Shown: positions 1 through 64,000 of the stretch, in pieces | How the letters are laid out: the number at the start of each line of letters is the position of its first letter | Numbering within the stretch: the stretch's first letter is position 1 | NCBI GenBank assembly: GCA_965221905.1 | Contig: OZ244922.1 | Span: forward strand, 384,001 to 448,000 | Direction: 5' to 3' | Length of the DNA: 64,000 nucleotides | Origin: Chloroflexota bacterium | GTDB lineage: Bacteria; Chloroflexota; UBA11872; VXOZ01 | Program-made: the position numbers and the translations under genes | The notes under the pieces: model-generated | What the model was told of the DNA's origin: nothing | The model's input: the letters and a program-made list of their open reading frames with translations, nothing else | Databases searched by the model: none

Positions 1-30
1 GATTGAATATTGCGTACGTGAGGAAATGAA

Positions 31-546
31 GTGGATAAGGAATTGCAACCTGTCCGGCCGCTGGTCGGCATTATCATGGGATCGAAGTCGGACTGGGAGA
101 CAATGCGCCACGCGGTGGAGACCCTACAAGAACTGGGCGTGCCGTACGAGGTGCGCGTAGTTTCGGCTCACCGGACCCCCGATCAAATGTTCGCCTATGC
201 CGAAACGGCGGCGGAGCGCGGCATTGAGGTAATTATTGCCGGGGCCGGAGGCGCGGCCCATCTGCCCGGCATGACGGCAGCCAAGACGAGCCTGCCGGTG
301 CTCGGCGTGCCGGTGCAGTCGCGGGCGCTCAACGGCATGGACTCGCTCCTCTCCATCGTGCAGATGCCTGCGGGCATTCCAGTAGGCACGTTGGCAATCG
401 GGCGTGCCGGTGCGGTGAATGCGGCGCTGCTCGCCACGGCAATTCTTGGCAACAAGTACCCCCAATTTCGTTCGGCTTGCGAAAAATTCCGCCAGCAGCA
501 GACTGGCGACGTACTGGCCCATCCCGATCCGCGAGAGTCGGAATGA
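31..546 (+). CDS. purE: N5-carboxyaminoimidazole ribonucleotide mutase
   Basis: [40 protein letters not shown] motifs; GTG start preceded by GAGGA; coupled to purK. Confidence 0.97.
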
Positions 547-1631
547 CGGTCGGCATCCTCGGCGGCGGGCAGCTTGGCCGCATGTTGGCCCTGGCGGGAT
601 ATCCGCTGGGTCTGCGGTTCCGCGTACTCGACACGTACCACGATGCCCCGGCCGGAGAATTAGCAGAGCTTGTCGTTGGGGAGAGTTTTGACAATCGTGA
701 GGCGCTCGCGCGCTTTGCATCCGGCCTCACGTTAGTCACTTACGAGTTCGAGAACGTGCCGGTAGACGCGGCGCGCTATCTCGAATCCCAAGCGCCAGTC
801 TACCCGCCGCCCGCCGCCCTCGAGGCCTCACAGGACCGCCTGACCGAAAAGGCTTTCTTTCGGCAGCTCAATATTCCCACGCCAGACTATAAAGCGGTCG
901 ATTCCCAAGAAACGCTTGAAGCTGCATCGCGCACGCTTGGGACACCCGCCGTGCTCAAGACCCGGCGGCTGGGTTATGACGGCAAAGGCCAGCGCATCAT
1001 TCGAGAGGCGGCTGACGCCCAGGGCGCCTGGGACACCCTACAAGGGACACCCCTTATCCTGGAAGCGTTCGTGCCGTTCGACCGCGAAGTCTCGTTGCTC
1101 TCCGTCCGCGGACGAGACGGCAGCACAGCGTTCTATCCTTTAGTTGAGAATTACCATCATGAGGGCATCTTGCGCCGTTCCATCGCGCCCGCTCCCGCTA
1201 CCCCGCCGACACTGCAAGCGCGGGCAGAGGAGTACGGCAGGCGAGTGCTTGAGGCGCTGGACTACGTGGGCGTGCTGGCTATCGAGTTCTTCCAGCAGGG
1301 GAATACGTTGCTTGCCAACGAGATGGCCCCCCGGGTGCATAACTCCGGCCATTGGACTATTGAAGGCGCGGAGACCAGCCAATTCGAGAACCACCTGCGC
1401 GCCGTGCTCGGTCTCCCCCTTGGCGCCACCACGCCGCGCGGTCACTCGGTGATGCTCAATCTTATCGGCACAATTCCCGACCGCGCTGCTACGCTCGCTG
1501 TACCCAACGCCCACGTGCACCTCTACGCCAAGGAAACCCGCCCCGGCCGCAAACTCGGGCACATTACGCTGCGAGGCGACGACGAGGATGTTGTCCGGTT
1601 GCGGGCTGGCGATTTGCAGACACTGCTGTAG
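543..1631 (+). CDS. purK: N5-carboxyaminoimidazole ribonucleotide synthase (ATP-grasp)
   Basis: [45 protein letters not shown]; ATG at 543 overlaps the purE stop (ATGA). Confidence 0.97.
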
Positions 1632-1656
1632 AGCGCGTCTGATAAGCTCCATCAAA

Positions 1657-1681
1657 CCGTTCGTGCTGAGCTTGTCGAAGC
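1657..1681. repeat. REP-like palindromic element, family A (CCGTTCGTGCTGAGCTTGTCGAAG)
   Basis: Related copies at ~20102-20126, ~20543-20598, ~22480-22514 and ~30636-30727, all intergenic. Confidence 0.7.
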
Positions 1682-1868
1682 AAAGACAGATTGATCCCGC
1701 TCTTTGTGCACCTGGCTCAAATTCAAGTCAAAAACACAATTGGTAAAGTTTGCCAGCTTGCGTCACTGCTGACGACCTACCGGGTAGTGTGAAGCCGCTG
1801 TTGGGCGAGCTGTTATATAGTGAGGAATAGAAGAACCTGCAAGCGAAGCGTTCCAGGAGTGCCCTTAT

Positions 1869-2312
1869 ATGGATGTCCAGGTGTACGGTGTTAATCACGT
1901 CGGTATCGAAGTTGACGATGTTGAAAGAGCGGTAGCCTTTTACGAGGACGTATTCAATCTCGAAATGTTGCGCGGAGGAGAAGGGGCGGCCTGGTGCCAG
2001 CTAGGCAATCACCAGTTTCTCGCGATCTTCAAAGTGGATGAACTGCAACCGGAGCGGTCTCGCCACATCGGCATCATGGTGCGTGATGAAGAGCAGCTAG
2101 CGAGCGTTCGCGATAAGCTGCGTACGAAGTACAAGCTCGACGTCATGTCCAATGACTACATTCGCTGCGACTTTAGCGATCCCTGGGGCAACCGCATCCA
2201 GGTGGTTGACCTGCATGACGAGTCCTTGGTGTGGCTGCTGCCCTACCAAGAGGTGCAGGAAGCGGGAATTGTCTTTCCGGCTCCGGACTCTAACGCCACC
2301 ACCGACGAATGA
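1869..2312 (+). CDS. VOC/glyoxalase family protein
   Basis: NHVGIEVDDVERAVAFY...HIGIMV...DPWGNRIQ pattern; AGGAG RBS. Confidence 0.88.
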   Translation: MDVQVYGVNHVGIEVDDVERAVAFYEDVFNLEMLRGGEGAAWCQLGNHQFLAIFKVDELQPERSRHIGIMVRDEEQLASVRDKLRTKYKLDVMSNDYIRCDFSDPWGNRIQVVDLHDESLVWLLPYQEVQEAGIVFPAPDSNATTDE

Positions 2313-2599
2313 GAAAGCGCGCTACTACGCACGCAATGTAGTTTCTTGTCGCAGAATGGCGCCGTGTACTGCTCAGTTCTCGCTGAATTCGGCAGTAAAC
2401 GCAGAGAAATCCGTCGCGCTGGGCCAAGCTCTCGGCAATAGCCCGCGCCAAGGGCAAAACGGCATAGCATTGGGATGAGTCTCTGCTACGGTCAAAAGTA
2501 AACGTGCCTATCGACCGTGCATGTGCTAAGAATCTACCTGATGAACACGAGCGGCTGAGCGCGCGTCAGCCTTTATCCGACACAAACGAGGAGCATTAT

Positions 2600-3721
2600 A
2601 TGACCCCGGCAGACGTACGCGATCTCTTCCCCATACTCACCGAGCGCGCGTATCTCTTCAGCGGCGGAATTGCGCCGGCATCCACACCAATGCGGACGGC
2701 GCTCGACCGCCATCTCGCCGCACTCACCCACAATACCGGCGATCTCTATCCGCGCTTCATGGACGAGACCCGCGCACTGCGCGAGCGCTTCGCGACATTG
2801 ATGGGTGCCGATGAGGATGAAATTGCCGTAAATGACAGCACGTCGACGGGGTCGAGTCTCGCCGTTAGCCTGATTGCGCCCAAGCCGGGCGGCAATGTCG
2901 TGTTCGATGGCTACCCGTATCCATCCAGCGTCTATCCCTGGATGGTGCCGCCGCGAGACATACTGGAACGCCGTTTCGTTCAGCCGCGCGATGGGCTAAT
3001 ACACCTGGAGGACATGGAGCGCGCTATCGACGACAATACCGTCGCGGTAAGTGTTTCGCATGTTACGCCCGCGCAGGGATTTCGCCACGATATCGCCGCG
3101 CTGGCACGGATTGCGCACGACCACGGCGCGTTACTCCTCGTGGACGGCGCGCAATCGGCGGGTGCATTGAACATTGATCTCCACGCCACCGGCGTAGACT
3201 TCTTCGCCACCACTGCCATGAAATGGTTGTTAGGCACCGCCGGTGTGGGCTTTTTCTATGCGGCCAAACGCCATCTGGACCGGCAGCCGCCGACGGCGGG
3301 TTGGGTGAGCACGACCCGGACCGACCTGGAGCAACTGCAACTGCTGCCCAGCGCGGAGCGCTTCCAGCTTGGCATGCCGAACCTGATGGGCGTCGCCGCA
3401 ACCCTTCCCGGCATCGCAGTCCTACTGAATACCGGCATGGCAGCCGTGGAGGCCCACGTGCTCGATCTGACAGAGTACTGTATTGAGGGGCTGCAAGAGC
3501 GAGGAATCACCGTGCGGACGCCGCGAGATTCCACCCGGCGCGCAGGCGTGATTGCCGCCGAAATCGACGAAGCAGGCGACCTGCAAGCCTACCTGACCGC
3601 GCATGGCGTGGACACCTACTTCCTCCGCAATCTCTTCCGCGTTGACCCGCACGTGTTCAACGACCGCACGGACATAGACCGCTTGCTCGCAGGCATCGAC
3701 GCCTTCCGCGCAGGCCACTAA
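2600..3721 (+). CDS. Class V PLP-dependent aminotransferase (cysteine desulfurase/selenocysteine lyase-like)
   Basis: LLVDGAQSAG and DFFATTAMKWLLG (PLP lysine); ATG at 2600 with GAGGAG RBS preferred over the 2504 start. Confidence 0.85.
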   Translation: MTPADVRDLFPILTERAYLFSGGIAPASTPMRTALDRHLAALTHNTGDLYPRFMDETRALRERFATLMGADEDEIAVNDSTSTGSSLAVSLIAPKPGGNVVFDGYPYPSSVYPWMVPPRDILERRFVQPRDGLIHLEDMERAIDDNTVAVSVSHVTPAQGFRHDIAALARIAHDHGALLLVDGAQSAGALNIDLHATGVDFFATTAMKWLLGTAGVGFFYAAKRHLDRQPPTAGWVSTTRTDLEQLQLLPSAERFQLGMPNLMGVAATLPGIAVLLNTGMAAVEAHVLDLTEYCIEGLQERGITVRTPRDSTRRAGVIAAEIDEAGDLQAYLTAHGVDTYFLRNLFRVDPHVFNDRTDIDRLLAGIDAFRAGH

Positions 3722-3880
3722 GGCACGGCCACACCCAGCCATGGAGTGGTTTGGGTTTGAAGCAGCGCGTTCTCGCTTTGAGCAGTCTCAATGGCCCACG
3801 ATGTACCAGCCTGGTGCAAAGTGCTGAGAATAGTAATGCCCATTCGTTGGGGACGTTCGTGAGGCCCTAAGGAGAGGAAC

Positions 3881-4903
3881 ATGCGGGTCGGTCTAGTTGG
3901 CGCTGGAAACATGATGCAGATTACGCACCTGCCGTCTCTCTTGCAGATAGCGGATGTAGAACTGGTTGCGCTTGCCGAGTTGGACCGCGCCCGGGCGGAA
4001 AAGCTGGCCGCAGCGTACCGGATACCGCGCATTTGCGGCAGTGCCGGGGATCTCGCTGACTACGCCGGCGAGTTAGACTGCGCAGTGGTCGTGACCCTCA
4101 AGGAGCACCATGCCGCTGCCATCATCCCGCTGCTGGAAGCCGGCGTGCCAGTCTTTACCGAGAAACCCCTGGCAGGCTCGCGCGAAGACGCGGAACAGAT
4201 CCGTGCGGCAAGCATGCGCACCGGCACCCCGGTAATGGTGGGGTATATGCGGCAATTCGATCCCGCCGTGCAGCTTGCCAAGAAACTGCTTGCGGAACAG
4301 CAAATCGGCGACGTGCGTTTCGCCCAATTTCGCGACTTTGGCGGAAACTCGCAGATGGGCGCGGCGACGCTCCATGCCCTGCCCATCGAACCGCAACCGG
4401 ACGTGACCGCCCCGGCCTCAACCGCGCGCCCTTCTCCAGAGGAGTCCCTCCAACGCACGCTGGTCGAGTGGATCGAATTGTGGGTGCATGACGTTAATTT
4501 GATGCGGCACTTGCTCGGCGATCCCACCGGAGTCCACTACGCCTCGCTGGGACCGCCGCGTTTGGCCGTGCTCGACTACACAACGCATGAAACCGTCCTG
4601 GAAGTCGGGAAGTTGGCGTATGCGAATGCTCCCTGGGACCAAGCAGCCACCATTTACGGCACCACCGGACGCATCGAGCTTGTCCACGCGCCGCCGCTGC
4701 TCTTCCGCCAGCCGTCCGCCGTCATCCTGCACACCCCGGCAGGTTCCACGCGCCTGGACGTGCCGGTCCGCGAGGCCTTTACTGAGGAAATCCGCTACTT
4801 CCTGCGCTGTGTTCAGCAGGGCGTCGCGCCAACACCCGACGCAGCGGAAGGCCTGGCAGACATTGCGCTCTGCGAGCGGATCGTCGCCGCGGCCCCCGCT
4901 TGA
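3881..4903 (+). CDS. Gfo/Idh/MocA family oxidoreductase
   Basis: VGLVGAG Rossmann fold, FTEKPLA, VGYMRQFDP; AAGGAG RBS. Confidence 0.9.
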   Translation: MRVGLVGAGNMMQITHLPSLLQIADVELVALAELDRARAEKLAAAYRIPRICGSAGDLADYAGELDCAVVVTLKEHHAAAIIPLLEAGVPVFTEKPLAGSREDAEQIRAASMRTGTPVMVGYMRQFDPAVQLAKKLLAEQQIGDVRFAQFRDFGGNSQMGAATLHALPIEPQPDVTAPASTARPSPEESLQRTLVEWIELWVHDVNLMRHLLGDPTGVHYASLGPPRLAVLDYTTHETVLEVGKLAYANAPWDQAATIYGTTGRIELVHAPPLLFRQPSAVILHTPAGSTRLDVPVREAFTEEIRYFLRCVQQGVAPTPDAAEGLADIALCERIVAAAPA

Positions 4904-4937
4904 ACGGCCTCAATCTCGTTTGAAGGAAAATTCCGCT

Positions 4938-5492
4938 CTACCCCGTCCGGCAGTGGGGATAGTCTTTCCGGGCCGGTGTCTCACTGACCGGGTAGGCGGG
5001 GCCGATCTCGACTTGCTCGAAGAAGCCGACATCCGCCATGGTCATATCGCACTTGTAGAAGCCGAGAGCCTGGAACGTAGCCTCATCTGGCACGCGCCGC
5101 CACTGCTGTAACTCGGCGTCGTAAGCGAAGATAGGATCGTCTTCCTTGGCGAAGTAGCGCACAAGCTCTTTCGATAACTGGATAGATCTTCGAGAGGCGT
5201 GTGGACGATCTCCACTTCCGGCCATCAGACCCGTATTCCTAAAAGGCTCGGGTACCGCCAAATCACCGAAACAATCGAATTCGATCCCATCCGGTTACTC
5301 AAGAGAAAGCTGGTTGCCGTGCAGGTGCAGGCTTCGCAATTTGGGAAGTGTTTCCAGCACGCTGGGAACAGTGCCGGTCAATTGGTTATTGGAGAGGTCC
5401 AAGTGCTCTAGTGAAGTGAGGTTGCCAAACGTCTCCGGAATACTGCCGCTGAGCTGGTTTTCTTGCAGAAGCAGTTCTCTCAGGGCACCTAG
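4938..5492 (-). pseudogene. Distal fragment of the LRR surface-protein gene: last ~3 LRRs, TAA at 5297-5295, then an in-frame small C-terminal domain to 4938
   Basis: GALRELLLQENQLSGSIPETFGNLTS...HGNQLSLE* continues the LRR frame once the IS is removed; 5294-4938 is open in the same frame. Confidence 0.75.
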
Positions 5493-6678
5493 GAAAGGTC
5501 TGAGCAAGTCGGGATATGCATCGGTTTATGGGTATGTGCGGGATTGTGGGGTGGTTTGAGGTGTGTCTTGGCATGTGGGAGGGGCTGTTTTGGCTTTGAT
5601 GCGGTCCCGTTGGAAGCGCAATACGCTCCTGGCCGTGTTTTGGGCGCACTGCTCCCGTGTCATGTTGCCAACTGGCGTGCGGCCGTCATCACATTGGTCA
5701 GCCCCAGCAGCAACGCCAGCCGTTGCCTGTTCTTGGACAGACCCCGGTAGCGCACCGTGGCGTAGCCGAAGTGCCGCTTCACCCACAGGAACGGATGCTC
5801 TACTTTGGCCCTAACCGATGCTTTGCGCTGCTCTGCCAGCGCCGCCGCGCTCTCAGGCGCCAGTTTCCGCCGCAGCCCCGGCTTGAGCGCCACCTGCCAC
5901 GCTACGGCGCGCCCCTGATGCTCCGGTCGCTTCTGCACCCCCACGTACCCGGCGTCTCCCCACACCTGCTGCTCTGCGCCGTGCAGCAACGCCGCCGCTT
6001 GCGTTACGTCGTGCACGTTGGCCGATGTGGTGGTGAAGCTATGCACGAGCCCCGTCTGTGCGTCGACGCCGATGTGCAGCTTCATCCCAAAGTAATACTG
6101 GTTCCCCTTCTTCACCTGCCGCATCGCCGGGTCTCGCTCCCCCTCTCGGTTCTTCGTCGATGTCGGCGCCGCGATGATGGTCGCGTCCACTACCGTCCCC
6201 GCTCGCAGCCGCAAGCCCCGACCTGCCAAATGCGCGTTGATCTCCGCCAACAACCCCTCTCCTAACCGGTGCTTCTCCAGCAAATGCCGAAAGTGCAGAA
6301 TAGTCGTCTCGTCCGGCAGCGCCTCTGACAGCCGCAGCCCCACGAACCGCCGCACCGGTTCTACCTCGTACAGCATGTCCTCCATCCCAGGATCGCTCAG
6401 GTTGTAGAACAACTGCACGCAGTGTATCCGCAGCATTACCGACAAGGGATACGGCCGCCGCCCCCGCCCTGGCTTGGGATAGTACGGCGCAATGCGCGCC
6501 TCCATCTCCGCCCACGGGAGCAGCGCGTCCATCCGCTCCAAGAACTTCCCCCGGCGCGTCTTGCGCTTCTTCTGCGCGTACTCCAAGTCGGCAAACGTCG
6601 GTTGCTCCATTACCCAGCTCCTCACCGTATCCTGCTTTCTTGCTATGATACTATGCCAGGGACTTGTTCAGAGTTTTC
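5493..6678 (-). mobile_element. Complete IS5-family insertion sequence (~1.19 kb)
   Basis: Imperfect terminal inverted repeats (G)GAAAGGTCTGAGCAAGTC / (G)GAAAACTCTGAACAAGTC; CTAG direct repeat at 5489-5492 and 6679-6682; single transposase inside. Confidence 0.93.
5660..6610 (-). CDS. IS5 family DDE transposase
   Basis: YNLSDPGMED, LPDETTILHFRHLLE, VDATII, YFGMKLHIGVD, GDAGY, RAKVEHPF; ATG at 6610 with GAGGAG RBS. Confidence 0.95.
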   Translation of the reverse strand: MEQPTFADLEYAQKKRKTRRGKFLERMDALLPWAEMEARIAPYYPKPGRGRRPYPLSVMLRIHCVQLFYNLSDPGMEDMLYEVEPVRRFVGLRLSEALPDETTILHFRHLLEKHRLGEGLLAEINAHLAGRGLRLRAGTVVDATIIAAPTSTKNREGERDPAMRQVKKGNQYYFGMKLHIGVDAQTGLVHSFTTTSANVHDVTQAAALLHGAEQQVWGDAGYVGVQKRPEHQGRAVAWQVALKPGLRRKLAPESAAALAEQRKASVRAKVEHPFLWVKRHFGYATVRYRGLSKNRQRLALLLGLTNVMTAARQLAT

Positions 6679-9600
6679 CTAGGTTGCCGAGCGTATCTGG
6701 GATGCTGCCGCTGAACTGGTTATTGTGCGCACGCAAGGCACGTAGGTTCGCAAGGCCGCCAAGCCACGGCGGTATGGTACCGCCAAGCAGGTTGCTATGC
6801 AGGTCCAACGTCCGGAGGTTGGCGAGGCTGCCCAGCGAGGCAGGTATCTCGCCGGTGAGTTGGTTGCTATGTAGGCTAAGTTGCTCCAGATTGATGAGGT
6901 TGCCAAGTTCAGGGGGAATGCTGCCGTTGACCCTGCTTCCATTTAGCCACAGTGCTCTGAGGTTCTTTAGATTGCCTAGTGTGGCTGGGATGCCTCCGGT
7001 TAGTCCACTGTATCCAAGATACAGACCTTCCAGGTCGGTGAGTTCTCCGAGTTCAGGAGGGATGGCGCCTTCAAGCCGGTTGACGTGCAGGTAAAGGTTT
7101 TTCAACTTCGTGAGCTTGGCGATTTCGCTGGGAATGGTGCCGGAGAGTTCATTGAAGGATAGCGCTAGGGTCTGCAGCTTGGTGAGATTGCTCAGCTCTA
7201 AAGGAATGGGGCCGCTGAGCCGATTCGATGAGAGGGAAAGTGCCTCTAGATTCGCCAGGTTGCCCAGCAAGGGAGGAATCGTGCCGGTGAGTTCGTTGGC
7301 ATACAGTTGCAAGTACTGCAGTTTGGTCAGCTTGGCTATTTCCATGGGTATGGTGCCGGTGAGTTGATTGAAGGACAGGTCCAGCGACTTCAATTTGTAT
7401 AGGTCGGCGATTGATGTGGGAATAGTGCCGCTCAGTTCGTTTTCGTTTAGACTGAGCGATTCCAAGTTTGCGAGTTGGCCCAATGCCGATGGGATGCCGC
7501 CACTGAGGTCGTTCCAACTAAGATCGAGAGTCTTGAGATCGGTCAGATGCGCTAGTTCCTTAGGGATACTGCCGGTAAGTCCGTTGCCGCCGAGATCGAG
7601 CGAATGCAGGCTGGTCAGCCGTCCCAATTCCGCGGGAATGCTGCCCTTGAGGCCGTTCTGGCTTAGGTCGAGCGTTTGCAGGTGAGCGAGGTTGCCGATG
7701 GCAGGGGGAATGGTGCCGTCAAGCCTACTCTCTTTGAGCGAAAGGGCTGTGACTCTAGCCGCGCCGTCCACCGTGCTGATGGTTACGCCTTCCCACGTTG
7801 ACATTGGGAAGTCCGCATTCCAACCCAGCAAGATCAGGCCGAACAGCGCATGTTTCAACCCCAGCAGTGCCTCGCAATCGGCAACCAGTCCCGAGTTATT
7901 CACCGCATCCTCTACCGCTTGCCCCGTCGCACACCCGTGGTCCCACTGTGCTTGGCCTTCATCAGAAAACCGGTTTCCATGCAGTTGGAGCCTCTTTAGT
8001 TTTGTGAGTCTGCCAAGCGATTCCGGAACTCTGCCGCTCAGTTGGTTGTTGGACAAGTACAGAGACTCCAGTTCGGTCAGATTACCGAGCGAGGCGGGAA
8101 TACTGCCGCTGAGGAGATTGTCGCTTAGATCAAGCTGGCGCAATCTGGTGAGGTCTCCGAATTCGTTGGGTATGCGGCCGGTCAGTTGATTCTTCTGCAT
8201 CCGCAGGTAATTCAGTCTGGTGAGGTTACCAAACGTCGTAGGAATAGTGCCGCTGAAGCCGTTGTGGCTTAGAAGCAGCCATGTCAATTTGGTGAGATTG
8301 CCCAACTCAGGGGGAATTGTGCCGGTAAGCTCATTGTTGCTCAGGAACAACAGCCCCAGTCCCCGCATTTGCCCCAGCTCCGGCGGGATCGAACCGCTAA
8401 GCTGATTGCCCGAAAGTCGCAATTTCCATAGATTCGTCAGTTTACTCAATTCCGGTGGTATGGTACCGGTGAGTTGATTTTCATCCAACTCCAGTGAGAC
8501 TAAGCCGGCGAGGTTACCGAGTTCTGGGGGAATCTCACCACTCAGACGGTTCCCCTTCAGAATCAACCACTGCAGGTTTGTGAGATCGCTCAAATCAACC
8601 GGAATGTTGCCGCTGACCTGATTGTAAGAGAGATCCAGTGCACTTACGTTGGCCAAGTTGCCGAATGTGCCGGGAATTGGGCCGCCAAGTTCGTTCCGAT
8701 CCAGTCTGATCTCCCTCAGTCTGGTAAGGTTGCCAAGCGAAGGGGGGATGGTCCCGCTAAGTTCGTTTTCGCCCAAGTGGAGGCTCTGCAGGTCGGAGAG
8801 GTTGCCAACTTCGCTGGGTATGGGGCCGATCAGTTTGTTGCTCTGCACACTAAGCTCGGTGAGCTGTGTCAGATTGCCTAGCGTGGCAGGAATACTGCCG
8901 CTTAGCAGGTTGTCACCCAGATCCAGCCTGCGCAGTGCGGTCAGTCTGCCCAGCTTCGCTGGGATCTTGCCTGCTAACTGGTTTTTCTGTAATTGCAGTA
9001 TCTGCAGGTACTTGAGGTCACCCAGCGAACTGGGAAATGGGCCGGTCAATTGGTTGTTGGAGAGATCCAGATTCTCTAATTCTCCGAGTCCGCCAAACGT
9101 TTCAGGGATGCTGCCGCTAAGCTGATTGTGTGAAAGATCGAGATACGCCAATGCTGTGAGACTGCCGATGGAACCCGGAATCTCGCCCAAGAGCTGGTTG
9201 TTGCGGAGTATCAGTCCTTCCAAGGCCAGGAGATCGCCAAACGTGTCCGGTATACTGCCGCTCAGTTGGTTGTCGTGCGCGTGCAACTCGCGGAGGTTGG
9301 GCAAGCCGCCGAGTGAAGCGGGAGTTGCCCCGCTAAGCAAATTGCGATGCAGGTCGAGCGATTCCAGCAGCGTGAGGCTGCCAAGCATCGCCGGAATCTC
9401 GCCGGAGAGTTGATTACCAAATAGCCAGAGGTGCTCAAGTCGAGAGAGGTTGCCGAGCGTGCCGGGGATGCTGCCGGTGAGTTGATTGCCATCCAGATGC
9501 AGTTTCCTGAGACCCGTGAGATTGCCTATTTCCGGCGGTATGATGCCATTGAGATTCTTCTCCCAAAGCGACAGAGCTACGACCCGCTCAATACCATCCA

Positions 9601-9904
9601 CAGTGGCTACGGCAACTCCCTCCCACTGCCAGATGGGCGTTTCCACGTCCCAGTCCAGCGGCGCCGAACCGCGTAATGTGTTCTTCAATCCCAGCAGTGT
9701 TTCGCAATCCGCGACCAGGGCGGCGTTAGTGGCGGGATCAGACACTGCCCCGCTCGTCGCACAGCCGTGGTCGCTCTGGGCCAGAGCAGTATTGGGATAA
9801 GCCAACACCAAGGCGAGCAGCATCAATCCTGCCCAGAGACAGCGCTGCGCGAGATTTGGTATTTGCTCGGCGGAGGTAGTCTCGGCTAACGGTTCGCTAT
9901 CCAA
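6668..9904 (-). CDS. Secreted plant-type leucine-rich-repeat protein, C-terminally truncated by IS5
   Basis: Signal-peptide-like N-terminus; two Cys-containing N-caps (HGCAT...LVADCE.LLGLK...WEGV); 24-aa LxxLxLxxNxLsGxIPxxLGxL repeats; the stop codon lies inside the IS end. Confidence 0.92.
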   Translation of the reverse strand: MDSEPLAETTSAEQIPNLAQRCLWAGLMLLALVLAYPNTALAQSDHGCATSGAVSDPATNAALVADCETLLGLKNTLRGSAPLDWDVETPIWQWEGVAVATVDGIERVVALSLWEKNLNGIIPPEIGNLTGLRKLHLDGNQLTGSIPGTLGNLSRLEHLWLFGNQLSGEIPAMLGSLTLLESLDLHRNLLSGATPASLGGLPNLRELHAHDNQLSGSIPDTFGDLLALEGLILRNNQLLGEIPGSIGSLTALAYLDLSHNQLSGSIPETFGGLGELENLDLSNNQLTGPFPSSLGDLKYLQILQLQKNQLAGKIPAKLGRLTALRRLDLGDNLLSGSIPATLGNLTQLTELSVQSNKLIGPIPSEVGNLSDLQSLHLGENELSGTIPPSLGNLTRLREIRLDRNELGGPIPGTFGNLANVSALDLSYNQVSGNIPVDLSDLTNLQWLILKGNRLSGEIPPELGNLAGLVSLELDENQLTGTIPPELSKLTNLWKLRLSGNQLSGSIPPELGQMRGLGLLFLSNNELTGTIPPELGNLTKLTWLLLSHNGFSGTIPTTFGNLTRLNYLRMQKNQLTGRIPNEFGDLTRLRQLDLSDNLLSGSIPASLGNLTELESLYLSNNQLSGRVPESLGRLTKLKRLQLHGNRFSDEGQAQWDHGCATGQAVEDAVNNSGLVADCEALLGLKHALFGLILLGWNADFPMSTWEGVTISTVDGAARVTALSLKESRLDGTIPPAIGNLAHLQTLDLSQNGLKGSIPAELGRLTSLHSLDLGGNGLTGSIPKELAHLTDLKTLDLSWNDLSGGIPSALGQLANLESLSLNENELSGTIPTSIADLYKLKSLDLSFNQLTGTIPMEIAKLTKLQYLQLYANELTGTIPPLLGNLANLEALSLSSNRLSGPIPLELSNLTKLQTLALSFNELSGTIPSEIAKLTKLKNLYLHVNRLEGAIPPELGELTDLEGLYLGYSGLTGGIPATLGNLKNLRALWLNGSRVNGSIPPELGNLINLEQLSLHSNQLTGEIPASLGSLANLRTLDLHSNLLGGTIPPWLGGLANLRALRAHNNQFSGSIPDTLGNLGKL

Positions 9905-10114
9905 ATTGCGCCCCTTCGCAGCTTAGAGAGGAGGGAGATTGAGTCGGGCTGCGCTCAGACTCAGCCCTGCTGTGGAACGTAGTTTCGATCACGCGGCAGC
10001 GAAGAGCATAGGCTTCTGCGCTTACAGTACATACGATTGCCTCATAATGATAGCCATTTAGGGCCTACTGCGAAGCCTCAACGCGACAATCGACTGGTTC
10101 AGCGGACAAGGAAG

Positions 10115-12196
10115 TCACCGCACATAGGCTGCGGAGATGCCCCCATCCACGGTGAGCACTGCGCCGGTGGTCTTGGCGGCGCGGTCGGAGAGCAGGAACG
10201 CGGCAGCTTCGGCCACGTCGGCGGGCATTACGTCGACTTTGAGAGTTGTGCGGTTGCGGTAGAATTCTTCGAGTTTTTCGGGCGCTACACCATGGTCGCG
10301 CGCGCGGGCTTCCCGATACGCCGTCGTCCAGAGCTTCGAGTCGTGAACCACCGCGTCGGGGCAGATGGTGTTCACGCGAATACCGGCAGCGCCCCCCTCC
10401 TCAGCGAGACAGCGGGCCAGGTGCAGTTCCGCCGCTTTGGCCGCGCTGTAGGCGCTGTTGTTCTTGCTCGCTACCACCGCGTTCTTGGAGGCGATGAAGA
10501 GCAATGACCCACCAAGCTCTTGCTGCTTCATCACGCGAAACGCCTCCTGCGCCACGAGAAAATAGCCCCGGGTGAGTACCGCGTGGATGCGGTCCCATTC
10601 CGCGACCGTTGTCTCTTCCACAGGGTACGCGGCAGCCACACCCGCGTTGCAGACCACTGCGTCCACGCCGCCGTAAGCCAGAACCGCGGCCTCAAAGGCT
10701 GCCTGCACACTGGCTTCATCCCGCACGTCGGCGGGCGCAGCGAGCGCGCGGTCGTTACCGTGGGCTTTGTTGAGCGCGGCGGCAGTTTGCTCAGCCCCCG
10801 CCGCATCGATATCAAGGAGTACCACGTGTGCGCCCGCCGCGGCGAGCCGTTCTGCAATGGCTTTGCCGATGCCGCTGGCAGCGCCGGTCACGAGCGCCAC
10901 GCGGCGAGAAAACTCCGCTTCCGGCGGCGCGAGCGTCAGCTTCAGGAGCTCCAAGGGCCAGTACTCAATGCTAAATGCTTCGGGGTCCGACATAGAGGTG
11001 TAGCGGTCCAGGGCTTCAGCGTTGGCGATATCGACAATGGCGCGGTGGTAGAGACCCCCGGCAACGCCTGCGCCTTTCAAGTCTTTCCCGGTAGTAATCA
11101 TGCCCAACCCGGGAATGAGAGTGATCCGTGGATAGGGATCGAGCATCTCCTCCCCGTTCCGCGCGTTAGCGGCGAAGTACTGCGTGTAGTTTTGGGCGTA
11201 GGTATCAACGCCGCTGCGTATGCGCGCGCTGAGGTCCGACACATTTTCCCCAACCGGGTCCCACTCCACGAAGAGCGGTCGGTGCTTCGTGTGAACGAGG
11301 TGATCGGGACAAGCCGCGCCCCGCTGGGAGAGCGCCGCAGCGTGCTCACTATTCACAAAGCTGAGCGCTTCAGCCGAGTCGTCGTAGCGCAACACCATGC
11401 GCTGTTGTTGGCTCACCGCGCCGCGAACCACCGGCAAGACGTCCCGGGCAATCTGCCGCCGCTCACCGTCGGCCAACGGCTTGATCCGGGTCACCCCAAA
11501 CACACGCTTGCCAAGGGCTGCCTCGTCGATTGCGCTCTGGGCGCGCTCTACCACCGCCAACGTACTAACGTAGCACTCGTGCGAAGTCTCCCCCCACGTA
11601 ACGAGGCCATGCTTCTGCATCAGCACGCAGCGGGCTTCCGGCTGCTGTGCAACCAGCTCCATCATCTCCTTGGCGCTGCGAAAACTGGGCCGGAAGAACG
11701 GCATCCAGATCGCTTCCTGCCCAAAGATACGCTCCACCAGCTCTACGGCGTTCTCCGTGCAACAGAGCGAGACAATGGCGTCGGGGTGCGTGTGGTCGAT
11801 GTGCGCGAACGGCAGAAAGGCGTGCATAGTGGTCTCGACGGAGGGCCGGGGCGGGTCGAGGTCCACGTAGCAGTGCGCCAAGAACGTAGACATCGCTTCG
11901 TCGTTCATGTCGTCAGAGCGCAGCATGTCCTCAAGGGCGTCTTGGTAAAGGCCGGTAAAGCCTTGAGGCACGATAGTGGCTAGATCGTAGCCGCTCCCTT
12001 TCACGCGCAGCACCCGCACTTCCCGGCCGCGAAAGTCGGTCTCCGTAAGCTTCATGGAGGTGTTGCCCCCACCCCAATTGACAATGGAAGGGTCTTTCCC
12101 CAACAACCGCGAGCGGTATACCACTTCCCCTACGCCGATCTGACGCTCGGCTTTGGTATCGTCCCAATAATTCGCAATCTGCGTGTTCATTGTCAT
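10115..12196 (-). CDS. rhaD: Bifunctional rhamnulose-1-phosphate aldolase / short-chain dehydrogenase (RhaD-ADH/YuxG type)
   Basis: GGGNTS, KGSG, PSVET, HTHPDA class II aldolase; CPDH; EYWPLE linker; TGAASGIG and YSAAK SDR motifs. Confidence 0.85.
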   Translation of the reverse strand: MTMNTQIANYWDDTKAERQIGVGEVVYRSRLLGKDPSIVNWGGGNTSMKLTETDFRGREVRVLRVKGSGYDLATIVPQGFTGLYQDALEDMLRSDDMNDEAMSTFLAHCYVDLDPPRPSVETTMHAFLPFAHIDHTHPDAIVSLCCTENAVELVERIFGQEAIWMPFFRPSFRSAKEMMELVAQQPEARCVLMQKHGLVTWGETSHECYVSTLAVVERAQSAIDEAALGKRVFGVTRIKPLADGERRQIARDVLPVVRGAVSQQQRMVLRYDDSAEALSFVNSEHAAALSQRGAACPDHLVHTKHRPLFVEWDPVGENVSDLSARIRSGVDTYAQNYTQYFAANARNGEEMLDPYPRITLIPGLGMITTGKDLKGAGVAGGLYHRAIVDIANAEALDRYTSMSDPEAFSIEYWPLELLKLTLAPPEAEFSRRVALVTGAASGIGKAIAERLAAAGAHVVLLDIDAAGAEQTAAALNKAHGNDRALAAPADVRDEASVQAAFEAAVLAYGGVDAVVCNAGVAAAYPVEETTVAEWDRIHAVLTRGYFLVAQEAFRVMKQQELGGSLLFIASKNAVVASKNNSAYSAAKAAELHLARCLAEEGGAAGIRVNTICPDAVVHDSKLWTTAYREARARDHGVAPEKLEEFYRNRTTLKVDVMPADVAEAAAFLLSDRAAKTTGAVLTVDGGISAAYVR

Positions 12197-12493
12197 GATT
12201 TTGCTATCTCAAGTCTTCAAGTGGAGTACTAAAGGGGTACTGGACTAACCATTCGCAATCAGATTATAGCAGGGCGGGTTGGCACCAATTGGAGTGGGTC
12301 TGACTCCAAGAATCGCTTTTTCCCGGCACAATGCTCTTAAGCAATGGTCAAGAGAAGGCGTCAGGGCGGATCAAGATGGGAGTCTACTCCGGCATGTTGC
12401 GGCACCTTAGAGCCTTGCTCACTCTGGGCCGGTGTGGCTTCGTAGTGAATACGGTAAGCTAGGGAAAACGCACGCATGGCAGGAGGATAGAGA

Positions 12494-13405
12494 GTGCAAA
12501 CACGTAAACTTGGCAAGGATGGCCCGGCAGTCTCAGTGCTTGGATTTGGGGCGTGGCCGATTGCCGGCAAGTTAGGCCCAGTGGAAGAGCGCGACGCGAT
12601 AGCGGCCATTCAGCGGGCGGTAGACGGCGGCGTAACCCTTATCGACACGGCGGAAGGATACGGCGGCGGTCTCTCTGAAGAGCTGGTCGCAAAAGCCATC
12701 AGCAAGCAGCGGGACCAGGTCTTTATCGCCACGAAAGTGAGCCCGCATAATTACCGCCGCGACGATCTGCTCGCCGCCGCCGAGCGCAGCTTGCGCCATC
12801 TCCACACCGACTATATCGATCTCTACCAGATCCACTGGCCCACTGAAGAAATGCAGTTCGCCGAAAGCATGCAGGCTATCGATGACCTGATACAACAGGG
12901 CAAGGTGCGGTACGCAGGCGTTTCAAACTTCTCCGCAGAGCAGATGCAGGAATGCTTGCAGGTGCGGCACGTGGATTCGGACCAACCGCGGTACAACCTG
13001 CTCGATCGTGAAATCGAGGCGGATGTCCTGCCGTTCTGTCAGGAACAGGGCATCGGCGTGCTGGCGTATGCGCCTTTAGGACAGGGGCTGCTCACCGGCA
13101 GCTATGCAGAAGACCACGTTTTCAACGAGAACGACATTCGCAGCCAGAATGAGAGATTCACCGGCGAACAGTTCAGGCGGACGATCCGCATGACCAAGAA
13201 GCTCGCTGCCTACGCCGGCGACCACGGCCATACGCTCATCGAGCTCGACGTGGCCTGGGTGCTGGCACACCCGGCATTAACCACCGCGTTGATAGGCGCC
13301 AAGAGTTCTGAACAGGTGGAAGGCTGGCTCGGCGCGGGCGACTGGATGCTTACGTCGCAGCAGATGCAGGAGATCAATCAGATCGCAGCAGAGGCCGGGA
13401 CGTAA
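12494..13405 (+). CDS. Aldo/keto reductase
   Basis: LGFGAW, IDTAEGYG, IATK, DYIDLYQIHWP, GKVRYAGVSNF; AGGAGG RBS before GTG. Confidence 0.93.
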   Translation: MQTRKLGKDGPAVSVLGFGAWPIAGKLGPVEERDAIAAIQRAVDGGVTLIDTAEGYGGGLSEELVAKAISKQRDQVFIATKVSPHNYRRDDLLAAAERSLRHLHTDYIDLYQIHWPTEEMQFAESMQAIDDLIQQGKVRYAGVSNFSAEQMQECLQVRHVDSDQPRYNLLDREIEADVLPFCQEQGIGVLAYAPLGQGLLTGSYAEDHVFNENDIRSQNERFTGEQFRRTIRMTKKLAAYAGDHGHTLIELDVAWVLAHPALTTALIGAKSSEQVEGWLGAGDWMLTSQQMQEINQIAAEAGT

Positions 13406-13595
13406 TTGGGCTTGTGAGGGGTGATGTCCCGCTAGCGTGAATGTGAGGAGAATGCTTGCTGGCGGATGAGCTTTAGGGGAGTGCGCGGAAGCAAGCATGT
13501 GTGGGGATTCAATGTTGGTGGATGCGCCCTCACCCACGTATCGAGTACGGTGCATGCTTAGGCCCGTTCTCGGCCGTGACCTTTGCGAAACCCAA

Positions 13596-13761
13596 TTCCC
13601 CTTGACGGGGGAAGGTCGGGATGGGGTGAAAAGGGCTTCACGGCAAGTTTCCGCACACTTCCCGCCCCGCCCCCCCTGGTTTCCGGCTTTCGCCGGAAAG
13701 ACGGAGTTGTGCATCGGACTGGAAGTCCGCGCATGCCCCATACCCCGATACGGGGGTCTCC
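13596..13761. repeat. Composite palindromic cassette, copy 1
   Basis: Same ordered blocks as 16135-16349: TTCCCCTTGA...GGGAAGGTCGGGA, TTCCGGCTTTCGCCGGAA, GTGCATCGGACTG.AAGTCCGC, GGGGGTCTCC. Confidence 0.8.
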
Positions 13762-13831
13762 GGCGGGAGAGGGAACTTCGAGCCCCAATTGCGATTTGGC
13801 AGAAGGTCGCGCCTGCTCTACGTGCTGCCCG

Positions 13832-14896
13832 CTAGGAAAGTTCCCAGGCGTTCGGGTCCAGGCCCATCTCCCGGGCTGAATCGCAGAGTTTTCCCCAGGT
13901 GGTCTCGTCTATGGGGATACCCGTCTTTTCGCGTTCGCGCTGGGCGCGGTATTCCGGCTCGCTGGGAACCAAGACTTCTATGACGCCGGGAGCCGGGCGG
14001 CTTGTCTTCACGTGGCTGATGAGGGTTTCCAACTCGTCGTAGAAGAAATCCGGCTCGACGAATTGCGCAATGTCGTAGGCGGTGATGTGGACGCCGTTAC
14101 TATCCACACGCATGTCGCCGGAGGACATGCCCTGACCACTCAGGCCGCCGCCGCAGATCTCATTCATCATGCTGAGGGCAGTGCCTTTGTGTCCCAATGG
14201 GCCGCCCAGAGGAAGCACGGCGCCGCGCGGTTCTTTCCAGTAGTCGCTTGGATTCGTGCTGGGATTGCCTTTCGCATCGACGATCCAACCTTCCGGCAGT
14301 GGCTTACCCTGGTTGGCGGCCACTTTGATCTTGCCGTCAGCGACGGTGGACGTGGTCATATCCACGAAAAATGGCGGGTTGGCACGGCGGGGCGCCGCGA
14401 AAGCCAGCGGATTCGTGCCCAGGCGGCCGTCTATGCCGCCAAAAGGCGCTACCTGAAAGCCCAGCCGGCCTGCATTGACGAAAATCAGCCCCATCAAGCC
14501 GGCCTGCGCCACCATATGGGGATACTCGCCCACTCTACCGATGTGGCTAGTATTACGCAGCGAGACACTGGCTATGCCGTATTGTTGTGCCTTCTCTATC
14601 AAGAGCTTCGTGGCAAAGACCGCGCCCACCTGACCGAACCCGTTATTCGCGTCCACTACCGCAGTACAGGGATGTTCGCGCACGACTTCCGGTACTGCTT
14701 GCGGATCGACAACCTGTTCTTCTCTTACAGCACGCCAATACTGTTCCATACGCACTACACCGTGGGAGTCATGGCCGTAGAGGTTGGACTGTACCAAGTG
14801 ATCGGTGACAATCCGGGCGTCATCGGGACGACAGCCCAGGGCAGTGAAGAAATCGTAGCCAATGCGGCGCAAGGCATCAGCGGTAACGGTAGGCAC
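13832..14896 (-). CDS. Ldh_2 (malate/L-lactate/2-oxoacid dehydrogenase) family oxidoreductase, tandem copy 3
   Basis: GHDSHG, SHIGR, VAPFGG...LGTNPLAFAAP, DMTTS, GWIVD, LPLGG..GHKG. Confidence 0.93.
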   Translation of the reverse strand: MPTVTADALRRIGYDFFTALGCRPDDARIVTDHLVQSNLYGHDSHGVVRMEQYWRAVREEQVVDPQAVPEVVREHPCTAVVDANNGFGQVGAVFATKLLIEKAQQYGIASVSLRNTSHIGRVGEYPHMVAQAGLMGLIFVNAGRLGFQVAPFGGIDGRLGTNPLAFAAPRRANPPFFVDMTTSTVADGKIKVAANQGKPLPEGWIVDAKGNPSTNPSDYWKEPRGAVLPLGGPLGHKGTALSMMNEICGGGLSGQGMSSGDMRVDSNGVHITAYDIAQFVEPDFFYDELETLISHVKTSRPAPGVIEVLVPSEPEYRAQREREKTGIPIDETTWGKLCDSAREMGLDPNAWELS

Positions 14897-14997
14897 AGGC
14901 CGCTCCTTTCAGCATTCCACAAGTCGTATTTGAGCAGAGACTTCGGTATGGTTACGTGCAAGCGAGGCGGTATTCCGTTCAGGTCTTCGGCGTCACG

Positions 14998-16062
14998 CTA
15001 GGAGAGTTCCCAGGTGTTTGGGTCCAGCCCCATGTCCCGGGCTGAATCGCAAAGCAATCCCCAGGTGGTATCGTCAATGGGAATGCCGTTGCGTTGGCGT
15101 TCGCGCTCGGTGCGGAACTCCGGCTCACCGGGAATGAGTATCTCCGCGACACCCGGCGCCGTGCGGCTCGACTTCATGTGGCCGACCAGGGCTTCCACCT
15201 CATCGTAAAAGAACTCCGGATCGGTGAACTGTTCGATGTCGTAGGCCGTAATGTGGACGCCGTTGCTGCTAAAGCGCATGTCGCCTTGGGACATGCCCTG
15301 ACTGCTCAGTCCTCCCCCGCAAATCTCCATCATCATGCTTAGCGCAAAGCCTTTGTGCCCCAGGGGGCCGCCAAGCGGGAGCACGGCCCCACGCGGTTCG
15401 CCAAAGTAGTCAAGCGGGTTCGTGCTGGGGTTGCCATCCACATCGACGATCCAGCCTTCCGGCAATAGCTTTCCCTGGTTGGCGGCGAGGTAAATCTTGC
15501 CGTCGGCGACAGTAGAGGAGGTCATGTCCACCAGAAATGGCGGGTCGGCGCGGCGGGGTGCGGCAAAGGCCAGCGGATTCGTGCCCAGGCGACCGTCGAT
15601 GCCGCCAAAGGGTGCTACCTGAAAGCCCATCCGGCCGGCATTGACGAAAATCAGGCCGATCAAGCCGGCCTCCGCCACCATGAGTGGGTACGCACCTACC
15701 CTTCCAATATGACTCGTATTGCGCAGCGAGACACTGGCTATGCCGTGTTTTTGCGTCTTCTCAATTAAGAGCTCGGTTGCGAAGGTCGCGCCCACCTGAC
15801 CGAACCCATTGTTCGAGTCCACCACCGCTGTGCAGGGATGTTCACGCACGATTTTCGGTACCGCTCGCGGGTCAACACGATGTTCTTCCCGTACCGCGCG
15901 CCCATACCTTTCCATGTGCACCACGCCGTGGGAATCATGCCCGTAGAGGTTGGATTGCACCAAGTGATCGGCGACAATTCGGGCGTCAGCGGGACGGCAG
16001 CCCACGGCGGTGAAGAATTCGTAACCAATGCGGCGCAAAGCGTCGGCGGTAACGGTAGGCAC
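14998..16062 (-). CDS. Ldh_2 family oxidoreductase, tandem copy 2
   Basis: Same motifs; near-identical N-terminus MPTVTADALR and AAAGGAG RBS. Confidence 0.93.
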   Translation of the reverse strand: MPTVTADALRRIGYEFFTAVGCRPADARIVADHLVQSNLYGHDSHGVVHMERYGRAVREEHRVDPRAVPKIVREHPCTAVVDSNNGFGQVGATFATELLIEKTQKHGIASVSLRNTSHIGRVGAYPLMVAEAGLIGLIFVNAGRMGFQVAPFGGIDGRLGTNPLAFAAPRRADPPFLVDMTSSTVADGKIYLAANQGKLLPEGWIVDVDGNPSTNPLDYFGEPRGAVLPLGGPLGHKGFALSMMMEICGGGLSSQGMSQGDMRFSSNGVHITAYDIEQFTDPEFFYDEVEALVGHMKSSRTAPGVAEILIPGEPEFRTERERQRNGIPIDDTTWGLLCDSARDMGLDPNTWELS

Positions 16063-16134
16063 AAACGGCTCCTTTCGGCATCAGGTGAGTCTTGAATGTT
16101 TCGCTCTTGCTTGTGGAAAACTTGGCAACACCCC

Positions 16135-16349
16135 TTCCCCCTTGATTGGGAAGGTCGGGAAGGGGATGAAGAGCGGCTTCACGGCTAGAATTCCCAAACC
16201 ACCCACACCCCTCTGGATTCCGGCTTTCGCCGGAATGACGGAGTGGCTCAAAGGTCTCTCTAAGGAGAGGGTGTGTTTTCGCCCGTCGGACCCGGTAGTG
16301 CATCGGACTGAAAGTCCGCACCTGCCCCGCACGTGATGCGGGGGTCTCC
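16135..16349. repeat. Composite palindromic cassette, copy 2
   Basis: Colinear with 13596-13761 plus an internal insertion of roughly 50 bp. Confidence 0.8.
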
Positions 16350-16473
16350 ACGTGGGAGTTCCACCGGGCAGCGCTAACTGATTCATGTATCCTGCCATAG
16401 AAATAGGCGCCATCGCACCTGGAACCCTACATCCGCCCGCCTCGTTTGCCGCGTTCAGGGCTGCGTGATCACG

Positions 16474-17535
16474 CTAGGAGAGTTTCCAGGCGGTTGGATC
16501 GAGGCCGATTTGACGCGCTGACGCGCAGAGCTTCTCCCAGGTGGTGTCGTCAATGGGGATGCCCGTCCGTTCGCGTTCGCGCTCACTGCGGAATTCCGGC
16601 TCGCCGGGAACGAGTATTTCCGCGACGCCGGGCGCGGTGCGGCTCGACTTGACGTGGCTGACCAGGGCTTCCACCTCGTCATAGAAGAAGTCCATGTCCG
16701 AGAAGCACTCAATGTCGTAGACGGTAAACAGCACACCGTTGGCGGGTGAGCGCCTGTCGCCGGACGACATGCCCTGACCGCTCAGGCCCCCGGCGCAGAG
16801 CTCCATCATCATGCTCAGCGCGTAGCCTTTATGGCCGAGCGGGCCGCCCAGCGGCAAGATGGCGCCGCGCGGCTCATCCCAGTAGTCCTGTGTATCCGTG
16901 CTGGGCCTGCCTTCCGCATCGACAATCCAACCTTCCGGCAGCGGCTTGCCGAGATTGGTGGCAATGCGGATTTTGCCATCGGCGACGGTGCAGGTGGTCA
17001 TGTCCACCATGATGGGAGAGTCGGCACGGCGCGGCGCGGCGAAAGCCAGCGGATTCGTGCCCAGGCGACCGTCGATGCCGCCGAATGGCGTTACCTGAAT
17101 GCCCAAGCGGCCGGAATTTACGAAGACCAGGCCGATCATGCCGGCTTGGGCAATCATGATGGCGTATGCTCCTGCCCTGCCGATGTGGCTCGCCCTACGC
17201 AGCGACACGCTCCCTAGGCCGTGCTGCCGCGCCTTTTCTATTGCCAAATTCGTGGCCAGGACTGCGCCCACCTGCCCAAACCCACTGTGCGCGTCTACCA
17301 CCGCCGTGCAGGCGCGATCGCTCACAATTTCCGGTGCTCCTTGGGGATTAACGCGCCCTTCGCTCACGGCGCGCGCATATTCATACATGCGCAGGAGGCC
17401 GTGGGAATCATGACCGTAGAGGTTGGATTGCACCAAGTGGTCGGTGACGACTTGGGCGTCATCGGGACGACAGCCCAGAGCAGTGAAGAATTCTTGGCCG
17501 ATGCAGCGTAGGGCGTCAGCGGTGACGGTAGGCAC
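16474..17535 (-). CDS. Ldh_2 family oxidoreductase, tandem copy 1
   Basis: Same motifs as the two downstream paralogs. Confidence 0.93.
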   Translation of the reverse strand: MPTVTADALRCIGQEFFTALGCRPDDAQVVTDHLVQSNLYGHDSHGLLRMYEYARAVSEGRVNPQGAPEIVSDRACTAVVDAHSGFGQVGAVLATNLAIEKARQHGLGSVSLRRASHIGRAGAYAIMIAQAGMIGLVFVNSGRLGIQVTPFGGIDGRLGTNPLAFAAPRRADSPIMVDMTTCTVADGKIRIATNLGKPLPEGWIVDAEGRPSTDTQDYWDEPRGAILPLGGPLGHKGYALSMMMELCAGGLSGQGMSSGDRRSPANGVLFTVYDIECFSDMDFFYDEVEALVSHVKSSRTAPGVAEILVPGEPEFRSERERERTGIPIDDTTWEKLCASARQIGLDPTAWKLS

Positions 17536-17645
17536 AAACGGCTCCTTTTGGCATCAAAAAACTGGCGGCTGAGCGGCTACGACAGTCTAATGGCTGCGAT
17601 CGAGCGCTCGCTCGAAATGTCGTGCGCTGGCGCGAACAGGGGTCG

Positions 17646-17939
17646 CTAGCTACTGGGATAGGCGGCGACCTTCTCGATGAGGGCATCTACCGCGGCTTCT
17701 TCCATAATCAACTGCGGCCCATGGGGGAAGTCTGCGTGCTTTGCTACGCGGCCGCGGCGTTCGAGCGCGCACTCCCAGCCATCGTCGTTATGTTCGGCAC
17801 GCGTTATCTGGAGAACGTACCCATTGGCAAACGGCACCGTATAGCGCTCGTTGATGCGGAGGCACCAATCATTGGGCAGTTCCCTCCGAAAGGCGCGCCA
17901 CGGCAACTCCGGCTGCCAGACTTTTTGTCGCACTGCCAT
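17646..17939 (-). CDS. Hypothetical protein (97 aa)
   Basis: ATG preceded by AAGGGAG; fills the gap upstream of the Ldh trio; no recognisable motif. Confidence 0.55.
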   Translation of the reverse strand: MAVRQKVWQPELPWRAFRRELPNDWCLRINERYTVPFANGYVLQITRAEHNDDGWECALERRGRVAKHADFPHGPQLIMEEAAVDALIEKVAAYPSS

Positions 17940-18025
17940 CAGTTATGCTCCCTTACTTAACGTACTCGCCAGAGCACTCATCAGACATGATACTGTGCGG
18001 AGCTTGCCGCGTACAGTCCTTTAAA

Positions 18026-18055
18026 GGACGCAGGTTGCAAACCTGCGCTACCGGA
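18026..18055 (-). repeat. GTAG-type REP, family D (single copy)
   Basis: Exact reverse complement of TCCGGTAGCGCAGGTTTGCAACCTGCGTCC found in the 27.1-27.5 kb array; degenerate copies at 39913-39940 and 40142-40165. Confidence 0.85.
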
Positions 18056-18144
18056 AAGCGAGTAAGTCCTTTTGCTCCAGCAGGCCGCGCGGGATAGAAT
18101 AAAGCAAAGACGCGTTAAGTACTCATCGCAGAAAATGAGCAAGT

Positions 18145-19422
18145 ATGTTTGACATCGGCCTGCCGGAACTTATGATCATCCTGTTGCTGGGTCTGGTCCT
18201 GCTGGGACCGGACCGCCTGCCTGGGGTGATTCGTCAGGTGACCGGCGTTGTCCGAAAGCTCCGCTCGAGCTATGGCGACGCTTTGGCTACTTTCAAGGAC
18301 CAACTCGGCGACGTTCAGGGAGATATCGACGCCATTCGCGGTGAAATCTCCTCCATCCAGGGTGAATTCCGCTCTACTGCGGAAGACGTACAAAAGGACG
18401 TGGAGAAGGTTGAGGGCGAGGTAAAGTCTGCCGGTGCGGAAATACAGCGCGACCTCGACAAGACGACAAAGGAGGCTGCCGGAACACGCCCAGACCAGAT
18501 CGGGGCGGAGACCAGTGCGCCGCCACCGGCCGTTACTACCGAGACCTCTCCGCGCCCTAATCTGAGCGACCGCGGCGCTGCCTGGACACCGCAAGGAGCG
18601 CAAGCCGGCAGCGGTTCGCCGGTGCAGCAAGACCTCTTTGCCGGATTGATACGCAGCCTCAAGGTGCGGCTGGGCGACGACTGGTTAGTCGAGCAGGCGG
18701 AAATCTATCGGGACCTCGGCACGCGCGCCGCGCAGAGAAACGGCGACGGCGAGCAGGACATTGCGGCCTTGGTGCGCACGTGGGCGGATATGCACCGGAA
18801 CACGCTTCCCGAGGGCAGCCTGCAAATCATCGAGACAGGTAGAGATTACCGTGTGCGCATGCGCCAATGCCCGTTTGGATTTGCCGATACCGACGATAAG
18901 GCGCTCTGCCAGTCGTGCGGCGCATATGACCTGGCATTCTTGCAAGAGCGCGCTGCCGCAGTGAAGTGGGAGTCGCATCTGACCGCAGGCGATCCCTGGT
19001 GTGAGTTGGTATTTGCAAAGCCGCCCCCACCGCCAGCCCCGGAACCCGCAAATGATGAAGTAGAGGCAGAACCCGCTGCTACTGCCAATGGGGACAATGC
19101 CGTCGCTTCTACGGTTTCAGCGCCATCAGCGGCACCGCAGCAAGCAACTAAAAGTAGCTCGGCCGACTCTGCCCCTGCCGACGGATCTGAGTTCACGTCT
19201 CTCGCACAGGCATTTGGCAAGACTGCGGAGGATGTGGGCCAGCCGGAAGCCGCAGCCGCGGATACGCCGGGCGATGGGGCGGAAACAGAAGAGATGCCGG
19301 GAGATCGCACCGACGACGCAACCGCTCAGGCGTCCGTTGCGAAACCGTCGGCTGCTGAAGTTTCGACGGATGGTGACGCGACTAACAAAGTCGGCTCCGG
19401 CAAGAAAGAGACTACCCCATGA
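18145..19422 (+). CDS. tatB: TatB/TatA-family translocase subunit fused to a Cys-containing V4R/ATC-hydrolase-like domain and an acidic disordered tail
   Basis: MFDIGLPELMIILLLGLVLLGPDRLP TatB signature and amphipathic helix; internal QCPFG...LCQSC...HLTAGDPWCELVF. Confidence 0.75.
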   Translation: MFDIGLPELMIILLLGLVLLGPDRLPGVIRQVTGVVRKLRSSYGDALATFKDQLGDVQGDIDAIRGEISSIQGEFRSTAEDVQKDVEKVEGEVKSAGAEIQRDLDKTTKEAAGTRPDQIGAETSAPPPAVTTETSPRPNLSDRGAAWTPQGAQAGSGSPVQQDLFAGLIRSLKVRLGDDWLVEQAEIYRDLGTRAAQRNGDGEQDIAALVRTWADMHRNTLPEGSLQIIETGRDYRVRMRQCPFGFADTDDKALCQSCGAYDLAFLQERAAAVKWESHLTAGDPWCELVFAKPPPPPAPEPANDEVEAEPAATANGDNAVASTVSAPSAAPQQATKSSSADSAPADGSEFTSLAQAFGKTAEDVGQPEAAAADTPGDGAETEEMPGDRTDDATAQASVAKPSAAEVSTDGDATNKVGSGKKETTP

Positions 19423-20015
19423 GGGTGGAGACCTTCGTGCGGGGGCCGCTCCAAAACAACGTCTACCTTCTGTGCGACGAGCACAGTAACGAAGCGGCAA
19501 TCATCGATCCGGGAATTGGCAGCGACGATCTGCTGAAGACCATCGAGGAACAGCAGCTTCGTCTGCGCTACGTGCTCGTTACCCACGCTCACTTCGATCA
19601 CATAGATAACGTCGCTCTCTTCCGCGAGCAGACAGGCGCAAAAGTTGTGTTGCATCGCGCCGATGCAGCGGCGCTTGAAGAGCAGGCGGGAGTGGCTGCC
19701 GACGTGCTCCTGGACGGCGGCGAAGAATTGGCGCTCGGCAGCCTTACCCTCCAGACATTCCACACGCCGGGACACTCCCCCGGCGGCGTTTGCTTCTTGG
19801 TAGAAGACCACCTGTTTGCAGGCGACACGCTCTTTGCCGGATCCATCGGGAGGAGCGATTTCCCTGACAGCGATGGTGCGCTGCTGCTCCGAGCGATAGC
19901 CGAGAATATCCTGCCGCTGCCCGATGCGACCCACGTGCTTCCCGGCCACGGCGAGGCAACTACGGTCGGTACAGAGCGCGCCAACAATCCCTTCCTGCGG
20001 GGGCTAGTGGGGTAG
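19419..20015 (+). CDS. MBL-fold metallo-hydrolase (glyoxalase II/YcbL-like)
   Basis: THAHFDH, HTPGHSPG, GDTLF.GSIGRSD, PGHG; overlaps the tatB stop (ATGA). Confidence 0.92.
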   Translation: MRVETFVRGPLQNNVYLLCDEHSNEAAIIDPGIGSDDLLKTIEEQQLRLRYVLVTHAHFDHIDNVALFREQTGAKVVLHRADAAALEEQAGVAADVLLDGGEELALGSLTLQTFHTPGHSPGGVCFLVEDHLFAGDTLFAGSIGRSDFPDSDGALLLRAIAENILPLPDATHVLPGHGEATTVGTERANNPFLRGLVG

Positions 20016-20111
20016 GGGGCACCGCACGATCACTTCAGGGGATGCACGGCCCCTGGGACTCGATGCCACTCAATGCCAGCCGGAATAGTCCTGCCAATTG
20101 GCCTTCGACAG

Positions 20112-20304
20112 GCTCAGGCCGAACGGAAAAAGTGGAAGGCTGTGGGGAAGCCTGGGCCGCTCAGGCCGAACGGAGGAAGTGGAGGACTGTGGGGAAGCCA
20201 GGGCCGCTCAGGCTGAACGGAGGAAGTGGAGGACTGTGGAGAGGCCAGGGGCGCTCAGGCCGAACGGAGGAAGGGGAGGACTGTGGGGAAGCCAAGGCCG
20301 CTCA
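20112..20304. repeat. Tandem repeat, 47-bp unit x ~4.1
   Basis: GCTCAGGCCGAACGGAGGAAGTGGAGGACTGTGGGGAAGCCAGGGCC-like units start at 20112, 20159, 20206, 20253 and (partial) 20300. Confidence 0.92.
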
Positions 20305-20542
20305 ATCCGTTCGTGCGGGGCTTGTCTTTCCTGCATGTGACGAGGTATCGCAGGCCGAATGACGGCGCATGAGAAGTCCGAAGAAAGAATGACCGTCTTG
20401 GCCGCTCGAACTGAGCACTTCGAGATGCTCAGCACAGGCTCGTCGCAGCGCGAACGACGACATTTGAGAAGTCACAGAATTTAACAAGCCACAGAAGGCC
20501 AAGACTACCCGCAACCGCACGGAAAGCCAAGACTGACCGCAA

Positions 20543-20598
20543 CCGTTCGTACTGAGCACTTCGACAAGCTCAGCACAGGCCTGTCGAAGTATGAACGG
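20543..20598. repeat. Nested family-A palindromic element
   Basis: ACCGTTCGTACTGAGCACTTCGACAAGCTCAGCACAGGCCTGTCGAAGTATGAACGGT with complementary ends; degenerate twin at ~20404-20455. Confidence 0.75.
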
Positions 20599-20803
20599 TT
20601 GCGAGAGACAATTGGCATTCCTCTCAACATCCAAGCAAGCAAGAGCGACGGATTCTCACCGCTCTTCACATCATACGCGGTACAATACTACGTGTCGGCC
20701 ACAAGGCGAATGCACAGTTGAAAACGACTGGCCAGGCCTAGATGTCGGACGAAACGAAATGCAGCATCGATGAGAATTACCCAAGTGCTAGGGAACTGGG
20801 AGG

Positions 20804-21556
20804 ATGAATGTCATGAACAATGAAGAGACCCACGACCACGAGCATAACCAGGGGCGCTCGATTATTGCCCGGCAGCCGTACCGTCCGCCGCCATGCGAGG
20901 CAGACGACCAGGTAGAAGCGGCGGCAGAGCAGCATGCCGGCGAAACCCATGGCGGCGACGCGCATGCTCACGACGAGCACCAGCAAGCCGCCGAGACAGA
21001 TGAGCACGCCCATGACGCGCACGGGCATGGTGAGGCCGCCGCGGTTTCGTCCCCCGACGAGCACCGCCGCGCCGGCGCGGAGCAATTTCCTTCTATCGAG
21101 TGCGCGGTAATTACGGTGAGCGACTCCCGCACGGAACTTACCGACAAGTCCGGGGCGCTCATCCAATCTATGTTGCAGGAGGCCGGCCACGAGGTCGTCG
21201 GCTACCGGTTGGTGAAGAATGACGCGCAGCAAATCACGCAGGCGCTGACCCACATGCTGGCGGGCCGCGCGCGCTTCGTAATGTTGACCGGCGGCACGGG
21301 ACCCGGCACGCGGGATATCACAGTGGAAACGGTGCAGTCGCTGCTAGAGAAGGAGCTCACGGGCTTTGGGGAACTCTTCCGTATCTTGAGCTATGAGGAA
21401 ATTGGCGCAGCGACGATTCTGAGCCGCGCCACAGCCGGCCGCATCGGGAACAAATTCGTCGTCTGCTGCCCCGGCTCGTCCGGCGCCGTCCGTCTGGCGC
21501 TCAACGAAATTCTCATTCCGGAGCTAGCGCATATTCTGCGCGAAATGAATCGGTGA
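20804..21556 (+). CDS. moaB: MogA/MoaB-family molybdopterin adenylyltransferase-like protein with His-rich N-terminal extension
   Basis: VITVSD, DKSG, TGGTG...DITVE, GFGELFR, LSRATAG, CPGS motifs; GGAGG RBS. Confidence 0.85.
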   Translation: MNVMNNEETHDHEHNQGRSIIARQPYRPPPCEADDQVEAAAEQHAGETHGGDAHAHDEHQQAAETDEHAHDAHGHGEAAAVSSPDEHRRAGAEQFPSIECAVITVSDSRTELTDKSGALIQSMLQEAGHEVVGYRLVKNDAQQITQALTHMLAGRARFVMLTGGTGPGTRDITVETVQSLLEKELTGFGELFRILSYEEIGAATILSRATAGRIGNKFVVCCPGSSGAVRLALNEILIPELAHILREMNR

Positions 21557-21565
21557 GGTACGCTA

Positions 21566-22390
21566 ATGCGAGTGCTTTTTCTCGGAACAGGGGCGGCTGA
21601 AGGGTATCCGGCAGTCTTCTGCGAGTGCGCGCACTGCACGACAGCGCGTGCGCGCGGCGGGCGCAACCTCCGCCGCCGCTCCGCGTTGTTGGTGAATGAC
21701 GATCTCCTGATAGACATGGGCCCCGATCTGCTGGCGAGCATGCACGCCACCGGTGCGAACCTCGGGCGGGTCGCCACCATGCTCATCACCCACAGCCACG
21801 GCGACCACTTCCACCTTCCCAATCTCTACATGCGCCGGAGCAATTTCTGCGCCACGACACCCGCGCAGATGGATGTCTTTGGCACTCCTCCCACAATGGA
21901 AGCGATTAATACTGCGGCCAATGCGCGCAACCTATCCGCAGAGGAGTTTCATCTGCGCCTCAACACCATCAGGCCCGGAGATTCCTGGCAGGCGGGGCGG
22001 TATCGCGTTACCGCGTTTCAGGCCGCACACGCGGAGGAGCTGGAGCCGGTGATCTTTGCCGTGGAACAGGACGGCCGCACGCTTCTCTATGCGTCCGACA
22101 CCGGTCCCTTCCCGGCGGAAACATGGCAGCAACTCCGGGAGTTCAAGTTCGATTGCGCGGTCGTTGAATCCACCATGGGCATCGGCCCGCCGGGCACCCA
22201 CCATCTCTCCATGCACCAATGCGTCGAGCACCATCAGATGTTGGAAAACGAGGGCCTGCTGCAGCCCCGCGCGCGGCGCTACGCCACGCACTTCTCCCAC
22301 AACCGCACGCCTCCTTATCTGGAATGTGCGGAGTTCTTTGCGCCCCACGGCATCGAGCCCGCCTACGATGGGCTGGTTGTGCAAGTGTAG
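21566..22390 (+). CDS. MBL-fold metallo-hydrolase, PhnP-like
   Basis: LGTGAAEGYP..FCECAHC, THSHGDH, YASDT, THFSHN, AYDG. Confidence 0.85.
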   Translation: MRVLFLGTGAAEGYPAVFCECAHCTTARARGGRNLRRRSALLVNDDLLIDMGPDLLASMHATGANLGRVATMLITHSHGDHFHLPNLYMRRSNFCATTPAQMDVFGTPPTMEAINTAANARNLSAEEFHLRLNTIRPGDSWQAGRYRVTAFQAAHAEELEPVIFAVEQDGRTLLYASDTGPFPAETWQQLREFKFDCAVVESTMGIGPPGTHHLSMHQCVEHHQMLENEGLLQPRARRYATHFSHNRTPPYLECAEFFAPHGIEPAYDGLVVQV

Positions 22391-22675
22391 CAAGACTGGT
22401 GAAGCGAGTTGCCATTGTATGTGGCAAGTGATGGCGCAGTAAGCGTGGCTAGCTATTTCCGTGCGTACTTCGGCAGGCGCGTGCTGAGCTTGTCGAGGTG
22501 CTCAGCACGAACGGAAAGGGTAAAAATTCGATACCATGACCGTCGAGTTGCACTGCTGCGGAGCGCCGCGATCACGTGTTAGCAGCGCGGTGGCAGATGC
22601 ATGTTTCTCAGCGCTTGGGTAGGGTTTGGAATAAAGGCAAAGGGCTACTGTGGACTTAGGGCTGGTTGAAACGCG

Positions 22676-24046
22676 ATGAGCATATCACGCCGAAAATTCC
22701 TGCTCGCGGCAGGCGCACTGCCGGTGCTGCCGCTATTGGCGGCTTGTGGCAGCAGTATTCCCGATTCAATCCGTCCCGGTGGTGATGACAACGTGCCGAC
22801 AGTGCACGTGGTAGCGCCAAACATCACCCTCATCTCCGCTACCAATCTCATCCGCGCCATTGAAGCCTGGAACGGCGGCGGCATTGAGACGGCCGGGCCG
22901 AGAGAACGCTTCCGCATCTCCCTGCAGATCATCAAGGCCCGTGATGACGGCGGAGTAACCGCCAGCGGCAGTCCGCCGACGTGGACGTACTTTCGCCGCG
23001 GCATCGACGCCGAGGCCGCAGCCGGGCGTCCGGCGGACATTGTCATGCTTACCGGCGGCATATTCACGCTGCCGGGTATTGCCAGCCCGCTCTTTGGGCC
23101 GCTCAACGACTACGTGCAGCGCGACCGAGGCTTTCTTAACGAGTTTGTCACCCAGGCAGTGGAGACGACAACGTTTGGGGGGCGGATACAGGCGGTGCCG
23201 GTGGTGCTCGGCGCCGGTGTGATGGCATGGCATCAGGATCGCTTCAATGACACCGACCTGCCGCCGCCGCCCGCAACGTGGACCTGGAACGATTTGGTGG
23301 CGATGGGCCAAGAGTTTATGACCGCGGCGCGTGAGCGCAACAAAGACAAGTGGTGGGCGATTAGCGAGGGTGTCTATACGGCGCTCTGGGCGCACCTCAT
23401 GACGCAGGCCGGCGGCGGCGTGTTGGACATGAGCGAGGGGCGGCTGAGCCTCACGTCTGCGCAAACTCAGGAAGCGCTTGAGTTGTGGCGCGATCTCGCT
23501 TACACGCACCGCATCATGCCGACAAGCGCCGACATGACCTACCACGACATGACGCGCTTGGTGCCGCGCAGCGAGGCCGCGCTCCATCACGCCATGATCT
23601 ACTCCGGCGAAAACATCGGCCGCGACTGGAAAGTGCAGCACTCGCCGTCGTTTGCCGGAAACGCCAACAGTTCGCTCTACGTGATGGACGTTTTGGGCAT
23701 CCACGGCAAGTCAGTGCAAACCGAGTTGGCATATGAGGCTATCAAGGTGCTCGCGCCCTATGTGGCGGAGCGCTCGATGGTGCCGGCCTGGATTCCGGCC
23801 CTCAAGCACGTTGAAAAACCTTCCGGCGAACGACCGGAGCTTGCGATGGTGGAAGAGCGCGTACCGGTGGTATTGGAGGTGTTGCGCAGCGGCCGGGGCA
23901 CGACGACTCTCCCCTGGACGGAGATCGGTACACTGCTGCAAAGGAACCTCATCCGGCCGCTCTACACCGGCGAACGTACCCTGGCCAATGCCACCGAACG
24001 CGCCACCCGCGCCGTCGCCAACGCCCTGCCGGGAGTTTTGGTCTAG
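22676..24046 (+). CDS. Extracellular solute-binding lipoprotein (ABC, carbohydrate-type), Tat-exported
   Basis: SRRKFL twin-arginine motif, LAAC lipobox, PPATWTWNDL motif. Confidence 0.8.
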   Translation: MSISRRKFLLAAGALPVLPLLAACGSSIPDSIRPGGDDNVPTVHVVAPNITLISATNLIRAIEAWNGGGIETAGPRERFRISLQIIKARDDGGVTASGSPPTWTYFRRGIDAEAAAGRPADIVMLTGGIFTLPGIASPLFGPLNDYVQRDRGFLNEFVTQAVETTTFGGRIQAVPVVLGAGVMAWHQDRFNDTDLPPPPATWTWNDLVAMGQEFMTAARERNKDKWWAISEGVYTALWAHLMTQAGGGVLDMSEGRLSLTSAQTQEALELWRDLAYTHRIMPTSADMTYHDMTRLVPRSEAALHHAMIYSGENIGRDWKVQHSPSFAGNANSSLYVMDVLGIHGKSVQTELAYEAIKVLAPYVAERSMVPAWIPALKHVEKPSGERPELAMVEERVPVVLEVLRSGRGTTTLPWTEIGTLLQRNLIRPLYTGERTLANATERATRAVANALPGVLV

Positions 24047-24131
24047 TGCGCTATCTCGGACAAGGCCCGTTGACGGCTGGCAATTCGTGAACGTGTGGAC
24101 GTGATGCGGCCTTGAATCAGTCTACGATAGA

Positions 24132-24512
24132 TCAGGCTACTAGCGGCTCCAGCTTCCCCAGCAGTACTTCTACCCGCTTGATGCCGTCTTGCACGAATTC
24201 GTCCGTCTGCCAGTTCTCATAGAAGTTCATGTGCAACGAATTGGCTGTGCTGAATAGGCCACGAATTTGAGAGTCGTTCGTCTCGCGATATATTCTATCG
24301 ATTGCCTCGAAGAGGTACCGGTGTCCGTCGTGTTGCCACCCTCTCTGCTGAGCAACGGCTTTCACCGCATGCGCAGCCGCGCCCCAGGCCTTCTCTGAGG
24401 CTTGAAGCTTGTCGCCTTTAGCAAACTCTTCCTCCGCTTGACGCATGAATTGACGGCTAATGCGCACGTGCTCTTCTACCTTGCCGTCTCTGTTGTTGAC
24501 TTGCCTAGCCAC
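24132..24512 (-). CDS. PaREP1-family (HEPN-like) protein
   Basis: GDKLQASEKAWGAAAHAVKA...LHMNFYE signature. Confidence 0.82.
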   Translation of the reverse strand: MARQVNNRDGKVEEHVRISRQFMRQAEEEFAKGDKLQASEKAWGAAAHAVKAVAQQRGWQHDGHRYLFEAIDRIYRETNDSQIRGLFSTANSLHMNFYENWQTDEFVQDGIKRVEVLLGKLEPLVA

Positions 24513-24614
24513 GATATGCCCTCAGTCTAACTGCTGCCTATTTGCGTCATGGATATACTTTATACTATAGCACTTATTAGTTAGGCTATTGAGAATACTT
24601 AACTGGGCCGAACT

Positions 24615-25058
24615 TTATCGCCGTAGCCGAGCGACTTCGCGCCTTACCTCGATGAGGCAGCGTTGGAAGCGCACGTGGGGGACGGACAGGTTGTAGGTGC
24701 GAATACGGCGGTTGAGCGCGGAGGCATCTTCTCGAAACGTCGCCAGCGCCTGCTGCCAGCGTGATTCCGCCGCTGGGCCCGGCAGTTCTCCACCACGATC
24801 GCCTGTATACACCGACCACGCGCGCTCCAAGCGCTTCGTCGCTAGAGCCAGCGCCTCATCGATCCGACGGCGCTCCTCGGCCCAGGGCAAGCTCATGCCG
24901 CTATTGCGCAGGATGTGGCGCGCCATCCACTGCGCTGGATCCGAGAGGGGGCTCTCGTCCAGTTCGAGAGGCTTGCCCTTGACGGGCAAGTTCGCGAATT
25001 TCCCATTAGCAAACGCTTCTTGCAGCCGCTGCTCTACCAGCTTGCCCCACTTATCCAT
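24615..25058 (-). CDS. DUF1992 / DnaJC28-like domain protein
   Basis: EQRLQEAFANGKFANLPVKGKPL...ILRNSG...PW...NRRIRTYNLSVP; ATG overlaps the upstream stop (TGATG). Confidence 0.8.
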   Translation of the reverse strand: MDKWGKLVEQRLQEAFANGKFANLPVKGKPLELDESPLSDPAQWMARHILRNSGMSLPWAEERRRIDEALALATKRLERAWSVYTGDRGGELPGPAAESRWQQALATFREDASALNRRIRTYNLSVPHVRFQRCLIEVRREVARLRR

Positions 25059-25567
25059 CACGCGTTCCTGCCTGCGGGACGGGTGCCGTCGGCAACTGCC
25101 GCCAGACGTTCGAGGTAGCGCCACCAGCCCTCGTCGTGTATGTCGCGCTCTTGGGGAGGCGTAGCAGTGAAACCGGTCTGACGCAGAATCAAGACCGTGC
25201 TGCCACCGACGTCTTCAAGGGTGATGAGCACGTGGAGCGGCGGAAAGGACCAATGCGGATTGTGCCACGTGAAGCCAAACTTTCGGTTAGCGACAAAGTC
25301 CGTAACTTCCCCGGAAAACACGCTGACCGTGCCGTTTTCGTTGAAGAACACGAATTCCACTGCGCCGCCCGGATGCGGCTCGATGCCCGAGACCTGCGCA
25401 AACCAAAGCTCAATCCGATCCGGGTCTGTAAGCAGTGCAAAGACGCGCTCCCGTGAAGCGGCGATGCGCAGCGACATCTCGATCGTATCTATTTCGCGCT
25501 TATTGGGAGAGTTCTCAAAGGCACTCTGTGCGATTTCTTCAGGAGCGCCGCCGGCAGTTTCTTGCAT
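25058..25567 (-). CDS. SRPBCC/AHSA1 (START-like) domain protein
   Basis: IAASRERVFALLTDPDRIELWF...FTW...GWWRYLERL. Confidence 0.85.
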   Translation of the reverse strand: MQETAGGAPEEIAQSAFENSPNKREIDTIEMSLRIAASRERVFALLTDPDRIELWFAQVSGIEPHPGGAVEFVFFNENGTVSVFSGEVTDFVANRKFGFTWHNPHWSFPPLHVLITLEDVGGSTVLILRQTGFTATPPQERDIHDEGWWRYLERLAAVADGTRPAGRNA

Positions 25568-25668
25568 GGGACTCCTCTGTGTAAAGTTCGGGTCTCACGC
25601 GCCTTGTCTGAGATGAGTATATGGTGCTTCAACAAGTGTTCAGATTAAGTCGGTGTACAGGACTAGCG

Positions 25669-25696
25669 GTAGGGGCGGTTCGCGAACCGCCCCTAC
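25669..25696. repeat. Perfect 28-bp palindrome, GTAG-type REP (possible terminator role)
   Basis: GTAGGGGCGGTTCG|CGAACCGCCCCTAC, downstream of the enolase-family gene. Confidence 0.8.
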
Positions 25697-25738
25697 ACGC
25701 AGGGTTCGTTAATGTCAGGGGCTTACCTAGCGCGTCCC

Positions 25739-26896
25739 CTATTCATACACCGTTTCGCCCGTCTTATTGGCGTTGATGAAGTCCCAGTCGAGCTCCACGC
25801 CGAGGCCGGGACCCTCCGGCACGGCCACGCAGCCCTCAGAGTCCACGGAGTAGAGCTCGTCGCGCCAGCGCGGATCGGCGTAGATGGGCGCTTTGGTATG
25901 CGGCACATTGGGATGCACCAGGCCCAGTTCATAGTAATTGGTGTTGCGGATCGCCGCCATGCAGTGCCGATGGGCCAAGCCGCCGCCGTGCAACTCTACG
26001 TCCAGTCCATATGCCTCTGCCAGCACTGCCAGTTTCATCACGCCCGTAATGCCGCCGTCTCGCCCGGTACCGGCGCGCAGGTAGTCAACGGCGCCGGCGT
26101 GGATGGCATCGGCCTTGGTCTCCAATCCGCGGATGTGCTCGCCCATCAGCAACGGCGTCTTGATGAACTGGCGCAGCTTAGCATGCGCAAACTGGGAAAC
26201 GCCACCGCCGCGGAAGGCATCCTCATACCAGAAGTACTGCGCCTCGTCGCAGGCGCGCCCGACCTTCAGGACATCGTCGAACGTGCCGAACGCTCCAGCG
26301 GGGTCGAGCATGATGTCCATGTCGTCGCCCACGGCATCGCGAATTGCCAGCACCGCCGCAACCTCTCGCGAAATAGGCGCGCCGATCCAGCCATGAATCT
26401 TGAACGCCGGATAGCCGTACTCCTCCTTGCAGTGCAAGGCAAATTCGCCGTAGTCTTCCGGCGTGCTCAGGCCGCCGTTGTCATCGCCGTGGTAGGTGCT
26501 GGCGTAGCAGGGCAGGCGCGTGCGCCAGCCGCCGAGCAGAGTCGCTATCGGCACACCGGCCATCTTTCCGGCAATATCCCACAGGGCAACGTCATGATCG
26601 CCGGGGGGTGTGGACGTGGAACCGCGAAAGAGGCGCTTGAGGTCTTGCCAGATGATCTCGCGTTCCAGCGGATTGCGTCCAAGCAAATAGTGCGCCGTGC
26701 GGTCGTCAATGCCGCCGGGTATCTCTGCGCGCACGCCCGCATCGGTCTCGACAATCAGGATGCTGCCGCCGCCGCCCAAACGACTGCCTTCCTTATAGAC
26801 CATGTCAAAGCCGTACATGTCTTCCAGCGTGAGGTTCTGAATCTCGTGCGCGAAATGCGTCACCGCAATGCGCGTAATCTTCGGCGCTGCGCCCAT
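25739..26896 (-). CDS. Mandelate racemase/muconate lactonizing enzyme (enolase superfamily) protein
   Basis: DVALWDIAGK, FKIH, MLDP, WYED, MGEH, VELH, PEGPGLGVELD; ATG at 26896 with AGGAG RBS. Confidence 0.9.
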   Translation of the reverse strand: MGAAPKITRIAVTHFAHEIQNLTLEDMYGFDMVYKEGSRLGGGGSILIVETDAGVRAEIPGGIDDRTAHYLLGRNPLEREIIWQDLKRLFRGSTSTPPGDHDVALWDIAGKMAGVPIATLLGGWRTRLPCYASTYHGDDNGGLSTPEDYGEFALHCKEEYGYPAFKIHGWIGAPISREVAAVLAIRDAVGDDMDIMLDPAGAFGTFDDVLKVGRACDEAQYFWYEDAFRGGGVSQFAHAKLRQFIKTPLLMGEHIRGLETKADAIHAGAVDYLRAGTGRDGGITGVMKLAVLAEAYGLDVELHGGGLAHRHCMAAIRNTNYYELGLVHPNVPHTKAPIYADPRWRDELYSVDSEGCVAVPEGPGLGVELDWDFINANKTGETVYE

Positions 26897-27096
26897 AGTG
26901 CTCCGCTCCTTGCTGCTCCCTGCCATCGGTCAATTTCCTAGTAGGTTACCATCTTGAGCGCCTGTCCTTGCGCTATGTACCGTGATTTCTCTTCCAGTTA
27001 GTCCTTTTTCGTTCGCCAAGCAACCATTGGAGCAGCATGTCCCGGAGAGTGTACCCGACTCCTGTAGCGCGTCGCCGTGGCCTACCGTTTCTATCG

Positions 27097-27517
27097 CTGA
27101 ATCACGCAGCAGGCACGTAACAATGCCTCCCATTGGATCCGGTACCGCAGGTTTGCAACCTGCGTCCTGAATCACGCAGCAGGCGCGTGACAGTACGCCC
27201 CATTGGATCCGGTACCGCAGGTTTGCAACCTGCGTCCTGAATCACGCAGCAAGCGCGTAACAGTGCGCCCCATTGGATCCGGTAGCGCAGGTTTGCAACC
27301 TGCGTCCTGAATCACGCAGCAGGCGCGTAACAGTGCGCCCCATTGGATCCGGTAGCGCAGGTTTGCAACCTGCGTCCTGAATCACGCAGCAGGCACGTAA
27401 CAATGCCCCCCATTGGATCCGGTAGCGCAGGTTTGTAACCTGCGTCCTGAATCACGCAGCAGGCGCGTAACTATGCCCCCCATTGGATCCGGTAGCGCAG
27501 GTTTGTAACCTGTGTCC
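27097..27517. repeat. Tandem array of 6 x 70-bp units, each carrying a GTAG-type REP hairpin (BIME-like)
   Basis: ATCACGCAGC recurs at 27101, 27171, 27241, 27311, 27381, 27451; each unit has GTA(G/C)CGCAGGTTTG(C/T)AACCTG(C/T)G. Confidence 0.95.
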
Positions 27518-27715
27518 GCTTGATGACGGGTAAATTCTCTAAATCGCATTTCCTCCCATTCGGAACCGTTAAGGCTGCGCCTTCGAAGGAATCCATGGAG
27601 ACGCTTAGCGTGCCGAACAAGGCGGGCGGAGGTCCGTTTCTGTGCTACAATGGGCGTATTCAACCTGCAGATTCACACTATTTAACACATTTTGCATGCG
27701 GAGGCGTGGGAAAAC

Positions 27716-30421
27716 ATGAGCCAAGCGGAGGAGCCGGCATCTGCGCCGAAGTCGATGTCTGCGACTGAGTCGAAGTCTGTGACGGAGTCGGCGTCTGCAA
27801 CAGAGCCGGCGTCTACGACGAAGTCGGCGATTGCAACAGAGCCGGCAACGACGGGTGAGGTAGAAACCCCTGCGGATGCGCCAGCGGAAGCCGCCGCAAC
27901 GGAGGCCTCGGTGGACGTTGCCCAAGAGGAAGTCGCGGCTACCGTCGACCAAGTGGAAGAGAAAGCGGTCTCTCAAGACTACCAGCCGCAGGAATTCGAG
28001 CAGGCGTGGCAGGCGCAGTGGCGCGAAACGAAACTCTATAAGACTGAGGATGATACTTCGAAGAAATCATTCTACTGTCTTGACTTCTTCCCGTATCCTT
28101 CGGGTGACGGCCTTTCGGTCGGTCACGGCCACAACTATATTCCGACAGACGTAATCTCCCGCCACATGCGCATGCGCGGTTTCAACGTGCTGCATCCTAT
28201 GGGCTGGGACGCCTTCGGCTTGCCCGCCGAGAACCGCGCCCGCGATACGGGCATCGCGCCCCGGCTGACCGTAGACCAAAACACCGCCAATTACAAACGC
28301 CAACTCGATCTCATCGGCTGTTCTTACGATTGGGACCGCGAGATCGACTCCAGCGCGCCGGAATACTACAAGTTCACCCAGTGGCTTTTCCTGATGATCC
28401 ACCGCCGCGGCCTGGCCTATAAGGCCAAGGGCCAACAGTGGTGGTGCCCCTCGTGTCAGACCATCCTGGCGAACGAGCAGGTGCACGACGGCCGCTGCTG
28501 GCGCTGCGACTTCTTGGTAGAAAAGAAGAGTCTGGAGCAGTGGTATTTCAGCATTACCAAGTATGCGGATCGCTTGCTCAACGATTTGGATAAGTTGGAC
28601 TGGCCGGAATCTACCAAAGAGATGCAGCGCAACTGGATCGGCCGCAGCGAGGGTACGGAGGCGGTCTTTCTCACGGAGTTCGGCGATGAGCTGCGGGTCT
28701 TCACCACGCGCGCCGATACGCTCTTTGGCGCTATGTTCATGGTGCTGGCCCCGGAGCACGAGCTCGTAGGGAAGCTCACCAAGCCGGATCAACAGGAGGC
28801 CGTAGACCGTTACGTGGCCACCGCCGCGCGCACGGCAGAGACTGAGCGCCAATCCACCGAACGCGATAAGACCGGAGTTTTCACCGGTTCCTACGCGATA
28901 AATCCGGTGAATGACGAGCACATCCCCATTTGGATCGCCGACTACGTGCTCGTAACCTATGGCACCGGCGCAATCATGGCCGTGCCCGCCCACGACCAGC
29001 GAGACTTCGAATTTGCGCAGAAGTTCGGCTTGGACGTGCGCGTGGTCGTGCAACCACCGTATGAGGTCGATTGGGATGTCTCGGACGCCTACGAGGGCGA
29101 GGGCACGCTGGTCAACTCCGGCAGCTTCGACAGTGAAACATCCACAGTAGGTGGAGAAAAGATAACGGAGTGGCTGAAAGAGCGCGAGTTGGGCGGCGTA
29201 AAGGTGCAATACCGCATGCGCGACTGGTTGATCTCGCGCCAGCGCTACTGGGGCGCGCCCATTCCCATGGTCAAGTGCCCCAAGTGCGGCTGGGTGGAGA
29301 TGCCGACGCCGAAGCTGCCGGTGTTGTTGCCGGAGATCGCGGACTTTCAACCGACGGGCGACGGCCGCTCGCCGCTCGCCAAAGTGGGCTCATTCATGGC
29401 CACCACGTGCCCTGATTGCGGCGGTCCCGCCGAGCGCGAGACGGACACGATGGACGGCTTTGCGTGCTCGTCGTGGTACTTCCTGCGTTTCGCCGACCCC
29501 CATAACGATGAACTGCCCTTTGGCTTGGACAAGGCGCGCTACTGGCTGCCGGTAGACCTCTACGTCGGCGGCGCCGAACACGCCACCATGCACCTGATCT
29601 ACGCGCGCTTCTGGACTAAGGTCATCAAAGACGCGATGCTCATCGACTTCAACGAGCCGTTTGCAAAGCTGCGGCATCAGGGCGTAGTTTTGGCCCCGGA
29701 CGGCAGCAGAATGTCGAAGAGTCGCGGCAATGTCATCGGTCCGGACGAAATGGTGGAGGCGCACGGCGTAGATGCTTTGCGCGTGTACGAACTCTTCATG
29801 GGTCCCTTCGACCAGAACATTAGCTGGAACAGCGAGGGCATTTCCGGGTCTCGCCGTTGGCTGGTGCGGGTGTGGAACATGCTGCTTGGCCGCGTTGAGC
29901 AGGGCAGCGATCCTCTGCCCGTTAACAAAGCTGAGCCGGAACTGACGCGCTGGATCAATCGCGTGATCAAACGCGCTGACGAGGACATCGACGCGCTCAA
30001 GTTCAACACCATGATCGCGTACTTCATGGAGTTCACGAATTGGCTCTACAAGGTATACACGCCGGAGTTGGCGGCTACCGAGACCTGGAAGCAGGCCATG
30101 GATCAGTTCCTCTTCGTGCTGGCGCCGGTAGCGCCTCACTTGGCCGAAGAAGTCTGGGAGCGCTGGGGGCACGAATACTCCGTCCACCAGCAGGATTGGC
30201 CGGAATTCGACGAGTCGCTCATCCACGAGGAGACGTTTACCCTCGTTATCCAGGTGAACGGTAAGGTGCGCGACACCATCGAGGCCAGCGTTGCGCTGGA
30301 TGAGGAAGGCGCTCGTGAACTGGCGCTAGAGAGCGAGCGCGTGCAGCAGTTCCTGAACGGCCAGGAAGTGAAGCTGGTGAAGTACGTGCCCGGCCGCTTG
30401 ATTAACGTGGTGGTGGGCTAA
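27716..30421 (+). CDS. leuS: Leucine--tRNA ligase with acidic low-complexity N-terminal extension
   Basis: FPYPSGDGLSVGH, PMGWDAFGLPAEN, FTTRADT, GTGAIMAVPAHDQRD, DWLISRQRYWG, RMSKS; the exact start is uncertain. Confidence 0.96.
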   Translation: MSQAEEPASAPKSMSATESKSVTESASATEPASTTKSAIATEPATTGEVETPADAPAEAAATEASVDVAQEEVAATVDQVEEKAVSQDYQPQEFEQAWQAQWRETKLYKTEDDTSKKSFYCLDFFPYPSGDGLSVGHGHNYIPTDVISRHMRMRGFNVLHPMGWDAFGLPAENRARDTGIAPRLTVDQNTANYKRQLDLIGCSYDWDREIDSSAPEYYKFTQWLFLMIHRRGLAYKAKGQQWWCPSCQTILANEQVHDGRCWRCDFLVEKKSLEQWYFSITKYADRLLNDLDKLDWPESTKEMQRNWIGRSEGTEAVFLTEFGDELRVFTTRADTLFGAMFMVLAPEHELVGKLTKPDQQEAVDRYVATAARTAETERQSTERDKTGVFTGSYAINPVNDEHIPIWIADYVLVTYGTGAIMAVPAHDQRDFEFAQKFGLDVRVVVQPPYEVDWDVSDAYEGEGTLVNSGSFDSETSTVGGEKITEWLKERELGGVKVQYRMRDWLISRQRYWGAPIPMVKCPKCGWVEMPTPKLPVLLPEIADFQPTGDGRSPLAKVGSFMATTCPDCGGPAERETDTMDGFACSSWYFLRFADPHNDELPFGLDKARYWLPVDLYVGGAEHATMHLIYARFWTKVIKDAMLIDFNEPFAKLRHQGVVLAPDGSRMSKSRGNVIGPDEMVEAHGVDALRVYELFMGPFDQNISWNSEGISGSRRWLVRVWNMLLGRVEQGSDPLPVNKAEPELTRWINRVIKRADEDIDALKFNTMIAYFMEFTNWLYKVYTPELAATETWKQAMDQFLFVLAPVAPHLAEEVWERWGHEYSVHQQDWPEFDESLIHEETFTLVIQVNGKVRDTIEASVALDEEGARELALESERVQQFLNGQEVKLVKYVPGRLINVVVG

Positions 30422-30792
30422 TCTCGCGCTGTACCAATTAGGCGTCGATGCGACAGGTGTTTGGCCCAGTGTTGCTAGACGTTGAGCGAATTGTAGCCTT
30501 GCGTACTTTTCCGTCGGCGCATAACTCTATATTCTGGACGTAGGCAACAGGTTGGTTTACTTTGACTGCCTTGAGCACTTCCAGTGCTGGGACTGACGAA
30601 GTCGCCTGTTGCAGACGGTTGAGCAGGTGTCCAATCCGTTCGCCCCCGTATCGTGTCGATACGCTGTATCGAGTACGGGGCAGGCTCTGAGCCTGGTTGT
30701 CCTGAGCTTGACGAAGGGTCGAAGGGCGGGTAATTGGGCGGTAAGCCTGCTGGAGACAAAAGAAAGTGCAATGGCTGAAGAGGAGAATACCC

Positions 30793-31356
30793 ATGCGGAG
30801 CCGAAATCTACTTCACGGCCTTGCCAGCGGCGCTGCGGCTGTCGGACTGAGCGCGTGCAGCCAGTCGCTGGTTGGAACCCAGAGCGCCCCGCCACTCGCC
30901 GGTGAGCTTCCCGTGCTCGGCAAAGCGCCGGAGATCAGCTCGACGACGTGGATCAACTCGGAGCCCATTACGCTGGCTAGTCTGCAGGGCAATTCAGCCG
31001 TTGGGATTGCCTTCTGGACCTACGGCTGAATTAACTGCCGAAACGATATCCCCGGTCTGGTGGATATACATGAAACCTACGCGGACGATAGCTTCAAGTT
31101 GATCAGCATTCATACGCCGGAGTTTAGCCACGAAAAGCAATTGGAAAACGTGCGCAATGCCGTGGAACGGCTGGGCGTGCCGTATCCCGTTGCCATCGAT
31201 AACGACTTCAAGGTGTGGCGCGCTTTCGGCAACCGCGCTTGGCCGACCCTCTACCTTATCGACCGCCAAGGCGACGTGCGTCTCGCAAAGGTCGGCGAAG
31301 GCCGCTTCGGCGTAGTGCGCAGCGCGATCGAATACCTCAAGGAAAATGAAGCCTAG
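30793..31356 (+). CDS. Thioredoxin-fold redoxin (DipZ/TlpA-like) lipoprotein, predicted selenoprotein with Sec encoded by UGA at 31027-31029
   Basis: ORFs 30766-31029 and 31060-31356 share one frame; read-through gives FWTYG-U-INC then IHTPEFSHEK, YPVAIDND, FGNRAWPTLYLID; GAGGAG RBS, LSAC lipobox. Confidence 0.87.
31046..31067 (+). promoter_or_regulatory. Putative bacterial SECIS hairpin
   Basis: ATATCC-CC-GGTCT-GG-T-GGATAT stem-loop beginning 16 nt after the UGA, with a G-first apical loop. Confidence 0.7.
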
Positions 31357-31450
31357 GAGTTTTTTCAAGGGATCAGGAACCCTCAGCACTTCATCCAGGT
31401 TCCTACTGAGTTGAGCGACCTTTTATATTATTTAGTTGCTACTTCTAGGT

Positions 31451-31476
31451 GTCATTCCGAGCGGAGCGAGGAATCT
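31451..31476. repeat. REP-like element, family B (GTCATTCCGAGCGGAGCGAGGAATCT)
   Basis: Related copies at 41456-41482 and as an inverted pair at 34832-34857/34902-34927. Confidence 0.75.
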
Positions 31477-31529
31477 AGAGCCTCCGAACACTAGGCACCC
31501 CTTCTTTCCAATTCCCAAGACAAAAAAGT

Positions 31530-31553
31530 GTAGCGCGGGGGCTTGTCCCCCGC
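31530..31553 (+). repeat. GTAG-type REP, family E (GTAGCGCGGGGGCTTGTCCCCCGC)
   Basis: Other copies at 39992-40020, 40221-40251 and in the 32.4 kb array. Confidence 0.85.
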
Positions 31554-31578
31554 TAACTATTCTCACCAGATCACAATC

Positions 31579-32358
31579 ATGCGTCTTGCTGCCCTCGCGG
31601 ACATTCACGGTAACATCTATGCATTAGAAGCGGTGCTGGCGGATCTCAGGCGCCAAGCGCCGGATGTGGTCGTGGTGCTGGGCGATAGCGTTATAAAATT
31701 CCCGCAGAATCGTGAAGTGCTGGCTGCGTTGGACGCCCTCCCACACGTCGGCATTGCCGGGAATATGGAACGGGGGTTGCAGACGCTGCTCGGAGACGAG
31801 TGCGCCGATCTGACGCAGTACGACTCCGGTAAAGGTGCCACGTACCTCAAGCAGCAGGCACTCGCGGAGCTCGGCAAGCAGCGTGTGGCGCGGTTTCGGG
31901 AATTGCCTGCCGAGCGTTCTTTGTCTCTGCTTGGGGATGAGGATACGCTGCTTTGTCACGGCTCTCCCGGACATCTCACCGAGGCGATTTATCCCGCGCC
32001 CGAGGCCAGACCGCCGGGGCCGGACCAGCCAAGCACGTCTGACAACGAACTCAAAGCCAGGTTGCAAGACGTAACAGCGCGGCTCGTGCTCTGCGCCCAC
32101 ACCCACCGGCGGGTGGAACGCCGCTATAATGGAATATTGGTGGTCAACCCCGGCGCGGTAGGCCATACGTACGAGCGCAAGCACGACCCACACGCCAGTT
32201 ACGCCATTCTGACGCACGTGCACGGCGTATGGGATGTGGAGTTTCGCACGGTACCCTACGACGGCGCACGCGCCGTGCGGGAGATGTTGGCTGCTGTGCC
32301 GCCGGATGCCGGAAGTGCGCGCCGCTACTTGGAACGTATAGCGGAGTATGTGATCTAG
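31579..32358 (+). CDS. Metallophosphoesterase family protein
   Basis: LADIHGN, LGD, AGN, CHGSP, AHTH, VNPGAVG motifs. Confidence 0.9.
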   Translation: MRLAALADIHGNIYALEAVLADLRRQAPDVVVVLGDSVIKFPQNREVLAALDALPHVGIAGNMERGLQTLLGDECADLTQYDSGKGATYLKQQALAELGKQRVARFRELPAERSLSLLGDEDTLLCHGSPGHLTEAIYPAPEARPPGPDQPSTSDNELKARLQDVTARLVLCAHTHRRVERRYNGILVVNPGAVGHTYERKHDPHASYAILTHVHGVWDVEFRTVPYDGARAVREMLAAVPPDAGSARRYLERIAEYVI

Positions 32359-32393
32359 GAGATTGATCCCAGGGATTGTGTTTGTTTGTCGCG

Positions 32394-32568
32394 CCAAGAG
32401 GCGGGGGACAAGCCCCCGCGCTACAGCTTGGTAACGATGACCCAAGAGGCAGGGGACAAGCCCCCGCGCTACAGCTTGGTAACGATGACCCAAGAGGCGG
32501 GGGACAAGCCCCCGCGCTACAGCTTGGTAACGATGCACCAAGAAGCGGGGGATAAGCCCCCGCGCTAC
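32394..32568. repeat. Tandem repeat, 48-bp unit x ~3.6, built on REP family E
   Basis: CCAAGAGGCGGGGGACAAGCCCCCGCGCTACAGCTTGGTAACGATGAC-like units at 32394, 32442, 32490, 32538. Confidence 0.93.
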
Positions 32569-32624
32569 GGACCGCTAGCCAGCGGCGATCGAAAAGTGAT
32601 TAGAAGAACTCTTTGCGAGTCAGC

Positions 32625-33956
32625 ATGCCGATAACGCGCATCATTACCGACCTTGCAGAAGCACGCAGGACCGTGCTCAAACGCAGGCCGTTGGGCAGCG
32701 AAGAGGTGCCTGCGTCCGTAGCGGCGCGCATTCGCGAGGTCTTTGGGGCCGATCTTACACCCGGCGAGGTAGTGGACCGCATTCTGTTGGACGTGCAGGC
32801 CGAGGGCGACACCGCCCTGGGGCGCTACTTGCAGCATTTTGATGGTGTTGTACCGGAGCCCTTGGAGGTGCCGCCGGAGGAAATAGCCGTGGCACAGCAC
32901 CAAGTCGACGAGTCGCTTTGGGAAGTGCTGCAGCAAGCGGAGGCGCGAATCGCCGCCTACCATGCGCGTCAGCGCCGCAACTCGTGGCTGGACTTTGATA
33001 CGGGCCTTGGCGAGATGGTGCGGCCGCTCCAACGCGTCGGCATCTATTCGCCGGGCACAGAGCGGGTGTATCCGTCGTCGGTGCTGATGTCGGCGGTACC
33101 GGCGCGCGTGGCGGGCGTGGAAGAGATCATACTTGCAACGCCGTGCCGTCCTGATGGCAGCGTGCACCCGCTCAAGCTGGCGGCTGCCGCAATCGCGGGC
33201 GTGCACCGGGTCTTCAAGATCAGCGGCGCGCAAGCCATCGCGGCGCTGGCATACGGTACCGCTCAGGTGCCCAAAGTGGACAAGATTCTCGGCCCGGGCA
33301 ATATCTTTGTGATTCTGGCGAAACAGAAGGTGTACGGCCAAGTTGGTATCGATCAGTTGCCGGGGCCTACCGAGACGCTCATCGTTGCCGATGCCAAAGC
33401 CGATCCGGCAGAAGTAGCGGCTGATCTGCTCGCTCAGGCCGAGCACGACCTGCTGGCAACTCCGCTCCTCATCACGGATTGCGCCGAACTTGCCGCCCGC
33501 GTTGAGAGAGAACTAGCTGTACAGCTCGCCACGCTGCCGCGCCAGGAAGAAGCCGCCTATTCGCTAAAGCACAACGGCGGCATCGTGGTGGTGGACGACC
33601 TGGAAACGGCCATAGACGCAGCCAGCGACTACGCCCCGGAGCACCTCTGTCTGCTGACCCAGGAACCGTGGCAATGGGTGGGTAAGGTCCGCAACGCCGG
33701 CGGCATCTTTGTGGGCAGCGCCTCACCGGAAGTGTTGGGCGACTACATTGCTGGACCCAGCCACGTGATGCCGGTGGGCGGCACGGCGCGCTTTGCTTCG
33801 CCGCTTACCGTGCAAGAGTTCTATAAGAGTACTAGCATCGTCGCGCTCGACCCGAAGGCTGCCGCCGCATTAGCGGAACCCGCCGCCGCGTTGGCCGAGG
33901 CGGAGGGCTTTTTCGCCCATGCTCAGGCCGCGCGCAGGCGCGCGCAACAGCAATAG
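32625..33956 (+). CDS. hisD: Histidinol dehydrogenase
   Basis: YPSSVLM, GAQAIAALAYGT, DKILGPGN, DLLAQAEHD, APEHL, GDYIAGPSHVMP. Confidence 0.95.
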   Translation: MPITRIITDLAEARRTVLKRRPLGSEEVPASVAARIREVFGADLTPGEVVDRILLDVQAEGDTALGRYLQHFDGVVPEPLEVPPEEIAVAQHQVDESLWEVLQQAEARIAAYHARQRRNSWLDFDTGLGEMVRPLQRVGIYSPGTERVYPSSVLMSAVPARVAGVEEIILATPCRPDGSVHPLKLAAAAIAGVHRVFKISGAQAIAALAYGTAQVPKVDKILGPGNIFVILAKQKVYGQVGIDQLPGPTETLIVADAKADPAEVAADLLAQAEHDLLATPLLITDCAELAARVERELAVQLATLPRQEEAAYSLKHNGGIVVVDDLETAIDAASDYAPEHLCLLTQEPWQWVGKVRNAGGIFVGSASPEVLGDYIAGPSHVMPVGGTARFASPLTVQEFYKSTSIVALDPKAAAALAEPAAALAEAEGFFAHAQAARRRAQQQ

Positions 33957-34165
33957 CCTAAACCGTCGATTGTTCCCACCGTTCTTGCAACTGAGAATGC
34001 CCCCGTTAGCACGGGCGCAGAGCGAATTCACTATTCTTCAATCCCTTGAACGCATTTTGGCAATAACCAAGGCGAGCGTCACTCGCATACTTGTGGCGGC
34101 GCCTACAGAGTACGTATCATAGGAACAAGCAGAAAATACCAACAGCCAATAGAAAGAGGCACCCC

Positions 34166-34633
34166 ATGCGAGTGATAACTCTGAAGCCGCAACCACTTAC
34201 GCCGGAGAGTTTTGCGCCGTTCGGCAATATTCTGAATCTGGACCGCTCCGAAATCGTCTGCACGGAGGGCGTGCTTACGGCCCGCATTACGCACGCGCCG
34301 CTGCGCGATCTCAGTGAGGAGCGGCCGCACTTTCTTAACCGCCATATGGAGGAGACACAAATCTTCGTGCCGCTGGGCGGCAAGGACGGCCTTTTCTTCG
34401 TTGGGCCGCCGAGCGAGACACCGGATTCCTTCGATCCGGCCAATGTGGCGCTCTTCCACTTTCCGGGCGATCACGCAATCAGGATGCACGTGGGCACCTG
34501 GCACGTTGCTCCCTTTGCCGTGACCGAACCGACAGACTACATCAATATCCAGGGCGACCAGGTACGCCACTACACCGACGGCTACGACTTCAAGGAGCGC
34601 GATGGCCTGGTATTTCAGTTCGACTTGAGCTAG
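34166..34633 (+). CDS. Ureidoglycolate lyase-like cupin protein
   Basis: PLTPESFAPFG N-terminus, RH..ETQIFVPL, GTWH. Confidence 0.7.
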   Translation: MRVITLKPQPLTPESFAPFGNILNLDRSEIVCTEGVLTARITHAPLRDLSEERPHFLNRHMEETQIFVPLGGKDGLFFVGPPSETPDSFDPANVALFHFPGDHAIRMHVGTWHVAPFAVTEPTDYINIQGDQVRHYTDGYDFKERDGLVFQFDLS

Positions 34634-34828
34634 GGGGGCATGACAATAGCGCGATCGCCGGCATTGGGCCGTCATTCCCTCTTGCGCGGGAATCCATCCT
34701 CACAAAGTGCTAGGCCGGAGCGGCACTATAAAGCGAGCCCAGGTTGAATGAATTGAGATGCCGATTTCGGGAACCCTTGTACCATCGCAAGGACACTGTC
34801 GGCAGGTTAAATGGTACAGAGCCATTCG

Positions 34829-34930
34829 AATGTCACCCCGATCGGAGTGAGGGGTCTAAAACGCCACCAGTTGGGCAATGGTCGCAGTGGGCGGGAACTC
34901 TAGATTCCTCGCTCCGTTCGGAGTGACATT
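34829..34930. repeat. Inverted pair of family-B elements (REPIN-like doublet)
   Basis: AATGTCACCCCGATCGGAGTGAGGGGTCT ... AGATTCCTCGCTCCGTTCGGAGTGACATT. Confidence 0.7.
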
Positions 34931-35031
34931 TGAAAAGTGTCTACGGGCAAGACATGCTGCCTCAGCGCACCCAATCCTAGCTAACTGCTGGGTACTCATA
35001 CAGAGAATCCACCGCCGTAGAAAGTACCCCA

Positions 35032-35625
35032 ATGACACGCACGGGACAACACGCACGCCAAACCCAAGAGACCAACGTGGCCGTAACGATTTCGCTTGAC
35101 GGCACCGGCGCGGCGGCAATCGCTACCGGCATCGGCATGCTCGACCACATGCTTACCCAGCTTAGTACCCACGGACTCTTCGATCTGGACGTGCGCGCCA
35201 GCGGCGACTTGGAGGTAGATTCGCATCACACCGTCGAGGACGTGGCGATCTGCTTGGGACGTGCGCTCGACGCGGCCTTGGGCGACAAGGCCGGCATCAC
35301 CCGCATGGGCTGGGCCTGCGTGCCCATGGATGAAGCCCTGGCGCTGGTCTCCGTGGACCTGAGCGGACGCGGGGCGGCTACGGTGGATGTGCCGCTCACC
35401 GGCTATAAACTCGGCACACTGCAAAGCGAGATGATAAGCCACTTCCTGGATACGTTCGCCGTCCAAGGGGGGCTGACGCTCCACGCGCGTCTACTGTCAG
35501 GCGAGAACGACCACCACAAAGCCGAGGCGGTCTTCAAAGCCCTCGCTCGCGCGCTTTCACAGGCTGTCCAACCCGATCCCCGCCGCCAACACTCCGTACC
35601 CAGCAGCAAGGGATCATTGGAATAG
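35032..35625 (+). CDS. hisB: Imidazoleglycerol-phosphate dehydratase
   Basis: TGIGMLDHML, GDLEVDSHHTVED, PMDEAL, NDHHKAEAVFKA, PSSKG. Confidence 0.97.
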   Translation: MTRTGQHARQTQETNVAVTISLDGTGAAAIATGIGMLDHMLTQLSTHGLFDLDVRASGDLEVDSHHTVEDVAICLGRALDAALGDKAGITRMGWACVPMDEALALVSVDLSGRGAATVDVPLTGYKLGTLQSEMISHFLDTFAVQGGLTLHARLLSGENDHHKAEAVFKALARALSQAVQPDPRRQHSVPSSKGSLE

Positions 35626-35659
35626 AAGTATTGCCCGTGTCCTCACTGGAGAAATACTG

Positions 35660-36727
35660 ATGCTACGCAAGTTTTCGGTGCGGAACTTCCGCTGCTTGCG
35701 AGAACTCGATATTGAGCCGCTTGCGCGAGTCAATCTCATCGTGGGCGAGAACAATGTCGGCAAGACTGCCTTGCTCGAGGCACTCTATCTAAGTCTCAAT
35801 CCGGGCAACCCGGATGCCACATTGCGAGTTAACCACTCCCGGGGCGTACGGGGGAATCAAGCAGACATTTGGGACGAGCTAGGGTGGCTGTTCTATAGGA
35901 AGCAGACCCTTGCCGGCATTGAACTGCTTTGCAAAGACGAAGGTAGCAGGATGAGTGCCCTGCGAATTCGCCTCGCCGAGCCCAAAGAGCGACTGCTAGT
36001 AGCACCCGATGCAGATGATGCCGGGCAGATCGATGTGGACATGCTTACGGCCCTGGCACAGTCGAGTCTCCTAAAGCTTGAATATACCGACTATACGGGG
36101 CAGGAACATGCCGCGCATGCCCAATTGCTGCTGGGAGGGATAAGTTCTTCTTCGGTAATTGGCCCACCTTCCGGCAGGGCTGTGCTTGTGCTCAAAAACC
36201 CCCGTTTCTCAGAAGAACATGCAAGACGCTATAGCTCCTTGGTAGAGGCAGGACGGGAAGAGGAGCTTCTCCCGTCGCTGCAGGCACTAGACCCGCGCAT
36301 CCGGCGTCTTGAGTTGCTCTATCGCGCGAATAAGCCGATGCTCTATGCCGACATCGGAAACGGCCAACTCGTACCGTTGCTCTACATGGGAGAAGGTCTA
36401 GGCTACGTCCTTTCTTGGCAATTGGCAGTGATGACCGCTAAAGACGGCACGGTGCTCATTGATGAATTTGAAAACGGGCTCCACTATCGGGCGCTTTTGA
36501 ATGCTTGGAAGGCGGTCGGCGCGGCTGCGCGGCAGTCGAACGTACAGGTCTTCGCGACGACCCATAGCTGGGAGTGTGTCACAGCGGCTCAGAACGCATT
36601 TGCAGAGAGCGGCGACGATGAATTTCGCTTGCACCGCCTGGAGCGTAGAGATGGCGACATTGTCGCGATAACGTACGACCAGGAGCAACTGGCGACCTCA
36701 ATTGAATTGAACTTTGAGGTGCGCTAA
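35660..36727 (+). CDS. AAA_15/AAA_21-type ABC-class ATPase
   Basis: VRNFRCL, GENNVGKT (Walker A), GEG signature, LIDEFENGLH (Walker B), ATTHS. Confidence 0.9.
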   Translation: MLRKFSVRNFRCLRELDIEPLARVNLIVGENNVGKTALLEALYLSLNPGNPDATLRVNHSRGVRGNQADIWDELGWLFYRKQTLAGIELLCKDEGSRMSALRIRLAEPKERLLVAPDADDAGQIDVDMLTALAQSSLLKLEYTDYTGQEHAAHAQLLLGGISSSSVIGPPSGRAVLVLKNPRFSEEHARRYSSLVEAGREEELLPSLQALDPRIRRLELLYRANKPMLYADIGNGQLVPLLYMGEGLGYVLSWQLAVMTAKDGTVLIDEFENGLHYRALLNAWKAVGAAARQSNVQVFATTHSWECVTAAQNAFAESGDDEFRLHRLERRDGDIVAITYDQEQLATSIELNFEVR

Positions 36728-37359
36728 TGGTCAATTTGCCAGACGATGAATCTCAACAGTTAAGAATCAAGTCGGACAAGGTGCTCTTGGTTGAAGGCAA
36801 AGATGAGAAGAGGTTCTTTGAGGTCCTTTTGAAATCATTGGGTGCCGTAGAGAGCATTCAGACTATTCCCTATGGCGGGAAAGGCAACCTCAAGAGTTTC
36901 TTCCACAATTTGCGCGTGGTTCCCGGATTTACAGGACTAAAGTCGCTGGGCGTCACACGAGATGCTGATTGTTCCTCTGCTTCTGCATTTCAGTCGGTCT
37001 GCCGTCTGCTTAGGAACGCCGGGTTCGACGCGCCGGATCAAGTTAGTGATCAAACGCTAGGCAATCCCCAGGTTTCGGTATTCATCTTTCCCGATTATGA
37101 GAATGCGGGGATGCTTGAGACTCTGTGTCTGTCTGCTGTGAAAGATGACCCCGCGATTCCATGCGTGGAGCAATACTTTCAATGTCTCGCAGAATCTGCA
37201 AGTCTGCCCACAAAGAATCCCGACAAAGCTCGCGCGCATGTATTCTTGGCTTCACGCGCCCGGCCTGAGCTACGCGTCGGTGAAGCGGCAGAAGCCGGGC
37301 ACTGGAACTTGGATTCGCCGGTATTCGACCCACTAAAAAGCTTTCTGCTAGCGCTGTGA
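36727..37359 (+). CDS. TOPRIM-like (DUF3226-type) protein, partner of the ATPase
   Basis: LLVEGKDE and RDAD TOPRIM acidic motifs, GMLETL; TAATG overlap with the ATPase. Confidence 0.75.
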   Translation: MVNLPDDESQQLRIKSDKVLLVEGKDEKRFFEVLLKSLGAVESIQTIPYGGKGNLKSFFHNLRVVPGFTGLKSLGVTRDADCSSASAFQSVCRLLRNAGFDAPDQVSDQTLGNPQVSVFIFPDYENAGMLETLCLSAVKDDPAIPCVEQYFQCLAESASLPTKNPDKARAHVFLASRARPELRVGEAAEAGHWNLDSPVFDPLKSFLLAL

Positions 37360-37372
37360 CTGAGGGGTGGTT

Positions 37373-38617
37373 ATGGGCAAGGAGGAACCCTCGGACAAGC
37401 TACCCGCAGTCCCTAGCCCCTTGCCCAGCACGCTCTTGCCGCGAGAGTCGTTTGCAAAGCGTTGGGTACGTCGCGGGCTTTTGCGGACGCTGGGATTCTT
37501 TCGCCCTTATCGGTTTCCTGCTCCCCACATAGCGCGTATCTTAGTTATCCGCCCCGACCATATTGGCGACGTGCTGCTCATTACGCCTGTGCTGCGCCTG
37601 CTGCGTCAGACGTTTCCTGAGGCTGAGATTACGGCGCTGGTGGGTCCCTGGTCGAAGGCAGTGCTCGCGGAGAATCCGCACATCGACCAGATTGAAGTCT
37701 GCCGTTTTCCAGGCTTCGACCGCAGCCAACCGCGGCAGGGCCTGCAGGCGTATGTGCTGCTAATGGAAGAAGCCGCACGATTGCGTGAGGAAGAATACCA
37801 GCTTGCCCTCAACCTGCGTGCGGACTTCTGGTGGGGCGCGGCGTTGGCCGCGTTTGCCGGCATTCCCCACGTGTGGGGCTTCGACGTGCCGGAGTGCGCG
37901 CCGTTTCTGACCCACGCGCTACCAGTTCAGCACGATGAACACCAAGCGGCCGCCAACCTCCGCTTGGCGCACCATGCTGCAGCCCTTGGCAGCCCCGCTG
38001 AGGATGTGGGCACCCACTTGCAGTTCGACTACACGCGCAAAGACGAGCAGAAAGCCGAATCCATCTTGCGCAACGCCGACATATCCAATTCTGCCACACT
38101 CGTCGCCATTCACCCCGGTTCAGGCGCGGCAATCAAGAACTGGTCGGCCTCCGGCTGGCACACCGTAGGCAACGCCTTGGCGCAAGACGACCGTATACAC
38201 TCTCTCGTCACTGCCGGCCCCGCTGAACGGGAACTCGCGGAGGAAGTCGCCACTGGTTTGCCGCAAGGTCGCACCGTGTTGGTCGGGGAGACCTCACTGG
38301 GAGTACTGGCCGCGCTCTTTGCCCGTTGCGCCTTGGTAATCGGACCGGACTCCGGCCCGCTGCACCTGGCGGTAGCCGTGGGCACACCAAGCGTGACCCT
38401 TTACGGAGCGAGCGACCCCGTGCGGTTCGGGCCCTGGGGGTCCGCCGCCCGACACCGCACAGTCACCACTTCCATTCCCTGTCGTCACTGCGGATACCTT
38501 GCCTTGCCTGCATCAGACCTGCCACGACACCCGTGCATGCAGTTCATAGAGCCTGATGCGGTAACGGCTGTGGCGCGAGAGTTGCTGGCGAAAACCGTAG
38601 CGAGCGCCGGCGCATGA
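37373..38617 (+). CDS. Glycosyltransferase family 9 (heptosyltransferase-like)
   Basis: ILVIRPDHIGDVL, IHPGSG..IKNW, DSGPLHLA.AVG. Confidence 0.9.
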   Translation: MGKEEPSDKLPAVPSPLPSTLLPRESFAKRWVRRGLLRTLGFFRPYRFPAPHIARILVIRPDHIGDVLLITPVLRLLRQTFPEAEITALVGPWSKAVLAENPHIDQIEVCRFPGFDRSQPRQGLQAYVLLMEEAARLREEEYQLALNLRADFWWGAALAAFAGIPHVWGFDVPECAPFLTHALPVQHDEHQAAANLRLAHHAAALGSPAEDVGTHLQFDYTRKDEQKAESILRNADISNSATLVAIHPGSGAAIKNWSASGWHTVGNALAQDDRIHSLVTAGPAERELAEEVATGLPQGRTVLVGETSLGVLAALFARCALVIGPDSGPLHLAVAVGTPSVTLYGASDPVRFGPWGSAARHRTVTTSIPCRHCGYLALPASDLPRHPCMQFIEPDAVTAVARELLAKTVASAGA

Positions 38618-39795
38618 GCACTTCACTCAAACACCTTGCACGCCGCGCTGCCGGGGTGGCGTTGTGGTTGATCTGCGCGGCTCTGGCGCTGATCGCCCGG
38701 ATCCGACAAAGGCATCAGCCCTTGCGGCCGGAGAGCGTGGAGCGCATTCTCATCATCCGCCTCGATCTCATCGGCGACCTGCTCTTTTCGGTCCCGGCCA
38801 TCCGCAATACGCGGCAGCAGTTCCCGCACGCGCGCCTTGACGTGCTCGTGGCGTCAGGCACGGCCCCGCTGCTTGCCGAATGCCCGTATGTTGACCGTGT
38901 ATATACCCTCGACGCGCATACGCTCGCCCACATTCCCGGTATCTTCTCAATTCCTCAGTGGCGGCAGGCCTGGCAGCTCGTCCAAGACTTGCGCTCGCAG
39001 CGCTATCAGCTCTGCCTGAGCCTCTATGGTGTGCCCGCGGCTACCGTCAGCCTGCTGACCGGTGCGCCCCACCGGGCGGGTTTTGCTGACGAAGCGCCAC
39101 CGGGTGCTTTTTCTCTGCCGGCAGCGGGCAGCCGCCTGCCGCAGGACCGCCACGAGGTGCATTGCGCCCTCGCCGTGGCGCAAGCCGCAGGTGTTTCGGG
39201 CACGCTCGATCGCATGGAAGCGTGGGTAAGCGCGACTGATCGGGCCTGGGCTCAAGAGACATTAGCTGCGGAAGGGGATGCGCTGTGGGTGGCCTGCGGG
39301 CACGGCTCCCGCAACGGCTACGCCAAGCGTTGGCCGCAGCGCCACTGGGTTTCGCTGATAAACCAACTGCAGCAGGCAGGCTATCGCGCCGTCTTGGTAG
39401 GCGGCCCCCACGAGCTTGATGCGGCGGCGTCAATTGCGCAGGCCTGCGAAAAAGCGCCATTGGTGCTCACCGGCAAGACGACCCTCGGTCAACTCGCCGC
39501 AGTGCTCGCGCAGGTCAACCTTATGGTCGGGAGCGACAGCGGCCCTCTGCACCTGGCCGCGGCGTTGGGCACGCGCGTCGTCGGTCTGTACGGCCCCACG
39601 AGTACGGTGCGCTACGGACCGTTCGGACAGCCTAACGCCGTGAAGCGCCATGAAATCTTCTGCAGTCCTTGCTACCGCCCGGAAACCGGCAAAGCAGCAA
39701 CCTGTCGCTACGGCACGGTGGAGTGCATGGAAAAGCTGGAGCCGGATCAGGTGCTCGCGGGCGTACCTGCTGCAAAGTGCGATGCAGGAAAGTAG
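38614..39795 (+). CDS. Glycosyltransferase family 9 (WaaF-like)
   Basis: ILIIRLDLIGDLL, AKRWP, GKTTL.QL, DSGPLHLAAALG, CSPC; ATGA overlap with the first GT9. Confidence 0.9.
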   Translation: MSTSLKHLARRAAGVALWLICAALALIARIRQRHQPLRPESVERILIIRLDLIGDLLFSVPAIRNTRQQFPHARLDVLVASGTAPLLAECPYVDRVYTLDAHTLAHIPGIFSIPQWRQAWQLVQDLRSQRYQLCLSLYGVPAATVSLLTGAPHRAGFADEAPPGAFSLPAAGSRLPQDRHEVHCALAVAQAAGVSGTLDRMEAWVSATDRAWAQETLAAEGDALWVACGHGSRNGYAKRWPQRHWVSLINQLQQAGYRAVLVGGPHELDAAASIAQACEKAPLVLTGKTTLGQLAAVLAQVNLMVGSDSGPLHLAAALGTRVVGLYGPTSTVRYGPFGQPNAVKRHEIFCSPCYRPETGKAATCRYGTVECMEKLEPDQVLAGVPAAKCDAGK

Positions 39796-40333
39796 AATAG
39801 GTTCAGGGTTGGTCGGTGAGGTGCTGGTGCCTGATTGCAATCCGCTGGGCATGCCATCACGGACACAGCAACCGATCCGATGGGGTGCAAAGCGTTGTCT
39901 GGGCAATACAGAGCACAGTTTTGAAACCTGTGCTACCGGAGAAGACTGGGTTTTACCTCGATTCTAGTGAATTGCGGATAGGCGCATCCGTGTAGCCCGG
40001 GGGCTAGTCCCCCGCCTCTTCACTAGATAGGCGGGCAGATTTCCGCCCACTCTACAAGCAGGATTGTGCAACGCAAAGACACATAACCAAGAGTAGGAAG
40101 GAAACAACGGCTGCACACGTAGCCACACCCGGCTATGCGGTGCACAGGTTGCAAACCTGTGCTACTGGAGCTAATTGCGCCTTGTCTCGTGTCGTGGCAA
40201 TTGCATGCGGAAAGGGTTTTGTAGCGCGGGGGCTTGTCCCCCGCCTCTTGGGTAGGAGGCAGGCGGATTATAGCTCGCTGCAGATATTCAATTGGGCAAT
40301 GAGAAGAATTGATTCAAAGGAGAGATCAGAACA

Positions 40334-41359
40334 ATGCGCGCAGCAGTAATGGGCATGCGACACGGTCACATCAGCGAGTTTGTGCGGGCCGCGGAAGAAA
40401 ACCCGGCAGTAATGCTCGTGGGCATAGCGGAAGACGAACCAGCGGTCCGCGCTAAAGTGGAAGCCGAGCACAGCGTGCCCGTGTATGCGGATTTCATTGA
40501 GATGCTTGAGAAAGAGCGGCCGCAGGTCGTCGGCGTGGCGAGAACGAATGCCACGAAATATCAGGCGCTCACCGCCTGCCTGGAACGCGGCATTCACGCC
40601 ATCGCCGATAAGCCGCTGCTCACGGAGATGGAGCAGCTTGAGCAGGTGCAGGCGGCCTACGCCTTGGGCAAGGCGCGGCTTGGGATGATGCTCAGCCAAC
40701 GCTTCTCCGCCACCCATCGTGCCTTGAAGGCGCAGGTGGATGCGGGAACTTTGGGCGAAATCGTGCACATGTACGGCTTCGGTCCCCACAAGCTGCATCC
40801 GGAGACGCGCAATCCCTGGGAACTCGACGCGGCGCAGAACGGCGGCGTGCTGGTTGACCTCGGTGTCCACTACTTCGATTCGCTGCGCTGGTTCTCCGAA
40901 CAAGAGCCGGTACGTGTGGCTGCGGCGCAGGGGAACACCCGCTTTCCCGAGCTGCCGCAACTCTACGATCACGCCCACGCGCTCATGGAATTTGATGGCG
41001 GCATGAAGGGCATTGTGGTCGCCGACTGGCTCACGCCCGACGCTGCACCCTACCACGGCGACTATCGGCTCTACGTCACCGGTACACGCGGCACGGCGGA
41101 GATCGCGACGGCCGGCACACTGGAGCCCTCCGGCCCCAACAAGAGCGGCGGCGTGCGCGTGGTGCTAAACGACAAGGAACCCTTCGACCTTGAAATACCC
41201 CCGTTGACCCATACGCCTACCAGCGACTTCCTCGATGCGCTTGTCAACGAGCGCGAACCCTACGCCAGCGCGGAAGAGGTGCTCCGCACGATGGCGGTGA
41301 CGCTGCACGCCAAAGCCGCGGCAGAAACGGGAGAATGGATGAGCATACCAGCCAAGTGA
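40334..41359 (+). CDS. Gfo/Idh/MocA family oxidoreductase
   Basis: ADKPL, GGVLVDLGVHYFD; AAGGAG RBS. Confidence 0.88.
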   Translation: MRAAVMGMRHGHISEFVRAAEENPAVMLVGIAEDEPAVRAKVEAEHSVPVYADFIEMLEKERPQVVGVARTNATKYQALTACLERGIHAIADKPLLTEMEQLEQVQAAYALGKARLGMMLSQRFSATHRALKAQVDAGTLGEIVHMYGFGPHKLHPETRNPWELDAAQNGGVLVDLGVHYFDSLRWFSEQEPVRVAAAQGNTRFPELPQLYDHAHALMEFDGGMKGIVVADWLTPDAAPYHGDYRLYVTGTRGTAEIATAGTLEPSGPNKSGGVRVVLNDKEPFDLEIPPLTHTPTSDFLDALVNEREPYASAEEVLRTMAVTLHAKAAAETGEWMSIPAK

Positions 41360-41613
41360 GTATTGGGTTACAGATGACTGGGCATTTCCTACTTAGTCAT
41401 GTAACGGCGCGAGGATAAGCTGATACCGGATCAGGTCAAGTAAAGGCAACCCCATGTCATTCCGAGCGAGAGCGAGGAATCTCAAATGTTTGAAAGGAAT
41501 TCACCGTTGCATTGCTCCGCAGCATGACTAGTAAAGCGGCAAGAAAACAGAGATACTGCGGCCGTAACCGCGCGCTACCCCGTGTCGCAATCCACACTCA
41601 CACTGCCTAAAGA

Positions 41614-41641
41614 TGGATTCCCGTTTTCACGGGAATGACGG
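41614..41641. repeat. Palindromic element, family C (GGATTCCC-N8-GGGAATGAC, dRS3-like)
   Basis: Related copies at ~13677-13705, ~16212-16241 and ~34671-34696. Confidence 0.7.
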
Positions 41642-41712
41642 AATGTACACCTAATGCTCTTGAGGTTGATGACTAGTCAACTCAAGTCAAACTAGAGAAG
41701 AGAGAGGTAGAT

Positions 41713-42858
41713 ATGCGCATTACAGCGGTAGACACCTTCATCATGTGGGGGAATCCGCGGAATTGGGTCTTTGTGAAGATCTCCACCGACGAGCCGGAGC
41801 TTTACGGCTGGGGCGAGGCCACGCTGGAAGGCAAGGATGCCACGATTCGTACGGCCATCGGGCAGCTTGGCGAGACCCTAATCGGCAAGGACCCGCTGGA
41901 GACCGAGCGCCTTTGGCAGTCGCTTTATAAGGACGGCTTTTGGAAGGGCGGCGTGGTGATCAACACTGCTATTTCGGGTATAGACCAAGCCCTATGGGAT
42001 ATCAAGGGCAAGCATTACGGCGCGCCGGTCTATCAGTTGCTCGGCGGGCCCGCGCGCGACCGCATCCGGCTTTACACCCATGTCGGCATTTACGAGGCCG
42101 ACCGCATCGCGCCGGAAGCGCAAAAACACGTGGCGGCCGGCTTTACTGCTCTGAAAACCGGCGCGTGGGCAACGGATGAGCATATGGGAGACTATCAGCA
42201 CGCGGCGCTCTTGGGCGAACGCATCGCCGCCTTGCGCCAGGCCGTGGGGCCGGACGTGGACCTCATGATCGACAACCACGGCAAGAGCCGCCCGGCGCAG
42301 GCCATCCGCCAACTGCACGCCGTCAAGGATAGCCACATCACCTTCTTCGAGGAGCCGGTGCCGCCCGAAAACATCGAGGCGTTTCGGCCCGTGCGCGAGA
42401 CCGCCCGCGAACTCGGCATTGACCTGGCAACCGGCGAGCGCTACTTCAACAAGTGGCAGTATGCGCCCCTGCTGGCGGGCCAATATGTGGACGTGATCCA
42501 ACCCGACCTCTGCCACGCGGGCGGCATTACCGAGGTCAAGAAGATCGCCGCGCTGGCCGAGGTGCATCACGTGCTCGTGGCGCCCCATAACCCCCAAGGA
42601 CCGCTTTCCACGGCCGCCGCGGCGCACATCGGCATGAGCATCCCCAACTACCTCATGCTGGAATACGTCCCCAGCCAACCCTACCGCGACCGGGTGGTCA
42701 AAGAGCCGTGGCAGATCAAAGACGGCTACCTGCACGTGCCCGAACGCCCAGGCCTCGGCGCAGACCTGGACGAAGACGTCATCGCCGCCAACCCGCCCCG
42801 CAGCTTCGCGTACTTCAAGAACCTCCGCGACGACACCGGCGCGGTGATAGATATCTAA
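41713..42858 (+). CDS. dgoD: Galactonate dehydratase-like enolase-superfamily enzyme
   Basis: WVFVKI.TD, GWGEATLEG, IDQALWDIKGK, DNHG, FFEEP, ATGER, QPDLCHAGGITE, APHNPQGP; substrate not certain. Confidence 0.75.
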   Translation: MRITAVDTFIMWGNPRNWVFVKISTDEPELYGWGEATLEGKDATIRTAIGQLGETLIGKDPLETERLWQSLYKDGFWKGGVVINTAISGIDQALWDIKGKHYGAPVYQLLGGPARDRIRLYTHVGIYEADRIAPEAQKHVAAGFTALKTGAWATDEHMGDYQHAALLGERIAALRQAVGPDVDLMIDNHGKSRPAQAIRQLHAVKDSHITFFEEPVPPENIEAFRPVRETARELGIDLATGERYFNKWQYAPLLAGQYVDVIQPDLCHAGGITEVKKIAALAEVHHVLVAPHNPQGPLSTAAAAHIGMSIPNYLMLEYVPSQPYRDRVVKEPWQIKDGYLHVPERPGLGADLDEDVIAANPPRSFAYFKNLRDDTGAVIDI

Positions 42859-43239
42859 GTGCTGCGACCGACTGGCAACGCCGCCTAGGGGGTGACAGCC
42901 ATCACCCTCACGCGCACTGTTACGGAGCTCCTGCAGAACTCTCTGGGGGGAGCCCACCCTTGGCGAAGTCTTGGGACTATGGACTTCACGCCAACTTTCG
43001 GCTTGGATGACACCCAGTTCGTGCACCAGAAAGCATGGCCTCGCTCAAAGCCCCTTGACACGTGTCTGTTGAAGTGTTCAGAACACTGCTAGTACAACAG
43101 CGTCCAGTGGCGATCATGCACGTGGTTTCTCGCTCAATCAAAACGACTCTGATACAACTCACGGAAATATCACAAACCAACATCGTTGTTGTACACTGCT
43201 GGACAAAAGCAAGTTGCTGTAATGAGGAGAACAGTTGAG

Positions 43240-45264
43240 ATGCGTAGACCTGCAGTTATCGGGCTACTATGCTTTACGGTAGTGTTGGCCGCTTTCATCT
43301 TGGCTTCTTGCGGTCCGCCGTCGCCACCCCCTGAGCCAGGGGATGTGGTGTGGGGCTATTACCCCCGGGGCGGAGCGATTGCATCCTCCCCAGCGGTCGT
43401 TGACGGCGTGGTGTACGCGAGTTCGTGGCGCCACGACGTATTTGCGTTGGATGCCTCGACCGGTGAGATTCGCTGGCGTTTCAAGACAAAGGATGGATCG
43501 TCTTCCTCGCCATCGATTGCTGAAGGCATTGTCTACGTAGGCTTGCTTAATGGCTTCATCAATGCCCTGGATGTGGTTACGGGAGAACTCCAATGGCGGT
43601 ACAAGACCGACGGTCCCATTCGTTCCTCTCCCGCCGTGGCTGAAGGCGCGGTCTATATCGGCTCGGATGACGACCATGTTTACGCTCTGGACGCCGCGAC
43701 CGGCGCAGAGCTTTGGCGGTTCCTTACCGGCGGTGACATCTGGTCTTCGCCGGAAGTGGTTGATGGTGTGGTCTATATCGGCTCGGATGACGACCATGTT
43801 TACGCTTTGGACGCCGCGACCGGCGCAGAACTTTGGCGGTACCAAACGGAAGGAAATATCTGGTCTACCCCATCAGTGGTTGCGGGCGTTCTCTATGTCG
43901 GTTCGTGGGATGATAACGTGTATGCGTTGGACGCCGCGACCGGCGAGCTGATTTGGCAATTTGAGGCAGTGGATAGCGTGACTTCCTCCCCGACGGTGAC
44001 TGACGGAGTGGTCTATGTCGGTTCAGCGGGGCATTACGTCTATGCGCTCAACGCCGAGACTGGCGAACGGATTTGGCTCTACAGGACGGGCGGTTCCGTA
44101 GAAGACTCTCTAGCAGTGTTCAATGGCCTGGTCTATGTGGGCTCCTGGGATGGCTACCTGTACGCACTGGAAGCAGCAACCGGAACACTCGTCTGGAAAT
44201 ACGAGACCGGAAGCTTGATAAACTCCAGCCCGGCCGTAGCCGATGAAGTGGTGTACATAGGGTCAAATGACGGGTACATTTACACTCTGGATGCTGAGTC
44301 CGGCGAGCTGCTATGGCGCTACCTCGCAATCGAAAACATGACGTACCCGACAGTTAGGGAGAGTGCAGTATACCTCAGCGCGTGTGCCGATCACATCTGC
44401 GCGCTCAATGCCGTAACCGGTGAACTCTTCTGGCTCTATCAGAGACCTGGCGACGTACTATCCATGCCAAGTTTCACGAAAGGATCGGTATTCTTCACTT
44501 CTCAGGGGGGCTACGTCTACGCGTACGACACAACAACCAGCGAACTCCGCTGGCGATTTCAAACCGATGGGGAAGTCCGGGCACCTGCGACAGTGGCTAA
44601 CGGGTTAGTTTACACCGCCGGCTTGGATGGATACGTCTATGCACTAAATGCTGCTAGTGGCGAATTGCGCTGGCGTTACGAGACCGGTGGTGAAGTGCGG
44701 TCGCCTCCGGCAGTAGCTGACGGCACAGTCTCCGTGATCTCCCACGACCGCTTTGTTTACGGGCTGGATGCCGAAACTGGAGAGCAGCGCTGGCAATTCC
44801 AGACCGGCTACTTTGTAGAGACCTCCCCGTCGGCGGCAGGTGGCGTGGTCTATGTGGGCTCAGATGACGGGTATCTCTATGCCTTGGATTCTGATAGCGG
44901 GGATCTGCTGTGGCGCTACTTGACGCAAGGCGAAGCATGGGGCTCGCCGGCAGTGATTGGCGGTGTAGTCTACGCCGGCTCGGATGACTCCCATGTGTAC
45001 GCGCTCGATGCCGAGAACGGTGAACTACTTTGGCGCTCGGAGACGGGTGATTTCATCTTCCATGCGCCAATAATGGTACGTGGCGTGGTCTACACGGGGT
45101 CGGAAGCCGGTTTAGTGCACGCGCTGGAGGCCGAGAACGGTGAGGTGCTCTGGAGTTCGGCAGTCCAAAGTGCAGTGCAGTCCTCACCCACGGTCATTGA
45201 CGGCAAGGTCTACGTCAGCACAGAGGATGGCTACGTATTTGCACTGTTCGCCTTTGATCCCTAA
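43240..45264 (+). CDS. PQQ-type (BamB-like) beta-propeller repeat lipoprotein 1, 16 repeats
   Basis: LASC lipobox; ~40-aa SSPxVxxGxVYxGSxDxxVYALDAxTGxxxW repeats counted by eye; AGGAGA RBS. Confidence 0.9.
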   Translation: MRRPAVIGLLCFTVVLAAFILASCGPPSPPPEPGDVVWGYYPRGGAIASSPAVVDGVVYASSWRHDVFALDASTGEIRWRFKTKDGSSSSPSIAEGIVYVGLLNGFINALDVVTGELQWRYKTDGPIRSSPAVAEGAVYIGSDDDHVYALDAATGAELWRFLTGGDIWSSPEVVDGVVYIGSDDDHVYALDAATGAELWRYQTEGNIWSTPSVVAGVLYVGSWDDNVYALDAATGELIWQFEAVDSVTSSPTVTDGVVYVGSAGHYVYALNAETGERIWLYRTGGSVEDSLAVFNGLVYVGSWDGYLYALEAATGTLVWKYETGSLINSSPAVADEVVYIGSNDGYIYTLDAESGELLWRYLAIENMTYPTVRESAVYLSACADHICALNAVTGELFWLYQRPGDVLSMPSFTKGSVFFTSQGGYVYAYDTTTSELRWRFQTDGEVRAPATVANGLVYTAGLDGYVYALNAASGELRWRYETGGEVRSPPAVADGTVSVISHDRFVYGLDAETGEQRWQFQTGYFVETSPSAAGGVVYVGSDDGYLYALDSDSGDLLWRYLTQGEAWGSPAVIGGVVYAGSDDSHVYALDAENGELLWRSETGDFIFHAPIMVRGVVYTGSEAGLVHALEAENGEVLWSSAVQSAVQSSPTVIDGKVYVSTEDGYVFALFAFDP

Positions 45265-45352
45265 CGCCGCATCAGTACAGCGCTTGACGCGCCATCAGTG
45301 GTACAGACTCAGTACAGACCTTGATCTTCTTGTGTTGGGATGGACTGCTGTG

Positions 45353-48300
45353 ATGCGTAGATCCTTAGTAATTGCCCTGCTATGGCTAGCACTGGCTCTT
45401 GCCTCTCTAACACTATTAGCATGTTCCACTACGCCGCCGGAGGAGGTGGAAGCTCCTCCGCCAGCGCCCACGGCAAGCCCGCAATCCACGCGGCCGCAGG
45501 TGGCTGGCGAGCCTGGCGAGTTGCTGTGGCGGCATGAAATTGGCGGCGCGGTGGCGTCTGCGCCCACTGTCGTTGACGGCGTAGTCTATTTCGGCTCGGA
45601 AGATCATCACGTTTACGCACTGGATGCTGCCACCGGCAGAGTGCTCTGGCGCTTTCTGGCGGAGCGTGAGGTCTGGCATTCACCGACGGTGCATGACGGC
45701 ACGGTCTATGTCACTAGCACACGGGGCTACTATCGCGACGGCAATAGCCCGGTGTACGCGCTGGATGCCGCTACCGGCGAACTGCGCTGGCTCTACCGCG
45801 TGAGCGGCTTCGTGGGGTCATCCCCGGCGGTGGGTGAAGGTGGGGTCTACGTCGGCTCCAGCGACGGCCACGTGTACGCGTTCGATGCTGATACCGGCGA
45901 AGTGCGCTGGCGCTTCTTAACAGAAAGTAAAGTGTTTGATTCTACGGTCGTTGGCGACGGCACAGTCTTCGCTAGCTCAGAAAAGGGATTCGTTTACGCC
46001 TTGGCGCCGGAGGACGGCACGCTGCTCTGGCAATATCAATTCGACGGCGCCGCGCTTTCCCCTGAGGCGGTGCGTGACGGCGTTGTTTACGTCACCGCGG
46101 GGGATGGACACATCCACGCTCTCGTCGCGGCTACCGGTGAACAGCTTTGGCGCTCCCAGCTCGAAGGCGGCTATGCAGTCCCGCCAATTGTGGCCGACGG
46201 CGTGATCTACGCGGTAAAGGCTAATAACCACGTACGGGCGTTCGCCACCACGGACGGCAAGCTGCTCTGGAGCTACCAAATTGACGGTGAGGCGTATAAG
46301 TCGCTGGCAGTTGCTGACGGTGCCGTCTACATCGGATCAAACAACGGCCGCGTCTACGGCCTCGATGCACTAGCTGGAGTCTTGGTGCGAGAATACGCGC
46401 TGGGGGATGAGGTACGACTCTTTCCGTCAGTGAACGATGGCGTGCTCTATGTTGGCTCACAAGGCGGTCACGTGCACGCGCTCGACGCCGCCACCGGAGA
46501 ACAGCGCTGGCGTTACGTAACAGGCAGTGCCGTGGCTTTCTCACCGGCGGAAGTTGGCAACGCCGTCTACGTCAGCTCGCCCGAAGGCGGCGTATACGCG
46601 CTGGATGCCACAACAGGGGAGGTGCATTGGTATACCGAGACGGACGAGACTGGGATCACCTCGCCTATTCTGCTCGACAATGCCGTTTACGCGAGCTCGG
46701 GAAACGGTCAAGTGTATGCGCTGGATGCGGTGAAAGGAGACGTGCTCTGGCGCATTAAACTGGATGACCATGTGACCACTCCGGCAATACATGGCGACGT
46801 AATCTACGTTGGCTCGAACAAGGCCGATTCCAAAGCAAGCCGCGTGCATGCGCGGTCTCGCGAGACCGGTGAAATCCTCTGGCAGTTCGAGGCTGATGAC
46901 CAGGTCCAATTCAGTTCCCCGCCGGTCGTGGATGGAGATACGGTCTACGTTGTTTCATACTGGGGCCCGATATTTGCGCTGGACGCCGCGAATGGGGAAG
47001 AACAGTGGCGTTCCCGCGCTCGCAGTAGGGTGTGGTATTCTCCGGCTGTACAAGACGGGGTGGTTTATGTTAGCGGAGAGCGTGGGTATGTAAGCGCCTT
47101 TGATGCAGCGACCGGTAGTGAACTGTGGCAGTTTAGAACCGAGTCTGCGGCGTCCTCTTCTCTTGCAAATGGAAAGCAGGCTAGCGGCCTCTACTCGTCC
47201 GTCAGCTGGACCGAGATTCTTTCGGGCCCGGCTGTCGCCGACGGCGTAGTCTACGTCGGCTCCTTGTTTGGGTTCGTCTTCGCCCTTGATGCCGCGACGG
47301 GCAAACAGCTATGGCGCCAATACGGAACGAGTGAAGTGCTCCATCTACCGCCAAAGGTGATTGACGGCGTTGTCTACGTCGGGTCGGGCAATGGTTGGGT
47401 GCAAGCGCTCGATGCCATGACTGGGGAAATCTATTGGTCGTACCGGGCAGACGGCAGCCTTTGGGACTTTCAAGCAACGGGCAACGGCGCGCTGTTCGGC
47501 ATCGCCGTATGGGAGCTATATCCTGGGTTCAGAACCGTCGTATACGCGCTGAATGCCCTGCCTCCGGCAACTCCGCTGCAAGGCAAGTTGCTCTGGAGTT
47601 ACCCGCGGGCCGGCGAATCACCTTCTCCGCCGGTGCTGAGTGACGGCGTGATCTACCTCAGATCGTTCTCTGGCAGGGTCATTGCGCTGGATGCCGTCGG
47701 CGGGGAGCTTCTTTGGCAATTTCAGACAGAAGGCTACATACGTGGATCACCAAGATTAGGCGCGGACATGGCCTACATCGGCTCCGACGATGGCTACGTG
47801 TACGCGCTGGATGCCGCTACCGGAGAGGTTTCCTGGCGATTCGAGGCGGGTGCGAGCTACTATTCATCGCCCTTCCCAACAGTGGTTGACGGCGCGGTTT
47901 ACGTGGGGTCGGCCGATGGCAACGTGTACGCGCTGGACGCCGATTCCGGTGAACTGCACTGGCGTTACAGCATTGGGTTGAGGTCGCATCCTTATTTGGC
48001 GATTAGTGGAATGATCTTCGTTGGCGGAGGTCGCGGCACTTTACATGCGCTGGACTCTGCGACGGGAGAGGTCCGGTGGGGTATTCAGAGAGGTATTTAC
48101 CAGATATTTCCCGCGCTGGTTGTCGAGGACGTGCTCTACGCCGTTTCGGGTGACGGTCACGCGTACGCATTCGATGTGTTTACAGGGAAAATGCTGTGGC
48201 GCTACACCTACCGGGCGGGCCATGGCTTGGGATATGTGCCGACGGTGGCTGATGGCGTCCTCTACGTGGGCTCCGACGATTACCACGTCTATGCCTTGGA

Positions 48301-48559
48301 CGCCACGAGCGGCGCACTCCTTTGGCGCTTCTACGCGGATGGTATGGTGCAATCCACACCTGCGGTGGCTGACGGCATCGTCTACGCCGGCTCAGAAGGC
48401 GGCTACGCGTATGCGCTGGACGCCAAGACCGGTGAGCTTCTTTGGCGCTACTCAATAGGCGGTGGCATGCAGGGCGCCCCGGTGGTGGATAACGGCGTTA
48501 TCTACGTCAGCTCATATTCCGGTTTCGTCTACGCGTTGGAGGCCAGGCCTGGAGAGTAA
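45353..48559 (+). CDS. PQQ-type beta-propeller repeat lipoprotein 2, 16+8 repeats
   Basis: MRRS..LLAC signal; same repeat; ends ARPGE. Confidence 0.9.
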   Translation: MRRSLVIALLWLALALASLTLLACSTTPPEEVEAPPPAPTASPQSTRPQVAGEPGELLWRHEIGGAVASAPTVVDGVVYFGSEDHHVYALDAATGRVLWRFLAEREVWHSPTVHDGTVYVTSTRGYYRDGNSPVYALDAATGELRWLYRVSGFVGSSPAVGEGGVYVGSSDGHVYAFDADTGEVRWRFLTESKVFDSTVVGDGTVFASSEKGFVYALAPEDGTLLWQYQFDGAALSPEAVRDGVVYVTAGDGHIHALVAATGEQLWRSQLEGGYAVPPIVADGVIYAVKANNHVRAFATTDGKLLWSYQIDGEAYKSLAVADGAVYIGSNNGRVYGLDALAGVLVREYALGDEVRLFPSVNDGVLYVGSQGGHVHALDAATGEQRWRYVTGSAVAFSPAEVGNAVYVSSPEGGVYALDATTGEVHWYTETDETGITSPILLDNAVYASSGNGQVYALDAVKGDVLWRIKLDDHVTTPAIHGDVIYVGSNKADSKASRVHARSRETGEILWQFEADDQVQFSSPPVVDGDTVYVVSYWGPIFALDAANGEEQWRSRARSRVWYSPAVQDGVVYVSGERGYVSAFDAATGSELWQFRTESAASSSLANGKQASGLYSSVSWTEILSGPAVADGVVYVGSLFGFVFALDAATGKQLWRQYGTSEVLHLPPKVIDGVVYVGSGNGWVQALDAMTGEIYWSYRADGSLWDFQATGNGALFGIAVWELYPGFRTVVYALNALPPATPLQGKLLWSYPRAGESPSPPVLSDGVIYLRSFSGRVIALDAVGGELLWQFQTEGYIRGSPRLGADMAYIGSDDGYVYALDAATGEVSWRFEAGASYYSSPFPTVVDGAVYVGSADGNVYALDADSGELHWRYSIGLRSHPYLAISGMIFVGGGRGTLHALDSATGEVRWGIQRGIYQIFPALVVEDVLYAVSGDGHAYAFDVFTGKMLWRYTYRAGHGLGYVPTVADGVLYVGSDDYHVYALDATSGALLWRFYADGMVQSTPAVADGIVYAGSEGGYAYALDAKTGELLWRYSIGGGMQGAPVVDNGVIYVSSYSGFVYALEARPGE

Positions 48560-48940
48560 TACGCCAAGCATGTAGGTAAGTGGGATTATACTGCTTCGGC
48601 CGACCGGGCGGCCGTCCAAAGTGCTTGTTTTTCGCGGCGTTGAGATGGCGAGAGGCCGTTCCTTGTAGCATCTTTTAGATCCCGCTGGTTCGTCGCAGAA
48701 TGACAGGAGTGCTGTACGCGAGGTTGCCCCTTGAAGTGCGGCTTCTGTCTCGCTTCTCGACGCTCCCCTGCCGGTATGTCTTGTATCCTTTCAGTTCATA
48801 TCCGTCCAGCAGCGTCCTGCATATTGGTGTGCGCCCCATTTGCGCAACTCTGCCGCAACTCACAGAAATATCACAGAAGATCGGTGGTGGAGTATACTTC
48901 TGGACAAGACCGAATTGCTACATTAAGGAGAACGGCCGAG

Positions 48941-51900
48941 ATGTGTCGGCTCGCCATCCTTGCACTATTTTGGCTGATACTGGCCGTAGCTGCTACCTTG
49001 GCAGTCTCGTGCGGCCCTCCGCCTGCCCGTGACGAACCAGTGCCCCCTGCCAGACCGTCGCCCCGTCCTTCAGTTGACAGGCCTGGAGACATCGTCTGGT
49101 TCTATCGGTATGAAGGGCGCAGTGCGGTAGTTTCCTCTTCCGCGGTGGTTGACGGCGTGATTTACTTTGGCGCGGGAGATGGCTACGTCTATGCGGTGGA
49201 CGCAGCCACGCGCAAGGTAATCTGGCGCTTTCAAACCGGAGCCGGTGTTTTTTCCTCCCCTACGGTAGTGGACGGCGTGGTCTACGTCGGCTCAAGTGAT
49301 AACCACGTCTACGCTCTGGATGCTGACACCGGCGAACACATCTGGCGCTATCTGACTGGCGAGCGTGTTGATTCTTCGCCTGCAGTAGTGGATGGCGTGG
49401 TGTACGTCGGGTCATTCGATGACCACGTCTACGCTCTGGATGCCGCCACTGGCGCACTCATTTGGCGCTTTCACACCCGTGATAGCATAGATTCTTCCCC
49501 GGCGGTAGCGGACGGTGTGGTCTTCTTTGGCTCCATAGATAGGCATGTCTACGCTGTGGACGCGGCTACCGGCGAACTCCGCTGGCGCTTCCCGACGGGA
49601 CACTTTGTACGATCTTCCCCAGCGGTGGTGGACGGCGTAGTCTATGTCGGTTCCTATGATAGCAACCTGTACGCACTGGATGCTGTCAGTGGAAAGCGTC
49701 TTTGGAGTTTCAGAGCCGGACTTCCTGTTCACTCGTCTCCGGCAGTCGCTAACGGAACAGTATATTTCGGCTCAAGCGATAGCTACGTCTATGCGGTAGA
49801 TACAGGTAGCGGCGAATTGCGCTGGCGTTACCAGACAGGCGGCTATGTGAGTTCCTCTCCGGCGGTGGCAGACGGCGCAGTCTTCGTTGGCTCAGATGAC
49901 GATCATGTTTACGTTCTAGATGCTGGATCCGGAGAACTCCGCTGGCGCTTCCGAACTGATTCAAACGTGAGTTCCTCCCCAACGGTGGCCGATGGCGTGG
50001 CCTACGTCGGCTCAATTGACGGCCATCTGTACGCCCTGGATGCGAAGACCGGCAAACGGCGCTGGCGCTTCCTCACGGGCGAAGGCGTGACCCATCCAAC
50101 GCCGGAGGACGCCAACGTCGTTCACGTTAGCGCGGGCGCCAATCATATTTTCGCGCTTGATGCCACCAAGGGGACGCTGTATTGGCGCCTCTATCAAGCC
50201 GGCGACGTGGTGTGGCAAGCGCCAACCGTCGCAGACGGCGTGCTGTACGCCACCTATGCTGACGGCCGAGTCTCTGCCGTCGACGCGATTACGGGCGATG
50301 TGCTGTGGACTTTCCAGGCTGATGGCGGAATTACGTCCTCTCCGGCGGTGGCCGACGGCGTGGCTTCCTTCATTTCGCAGGATGGGTTTGTTTACGGGCT
50401 GAATGCCAGTACTGGAGAGCAACTATGGCGCGTTCAGACCGGCTACTTCGTTGAGACCTCTCCGGCGATAGGCGGCGGCACGGTCTACGTAGGCTCGGAC
50501 GACGGCTACCTCTACGCCCTGGATGCCGGCAGCGGCGAATTGCTGTGGCATTACCTAACGCAGGGCGAAGCGTGGGGCACACCGGCGGCCACCGGCGGCG
50601 CGGTCTATGCCGGTTCGGACGACGGCCGCTTCCACGCGCTAGACGCCGGTGGCGGGGAACTACTGTGGCGCTATGAAGCGGTGGGAGCACTTTGGGGCTC
50701 GCCGGCAGTAATTGCCGGCGCAGTATATGTGGGCTCCGATGATGGCTACGTCTATGCATTTGATGCCGAGAGCGGCGAACTATTCTGGCGCTCCAAGACA
50801 GACGGATTCGTACTCCATCCCCCAGTCATGGTAGGCGGGGTGGTCTACGCTGGGTCAGACGAAGGCCGTGTGTACGCGCTGGATGCGGAAAAGGGGAAGC
50901 AACTGTGGCTCAGTTATAGGCAAGGCGCGCTGCAAGCCTCCCCTTTGGTGAGGGACGGCAGAGTCATTGTCAGTACAGATAAAGGGTACGTCCACGCGCT
51001 CTTCGCTTATGATCCGAACCCTCAGCCGGAGCCTCAAGCAGCGTTGGAGACCGGAGTCAGTGAGCCGCGCCATGGGGACTTACTCTGGCGGTATCGGACC
51101 GGCGCCGGCGTCTGGTCTTCCCCCGCAGTTGAAGATGGCGTGGTTGCCATCGGCTCTGACGATCATCACGTGTACACCCTGGATGCCGCTACCGGTGAAC
51201 TCCTCTGGCGTTTCCGGACTGAAAGTGTTGTGAACTCTCCTCTCACAATTCATGGCGGTGTGGTCTACGTCGGGTCAGACGATCACTCCGTCTACGCGCT
51301 GGATGCCATATCCGGCCACCTTGTGTGGCAATTCCAGACCGATGGTTGGTTGAACTCTTCGCCAACTGTGGCAGGTGGCGTGGCCTATGTTGGTTCGCAA
51401 GACGCCTTCGTGTATGCATTGGACGCCGAGAAAGGCGACCTACTGTGGCGGTATGAGACGGGCGCTGAGGTGAGTTCTTCTCCGGCGGTGGGGAACGGCG
51501 CGGTGTACGTAACCTCCCTTGATAGATACGTTTACGCTCTTGACGCCGAGAACGGCGCACTCATCTGGCGGTATGCAACCGGCGCAGGGGTGGACTCGTC
51601 CCCGACCCTGGCCGACGGTGTTGTCTACGCCGGTTCGCTGGATAACTACCTCTATGCGCTCGACGCTGACACGGGCGCGTTGCTCTGGCGCTACCGGACA
51701 TATTCCGAAATATGGTCCTCCCCGGCAGTGGGCAACGGCATGGTCTACGTCGGCGCCCGAGATCTCCGCGTACACGCCCTGGATGCCGAGAGTGGCGAGC
51801 TTGTTTGGGAGTACGCAACCGGCGCAGAGGTGAATTCTTCCCCTACGGTGGCGGACGGCGTGGTCTACGTCGGCTCGTTTGATGATCACCTCTACGCGCT

Positions 51901-52042
51901 GGACGCCGCGACGGGCGAACTTCACTGGCGCTACCGGACAGGCGGTGGCATCTGGTCTTCGCCGGCAGTGGTTGACGGCGTGGTCTACGTCGGCTCGAGT
52001 GACGGCTACGTCTACGCGCTGAAGGCCACGCCCGGCGAGTAA
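48941..52042 (+). CDS. PQQ-type beta-propeller repeat lipoprotein 3, 16+8 repeats
   Basis: AVSC lipobox; AAGGAG RBS; Pro-rich linker after repeat 16; ends ATPGE. Confidence 0.9.
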   Translation: MCRLAILALFWLILAVAATLAVSCGPPPARDEPVPPARPSPRPSVDRPGDIVWFYRYEGRSAVVSSSAVVDGVIYFGAGDGYVYAVDAATRKVIWRFQTGAGVFSSPTVVDGVVYVGSSDNHVYALDADTGEHIWRYLTGERVDSSPAVVDGVVYVGSFDDHVYALDAATGALIWRFHTRDSIDSSPAVADGVVFFGSIDRHVYAVDAATGELRWRFPTGHFVRSSPAVVDGVVYVGSYDSNLYALDAVSGKRLWSFRAGLPVHSSPAVANGTVYFGSSDSYVYAVDTGSGELRWRYQTGGYVSSSPAVADGAVFVGSDDDHVYVLDAGSGELRWRFRTDSNVSSSPTVADGVAYVGSIDGHLYALDAKTGKRRWRFLTGEGVTHPTPEDANVVHVSAGANHIFALDATKGTLYWRLYQAGDVVWQAPTVADGVLYATYADGRVSAVDAITGDVLWTFQADGGITSSPAVADGVASFISQDGFVYGLNASTGEQLWRVQTGYFVETSPAIGGGTVYVGSDDGYLYALDAGSGELLWHYLTQGEAWGTPAATGGAVYAGSDDGRFHALDAGGGELLWRYEAVGALWGSPAVIAGAVYVGSDDGYVYAFDAESGELFWRSKTDGFVLHPPVMVGGVVYAGSDEGRVYALDAEKGKQLWLSYRQGALQASPLVRDGRVIVSTDKGYVHALFAYDPNPQPEPQAALETGVSEPRHGDLLWRYRTGAGVWSSPAVEDGVVAIGSDDHHVYTLDAATGELLWRFRTESVVNSPLTIHGGVVYVGSDDHSVYALDAISGHLVWQFQTDGWLNSSPTVAGGVAYVGSQDAFVYALDAEKGDLLWRYETGAEVSSSPAVGNGAVYVTSLDRYVYALDAENGALIWRYATGAGVDSSPTLADGVVYAGSLDNYLYALDADTGALLWRYRTYSEIWSSPAVGNGMVYVGARDLRVHALDAESGELVWEYATGAEVNSSPTVADGVVYVGSFDDHLYALDAATGELHWRYRTGGGIWSSPAVVDGVVYVGSSDGYVYALKATPGE

Positions 52043-52317
52043 AGTTCTGGACATCGCGACTTTGGGATCGTGCGGGTTTGTTTGCTCGCAGGGTTTCCTG
52101 GACGCTCGCCTAGCGCCACGGACGGAAGTAGAGAGGCCGCTTTCCAGGCAGCCCGATGGCCCTCGCGAGTTCAGCGCCGTCCGGTGGGGGAAATGTACGT
52201 GGCGGTACACTCGGATAGCGCGACCTGCGCGTTGCCTGCCGGGCATATCTTGACACGCCACTGGTAGGATACTCTGGTAGCCAAGAGTAAATGGAAATCT
52301 TCCGGAGTACGGATGAC

Positions 52318-55300
52318 ATGCCGCGAGCTACTTTTTCTGCCGTCCTAGCAATGCTGATCGTCGTTGCCGCTTCACTGTTGGCAGGGTGCAACGGCGACTA
52401 TGAGGAAACTCCTCCCAAGGTGTATCAGACGGGAGAAGTGTTCTGGAGCTACCAACACACGAGCGTGGCATTAGATTCCTCACCTTTGGTCGTCAATGGT
52501 TTAGCTTACGGAGGATCTCCATACGGCGTATACGCGGTGAATGCCGATACAGGCGAACTTGCTTGGCACTTCAGTACCAGGTATGGAGTTAGTCACACTC
52601 TGGCAGTAGCAGACAACGTGGTCTATGCCGGCGCGGACTATAAGGGCGTGTACGCGCTGAATGCTGACACCGGTTCATTCATTTGGCACTTCAGGGCAGA
52701 CAGAGCAACAATTTCATCCATGGAAGTAGCTAACGGCGTGGTGCACTTTGGCACAAAGGGAGGCGATAAGCCTAATTATTTGAACGCCGTCGACGCCACA
52801 AATGGAGAGTTGATCTGGCAAGTCGAGGTCAATAACCCCTTTGCGCCTCAGACGGTAGCAAATGGGGTAGTCTATACAGCCTTCTGGGAATGGAATGTCG
52901 AGAGTTACATCCTACTCGCATTGAATGCCGATACCGGCCAAATTATGTGGCGCTATCCGGTGGAGGGAAATGTCTTTGCTCCTCCATTGGTTGCTGGCGG
53001 AATTGTGTATGTAGGCGCCGAGGGTGGCTTCATATACGCCATAGAGGCAGCAACTGGCGATCTTTTGTGGCGGTACCATGCTGGTGGGAGATACGTAATC
53101 TCCCTGGTCGTAGCCGGAGGCGCAGTGTTCGTAGGCACTGATAGCGACTCCGTACACGCGTTGGATGCTGCCAATGGTGAACTCATTTGGCGCTATGGGA
53201 CCGGAGGCGAAGTGTATGGATCGCCACTAGTCTCTCATGGCGAGACATACGCTAGCTCTAGTGATGGCAACGTATACGCTTTGGATGCTGCTTCTGGCGC
53301 ACTTAGGTGGAAATCCAATATAGGGAGCTACGGGGACTTTCTCCCAGCTAACACTGACGGGGTGATTCACATTAGGGCGCAAAATCAGGATGTGCATACA
53401 CTAGACGCCGCCAGCGGAGAACTACTCTGGCGTTTTGAGAATGGTCTTGAGACCTATGGTAGTAGGGCCAACCTGCCCGATGTAGTGGGCGGTGTCGTCT
53501 ACATTGGGTCACGAGATGGCCTGGTCAGCGCACTCGACAGCGTGACTGGCGAGCGGCTCTGGCGCTTCCACACCGACACTGTAAAGCTCTCCTACCCGGC
53601 AGTGAATGACAATGTACTCTACGTCGGCTTGGGCGCCGAACACATATACGCGCTCAATGCCGCTGACGGTGCGCTGTTCTGGCTCTATCAGACCAAGGGC
53701 GTGGTGCGGGCCCCGCCGGTGGAGGCGGATGGGACGGTCTACGCCGCTTCTGAGGATGGTGCCGTCTACGCATTGGATGCTACCACCAAAGAGTTGCGCT
53801 GGCGCTATCAGACAGACGGCAGCATCTTCTCTTCACCGGCGGTGGCTTATGGGCTGGCCTATGCCGCATCTAACGATGGCTACGTCTACGCGCTCGATGC
53901 CGCCAGCGGCGCATTGCAGTGGCGCTTCCAGACCGGCGGCGAAGTGCGGTCGTCTCCGACGGCGGCTGGCGGCGTGGTTTCGGTGATTTCACGGGACGGC
54001 TACGTGTACGGGCTTGATGCCAGCAACGGTGAGCAACTATGGCGCTACCAAACTGGTTATTTCGTGGAATCGTCGCCGGCGCTGGCTGGCGGCGTGGCCT
54101 ACGTGGGATCGGATGACGCCTACCTCTACGCCCTGGATGCCGATAGCGGGGAAGTGCTGTGGCGCTATTTGACGAACGGGGAAACATGGGGCTCTCCAAC
54201 GGTGATCGGCGGCGCGGTCTACGCGGGCTCAGACGACGGCTACGTGTACGCGCTGGATGCCAACAGTGGCGACCTGCTCTGGCGCGCTGAGACAGGCGAC
54301 TTCGTGTTGCAATCGCCGACAATGGTTGGCGGCGTCGTGTACGCGGGATCGGAAAGTGGCTACGTCTACGGCCTCAGCGCCGAGAATGGCGAACTGCTGT
54401 GGTGGTCCCAAATCGATAGCGCGGTACAGGCCTCCCCCGTGGTGATGAACGGCAGGGCGTACGTGGTATCCGAGAGCGGCACCGCCTATGCACTGTTCCT
54501 TCATGAACCGGAGCCGGAATCGCATCTGGCAGGCGAACTCATCTGGCGCTATCAAACGCGCGATTATGTCGTTTCCTCGCCGGCAGTGGCTGATGGCGTC
54601 GTCTACGTCGGCTCATATGATCGCCATTTGTACGCCTTGAACGCTGCCTCCAGCAAATTCCTCTGGCGCTACGAGATTGGCCGGTATCTGCGATCCTCTC
54701 CGACGGTGGCTAACGATGTGGTCTACATAGGCTCTAACGAGGGCTACGTATACGCTTTGGATGCCGTCACCGGAAGCCTCCATTGGCGCTATTTGACGGA
54801 AGGTGAAGTATCTGGATCTCCCACTATCGTTGACGGTATCGTCTACGTTGGCTCACATGATGGACACGTGTACGCGCTGAACGCGACAAGCGGCGCTCCG
54901 ATCTGGAGTTTCCAGACGGATGGCACTGTGTATGCCTCTGCAGTGGTTTCTCAAGGCATGGTCTATGCCGGTACAACAGATAGCTATTTGTACGCGATGG
55001 AAGCTGCTACCGGCGAACTCCGTTGGCGGTTCAAGACGGCCGATACGATATACCGGTCGGCGGCAGTAGCTGATGGAGTCGTCTATGTGGGTTCGAGTGA
55101 CCACTACCTGTATGCCCTGGATGCCGAGAATGGCGATCTCCTGTGGCGCTTCCAAAGCGAAGAATACATGTGCTCCGCGCCGGCAGTGGCCGGCAATGTG
55201 GTTTCCATTGGATCAGGCGATTTCCACGCGTACGCTCTAAATGCCACTACGGGCGAATTCCTCTGGCGCTACCGAACTGGGAATAGTGTATGTTCCACTC

Positions 55301-55500
55301 CGGAAATATCCGAGGGCATGGCCCACGTTGGGTCAAGTGATGGAAGTGTTTATGCTCTCGTTGCCGAGACCGGCGAACTCCTCTGGCGCTACCGGACAGA
55401 ACGCTCCGTTTATTCCTCCCCGACCATTGTCGACGGCGTAGTGTACATTGGCTCAGGAGACGGCTACCTGTACGCGCTGAAGGCCCGGCCGGGGGAGTGA
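52318..55500 (+). CDS. PQQ-type beta-propeller repeat lipoprotein 4, 17+8 repeats
   Basis: LAGC lipobox; ends ARPGE; alternative start at 52291. Confidence 0.9.
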   Translation: MPRATFSAVLAMLIVVAASLLAGCNGDYEETPPKVYQTGEVFWSYQHTSVALDSSPLVVNGLAYGGSPYGVYAVNADTGELAWHFSTRYGVSHTLAVADNVVYAGADYKGVYALNADTGSFIWHFRADRATISSMEVANGVVHFGTKGGDKPNYLNAVDATNGELIWQVEVNNPFAPQTVANGVVYTAFWEWNVESYILLALNADTGQIMWRYPVEGNVFAPPLVAGGIVYVGAEGGFIYAIEAATGDLLWRYHAGGRYVISLVVAGGAVFVGTDSDSVHALDAANGELIWRYGTGGEVYGSPLVSHGETYASSSDGNVYALDAASGALRWKSNIGSYGDFLPANTDGVIHIRAQNQDVHTLDAASGELLWRFENGLETYGSRANLPDVVGGVVYIGSRDGLVSALDSVTGERLWRFHTDTVKLSYPAVNDNVLYVGLGAEHIYALNAADGALFWLYQTKGVVRAPPVEADGTVYAASEDGAVYALDATTKELRWRYQTDGSIFSSPAVAYGLAYAASNDGYVYALDAASGALQWRFQTGGEVRSSPTAAGGVVSVISRDGYVYGLDASNGEQLWRYQTGYFVESSPALAGGVAYVGSDDAYLYALDADSGEVLWRYLTNGETWGSPTVIGGAVYAGSDDGYVYALDANSGDLLWRAETGDFVLQSPTMVGGVVYAGSESGYVYGLSAENGELLWWSQIDSAVQASPVVMNGRAYVVSESGTAYALFLHEPEPESHLAGELIWRYQTRDYVVSSPAVADGVVYVGSYDRHLYALNAASSKFLWRYEIGRYLRSSPTVANDVVYIGSNEGYVYALDAVTGSLHWRYLTEGEVSGSPTIVDGIVYVGSHDGHVYALNATSGAPIWSFQTDGTVYASAVVSQGMVYAGTTDSYLYAMEAATGELRWRFKTADTIYRSAAVADGVVYVGSSDHYLYALDAENGDLLWRFQSEEYMCSAPAVAGNVVSIGSGDFHAYALNATTGEFLWRYRTGNSVCSTPEISEGMAHVGSSDGSVYALVAETGELLWRYRTERSVYSSPTIVDGVVYIGSGDGYLYALKARPGE

Positions 55501-55841
55501 GACGCTTGACGCAGATGAAGTCATCCCAACTGGGTGTCGCCTAATCGGGTCATTCGCAAAGTTGGGTGTTGTTCCGGTTGCGTTCGGCAAATGCGAGGCT
55601 GTGCTATGCGGATGAGAGTTCGGCAGCAGGTGTGTGTCATTGCAGTTTGCCCAACCACCCGCGACTAAGGCTCAGGCCGCGTTTCAGAGTTGGAATGGAC
55701 CCAAGCCCCGAAAGGTACACATGGCTGAGAAGCCGCGGTGCCGCAAGTCTGTACTTTCTGCCACGAACTATCGCGGGTACTGGCAATGACTAAACTAGTG
55801 ACGTCCGGTGCTGCGGTATAATTTAAAGGAACCGCGATTTC

Positions 55842-55924
55842 GGAGGGGTGTCCGAGTGGTTTATGGAGATGGTCTTGAAAACCATTGACCGAAAGGTCCG
55901 GGGGTTCGAATCCCTCCCCCTCCG
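55842..55924 (+). tRNA. tRNA-Ser(TGA), CCA not encoded
   Basis: Acceptor GGAGGGG/CCCCTCC+G; anticodon arm ATGGT-CTTGAAA-ACCAT; variable arm GACC-GAAA-GGTC; GGTTCGAATCC. Confidence 0.93.
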
Positions 55925-56203
55925 CCGCAGATGCTGAAGGACCGCAACGGCGCGGAACGACGCAACAGCCGAATCGCGCGATCGCTTACACCCGAACCGG
56001 CTGAGCCGCTGCTCTTTACCGCCACAGCCGTGTGGTATCGGAACCAACGCCATCTCCCACGTAGGCTAGCTATGATTCCGGGCCGACGCGCGAGTTGGGC
56101 CGCGATCTAGAGGTACGGCTTGCGGGATAGGCTATAATGGGGATATCTCAGTGCAGTTGTCCGAGACCAAGACTGATGGTTTGGATGGCGCATTGGAGTG
56201 CAG

Positions 56204-56298
56204 GGAGGGGTCGCATAGTTTGGTCTAGTGCGGTCGCCTGCTAAGCGATTGTGGGGTTAATAGCTCCACCGAGGGTTCGAATCCCTCCCCCTCCGCCA
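56204..56298 (+). tRNA. tRNA-Ser(GCT)
   Basis: Acceptor GGAGGGG/CCCCTCC-GCCA; anticodon arm GTCGC-CTGCTAA-GCGAT; long variable arm; GGTTCGAATCC. Confidence 0.95.
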
Positions 56299-56308
56299 AC
56301 CGACAAGC

Positions 56309-56353
56309 AATAGAGAACGGCGCCAACCCAATGGTCGACGCCGTTCTCTTATT
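56309..56353. terminator. Probable bidirectional intrinsic terminator
   Basis: AGAGAACGGCG / CGCCGTTCTCT stem with A/T-rich flanks, between the tRNA and a convergent gene. Confidence 0.65.
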
Positions 56354-56460
56354 CAATTGCCGTCTTTACTAGAGTGCCGTATTCGCTATTCCAGCGAAAG
56401 AGCACATTGCATTCGAAACAGCCCCAGACGCTAGCCTCTCTCGAACGCCCTATACCTTGA

Positions 56461-57894
56461 CTATGAGACCGCGGTACGCACGGCCTGTTCGATAACAGGC
56501 ATCATCTCCGCCACAGGTCTCTGACCGGAAATCGCTTGGCGCAGCGGCAGCGCCAGGTTGCGCCCCAGGGCTTGGCGTCCCACTACGGGCGACGGGCCCT
56601 CCTGGTCGAGCAGATCCAGGTACTCCAAATACGTAGGAGTGAAACTCGTCACCAGTTTGGCCATGGGGTATTTCCATTGCGGCTTGAAGGGCAATGTCAT
56701 GTCGGTGTTGCCCAGGTAGTCCTGCAGCGTTTCCCTGGTGTAGAGGAACGTAAGCAGGTCCCACCCCGACGTGGCGTTATCGGCGACTTCGGGAATGGCA
56801 ATCTGGTGCGACCAGACCTGTGTCGCGCCCGCGCTTCCACTCGGCCCCTTCGGCAGCGGCAGCCAGTGGAACTGCAGATCCGGATTAACTGACTGTTCCT
56901 CCGATTGCACGCGCACGGCGTGATTGATTGCGTCGGCGTTTACGACCGCCATTGACGCGCGCCCGTTCACAAAGAGGTTAGCGGTGTCAACGTAGGGCGA
57001 CGGGTCGCCGCTCACCTTATCCACGGTCACCAAATCTGCCAGGAACTGTAGCGCTGACTGTGCATCAGCGTTGTTTACCACAACAGCGCCGCCATCGGCG
57101 TTATTTTGGAAGAGGCCCGTATTGTTGCTGTAGAGCCAAGTCAGGACTTGGAGCCAGTCAGAACTAACGTGCATCCCCGGACGTTGTACGGTATCGCCAT
57201 CACGCTGGGTGAGTTTGAGCGCAGCTTCGCGCAGATTGTCCCACCCCCACTGCTTGAAAGCTTCCACGTCTACAGTTATGCCGGCCTCTTCCATGTGTTT
57301 GGCATTGATCGCCAACCCGATGGCCTGCGGATCGTCATAAGGAATGGCGTAGGTCTTCTCGTCGAAAGTCGCGTAGGGCAGCACACCCTTGACGAACTGC
57401 TGCAAATTGACCGTGCGCGGCCAACTCAGGTATTGCGTAAGGTCCCGCACCAGCGAAGCCTCAGCCCAACTTGGGAGCGCGCCCATTGGCACGTGCACGG
57501 CGTCCGGCCCGCCTTGGCCGGCGGCTGTGGCTTGCGCCAGGCGGTTCTCCACCTCTCGTTGGCTCCCCAAGAAAACCGGTTCCAACGTATTGCCCGTGCG
57601 GGCGGCAAAGAGGCTTTGCACGTCGGTAAGCCATTGCTGAGTAGGGCCGGAGGCCCATGTCCAGAAATTCACAAGGCCGGGACTGCGAATAATGGGCCTC
57701 GGCCCTTCGACCGGCGTCGGCGTAATTGGAATAAACGCCGTGGGTGTGGGTACGCACGGTCCATCACAGGCGCGGCGGTTTATGCCGGCGCAAGCTGAGA
57801 GAAGCGATGTTGCGGCGGCACCGAGACCAAGAGTGCCCAGGGTGCGGAGCACACGCCGACGCGAGTGTTCAGATGAGACTAATTCAGTTTTCAT
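56461..57894 (-). CDS. Extracellular solute-binding lipoprotein (ABC, carbohydrate-type), Tat-exported
   Basis: SRRRVL twin-arginine motif, LSAC lipobox, YAIPYD, WGWDNL..AA.KLT, LPKGP; GGAGGT RBS. Confidence 0.85.
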   Translation of the reverse strand: MKTELVSSEHSRRRVLRTLGTLGLGAAATSLLSACAGINRRACDGPCVPTPTAFIPITPTPVEGPRPIIRSPGLVNFWTWASGPTQQWLTDVQSLFAARTGNTLEPVFLGSQREVENRLAQATAAGQGGPDAVHVPMGALPSWAEASLVRDLTQYLSWPRTVNLQQFVKGVLPYATFDEKTYAIPYDDPQAIGLAINAKHMEEAGITVDVEAFKQWGWDNLREAALKLTQRDGDTVQRPGMHVSSDWLQVLTWLYSNNTGLFQNNADGGAVVVNNADAQSALQFLADLVTVDKVSGDPSPYVDTANLFVNGRASMAVVNADAINHAVRVQSEEQSVNPDLQFHWLPLPKGPSGSAGATQVWSHQIAIPEVADNATSGWDLLTFLYTRETLQDYLGNTDMTLPFKPQWKYPMAKLVTSFTPTYLEYLDLLDQEGPSPVVGRQALGRNLALPLRQAISGQRPVAEMMPVIEQAVRTAVS

Positions 57895-58161
57895 GAGGCG
57901 GTTACCTCCGTCCTGCAAGTGCCGCTAGGCGTTCTGTATGCCCTGCAATCTTTGCATATGGTGATGGTTACTTAAGCGAATAGCTTACCCTACCTATTCC
58001 TAAGTAGTCTACGCCCTTTGTCGCGGATTTGCCACCTGCCGGCACTTCCTTCAATGGGCTTTTCTTAGGAACTTCTTACGTGGGAACGATATGCCCCCAA
58101 TAACACTGTGCTACGATGAAGTCAAGGCATACGTAACATAGGAGTTGAGGAGAGGGCATAT

Positions 58162-59787
58162 ATGCAATCGACTGTACCGTGGCGCAGAGAGTTTCTTTCC
58201 GGGGCAATTGCCGCGGTGGCTTTTCTCGCGATCTACTTTGTCGTTCGCTTCATTTGGCAGATTCCGGCGCTGCCGGAGGCGGTGATCGAAGGCATTCTTA
58301 ACTTCATTCCGCCTGCCCTCTTCGAGGCGGTAATTCAGATCTTCGGCTCCATGGCCAAGACACTGAACTTCTACGCGATACTCATTGGCATGGTTAGCGC
58401 GGGCGGCGTGGCGGGGCTGCTCTACGGTCGTCTGCTTGCTATAATTGGCGCAAACGAAAGCAACAGCGGCGGGACGCCAACGGCGTTGCTGTACGGCCTT
58501 GGTTTCGGCGGGTTGCTGTGGCTGGTCCACGCGGTGACGATTTCGCCATTCGCGGAACGCGGCTTCTTCGGCATGGATGCATCCTCACCGGTCATTGCTG
58601 CCGTTGCCATCGACATCATTGCCTATTTGGCATTTGGGTTTGTGCTTGCGTACGTCCGGCAACCCTTCGTCGTTGAGACGTCCGAAACGGCCTCTGAGGG
58701 CGTGTTGTCCCGTCGGTCGCTGGTGCCCTTGGCCGCTTCCGGGCTGGCCTTAGGCGGCGCCTACGCGCTCAAGCGCTCATTTGCGGCGCAAGCGCAGGCC
58801 ATCTTCAATGAACCGGCGAAAGAGACTACTCTTTCCGCCAGTGGCGAATCGCTCCCCATATTTCAGAAGGGCTTTGAGGGACTGGAACCCCTGGTTACGC
58901 CCAACGACGAGTTCTACGTAATCTCCAAGAACAGTATTGATCCAACCGTAAACGTAGAGGACTGGAGTCTTACCATCACCGGCATGGTGGATAACAAGAT
59001 GACTCTGGATTACGATGCGCTAACGGCCATGCCCACCCAGCAGCAATACGCGACTCTGCAATGCATCAGCAACTCGGTCGGCGGAGACCTCATCGGCTGT
59101 GCGCTGTGGGAAGGGGTGCCGCTGTGGAACCTGCTGGTCCAAGCGGGCATACAGCCGGGCGTGAAGGACATCGTCTTGCACGCGGCAGACGGTTACCAGG
59201 AGAGCATCCCGCTTGAAAAGGCGCAGGACCCCAACGTGCTCTTGGCGTTCCGCATGAACGGCGCGATACTGCCGAACAACCACGGTTTTCCGGCGCGCCT
59301 GGTTGTGCCGAACATCTATGGCATGAAGAACGTGAAGTGGCTGACGCGGATCGAGCCGGTAGACCATGATTTCAAGGGCTTCTGGCAACAGCGCGGCTGG
59401 AGCGATGAAGCCATCATTAAGACGATGTCCCGCATCGACGCGCCGAACAACGGCGCCACGGTGAGTGTCAAGGTGGACCGGGAAGTCTTGATCGGCGGCA
59501 TCGCCTTTGCCGGCAACCGCGGCATAAGCAGGGTCGAAGTCAGCATCGATGAGGGCGATAACTGGATAGAGGCGGAACTTGGCAAGGAGCTCACCCCGTT
59601 TTCGTGGGTGCAGTGGAAAACTACGTGGGAACCACCGGTAGCGGCCGGTTACACTATTCGGGTGCGCGCTACCGACGGCGCCGGTAGTCTGCAAGACGAG
59701 ACGCGGCTCGAACCCGCGCCCAATGGCGCCTCTGGCTGGCACACTATCAACACGCGCATCAGCGGCATTAGCGATGGGCAGAATTAG
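58162..59787 (+). CDS. Membrane-anchored sulfite-oxidase-family molybdopterin oxidoreductase
   Basis: TPNDEFY, TLQCISN (Mo-ligand Cys), ADGY, MNG..LP.NHGFPARL.VP.IYG.KNVKWL, C-terminal Ig-like dimerisation domain. Confidence 0.92.
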   Translation: MQSTVPWRREFLSGAIAAVAFLAIYFVVRFIWQIPALPEAVIEGILNFIPPALFEAVIQIFGSMAKTLNFYAILIGMVSAGGVAGLLYGRLLAIIGANESNSGGTPTALLYGLGFGGLLWLVHAVTISPFAERGFFGMDASSPVIAAVAIDIIAYLAFGFVLAYVRQPFVVETSETASEGVLSRRSLVPLAASGLALGGAYALKRSFAAQAQAIFNEPAKETTLSASGESLPIFQKGFEGLEPLVTPNDEFYVISKNSIDPTVNVEDWSLTITGMVDNKMTLDYDALTAMPTQQQYATLQCISNSVGGDLIGCALWEGVPLWNLLVQAGIQPGVKDIVLHAADGYQESIPLEKAQDPNVLLAFRMNGAILPNNHGFPARLVVPNIYGMKNVKWLTRIEPVDHDFKGFWQQRGWSDEAIIKTMSRIDAPNNGATVSVKVDREVLIGGIAFAGNRGISRVEVSIDEGDNWIEAELGKELTPFSWVQWKTTWEPPVAAGYTIRVRATDGAGSLQDETRLEPAPNGASGWHTINTRISGISDGQN

Positions 59788-60051
59788 GAGAATTGCGCAC
59801 GAAAGTTTACGGCTAGTCTCCTAGCTTCCAGCGCTTGCAGCTAACGCTCTTGCTGCGCTTTCAACTAAGTAGAAGAAGCGTCCGTGCTTGAGCGACTGCT
59901 CACCACTGCGGTCTCTACGCTGGAGCATGGACGTTTTTTCGAGGTTGCTTCTGGGTCACACGAATGCTGTGTCCCAGAAGTATCGTTTTAAGGCAGCTTG
60001 ATCATGTGTCAGCTCTTGTCGTCACACGTGGGGCTTAGGCCGGCGATGAGA

Positions 60052-61113
60052 CTAGAGGCACCCTGACAGAGAAGGAATGCCGAACGTCTCTGCCATAGAG
60101 TCCAGGTCTTCGACGATTTGGGTTGCGAAGGCGATGCCGTCGCGCAGGAAGTGTTCTTTGCGCTCTAGCTCGATTTCGCCGGGCAGGTAAATGCGCTCGA
60201 CTCCCTTGGCTTTTTCCGACGTGCGCATCTGGCGGATCTGCACGTCCATGCGCTGCTTGAATTCGTCCACGGGCATCATGTGGCCTATGTCGAGCGCCAT
60301 GAAGAAATGGCCCATGGCCTGCGGCGTATTGGGGATACCGCCCCGGCGCACGTCTTGGCCGAAGAGCGCCCCTGTGAGCACGCCGCACAGCGCGTCGAGC
60401 ACCACGGCAAGGCCGTAGCCCTTGGGACCGCCCACCGGCGCCATGAGCTTTGCCAAGCTGGGGTCCTCTGTGGGTTCGCCGGTGGCCGTCAAGGCCCAGC
60501 CGGGGGGAATGGGCTCGTTCTTGCGCCTGGCCAGCGCTACCTTGCCCGCAGCGACCACGCTCACGGCCATGTCGAGCATGAGCGGGCGTTCCGTGGCTGC
60601 CGGAATCGCATAGGCGATGGGCGTGTTGCTCAAGCTGGGCGTGACGCCGCCGTAGGGCGCCATTACCTGAATGCCGTTGGTTGAACAAAATCCGATGGCG
60701 TCGTGGTCGAGAGCGCGCATGGTGAAGTAAGCCGCAGCGCCGAAGTGGTTGCTCTCGCGCACGCCCACCGCGCCGATGCCGAATTGTTTGGCTTTCTCGA
60801 TTGCCAGGTCCATGGCCTGCACGCCCGCCACTTGTCCCATGGCGTTGCGCGCGCTGATGAGTCCGGTGGCCCCGCTGTCCGAAACCACCTCCGGTGTGCC
60901 GGTCGGATCGATAGATCCCACCTGAATCCAATTGGCGTAGAGCGGGAGAAAGTTGCTGCCGTGGGTAAAGACGCCGGTGAGATCGGCGTGCACCAGCGAC
61001 TGCGCCACCTGCGCCGCATCGTCCGGCCGCATGCCGACCGTCCGCAGCGCTTCGGTATCAAAGGCTTCGATTATCGCGGCCGGGACACGGACAATTCCAG
61101 CTTCATCGGACAT
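60052..61113 (-). CDS. Ldh_2 family oxidoreductase (more distant fourth paralog)
   Basis: G.FTHG, SNHFG, MAPYGG, NTPIA, LDMA, GGPKGYGL, YLPGE. Confidence 0.92.
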   Translation of the reverse strand: MSDEAGIVRVPAAIIEAFDTEALRTVGMRPDDAAQVAQSLVHADLTGVFTHGSNFLPLYANWIQVGSIDPTGTPEVVSDSGATGLISARNAMGQVAGVQAMDLAIEKAKQFGIGAVGVRESNHFGAAAYFTMRALDHDAIGFCSTNGIQVMAPYGGVTPSLSNTPIAYAIPAATERPLMLDMAVSVVAAGKVALARRKNEPIPPGWALTATGEPTEDPSLAKLMAPVGGPKGYGLAVVLDALCGVLTGALFGQDVRRGGIPNTPQAMGHFFMALDIGHMMPVDEFKQRMDVQIRQMRTSEKAKGVERIYLPGEIELERKEHFLRDGIAFATQIVEDLDSMAETFGIPSLSGCL

Positions 61114-61345
61114 GGATTGGTCTCCCTTATGTCTTGTCAATGATTAACAAGCATTCGGCGGCTTGGTTGCCAGATAGACGCCAAGGCTGCGGACGCCGAG
61201 AGCGCCTTCTGAAACGATCCAGCGATAGCGGATACAGGCCATGCTATTATAGCATTCGAGCTGTGAAGGTTCCGCAAATGTGATAGGAAGTCAAGTACTT
61301 GTCACCCCCTAGAAACGCAATGGAAATGACTAAGGAGATAAAGCA

Positions 61346-63376
61346 ATGAGAGAGTTTTCAAAAGAGTTGACTTATGTTAGACAAGCCTTCGCAGATGGCC
61401 ATGCTTTACTCGTCGGAGAAGGCAGGAACCAGCGTATTCAGTATGTTGATTCAGACCACTCCGATCGTTGGGCCGACCCAGAGGAGAAAGTTCGGGCCGA
61501 ATTGTGGGCAGAGTTGATTTATAAGTACGACTATTCGCCAAACCGGATTCGCTTTGAGGTCAATGTTCCTCGTCGCACGCCAAACGACTTTGCTGACCTG
61601 GTGATTTATAGTGACGAGGAACTAAAGCAACCCTATTTTGTTTTTGAGTGCAAACGTGCAGACGTGTCTGACACTGAATTCAATCAATCTATAGAGCAAT
61701 CGTGTGGCAACCGCGCCAGCTTGGGGGCGCAATTCAGTGGGGCTGTTGCTGGTCTGACCCGACGCCTATTGCGATTTGACGCTTTCCCCCCTGGTGAGCG
61801 CGACAAGAACCATCTCACAGACATTCCCATACGCTACGGCAATCTAGCTGAGTGGCGCTTCTATAAGAACGAACAAGGCCGCGACCTTGCCGCCGTTCCG
61901 CGTGAAGGGTTGCGCGCCGCTATTCGCAAGTGCCATCAAACGCTTTGGGAGGGTGGCCGCCGCAGCCCTATTGAGGCGTTCGGTGAGTTCTCTAAGCTCG
62001 TCTTCATCAAGCACCGTGACGAAAAGAAACTGGAGCGCAAGAACGGCGAACCGTACGCATTCCAACGCCGCGATGGAGAGACTGCCGTCGAACTTGCTGA
62101 CCGCATTTTCGAACTCTACGACGCTGAAAAGGAACGGGAGCCGGACGTGTTCTCCGATCGCATCAACGTTGACGCAGCTATCGTCGCGCAGTGCGTGGAG
62201 CACCTGGAGGGCATTTCGCTCGACCGTACGGAACTCGACACCAAGGGCGTCGCATTTGAGGAATTCATGGGCGGTTTCTTTAAAGGTGACTTTGGACAAT
62301 ATTTCACGCCCCGCGAACTCATTGCCTTTGCTGTGGAGATGATTGACCCAAAACGAGATGACCAAATCCTCGACCCCGCCTGTGGGTCTGGCGGCTTCTT
62401 GCTTTACGCCCTTGATCATATTCGTCGCGAGGCCACTGAGTACTACGAAACTGACACCGTCGACCACTTCCGATTCTGGCACGACTTTGCGGAGAACTAC
62501 CTTTTTGGTATTGACATTTATGATGCGCTTGTGCGGGTCGCCAAGATGAATATGATCATCCACGATGACGGACACACTAACATCCTCGGCCATGACGCTC
62601 TTGACTTCATTGAAGAAATTCAGGGACAGAATTCCGGCATCACCAAAGAGAAATTCGACCTTATCCTCACCAATCCACCCTTTGGTTCGGTCATCAAGCG
62701 TATAGAAAAGGGAGACGCCTATATTGAGCAATTTGAACTGCGCCACTACCTCAGCAAACAATGGCCTCTATACACTGAAGTAACAGGGACTGATGTTGAA
62801 ATTGGAGCGAAAGGTGGGGCAAGAGCTGTAAGGGAGCGCGCAAGCATTAGAACGGAAATTGTGTTCCTAGAGCGCATTCACACTTTTCTCAAGCCAGGTC
62901 TTGGCCGCGCTGCAGTAGTGCTACCCGATGGAATTCTAACGAACTCCTCCCTCCTGGGGGTGCGTCATTGGCTGCTCGCCCACTTTCAAATCTTGGCAGT
63001 TGTTAGCCTTCCCGACTTCGCCTTTCAGCACTATGACGCTGGTGTGAAGTCAAGTATTGTGTTCCTGCGTCGACTTCACGTTGGCGAGACGGTACCCGAA
63101 GACGTTGCTATATTCATGGCCCTTGCTGAAAACATCGGCTACGACGCAACTGGTCGTAAGACCTTTAAAGTGACAGTGGAGAAAGAAGTGCCAGGCAAGA
63201 CGATGATTGAACGGCAAAGCTGTGACCTATTCGACTATCGGGTTTTCTACGAGTGGAGCAATACAAATCCGGAGGAGCCCGCATGGAGTGAGCGCCGTCG
63301 AGAAATTATCCCCAATACAGGCCTCGTTGCTCAGTGGCGTGCATTCCAGCAGGACCCGACACCTTTTTTCGTATAG
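61346..63376 (+). CDS. Fused restriction endonuclease (HsdR_N-type PD-(D/E)xK) and N6-adenine DNA methyltransferase
   Basis: PEEKVR...ADLVIY...FECKR nuclease; GQYFTPR, DPACGSGGFL (motif I), NPPF (motif IV); AAGGAG RBS; visibly less GC-rich than flanks. Confidence 0.92.
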   Translation: MREFSKELTYVRQAFADGHALLVGEGRNQRIQYVDSDHSDRWADPEEKVRAELWAELIYKYDYSPNRIRFEVNVPRRTPNDFADLVIYSDEELKQPYFVFECKRADVSDTEFNQSIEQSCGNRASLGAQFSGAVAGLTRRLLRFDAFPPGERDKNHLTDIPIRYGNLAEWRFYKNEQGRDLAAVPREGLRAAIRKCHQTLWEGGRRSPIEAFGEFSKLVFIKHRDEKKLERKNGEPYAFQRRDGETAVELADRIFELYDAEKEREPDVFSDRINVDAAIVAQCVEHLEGISLDRTELDTKGVAFEEFMGGFFKGDFGQYFTPRELIAFAVEMIDPKRDDQILDPACGSGGFLLYALDHIRREATEYYETDTVDHFRFWHDFAENYLFGIDIYDALVRVAKMNMIIHDDGHTNILGHDALDFIEEIQGQNSGITKEKFDLILTNPPFGSVIKRIEKGDAYIEQFELRHYLSKQWPLYTEVTGTDVEIGAKGGARAVRERASIRTEIVFLERIHTFLKPGLGRAAVVLPDGILTNSSLLGVRHWLLAHFQILAVVSLPDFAFQHYDAGVKSSIVFLRRLHVGETVPEDVAIFMALAENIGYDATGRKTFKVTVEKEVPGKTMIERQSCDLFDYRVFYEWSNTNPEEPAWSERRREIIPNTGLVAQWRAFQQDPTPFFV

Positions 63377-63423
63377 GCCCCGCTAAGGCAGCAGAAGCAA
63401 AAGCATTTGCGCTTAGGCGGGGC
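63351..63423 (+). promoter_or_regulatory. Putative -1 programmed ribosomal frameshift signal
   Basis: AGGA at 63351-63354; T_TTT_TTC at 63364-63370 in the MTase frame; 6-nt spacer containing the stop; stem GCCCCGC-TAAG-GCA / TGC-g-CTTA-g-GCGGGGC at 63377-63423. Confidence 0.65.
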
Positions 63424-64000
63424 AGCACCCAGGGACGGTTGGACGCGAAATTCCATTTTGATCACGAACGACTGCGCTCTCGAATAGATTCAACCCCAAT
63501 ACCCAAACCGAAGTTAGGTGAGGTCTTGGTCTCGATCGCGAGCGGCGCGACGCCCAGACGAAGTGACTCTTCACTTTACACTAGCACGGGAGTCAAGTTT
63601 CTACGAATCTTGAATGTTCAAGATGGTGAAATCTTAGAAGAAAATGTGAAGTATATCACTGACGCCGTTCATGAGGGCAGTCTTCGTCGTTCTCAGCTTG
63701 CATCAGGTGACGTCCTGATGACTATTACCGGTAGAGTGGGATCAGCAGCGGTTGTTCGAGAAAACAATCTTCCTGCTAACATCAATCAGCATGTCGTTCG
63801 CTTGAGGATTGATACTCGACGTTGCTTGCCGGAATTCCTCTCTGCCTGGCTGAATTGCCCAGCTGGACTTGAACTCTCAAACCACCCCGTGTCAGGAGGC
63901 ACGCGGTCTGCACTCGACTACGGTGCCATTCGAGATTTACGTGTTCCTTTGCCGGAGTCGTTACGGGCTCAAGAAAAGCTACTTTGCAACCTAGGAAAGG
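63364..64000 (+). CDS. Restriction-modification specificity (HsdS/TRD) subunit region, -1 frame, runs off the window
   Basis: Manual translation: GRLDAKF...KLGEV..SIASGATP...VKFLRILNV...GDVLMTITGRVG...ANINQHV.RLR...PEFL..WLN...LRVPLP; frame open from 63292; first ATG only at 63718. Confidence 0.85.

Follow-up and report, generated by a model that had tools for sequence, protein, structure and literature searches.

The sole TatB-type gene of this Chloroflexota genome encodes, in a single frame, a canonical TatB N-terminus and a folded domain whose predicted fold is of the V4R/Bet3 sensor type. This architecture, TatB joined to a sensor-fold domain, is conserved in three families of the class, a point on which we have next to no doubt. 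The gene lies in a 64,000-nucleotide stretch of DNA, which we call the window. We lean, if narrowly, toward the reading that the fusion is a true TatB, the only one the lineage has, with a metal-stabilized sensing or quality-control domain placed on the Tat receptor.

A TatB Protein with a Folded Domain in Its Tail

The open reading frame (ORF) exists as the earlier note, written from the letters of the window alone, had described it. Its parts, and the gene that follows it, are these:

18145..19422, + strand: whole TatB-fusion ORF, 425 aa plus stop
18145..18216, + strand: TatB transmembrane helix, aa 6–20, with E8 and the G21-P22 hinge (TIGR01410/PF02416 matches, AF2 helix, residues)
18217..18477, + strand: amphipathic helix extended into a single long helix or coiled coil, aa 25–111, ~87 residues (AF2, pLDDT 70–86)
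18478..18618, + strand: disordered linker, aa 112–158 (pLDDT <50 over 113–157)
18619..19020, + strand: three-Cys domain, aa 159–292, of predicted V4R/Bet3 fold and probable ATC-hydrolase kinship (AF2, fold searches, hhalign)
18868..18870, + strand: C242, triad Cys 1, CP motif (alignments, residue check)
18907..18909, + strand: C255, triad Cys 2 (alignments, residue check)
18916..18918, + strand: C258, extra Cys of a CxxC, in this genus only (22/22 genus-level homologues)
18928..18930, + strand: D262 (alignments, residue check)
19000..19002, + strand: C286, triad Cys 3, GDPWC (alignments, residue check)
19021..19419, + strand: Pro-rich stretch, then acidic Ala/Glu/Pro disordered tail, aa 293–425 (pLDDT <50)
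19183..19218, + strand: tail island GSEFxxLAQAF, aa 347–358 (weak predicted helix 349–363, pLDDT ~52)
19419..20015, + strand: MBL-fold hydrolase, 198 aa, GloB-like (PF00753, E 2.4e-29)

TatB proteins are recognized by a transmembrane helix bearing a Glu at about position 8, by a Gly-Pro hinge, and by an amphipathic helix. The N-terminus of the fusion is of this kind, as had been claimed: E8, G21, and P22 are invariant in 33/33 sequences, and residues 2–72 of the ORF match TIGR01410 at 54.3 bits (cut-off 56.5). The TIGR01410 score in a six-frame search of the genome is 56.7 bits, borderline and just over the same cut-off, and the PF02416 match scores 20 bits in one search (cut-off 21) and 22 bits in another. 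Orthologous fusions from two other families, f6 and f4, score 57–72 bits with TIGR01410. The 3.52-Mb genome contains two TatA/B-family genes, namely the fusion and a typical TatA (58 bits), together with a single TatC (209 bits). The fusion is the genome's sole TatB-type gene. It lies ~1.65 Mb from tatC and ~1.17 Mb from tatA, and the earlier remark that no tatC is adjacent holds.

The fusion resembles classical TatB (E. coli TatB, plant Hcf106) in possessing the transmembrane helix with E8, the Gly-Pro hinge, the amphipathic and further helices, and a disordered tail, and also in being a sole TatB-type gene encoded away from tatA and tatC. It differs from classical TatB in the ~135-residue folded domain that sits inside its tail; classical TatB tails are not known to carry a globular domain. 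The literature searched yielded, among the matches listed, no paper joining TatB to V4R, 4-vinyl reductase, or ATC_hydrolase, and the literature found on TatB in Chloroflexi, on TatB domain architecture, and on C-terminal extension does not describe the fusion architecture. The accessible part of a 2026 review likewise makes no mention of a globular domain on a TatB tail.

The globular segment had been placed at 18625–19017, that is, aa 161–291, in close agreement with the AlphaFold folded domain of aa 159–291. Conservation across the genus is equal for the domain and the TatB helices (identity 0.84 for each), higher for the transmembrane segment (0.96), and far lower for the tail (0.36). Pfam gives weak coiled-coil-type matches, and nothing else, for the helix of aa 25–111. 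The linker ranges from ~45 to ~150 residues among fusions and has two conserved islands with invariant alignment columns, TRPDQxGAE and GAAWTPQG. The tail (125 aa) contains 29 Ala, 23 Asp plus Glu, and 10 Pro, a composition that accords with the Ala/Glu/Pro tail first described; its own island is 0.67 identical within the genus, with S348, F350, L353, and A354 invariant. In the full-length AF2 model (pLDDT 60.7), neither the tail SEF motif nor the TatB helices dock confidently onto the domain.

Distribution of the Fusion

The earlier note had named two outcomes that would count against it, the first being a fusion unique to this assembly. The fusion is instead carried by 72/97 other species genomes of the class, comprising all but one of those in the three families. 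Specifically, the domain is present in 16/16 genomes of f1 (this genus), 38/38 of f6, and 18/19 of f4, and each domain-carrying genome has a single copy, in a frame of 354–503 aa free of internal stops. No convincing domain match came from f5 (0/9 genomes), f2 (0/1), or f3 (2/14, marginal). A sample of the whole phylum gave strong matches in 45/45 genomes of f1, f6, and f4 and two marginal ones among 355 others. The ORF has 38 homologues at 63–99% identity; the full architecture appears in 15/46 loci from genome contigs, and in all 36 of the sequences inspected directly, a single ORF encodes both the TatB N-terminus and the domain. Between families, the domain is 15–21% identical. Stand-alone copies were sought at near-domain length and none was found, the short matches being C-terminal fragments of fusions. 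The breadth of the search profile affects such counts: the narrow genus profile A2 underestimated the family (9 matches in 1.84 billion representatives, and 1/44 non-genus relatives), and the broader profiles A5 and A6 recovered relatives that A2 missed.

A sister family carries a different domain, UPF0175, on its TatB tail. On this evidence, the TatB tails of the class may be a platform on which accessory domains are mounted.

Fold and Relatives of the Domain

The AF2 model of the domain, built on a shallow alignment of 20 sequences, has a pLDDT of 84.2 and a pTM of 0.77. An all-against-all VIA search with this model returned Bet3 (Z 9.7), PoxR (7.8), BcsD (7.7), DmpR (7.5), the MJ_1460 V4R protein (6.4), and H-NOX (6.0). 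A second VIA comparison gave Bet3 at Z 10.6 (136 aligned residues, rmsd 4.2) and MopR at 8.2, with the V4R/Bet3/H-NOX fold class making up 49 of the best 50 rows listed. The VIA superpositions have rmsd values of 4–5 Å, and Foldseek matches are weaker (best E 1.3e-3, TM 0.45–0.59). Judged from the model, the domain very probably belongs to the V4R/Bet3/H-NOX class. The second outcome named against the earlier note was a domain lacking a V4R-like fold; neither outcome was found, and its calls of architecture and fold are therefore right.

Direct sequence searches with the window's domain gave no Pfam match even at E ≤10 and no NCBIfam match; PF02830 (V4R) also matched none of the 17 A6 members at E ≤1. 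PDB sequences gave no match in single-sequence or profile searches (best, a de novo TIM barrel, E 1.9), and ESM Atlas scores (≤0.81) are at chance level. The ESM Atlas cluster at rank 9 contains 12% ATC_hydrolase, a lead only. Profile comparison ties A6 to A8 in hhalign at 96.2% (E 2.4e-9, 137 columns) with Cys and Asp aligned, and A8 member P0043 scores above the PF14196 threshold (34.7 vs 28.1 bits). Weak matches occur to MetOD1 in 4/17 A6 members and to ATC_hydrolase in 2/17 (best E 0.0047, sub-threshold), and fusion L062 matches PF14196 at E 0.032, again sub-threshold. This transitive profile link suggests that the nearest kin of the domain lie in the ATC_hydrolase/MetOD1 branch, in line with the kinship first proposed from its motifs. 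Since the direct PF14196 match is below threshold, we count the domain as a relative of ATC_hydrolase, not as a member.

ATC_hydrolase (PF14196) and MetOD1 (PF18546) have three conserved Cys as it does, yet the window's domain falls below every threshold for them, has a different architecture, and gives no indication of enzymatic activity. Bet3/TRAPPC3, a core subunit of eukaryotic and Asgard TRAPP and the best structural match, is 7–13% identical to the fusion domain. Bet3 belongs to a soluble vesicle-tethering complex, and no such Cys triad is implied in it; a descent of Bet3 from V4R has been proposed (PMC2253512). The V4R sensors of DmpR, PoxR, and MopR, which are phenol-responsive sigma-54 activators, match in fold at Z 7.5–8.2 over 134–141 residues but show no sequence-level match. 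Their sensor is joined to an AAA+ or DNA-binding output, whereas the fusion domain sits on a translocase subunit.

The Cysteine Triad

The Cys motifs CPFG (C242), LCQSC (C255, C258), and GDPWC (C286) lie where they had been reported, and their four Cys are invariant in 22/22 aligned homologues. Other families have Ser, Asn, Val, or Arg in place of C258, which is specific to the genus, so the general set is one of three Cys rather than four. The triad C242/C255/C286 is present in 30/33 sequences and in 5/8 further fusions. In the remaining six sequences, which come from genera g4 and g17, D/A/T take the place of the Cys at each of the three sites, and no partial triad was seen among the 33 + 8 sequences. 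The triad is thus kept or lost as a set. Genera g4 and g17, which have small genomes, keep the domain, and TatC is kept in 5/5 of their genomes; hence Tat can do without the triad. Beyond the Cys, W213, P243, and Y261 occur in 33/33 sequences and G282 in at least 90%. D262 is present in 17/17 A6 sequences and at least 90% of A7, and is Glu in one of the eight further fusions (L083, g4).

Three conserved Cys are common to V4R, ATC hydrolase, and MetOD1, according to the accessible portion of one study (PMC5847659). The window's domain has such a three-Cys cluster, whose members align with those of the PF14196-positive group. DmpR also has a Cys cluster: the available text describes Zn held by C151/E172/C177/C185 next to the ligand cavity (PMC7264223). 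The spacing, C-x12-C-x6-D-x23-C here versus C-x20-E-x4-C-x7-C in DmpR, differs, so that a homologous Zn site can be argued by analogy only. In MsvR, a methanogen HTH-V4R redox regulator, the part of the report at hand presents three conserved Cys of the V4R domain, a redox switch that these cysteines mediate, and a redox-dependent conformational change (PMC3729527); the likeness to the fusion lies in the number of Cys, and MsvR is a transcription factor that is not membrane-bound. We consider it probable that the domain carries a metal site.

In relatives P0044–46, the domain may be preceded by a winged-helix-like N-terminus, which recalls MsvR (weak Pfam hints, E 0.02–0.06).

Genomic Neighborhood

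The fusion and the MBL hydrolase gene overlap at ATGA (fusion stop TGA at 19420–22, MBL start ATG at 19419–21). This overlap, in keeping with the translational coupling first claimed, extends to 15/15 loci of the genus but not further, as an MBL198 homologue is near the fusion in 0/9 loci of f6 and f4. The MBL association is genus-specific. Ldh_2-family genes adjoin the fusion in f1 and in 3/4 f4 loci, and neither an MBL nor an Ldh_2 gene is near it in any of five f6 loci. No ligand-related neighbors are conserved across families. The window had also been credited with several Tat substrates; a crude twin-arginine motif scan supports two clear N-termini (22676–24046, + strand; 56461–57918, − strand) and leaves a third doubtful. 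A 28-nt repeat upstream was considered as a CRISPR, which is ruled out: copies are found scattered one by one, and also in tandem sets whose periods differ.

A Possible Role at the Tat Receptor

In the twin-arginine translocase, TatB is the subunit on the receptor side, and the proposal is that its cytoplasmic tail acquired a folded domain. The Cys triad, perhaps with D262, would hold a metal (probably Zn) that is structural or redox-sensitive, in a putative site like the Cys3-Glu one in the V4R sensors of DmpR, PoxR, and MopR; in this genus, C258 would add a fourth Cys. The long helix and flexible linker would suspend the domain below the TatBC receptor, where TatB tails may touch the folded part of substrates. 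There, the domain could bind a small hydrophobic ligand or cofactor, or sense redox state, and by such sensing could tune substrate acceptance, quality control, or receptor assembly. In the accessible part of one study, the membrane-extrinsic portion of TatB is ascribed a chaperone-like quality-control activity, and part of Tat quality control is assigned to the flexible cytoplasmic region of TatB. Counting against the proposal, transport in E. coli is said there to need no more of TatB than the transmembrane and amphipathic helices (PMC9436932). The earlier note had likewise proposed metal, redox, or ligand sensing that could gate or proof-read export, a proposal tempered by the Cys-less domains of g4 and g17.

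Among the roles considered, we rate sensing or quality control, as opposed to a purely structural role, as the likeliest but still as less likely than not. The main rival is that the domain senses nothing and is an oligomerization scaffold that di- or multimerizes, ties TatB protomers or TatBC receptors together, and uses the triad as a structural staple. By analogy, this rival has some appeal, since the closest structural matches assemble: Bet3 as a TRAPP subunit, BcsD into filaments, and DmpR through an interlocked sensory-domain dimer. That g4 and g17 shed the triad yet retain both domain and TatC would suit a replaceable staple, and the lack of conserved ligand-related neighbors across families points the same way. 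We nonetheless rate a scaffold as fairly unlikely. Residues other than Cys are conserved in all three families (W213, P243, Y261, D262, and G282), a conserved core Trp is reminiscent of the Trp at the DmpR ligand site, and a linker so variable in length is loose for a fixed scaffold.

An improbable alternative is that the domain is an active relative of ATC hydrolase (C–S hydrolysis, thiazoline-type ring), tethered to the membrane by a TatB part that is mainly an anchor and working with neighboring metabolic genes such as the MBL hydrolase and the Ldh_2-family dehydrogenases. Its kinship with PF14196, the ATGA overlap throughout the genus, and the Ldh_2 genes in f1 and f4 would fit such an enzyme. 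The window's domain, however, fails the direct PF14196 match, g4 and g17 have lost all candidate catalytic Cys although loci L067 and L069 retain an Ldh_2 neighbor, and the f6 loci have neither gene nearby. Moreover, if the organism uses a TatABC system, the TatB part of its sole TatB-type gene is no mere anchor. Finally, the suggestion that a chimera, a lost-stop read-through, or a misassembly joined tatB to a separate gene, for which the sole cue is a C-terminal two thirds outside any Pfam model, has practically nothing left to recommend it, given the same stop-free ORF in every genus genome and in two more families whose domains have strongly diverged, the lack of stand-alone copies of the subfamily, and contigs from the RNA libraries of two studies that cover the gene from the TatB start through the domain and bridge its transmembrane region to it (gaps in this cover, for example X22 at ~18710–19000, are meaningless).

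Returning to the sensing or quality-control reading, its most specific form is a Tat receptor with a built-in checkpoint that answers to ligand or redox state, which we regard as doubtful at present. The inputs to such a checkpoint could be cofactor availability, a hydrophobic metabolite, thiol redox state, or the cofactor-loaded surface of the substrate, and its output would be to turn the TatBC receptor from an accepting to a rejecting state or back. If true, the checkpoint would be a proof-reading device inside the translocase itself, not in separate chaperones.

Significance

The question of how Tat distinguishes proteins that are folded and loaded with cofactor from immature ones is a long-standing one. 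Throughout the lineage described here, the quality-control region of TatB bears a discrete folded domain of known sensor fold. The domain is separable, making its expression, mutation, deletion, and structure solution on its own feasible, and the two genera with small genomes, in which all three Cys were lost together, provide a natural experiment. Even as a scaffold, it would be the first globular module found on a TatA/B-family protein in the literature searched. If the domain modulates export, it would offer a natural and tractable handle on the proof-reading or regulation of Tat.

Architecture of the fusion

The feature is a single frame:
18145-19422 (+), 425 aa, TatB fused to a three-Cys domain

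Its TatB part scores at the edge of the family cut-offs. Specifically, the TatB equivalog TIGR01410 matches residues 2-72 with 54.3 bits against a cut-off of 56.5 when the ORF is searched, and reaches 56.7 bits, flagged over cut-off, in a six-frame genome search; PF02416 is likewise borderline, with 20 bits in one search and 22 bits in another (cut-off 21). The frame has E8 and the G21-P22 hinge, both invariant in 33/33 aligned fusions. The earlier note had described this frame, its motifs and its tail, and all are there: CPFG, LCQSC and GDPWC supply C242, C255/C258 and C286, and the tail (aa 301-425) holds 29 Ala, 23 acidic residues and 10 Pro in 125 residues. A full-length AlphaFold model, built on a 33-sequence alignment (mean pLDDT 60.7), shows the tail largely disordered:

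aa 6-20, TM helix
aa 25-111, one long helix
aa 113-157, disordered linker
aa 159-291, compact domain
aa 307-348, disordered stretch after the domain
aa 349-363, weak helix in the tail
aa 364-425, disordered to the C-terminus

A ~87-residue helix and a flexible linker, ~45 residues long here versus ~150 in family f6, tether the domain. By TatB topology, the domain is cytoplasmic. Within the genus, identity is 0.84 for the domain, 0.84 for the TatB helices and 0.36 for the tail; at this level the domain is as constrained as the TatB helices.

Short conserved stretches stand amid the variable disordered regions. In the window's genus these lie 3' of the domain: GSEFxxLAQAF (window 19183-19218) and a terminal GKKETTP (19396-19419). 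In f4, f6 and the database proteins P0039-42, it is the linker ahead of the domain that carries a DAMxxAIxxTF-like motif (linkers of loci L062-L069 and L073). Such islands may be docking helices.

TatC is encoded once in the 3.52-Mb single-contig genome, ~1.65 Mb away, in keeping with the earlier observation that no tatC is adjacent. Only two TatA/B-family genes exist in this genome, a typical short TatA elsewhere and the fusion, and a TatB-type gene is found in 61/61 relatives searched (over cut-off in 43). It follows that the fusion ORF is the TatB of this lineage and not an additional paralogue.

Conservation of the fusion

A word-indexed protein search returned 38 homologues at 63-99% identity, 37 with PF02416; the few named ones are 'hypothetical protein' of Chloroflexi/Chloroflexota MAGs. 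Among 46 genome_contigs loci, 15 carry the whole architecture, and the remaining 31 match the TatB N-terminus only. A genus-level domain profile found the domain in 16/16 genus genomes, in 1/44 other genomes of the class and in only 9 of 1.84 billion representative proteins. Its distant matches (P0039, P0040, P0042 and an ORF of the relative genome G059) are TatB fusions too. The profile was broadened with these sequences and run on all 98 species genomes of the class. The domain is single-copy per genome, in frames of 354-503 aa without internal stops.

Domain matches of the broadened profile by family of UBA11872
f1 (the window's family): 16/16 genomes, and the genome of the window itself
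f6: 38/38 genomes
f4: 18/19 genomes; the one without a match is a MAG of 80% completeness
f3: 2/14 genomes, marginal
f5: 0/9 genomes
f2: 0/1 genome

The counts in f1, f6 and f4 mean that the architecture, sought in related genomes, is not unique to this assembly. In an even, phylum-wide sample of 401 genomes, strong matches occur only in f1, f4 and f6 (45/45); the other 355 genomes gave two marginal partial matches. In relatives, TatB matches and domain coordinates share the same frames, and TatB N-terminus and domain lie in one ORF in 36/36 directly inspected sequences. RNA-library contigs from two studies cover the gene at ~95-99% likeness, one of 1083 nt running from 18143 through the domain, which records presence in RNA libraries, not proven transcription. 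Candidate stand-alone domain proteins were rejected: the near-domain-length matches are C-terminal fragments of TatB fusions.

The f5 TatB (L070:3341-4690 (+) and L071:3321-4847 (+)) is without the V4R-like domain; its acidic tail is very long and ends in UPF0175 (PF03683; 33.2 bits in L071 and 25.7 in L070, cut-off 27.9). TatB tails of the class thus come with alternative C-terminal modules.

A divergent V4R-like domain

The domain has no direct match in Pfam at E<=10 nor in PDB sequences. Modeled alone, it folds confidently (pLDDT 84.2, pTM 0.77) in the order alpha3-beta2-alpha-beta2. Its top Foldseek matches are weak (E 1.3e-3 to 3e-2, TM 0.45-0.59) and are mostly Bet3/TRAPP subunits, PoxR/MopR/DmpR sensor domains and BcsD, with a few designed proteins. 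Across 48,161 chains, an independent all-against-all search places Bet3 (Z 9.7), TRAPP subunits, PoxR (7.8), BcsD (7.7), DmpR (7.5), the V4R protein MJ_1460 (6.4), YslB and H-NOX (6.0) at the top. A second structure comparison aligns 136 residues with Bet3 (Z 10.6, rmsd 4.2) and scores MopR at 8.2, and 49 of its best 50 matches belong to the same fold class.

Sequence provides a second line. The proteins P0043-46 (256-264 aa) carry the same domain as the TatB fusions, and P0043 exceeds the ATC_hydrolase PF14196 threshold (34.7 versus 28.1 bits), with P0044 slightly under it (26.9 bits). A profile of 17 TatB-fused domains aligns to this group at 96.2% probability (E 2.4e-9, 137 columns); weak MetOD1 matches occur in 4 of the 17 and weak ATC_hydrolase matches in 2. 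The third line is the conserved Cys set, C242, C255 and C286: an excerpt of Galperin et al. 2018 (PMC5847659) describes a cluster of three conserved Cys common to MetOD1, V4R (PoxR, MopR) and ATC hydrolase. These three indirect lines agree, bearing out the V4R-like fold that had been suggested, and on this basis we class the domain as a divergent new subfamily within the V4R/ATC-hydrolase/MetOD1 superfamily. It belongs to neither PF14196 nor PF02830, since it fails the direct test for each.

P0044-P0046, which are metagenomic, show the only non-TatB architecture found for the subfamily: weak N-terminal winged-helix hints (Fe_dep_repress, PaaX, E 0.02-0.06), then the three-Cys domain. Such an arrangement would suit a transcription factor that senses a ligand or redox state.

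The Cys triad

C242/C255/C286 are present in 30/33 aligned fusions and 5/8 further ones, covering 8/10 genera examined. The six exceptions, from genera g4 (five sequences) and g17 (one), carry Asp, Ala and Thr in place of the three Cys; no partial triad was seen among the 33 aligned and 8 further fusions. Apart from the triad, the exceptions retain the domain (W213, P243 and Y261 invariant, G282 nearly so, D262 kept save for Glu in one g4 sequence), and they retain TatC as well (5/5). The CxxC within LCQSC is present, and C258 is invariant in the genus (22/22), but elsewhere this residue is Ser, Asn, Val or Arg.

The triad thus acts as a single unit, the pattern that would be expected of a shared metal site. 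In DmpR, the V4R domain holds Zn by three Cys and a Glu beside the phenol pocket (PMC7264223); MsvR uses its three V4R cysteines as a redox switch (PMC3729527). We lean toward a metal site here and put it only as an inference, because the Cys spacing differs from that of DmpR.

Gene neighborhood

The conserved gene order in the genus is hyp97(-), TatB fusion, MBL198 (a 198-aa MBL-fold hydrolase), MoaB, MBL274, SBP, with MBL198 in 15/15 loci and hyp97 in 14/15. Translational coupling to the hydrolase had been proposed. The fusion's stop codon does overlap the MBL start by ATGA, and ORF lengths and MBL start positions show that the MBL gene begins one base ahead of the TatB stop codon in 15/15 genus loci, but no MBL198 homologue lies in the examined flanks of nine f4 and f6 loci (0/9). 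The coupling is therefore a genus trait, not part of the module. Further features of the window are:

13832-17535 (-), three tandem paralogues of the Ldh_2 family (malate/L-lactate dehydrogenase-like), upstream of the fusion and divergent from it
17646-17939 (-), hyp97, a 97-aa ORF divergent from the fusion, without a match in Pfam or NCBIfam
18025-18052, 28-nt hairpin repeat, intergenic, upstream of the fusion
20804-21556 (+), MoaB-type molybdopterin-binding protein with a very His/Asp/Glu-rich N-terminal extension of ~95 residues

hyp97 is 87-99% identical across its genus loci. The MoaB-type protein's extension may serve as a tail that binds metal. In f4, 3/4 loci (L067:2476-3492, L069:4470-5465, L062:3223-4293) have an Ldh_2 gene immediately downstream of the fusion; in f6, 0/5 do. 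The hairpin repeat has tandem copies at ~27141-27518 and, at <=3 mismatches, 91 copies genome-wide (44 forward, 47 reverse; reversed control 0), some of them in tandem sets (57-, 70-, 114- and 129-nt periods). Contigs from RNA libraries break at the repeat, which resembles a REP-type element rather than CRISPR.

Possible function

The membrane-extrinsic region of TatB touches folded substrates and acts in their quality control much as a chaperone does, according to an excerpt of PMC9436932. The notion is that a sensor-fold domain placed on this region could read a ligand, redox state or substrate surface, and that this reading could tune substrate acceptance. The main rival is that the domain simply oligomerises and so organises TatB or TatBC assemblies, as oligomerisation is known for Bet3, BcsD and DmpR sensor domains. 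A membrane-tethered enzyme is unlikely, because g4 and g17 do without the putative catalytic Cys and metabolic neighbors are not kept across families.

Our literature search returned no paper joining TatB with V4R, 4-vinyl reductase or ATC hydrolase, and no globular fusion to TatB appears in an excerpt of a 2026 review on the evolution of Tat (PMC13673990). The fusion is a real and conserved variant of TatB that is, apparently, undescribed.

What the first reader, a model, noticed from the sequence alone, without database searches (positions are those of the whole stretch)
61346..64000. Restriction-modification locus that appears to build its specificity subunit by -1 ribosomal frameshifting
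Seen: the fused REase-MTase ends CCT TTT TTC GTA TAG (PFFV*). An HsdS/TRD-like reading frame overlaps it in the -1 frame and has no ATG until deep inside the TRD (63718). The only earlier options are a GTG at 63334 and a TTG at 63439, both with poor RBS context. At the junction are an X_XXY_YYZ heptamer (T_TTT_TTC, 63364-63370), a 6-nt spacer, a GC-rich stem-loop (63377-63423) and an SD-like AGGA 9 nt upstream. Known: this is the layout of bacterial -1 frameshift signals (dnaX, IS3-family), and BcgI-like type IIB enzymes need two RM subunits per S subunit. Inference: one mRNA yields RM and an RM-S fusion (...DPTPFF-RIGPAKAAE...GRLDAKF), setting subunit stoichiometry by recoding. I do not know of this mechanism being characterised for an R-M system.
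Basis: partly seen in the sequence, partly recalled or inferred. Interest (0 to 1): 0.88.

Follow-up and report, generated by a model that had tools for sequence, protein, structure and literature searches.

The report
Conserved frameshift signal in restriction-modification genes
A bacterial DNA-defence enzyme gene ends in a slippery run of T's followed by an RNA hairpin. The same layout is kept in dozens of distant bacteria, so ribosomes probably slip back one base there and make both the enzyme alone and the enzyme fused to its DNA-recognition subunit from one message.

Summary

The 676-aa REase-MTase (RM) gene ends CCT TTT TTC GTA TAG. The S frame is -1. A -30.9 kcal/mol hairpin starts 6 nt after T_TTT_TTC.

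In 54 of 54 related loci compared, from many phyla:
- the junction reads NNT TTT TTN, although TTT and CCT are minority codons elsewhere in the same genes;
- a 0-frame stop follows one codon later (directly after the heptamer in one locus);
- a GC stem starts 5-7 nt after the heptamer, with compensatory changes;
- S lies in the -1 frame without a conserved start.

In 21 loci the S frame opens less than 30 nt before the T run. Six have no start codon at all.

Natural variants act as controls. In-frame fusions and one locus with an ATGA-coupled S start have lost both heptamer and hairpin.

Contigs from four sequencing runs show T6 with no indel.

Two corrections apply. The upstream AGGA is not conserved (30 of 62 loci). 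In this genome S is split just past the window end by a 1186-bp IS5-family element, so the local system is probably dead.

Eight full-text literature searches found no description of frameshifting in an R-M system.

The parts
61346..63376 (+). RM gene: a fused PD-(D/E)xK nuclease and N6-adenine methyltransferase, 676 aa, 0 frame, ending PFFV then TAG
   Evidence: ORF. Pfam HSDR_N_2 (E 1.2e-09) and N6_Mtase (E 5e-32). The best solved relative is RM.BsaXI, E 1.1e-23. 115 of the 120 best homologs end F[FL]x at the same point.
63351..63354 (+). SD-like AGGA 9 nt upstream of the heptamer; present here but not a conserved element
   Evidence: Sequence. A comparable 4-mer is present in 30 of 62 loci, and Lys codons at that site are AAG 13 versus AAA 13.
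63364..63370 (+). Slippery heptamer T_TTT_TTC (X_XXY_YYZ in the RM frame): the proposed -1 shift site
   Evidence: Among the 54 -1-type loci the heptamer is T_TTT_TTC in 45, T_TTT_TTA in 6 and T_TTT_TTT in 3. The three terminal codons are NNT TTT TTN in 54 of 54, whereas elsewhere in the same genes Phe is TTT in 37% of cases and Pro is CCT in 15%.
63371..63376 (+). 6-nt spacer GTATAG, containing the 0-frame stop TAG (63374-63376)
   Evidence: A 0-frame stop (TAA, TAG or TGA) sits one codon after the heptamer in 53 of the 54 aligned loci, and directly after it in L026.
63377..63423 (+). 47-nt GC-rich stem-loop: the proposed frameshift stimulator
   Evidence: -30.9 kcal/mol, z = -4.56; 54 of 54 loci have a stem of at least 5 bp starting 5-7 nt after the heptamer, and 33 of those hairpins span 47 nt; outer helix 89.4% paired, covariation score 0.199 against 0.153 in shuffles (0 of 500 reach it); the junction folds at -29.1 kcal/mol against -15.9 for the central S linker that encodes the same protein motif.
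63370..64000 (+). -1-frame coding sequence of the specificity subunit (linker plus TRD1). It is reached from the RM frame by the shift and continues to 64005 outside the window
   Evidence: It is 68% identical to residues 1-211 of the intact S of L016, with the alignment starting at the FF of the slip site.
63334..63336 (+). GTG in the S frame, a candidate independent start (rejected as the general start)
   Evidence: It is a by-product of the conserved RM Gln-Trp codons. It is present in 32 of 54 loci. In 21 of 54 loci an S-frame stop lies between this position and the T run.
63439..63441 (+). TTG in the S frame, a candidate independent start (rejected)
   Evidence: It lies after the conserved FA[LV].RG motif, which is part of the S protein, and it is not conserved in position.
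63991..63994 (+). CTAG target site, duplicated on the far side of the IS insertion
   Evidence: The two S pieces are contiguous in frame across it.
63995..64000 (+). Left end of a 1186-bp IS5-family insertion sequence that splits the S gene; the rest lies beyond the window
   Evidence: Terminal inverted repeats are 86% complementary over 22 nt (I2). The transposase matches DDE_Tnp_1 at E 4e-29. There are 11 full-length copies in the genome. Contigs of related strains (runs X4, X7) read through the site without the IS.

Best explanation
The locus is a BcgI/BsaXI-like (Type IIB-like) restriction-modification system. Its specificity subunit has no translation start of its own and is reached by programmed -1 ribosomal frameshifting at the last codons of the RM gene.

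The proposed mechanism is as follows. Ribosomes decoding CCU UUU UUC have tRNA-Phe in both the P and A sites, and both can re-pair perfectly one base back (U_UUU_UUC). A stable hairpin 6 nt downstream, here 47 nt and -30.9 kcal/mol, would pause the ribosome over the heptamer. Ribosomes that do not slip read one more codon and stop, giving the 676-aa RM protein. Ribosomes that slip continue into the S frame. In intact family members this gives a trans-frame RM-S protein of about 1140 aa.

RM plus RM-S would assemble into the (RM)2S-type enzyme, with the frameshift frequency setting the ratio of the two products.

What is shown: the sequence features, their conservation, covariation and codon bias, the absence of a conserved S start, and the loss of the signals in natural fusions. 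What is inferred: that ribosomes actually shift, how often they do, and that the purpose is stoichiometry.

In this particular genome the signal is intact but the S gene was recently split by an IS5-family element in its central helix. The locus is therefore probably inactive here. It would yield RM and a truncated fusion of about 886 aa.
For: 1. Local anatomy is confirmed.

2. Homologs end at the same point. 115 of the 120 best RM homologs end at F[FL]x.

3. The layout is widespread. Of 80 loci fetched by protein similarity from GTDB species genomes, 61 have it, and L037 also has it but is cut by its contig end. They include Dehalococcoidia, cyanobacterial isolates, beta-, gamma- and delta-proteobacteria, Bacillota, Actinomycetota, Verrucomicrobiota, Planctomycetota and Acidobacteriota, down to 44-57% RM identity.

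4. Codons at the junction are fixed. NNT TTT TTN occurs in 54 of 54 loci, counting this locus and 53 fetched loci. The codon before FF ends in T even when it encodes Ser, Arg or Leu. Elsewhere in the same genes TTT is 759 of 2060 Phe codons and CCT is 282 of 1909 Pro codons. The conserved internal GGFF motif is TTC TTC in 21 of 35.

5. The hairpin is universal and specific to the junction. A stem of at least 5 bp starts 5-7 nt after the heptamer in 54 of 54 loci, with mean -28.6 kcal/mol. Eight loci use a short local hairpin of 17-18 nt in place of the 47-nt one. The junction is more stable than the central S linker encoding the same FAV motif in 28 of 30 loci, -29.1 against -15.9 kcal/mol.

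6. The stem covaries. The outer helix is 89.4% paired, 12 of 17 pairs show changes on both sides, and the covariation score is 0.199 against a shuffle mean of 0.153 (0 of 500) and 0.131 or less when the partners are slid.

7. S has no conserved start. The S frame is closed less than 30 nt upstream of the T run in 21 of 54 loci, and there is no ATG, GTG or TTG from the frame opening to +125 in 6 of 54. Yet S-frame protein conservation begins at the FF.

8. Natural variants serve as controls. In-frame fusions L003 and L056 have T5, no stop and weak folds (-12.0 and -17.4). L052 has A_TTT_TTC, an S ATG overlapping the RM TGA, and a fold of -12.8. Distant relatives with a separate S start it at M-x-C-F, the motif that lies inside the hairpin in the frameshift clade.

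9. An independent set agrees. 69 metagenome contigs match the heptamer-stop-5'-arm pattern. In 63 of the 68 long enough to fold the 5' arm is paired, and in 61 of 68 S is at least 400 aa or runs off the contig.

10. T6 is supported by contigs of 4 runs.

11. Published context fits. H_HH.U_UU.Y heptamers are among the most efficient in E. coli (PMC4066793, passage seen). BsaXI is (RM)2S (PMC11997821, abstract and passages). An engineered EcoKI M-S fusion cleaves in vitro only when free M is added (PMC3510504, sections 18, 19 and 21).
Against: - No experiment supports the shift: there is no trans-frame protein, reporter assay or ribosome profile.
- An in-frame GTG or ATG lies 30 nt upstream of the T run in 32 of 54 loci, including this one, and a GTG or ATG lies at +48 in 13 of 54. 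Independent initiation therefore cannot be excluded locus by locus.
- RNAalifold on the MAFFT alignment recovered only 4 pairs, with a consensus energy near zero. In the shuffle control, 'pairs with a change on both sides' was reached by 6 of 500 shuffles. The sequences are also related, which inflates such tests.
- The upstream SD-like element of the dnaX type is not conserved (30 of 62).
- Two natural in-frame fusions carry a full two-TRD S (P0127 at 1136 aa, P0170 at 1154 aa). A separate RM product is therefore not obviously indispensable, which weakens the stoichiometry rationale.
- 14 of 54 loci, including this one, have a shortened or garbled S.
- In this genome S is disrupted, so nothing here is under current selection.
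Confidence: 0.8

Rival explanations
1. S is translated independently, from GTG 63334, TTG 63439 or a non-canonical codon. The hairpin would serve translational coupling by masking the S start until RM translation opens it, and the T run would simply encode Phe-Phe.
For: GTG or ATG lies 30 nt upstream in 32 of 54 loci, and sporadic GTG, TTG or ATG codons occur downstream. Overlapping, coupled M and S genes are normal in Type I systems (EcoKI, PMC3510504 abstract). L052 and L024 do have an ATG overlapping the RM stop.
Against: No start position is conserved. 21 of 54 loci close the S frame between -30 and the T run, and 6 of 54 have no common start codon up to +125. Starts downstream of the hairpin would delete the conserved FA[VL].RG motif, which relatives with a true separate S retain at their N-terminus. 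Coupling does not explain NNT TTT TTN at synonymous sites in 54 of 54 loci. The one clear separate-start locus (L052) has lost both heptamer and hairpin.
Confidence: 0.07
2. The frame change is made by RNA polymerase. Transcriptional slippage on the T6 run would add one U to part of the transcripts, which then encode an in-frame RM-S fusion.
For: The shift site is a homopolymer. Variants with T7 or T8 runs exist (L026, L030, L035, L046, L048, L061). Proteins P0123 and P0134 read exactly as a one-T-longer run would.
Against: Six T's is short. As recalled, known bacterial slippage sites use runs of about 9 or more. Sharma 2014 mentions only that runs of 7 A or 7 U are under-represented. The 0-frame phase, the stop one codon later and a hairpin at a fixed 5-7 nt spacing with covariation are the hallmarks of ribosomal shifting and are not needed for polymerase slippage. 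DNA contigs show T6 only, but no RNA data were available.
Confidence: 0.06
3. The frame break is damage or an artefact: a frameshift mutation or assembly error in a once-fused RMS gene, or slipped-strand phase variation at the T run.
For: The locus in this genome is decaying (IS in S). 14 of 54 loci have a shortened S. Many homologous loci come from MAGs. L028 has T5 and a degenerate downstream region.
Against: The same T6 and -1 arrangement is found in 45 of 54 loci, with 9 more carrying TTA or TTT variants that keep the phase. These include isolate genomes and assemblies made with different technologies. It also occurs in 69 metagenome contigs and in contigs of 4 runs for this very sequence. 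The 0-frame stop varies among TAA, TAG and TGA but keeps its position in 53 of 54 loci. Phase variation would give a mixture of run lengths, which is not seen.
Confidence: 0.02

Closest known systems
dnaX (tau/gamma) -1 programmed frameshift of E. coli
   Same: One mRNA gives two products that share an N-terminus. It uses an X_XXY_YYZ heptamer and a downstream stem-loop a few nucleotides away, and the ratio of the two products matters for assembling a complex. (Details of dnaX are recalled, not from a call.)
   Different: In dnaX the shifted frame stops almost at once, so the shift makes the shorter product. Here the shift makes the longer one by adding a whole subunit. The dnaX heptamer is A_AAA_AAG with a conserved upstream SD-like enhancer. 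Here it is U_UUU_UUC and the SD-like element is not conserved.
IS3/IS911-family orfA-orfB -1 frameshift
   Same: The 0-frame product ends just after the heptamer. The -1 ORF lacks its own start and is made only as a trans-frame fusion. A downstream structure acts as stimulator. (Recalled; IS3 and IS911 stimulators are mentioned in PMC4066793.)
   Different: That case is a mobile-element transposase, usually with A_AAA_AAG-type motifs. Here it is a cellular defence enzyme with two Phe codons.
BsaXI and BcgI, Type IIB enzymes with RM and S subunits
   Same: An RM polypeptide with an N-terminal PD-(D/E)xK nuclease and an N6-adenine methyltransferase, and an S subunit with TRD1-CR1-TRD2-CR2. BsaXI is an (RM)2S heterotrimer (PMC11997821). 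RM.BsaXI is the best solved relative of this RM (E 1.1e-23).
   Different: In the BsaXI work RM and S were cloned from separate reading frames and expressed individually. No frameshift is described there. Sequence similarity to this RM is low and is confined to residues 158-419 in the best stretch.
Engineered EcoKI M-S fusion ('Type IMS', Roberts et al. 2012, PMC3510504)
   Same: A modification subunit fused head-to-tail to S is functional. In vitro it cleaves only when extra free M is supplied, giving one M plus one M-S fusion per enzyme. That is the subunit mixture a frameshift would supply here.
   Different: The fusion was made by mutagenesis that removed the natural frame offset. The natural EcoKI genes overlap by 1 nt and are translationally coupled, with a real S start codon.
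Single-chain RMS Type IIB enzymes and the natural in-frame fusions of this family
   Same: S is tethered to the methyltransferase domain by a flexible loop (PMC11997821). Within this family, in-frame fusions join RM and S at exactly the frameshift point.
   Different: They make only the fused product. In this family, 10 of the 14 long or partial forms inspected carry a single TRD, and only 2 carry two.
MADS (methylation-associated defence system) MAD2 and MAD5
   Same: These are the best NCBIfam models for RM (MAD2, 288.5 bits) and for an intact S of the family (MAD5, 83.4 bits).
   Different: Both scores are far below the curated cut-offs (720 and 400). No other MADS genes were seen in the stretch read around the locus (ORF list of L002); the rest of the window was not examined.

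Membership tests
-1 programmed ribosomal frameshift site (heptamer plus downstream structure) | An X_XXY_YYZ heptamer in the correct phase of the upstream (0) frame | tested here: met
   T_TTT_TTC at 63364-63370 in the RM frame. 54 of 54 loci have T_TTT_TTN in phase.
-1 programmed ribosomal frameshift site (heptamer plus downstream structure) | A stable RNA structure starting about 5-9 nt after the heptamer | tested here: met
   The hairpin is 63377-63423, with a 6-nt spacer, -30.9 kcal/mol and z = -4.56. 54 of 54 loci have a stem starting 5-7 nt downstream.
-1 programmed ribosomal frameshift site (heptamer plus downstream structure) | Conservation of the signal beyond what the proteins require (synonymous-site fixation, compensatory changes) | tested here: met
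   Codon control. Covariation and slide controls. Same-motif fold control. RNAalifold alone was weak.
-1 programmed ribosomal frameshift site (heptamer plus downstream structure) | A -1 ORF that encodes a functional domain and lacks its own initiation site | tested here: met
   There is no conserved start. 21 of 54 loci are closed upstream and 6 of 54 have no start codon up to +125. S-frame homology starts at the slip site. For this single locus it stays inconclusive, because GTG 63334 exists.
-1 programmed ribosomal frameshift site (heptamer plus downstream structure) | An upstream SD-like enhancer (dnaX type; not obligatory for the class) | tested here: not met
   AGGA is present here (63351-63354) but a comparable element occurs in only 30 of 62 loci, with no codon bias towards it.
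-1 programmed ribosomal frameshift site (heptamer plus downstream structure) | A trans-frame protein demonstrated, and dependent on the heptamer and the structure | not testable with these tools
   No protein or ribosome-profiling data were available. No RNA run was listed.
Type IIB (BcgI/BsaXI-like) restriction-modification enzyme | One polypeptide carrying a PD-(D/E)xK nuclease and a gamma-type N6-adenine methyltransferase | tested here: met
   Pfam HSDR_N_2 (residues 45-114) and N6_Mtase. The DPACGSGGF and NPPF motifs are visible in the translation. The motif names are recalled.
Type IIB (BcgI/BsaXI-like) restriction-modification enzyme | A Type I-like S subunit with two TRDs and two conserved helices | tested here: met
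   The two pieces align end to end with residues 1-211 and 211-465 of the intact S of L016. The gene is split by an IS in this genome.
Type IIB (BcgI/BsaXI-like) restriction-modification enzyme | Sequence relationship to a characterised Type IIB enzyme | tested here: inconclusive
   RM.BsaXI is the best PDB hit, but only at E 1.1e-23 over part of the protein. Type I M subunits score nearly as well.
Type IIB (BcgI/BsaXI-like) restriction-modification enzyme | Cleavage on both sides of a bipartite site; (RM)2S stoichiometry | not testable with these tools
   These are biochemical properties. They are known for BsaXI from PMC11997821.
MADS defence system (MAD2 methyltransferase, MAD5 S subunit) | NCBIfam equivalog scores above the curated cut-offs | tested here: not met
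   MAD2 scores 288.5 against a cut-off of 720. MAD5 scores 83.4 against 400.
IS5-family insertion sequence (the element that splits S) | A DDE_Tnp_1 transposase, terminal inverted repeats, a short target duplication and multiple copies | tested here: met
   DDE_Tnp_1 at E 4e-29 and DUF772. Inverted repeats are 86% complementary over 22 nt, flanked by CTAG on both sides. There are 11 copies in the genome. The family name itself rests on recall of these features.

The most novel reading that the evidence does not exclude
A widespread family of Type IIB-like restriction-modification systems, found in more than ten bacterial phyla, has given up the start codon of its specificity subunit. It makes S only as a -1 frameshift extension of the nuclease-methyltransferase. 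The frameshift frequency would therefore hard-wire the RM : RM-S ratio needed for an (RM)2S enzyme. This would be the first recoding event known in any restriction-modification system, and one of the few conserved chromosomal -1 frameshifts in bacteria outside dnaX, mobile elements and phages.
Probability: 0.6. Interest if true: 0.9.

Novelty: new variant of a known kind. Interest (0 to 1): 0.85.

Why it matters
Conserved programmed frameshifts in bacterial cellular genes are few, and each has taught something about how subunit ratios or regulation are encoded. This one would add a defence enzyme to the list.

It would also explain why S genes of this family look start-less or 'frameshifted' to gene callers. 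Such loci risk being mis-annotated as pseudogenes, or given arbitrary S start codons.

It offers a natural answer to a problem shown experimentally for EcoKI, where an M-S fusion works only with extra free M (PMC3510504).

The family supplies its own natural comparison set for experiments: frameshift loci, in-frame fusions and separate-start loci.

Practically, anyone expressing such enzymes for methylome work or as reagents would need to keep the overlap region intact.

Tried and rejected
- **Rfam:** no family matches 63250-63550 at E up to 1.
- **Plasmid collection:** no close relative (best identity 36.9%), so no deposited annotation of the junction could be read.
- **RNAalifold on the raw MAFFT alignment:** only 4 pairs were recovered. 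Loops differ in length and 8 loci use a different, shorter hairpin, so I relied on a named structure and per-locus folds.
- **RNA evidence:** no RNA holder was listed for the stretch. This says nothing about expression.
- **Relatives:** the RM protein was not found in the 40 related genomes searched at E up to 1e-50. This was used only as a sign of patchy distribution.
- **SD-like enhancer:** considered, and rejected as a conserved part.
- **Terminator reading of T run plus hairpin:** rejected. The T run precedes the hairpin on the + strand, and an A run follows it on the - strand.
- **'In-frame fusion occurs only with half-S' as a rule:** rejected, because P0127 and P0170 carry two TRDs.
- **Literature:** eight full-text searches found no paper describing frameshifting between R-M subunits. 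Passages checked:
  - Antonov 2013 (PMC3711429, find) mentions only phase variation of Type III methyltransferases.
  - Atkins 2016 (PMC5009743, find; only the first 300,000 characters are held) has nothing on R-M.
  - Liang and Blumenthal 2013 (PMC3850674, find) considered, and did not see, frameshifting in a C-REase fusion.
  - Sharma 2011 (PMC3199440) is not held.
  - Supplementary cluster tables of Antonov 2013 and Sharma 2014 could list such a cluster and could not be seen.
- **Not run:** Structure prediction, complex prediction, the search of protein representatives, the protein-atlas search, build_rna_model.

Full report
**1. What is in the window**

The + strand carries a 676-aa ORF (61346-63376). 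It has an N-terminal HSDR_N_2 nuclease domain and an N6_Mtase domain. It ends CCT TTT TTC GTA TAG.

A second frame, offset by -1, is open from 63292 and runs past the window end. It encodes a Type I-like specificity (S) protein. Its first in-frame ATG is at 63718. The only earlier common start codons are GTG 63334 and TTG 63439.

T_TTT_TTC lies at 63364-63370 in the RM phase. After the 6-nt spacer GTATAG, which contains the stop, a 47-nt hairpin (63377-63423) folds at -30.9 kcal/mol, with z = -4.56 against 200 shuffles. AGGA lies 9 nt upstream of the heptamer.

**2.

I fetched the genome beyond the window (L002). The S frame stops at 64005 because an insertion sequence starts at 63995. The evidence for the element is:
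- It is 1186 bp long, with inverted repeats that are 86% complementary over 22 nt and CTAG on both flanks.
- It encodes a DDE_Tnp_1 transposase on the minus strand.
- It has 11 full-length copies in the genome, one of them inside this window at 5493-6679.

The two S pieces align end to end with residues 1-211 (68% identity) and 211-465 (62% identity) of an intact homolog. Nothing is missing except continuity.

Contigs from two other studies (X4, X7; 15 substitutions in 995 nt) read straight through the site without the IS. The insertion is therefore recent and strain-specific, and the system is probably inactive in this genome.

**3. Is the T run real?**

Contigs of four runs from four studies cover the junction and show no inserted or deleted letter. 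One of them is identical to the window and may be the source. X4 and X7 differ at 63372 (T to C, Val to Ala in RM) but keep T6.

**4. The family**

The 120 best protein relatives of the RM C-terminal half are 69-98% identical, and 115 of them end F[FL]x at the same residue.

I fetched 80 loci by protein similarity from one-genome-per-species contigs. They fall into these classes:

| Class | Loci |
|---|---|
| Same layout as the window: 53 among L003-L058, L061 and L064, plus L059, L060, L062, L063, L065, L067, L069 and L072 at 44-57% identity | 61 |
| Same layout but cut by its contig end (L037) | 1 |
| In-frame fusions (L003, L056) | 2 |
| Decayed (L028) | 1 |
| S ATG overlapping the RM stop (L052) | 1 |
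| Separate S gene with its own ATG (mostly candidate-phyla bacteria and one archaeon) | 10 |
| Different downstream genes | 4 |

The frameshift-type loci come from Dehalococcoidia and other Chloroflexota, cyanobacterial isolates, beta-, gamma- and delta-proteobacteria, Bacillota, Actinomycetota, Acidobacteriota, Gemmatimonadota, Planctomycetota, Verrucomicrobiota, Armatimonadota, Latescibacterota, Nitrospirota-like lineages and an Ignavibacteria-class lineage (Melioribacteraceae), according to the record titles.

**5. Tests of the signal on 54 junctions (the window plus 53 loci)**

(a) *Heptamer.* It is T_TTT_TTC in 45 loci, T_TTT_TTA in 6 and T_TTT_TTT in 3.

(b) *Synonymous sites.* The three codons are NNT TTT TTN in 54 of 54 loci. 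The first codon ends in T even where it encodes Ser (AGT, TCT), Arg (CGT) or Leu (CTT). Elsewhere in the same genes Phe is TTT in 759 of 2060 cases and Pro is CCT in 282 of 1909. Other Phe-Phe pairs begin TTT in 22 of 69. The conserved internal GGFF motif is TTC TTC in 21 of 35.

(c) *Stop.* A 0-frame stop (TAA, TAG or TGA) lies one codon after the heptamer. L026 is the exception, where it follows directly.

(d) *Structure.* In all 54 loci the MFE fold has a stem of at least 5 bp starting 5-7 nt after the heptamer. The mean is -28.6 ± 6.0 kcal/mol for a 62-nt window. Thirty-three hairpins span 47 nt, and eight are short 17-18-nt hairpins built from the same 5' arm with a different partner.

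(e) *Covariation.* On the MAFFT alignment, a structure of 17 named pairs gave these results:
- The outer helix was 89.4% paired.
- 12 pairs had changes on both sides.
- The covariation score was 0.199, against 0.153 ± 0.009 in shuffles (0 of 500 reach it) and 0.067-0.131 when the partners are slid.

Against this, 6 of 500 shuffles reach the count of pairs with double changes. RNAalifold alone recovered only 4 pairs. The sequences are also related, which inflates such tests.

(f) *Protein by-product control.* The same protein motif (FAV ... R.D) recurs in the central S linker. Windows placed identically there fold at -15.9 ± 6.6 kcal/mol, and random S windows at -13.4. The junction folds at -29.1 and is the more stable in 28 of 30 loci. 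Thirty of the 40 loci with a long S entered this control, namely those in which the central motif could be located.

(g) *SD-like element.* It is present in only 30 of 62 loci, with AAG 13 against AAA 13 at the Lys codon. It is not part of the conserved signal.

**6. Does S have its own start?**

In the S frame, an ATG or GTG 30 nt upstream of the T run occurs in 32 of 54 loci. It is produced by the conserved RM Gln-Trp codons. In 21 of 54 loci an S-frame stop lies between that position and the T run; in L022 and L029 it lies directly before the codon that precedes TTT TTT. Six loci have no ATG, GTG or TTG from the frame opening to +125. A GTG or ATG at +48 occurs in 13.

S-frame amino-acid conservation begins at the slip site: FF-R-[LVI]-[SG]-P ... 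C-F-A-V-R-R-G.

Distant relatives with a genuine separate S begin M-x-C-F. They therefore start at a motif that in the frameshift clade lies inside the hairpin and has no ATG.

**7. Natural controls**

- L003 and L056 are in-frame fusions to a single-TRD S. They have T5, no stop, and weak folds (-12.0 and -17.4 kcal/mol).
- L052 has A_TTT_TTC, an S ATG overlapping the RM TGA, and a fold of -12.8 kcal/mol.

The heptamer and the hairpin are therefore kept where the frames are offset and no start exists, and are lost where they are not needed.

A wider protein search found 14 long or partial fused forms. Ten have one TRD after the junction. P0127 and P0170 have two. The other two (P0122, P0128) have shorter remainders. 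P0123 and P0134 read exactly like the predicted trans-frame junction.

**8. Independent set**

A scan of metagenome contigs for the heptamer-stop-5'-arm pattern gave 69 contigs. Sixty-eight were long enough to fold. In 63 of them the 5' arm is paired, with a 47-nt span in 48. In 61 of the 68 the -1 ORF is at least 400 aa or runs off the contig. All 69 follow an RM C-terminus, which is cut to PFFV by the contig end in L107. Only the 3' arm and the ORFs count as independent evidence here, because the 5' part was the search pattern.

**9. Mechanism proposed**

With tRNA-Phe on UUU (P site) and UUC (A site), both can re-pair to UUU after a -1 slip. H_HH.U_UU.Y heptamers are in the most efficient class in E. 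coli (PMC4066793, passage).

The hairpin 6 nt downstream is at the canonical distance. Non-shifted ribosomes read one more codon and terminate, giving RM. Shifted ribosomes read R-I-G-P-A-K... and continue into S.

In intact loci the S part is 431-502 aa in 40 of 54. The fusion is therefore about 1140 aa.

**10. Why do this?**

BsaXI, the closest solved relative, is an (RM)2S heterotrimer (PMC11997821). An engineered EcoKI M-S fusion is active in vitro only when free M is added (PMC3510504, sections 18, 19 and 21). Its authors concluded that the M C-terminus lies next to the S N-terminus.

RM plus RM-S from one message would supply exactly that mixture. This step is inference. The two natural full-length in-frame fusions show it is not the only workable solution.

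**11. Comparison with what is known**

Eight full-text searches and targeted reading found no report of ribosomal frameshifting between R-M subunits. Supplements were closed and one relevant paper is not held. Rfam has no model for the element.

The signal is a canonical -1 site. The gene family, and the use of the shift to append a whole specificity subunit, appear new.

**12. Verdict**

- Observation: confirmed.
- Interpretation: supported, at about 0.8 for a conserved -1 ribosomal frameshift and about 0.6 for the stoichiometry role.
- Local locus: disabled by an IS.
- Rivals: independent initiation 0.07, transcriptional slippage 0.06, damage or artefact 0.02.

Noticed in passing
window 5493-6679 (G000 389493-390679): Another full-length copy of the same 1186-bp IS5-family element that splits the S gene. 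The genome holds 11 copies at 100% identity, which suggests a recently active element.
   Followed up: partly
L002 1201-6000 (window 61200-66000) compared with its flanks: The R-M locus has G+C of 0.49-0.56, against 0.60-0.65 in the flanking genes. The RM protein was not found in the 40 related genomes searched, 16 of them from the same genus. It looks like a horizontally acquired accessory locus.
   Followed up: partly
L052:3337-3476: In an Ignavibacteriales MAG, S has an ATG overlapping the RM stop (ATGA), while the heptamer (A_TTT_TTC) and the hairpin are lost. This is a natural separate-start revertant of the family. L024 also has ATGA but keeps part of the hairpin and has a garbled S.
   Followed up: partly
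L003, L056; proteins P0018, P0027, P0042, P0123, P0125, P0134, P0160, P0195: These are in-frame RM fusions to a single-TRD half-S (about 890-930 aa where complete). They would give the full complement as homodimers. P0127 and P0170 are fused to a full two-TRD S.
   Followed up: partly
L071, L073-L078, L080-L082: Distant relatives, mostly candidate-phyla bacteria and one archaeon, have RM proteins of about 590-615 aa. Their separate S gene starts at M-x-C-F within a few bases of the RM stop. This is probably the ancestral two-gene state.
   Followed up: no
L004, L006, L008, L011, L013, L015, L024, L025, L029, L038, L042, L054, L055: Thirteen of the 53 homologous frameshift-type loci have a shortened S or one with a garbled end. 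This may be decay of R-M systems or assembly errors in MAGs; the two were not resolved.
   Followed up: no
window 61346-63373; L016:4813-6222: The best NCBIfam models are the MADS proteins MAD2 and MAD5, far below their cut-offs. This suggests a distant relationship between this family and that defence system.
   Followed up: no
G000:C1:3232562-3233293: A second, distant N6-methyltransferase relative lies elsewhere in the genome. It is 34% identical over residues 184-421 and sits in an open frame of 771 aa.
   Followed up: no
window 58162-59787 (+) and 60052-61140 (-): Two long ORFs (541 aa and 362 aa) lie upstream of the R-M locus in high-G+C host-like DNA. They appear in the ORF list but were not analysed.
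   Followed up: no
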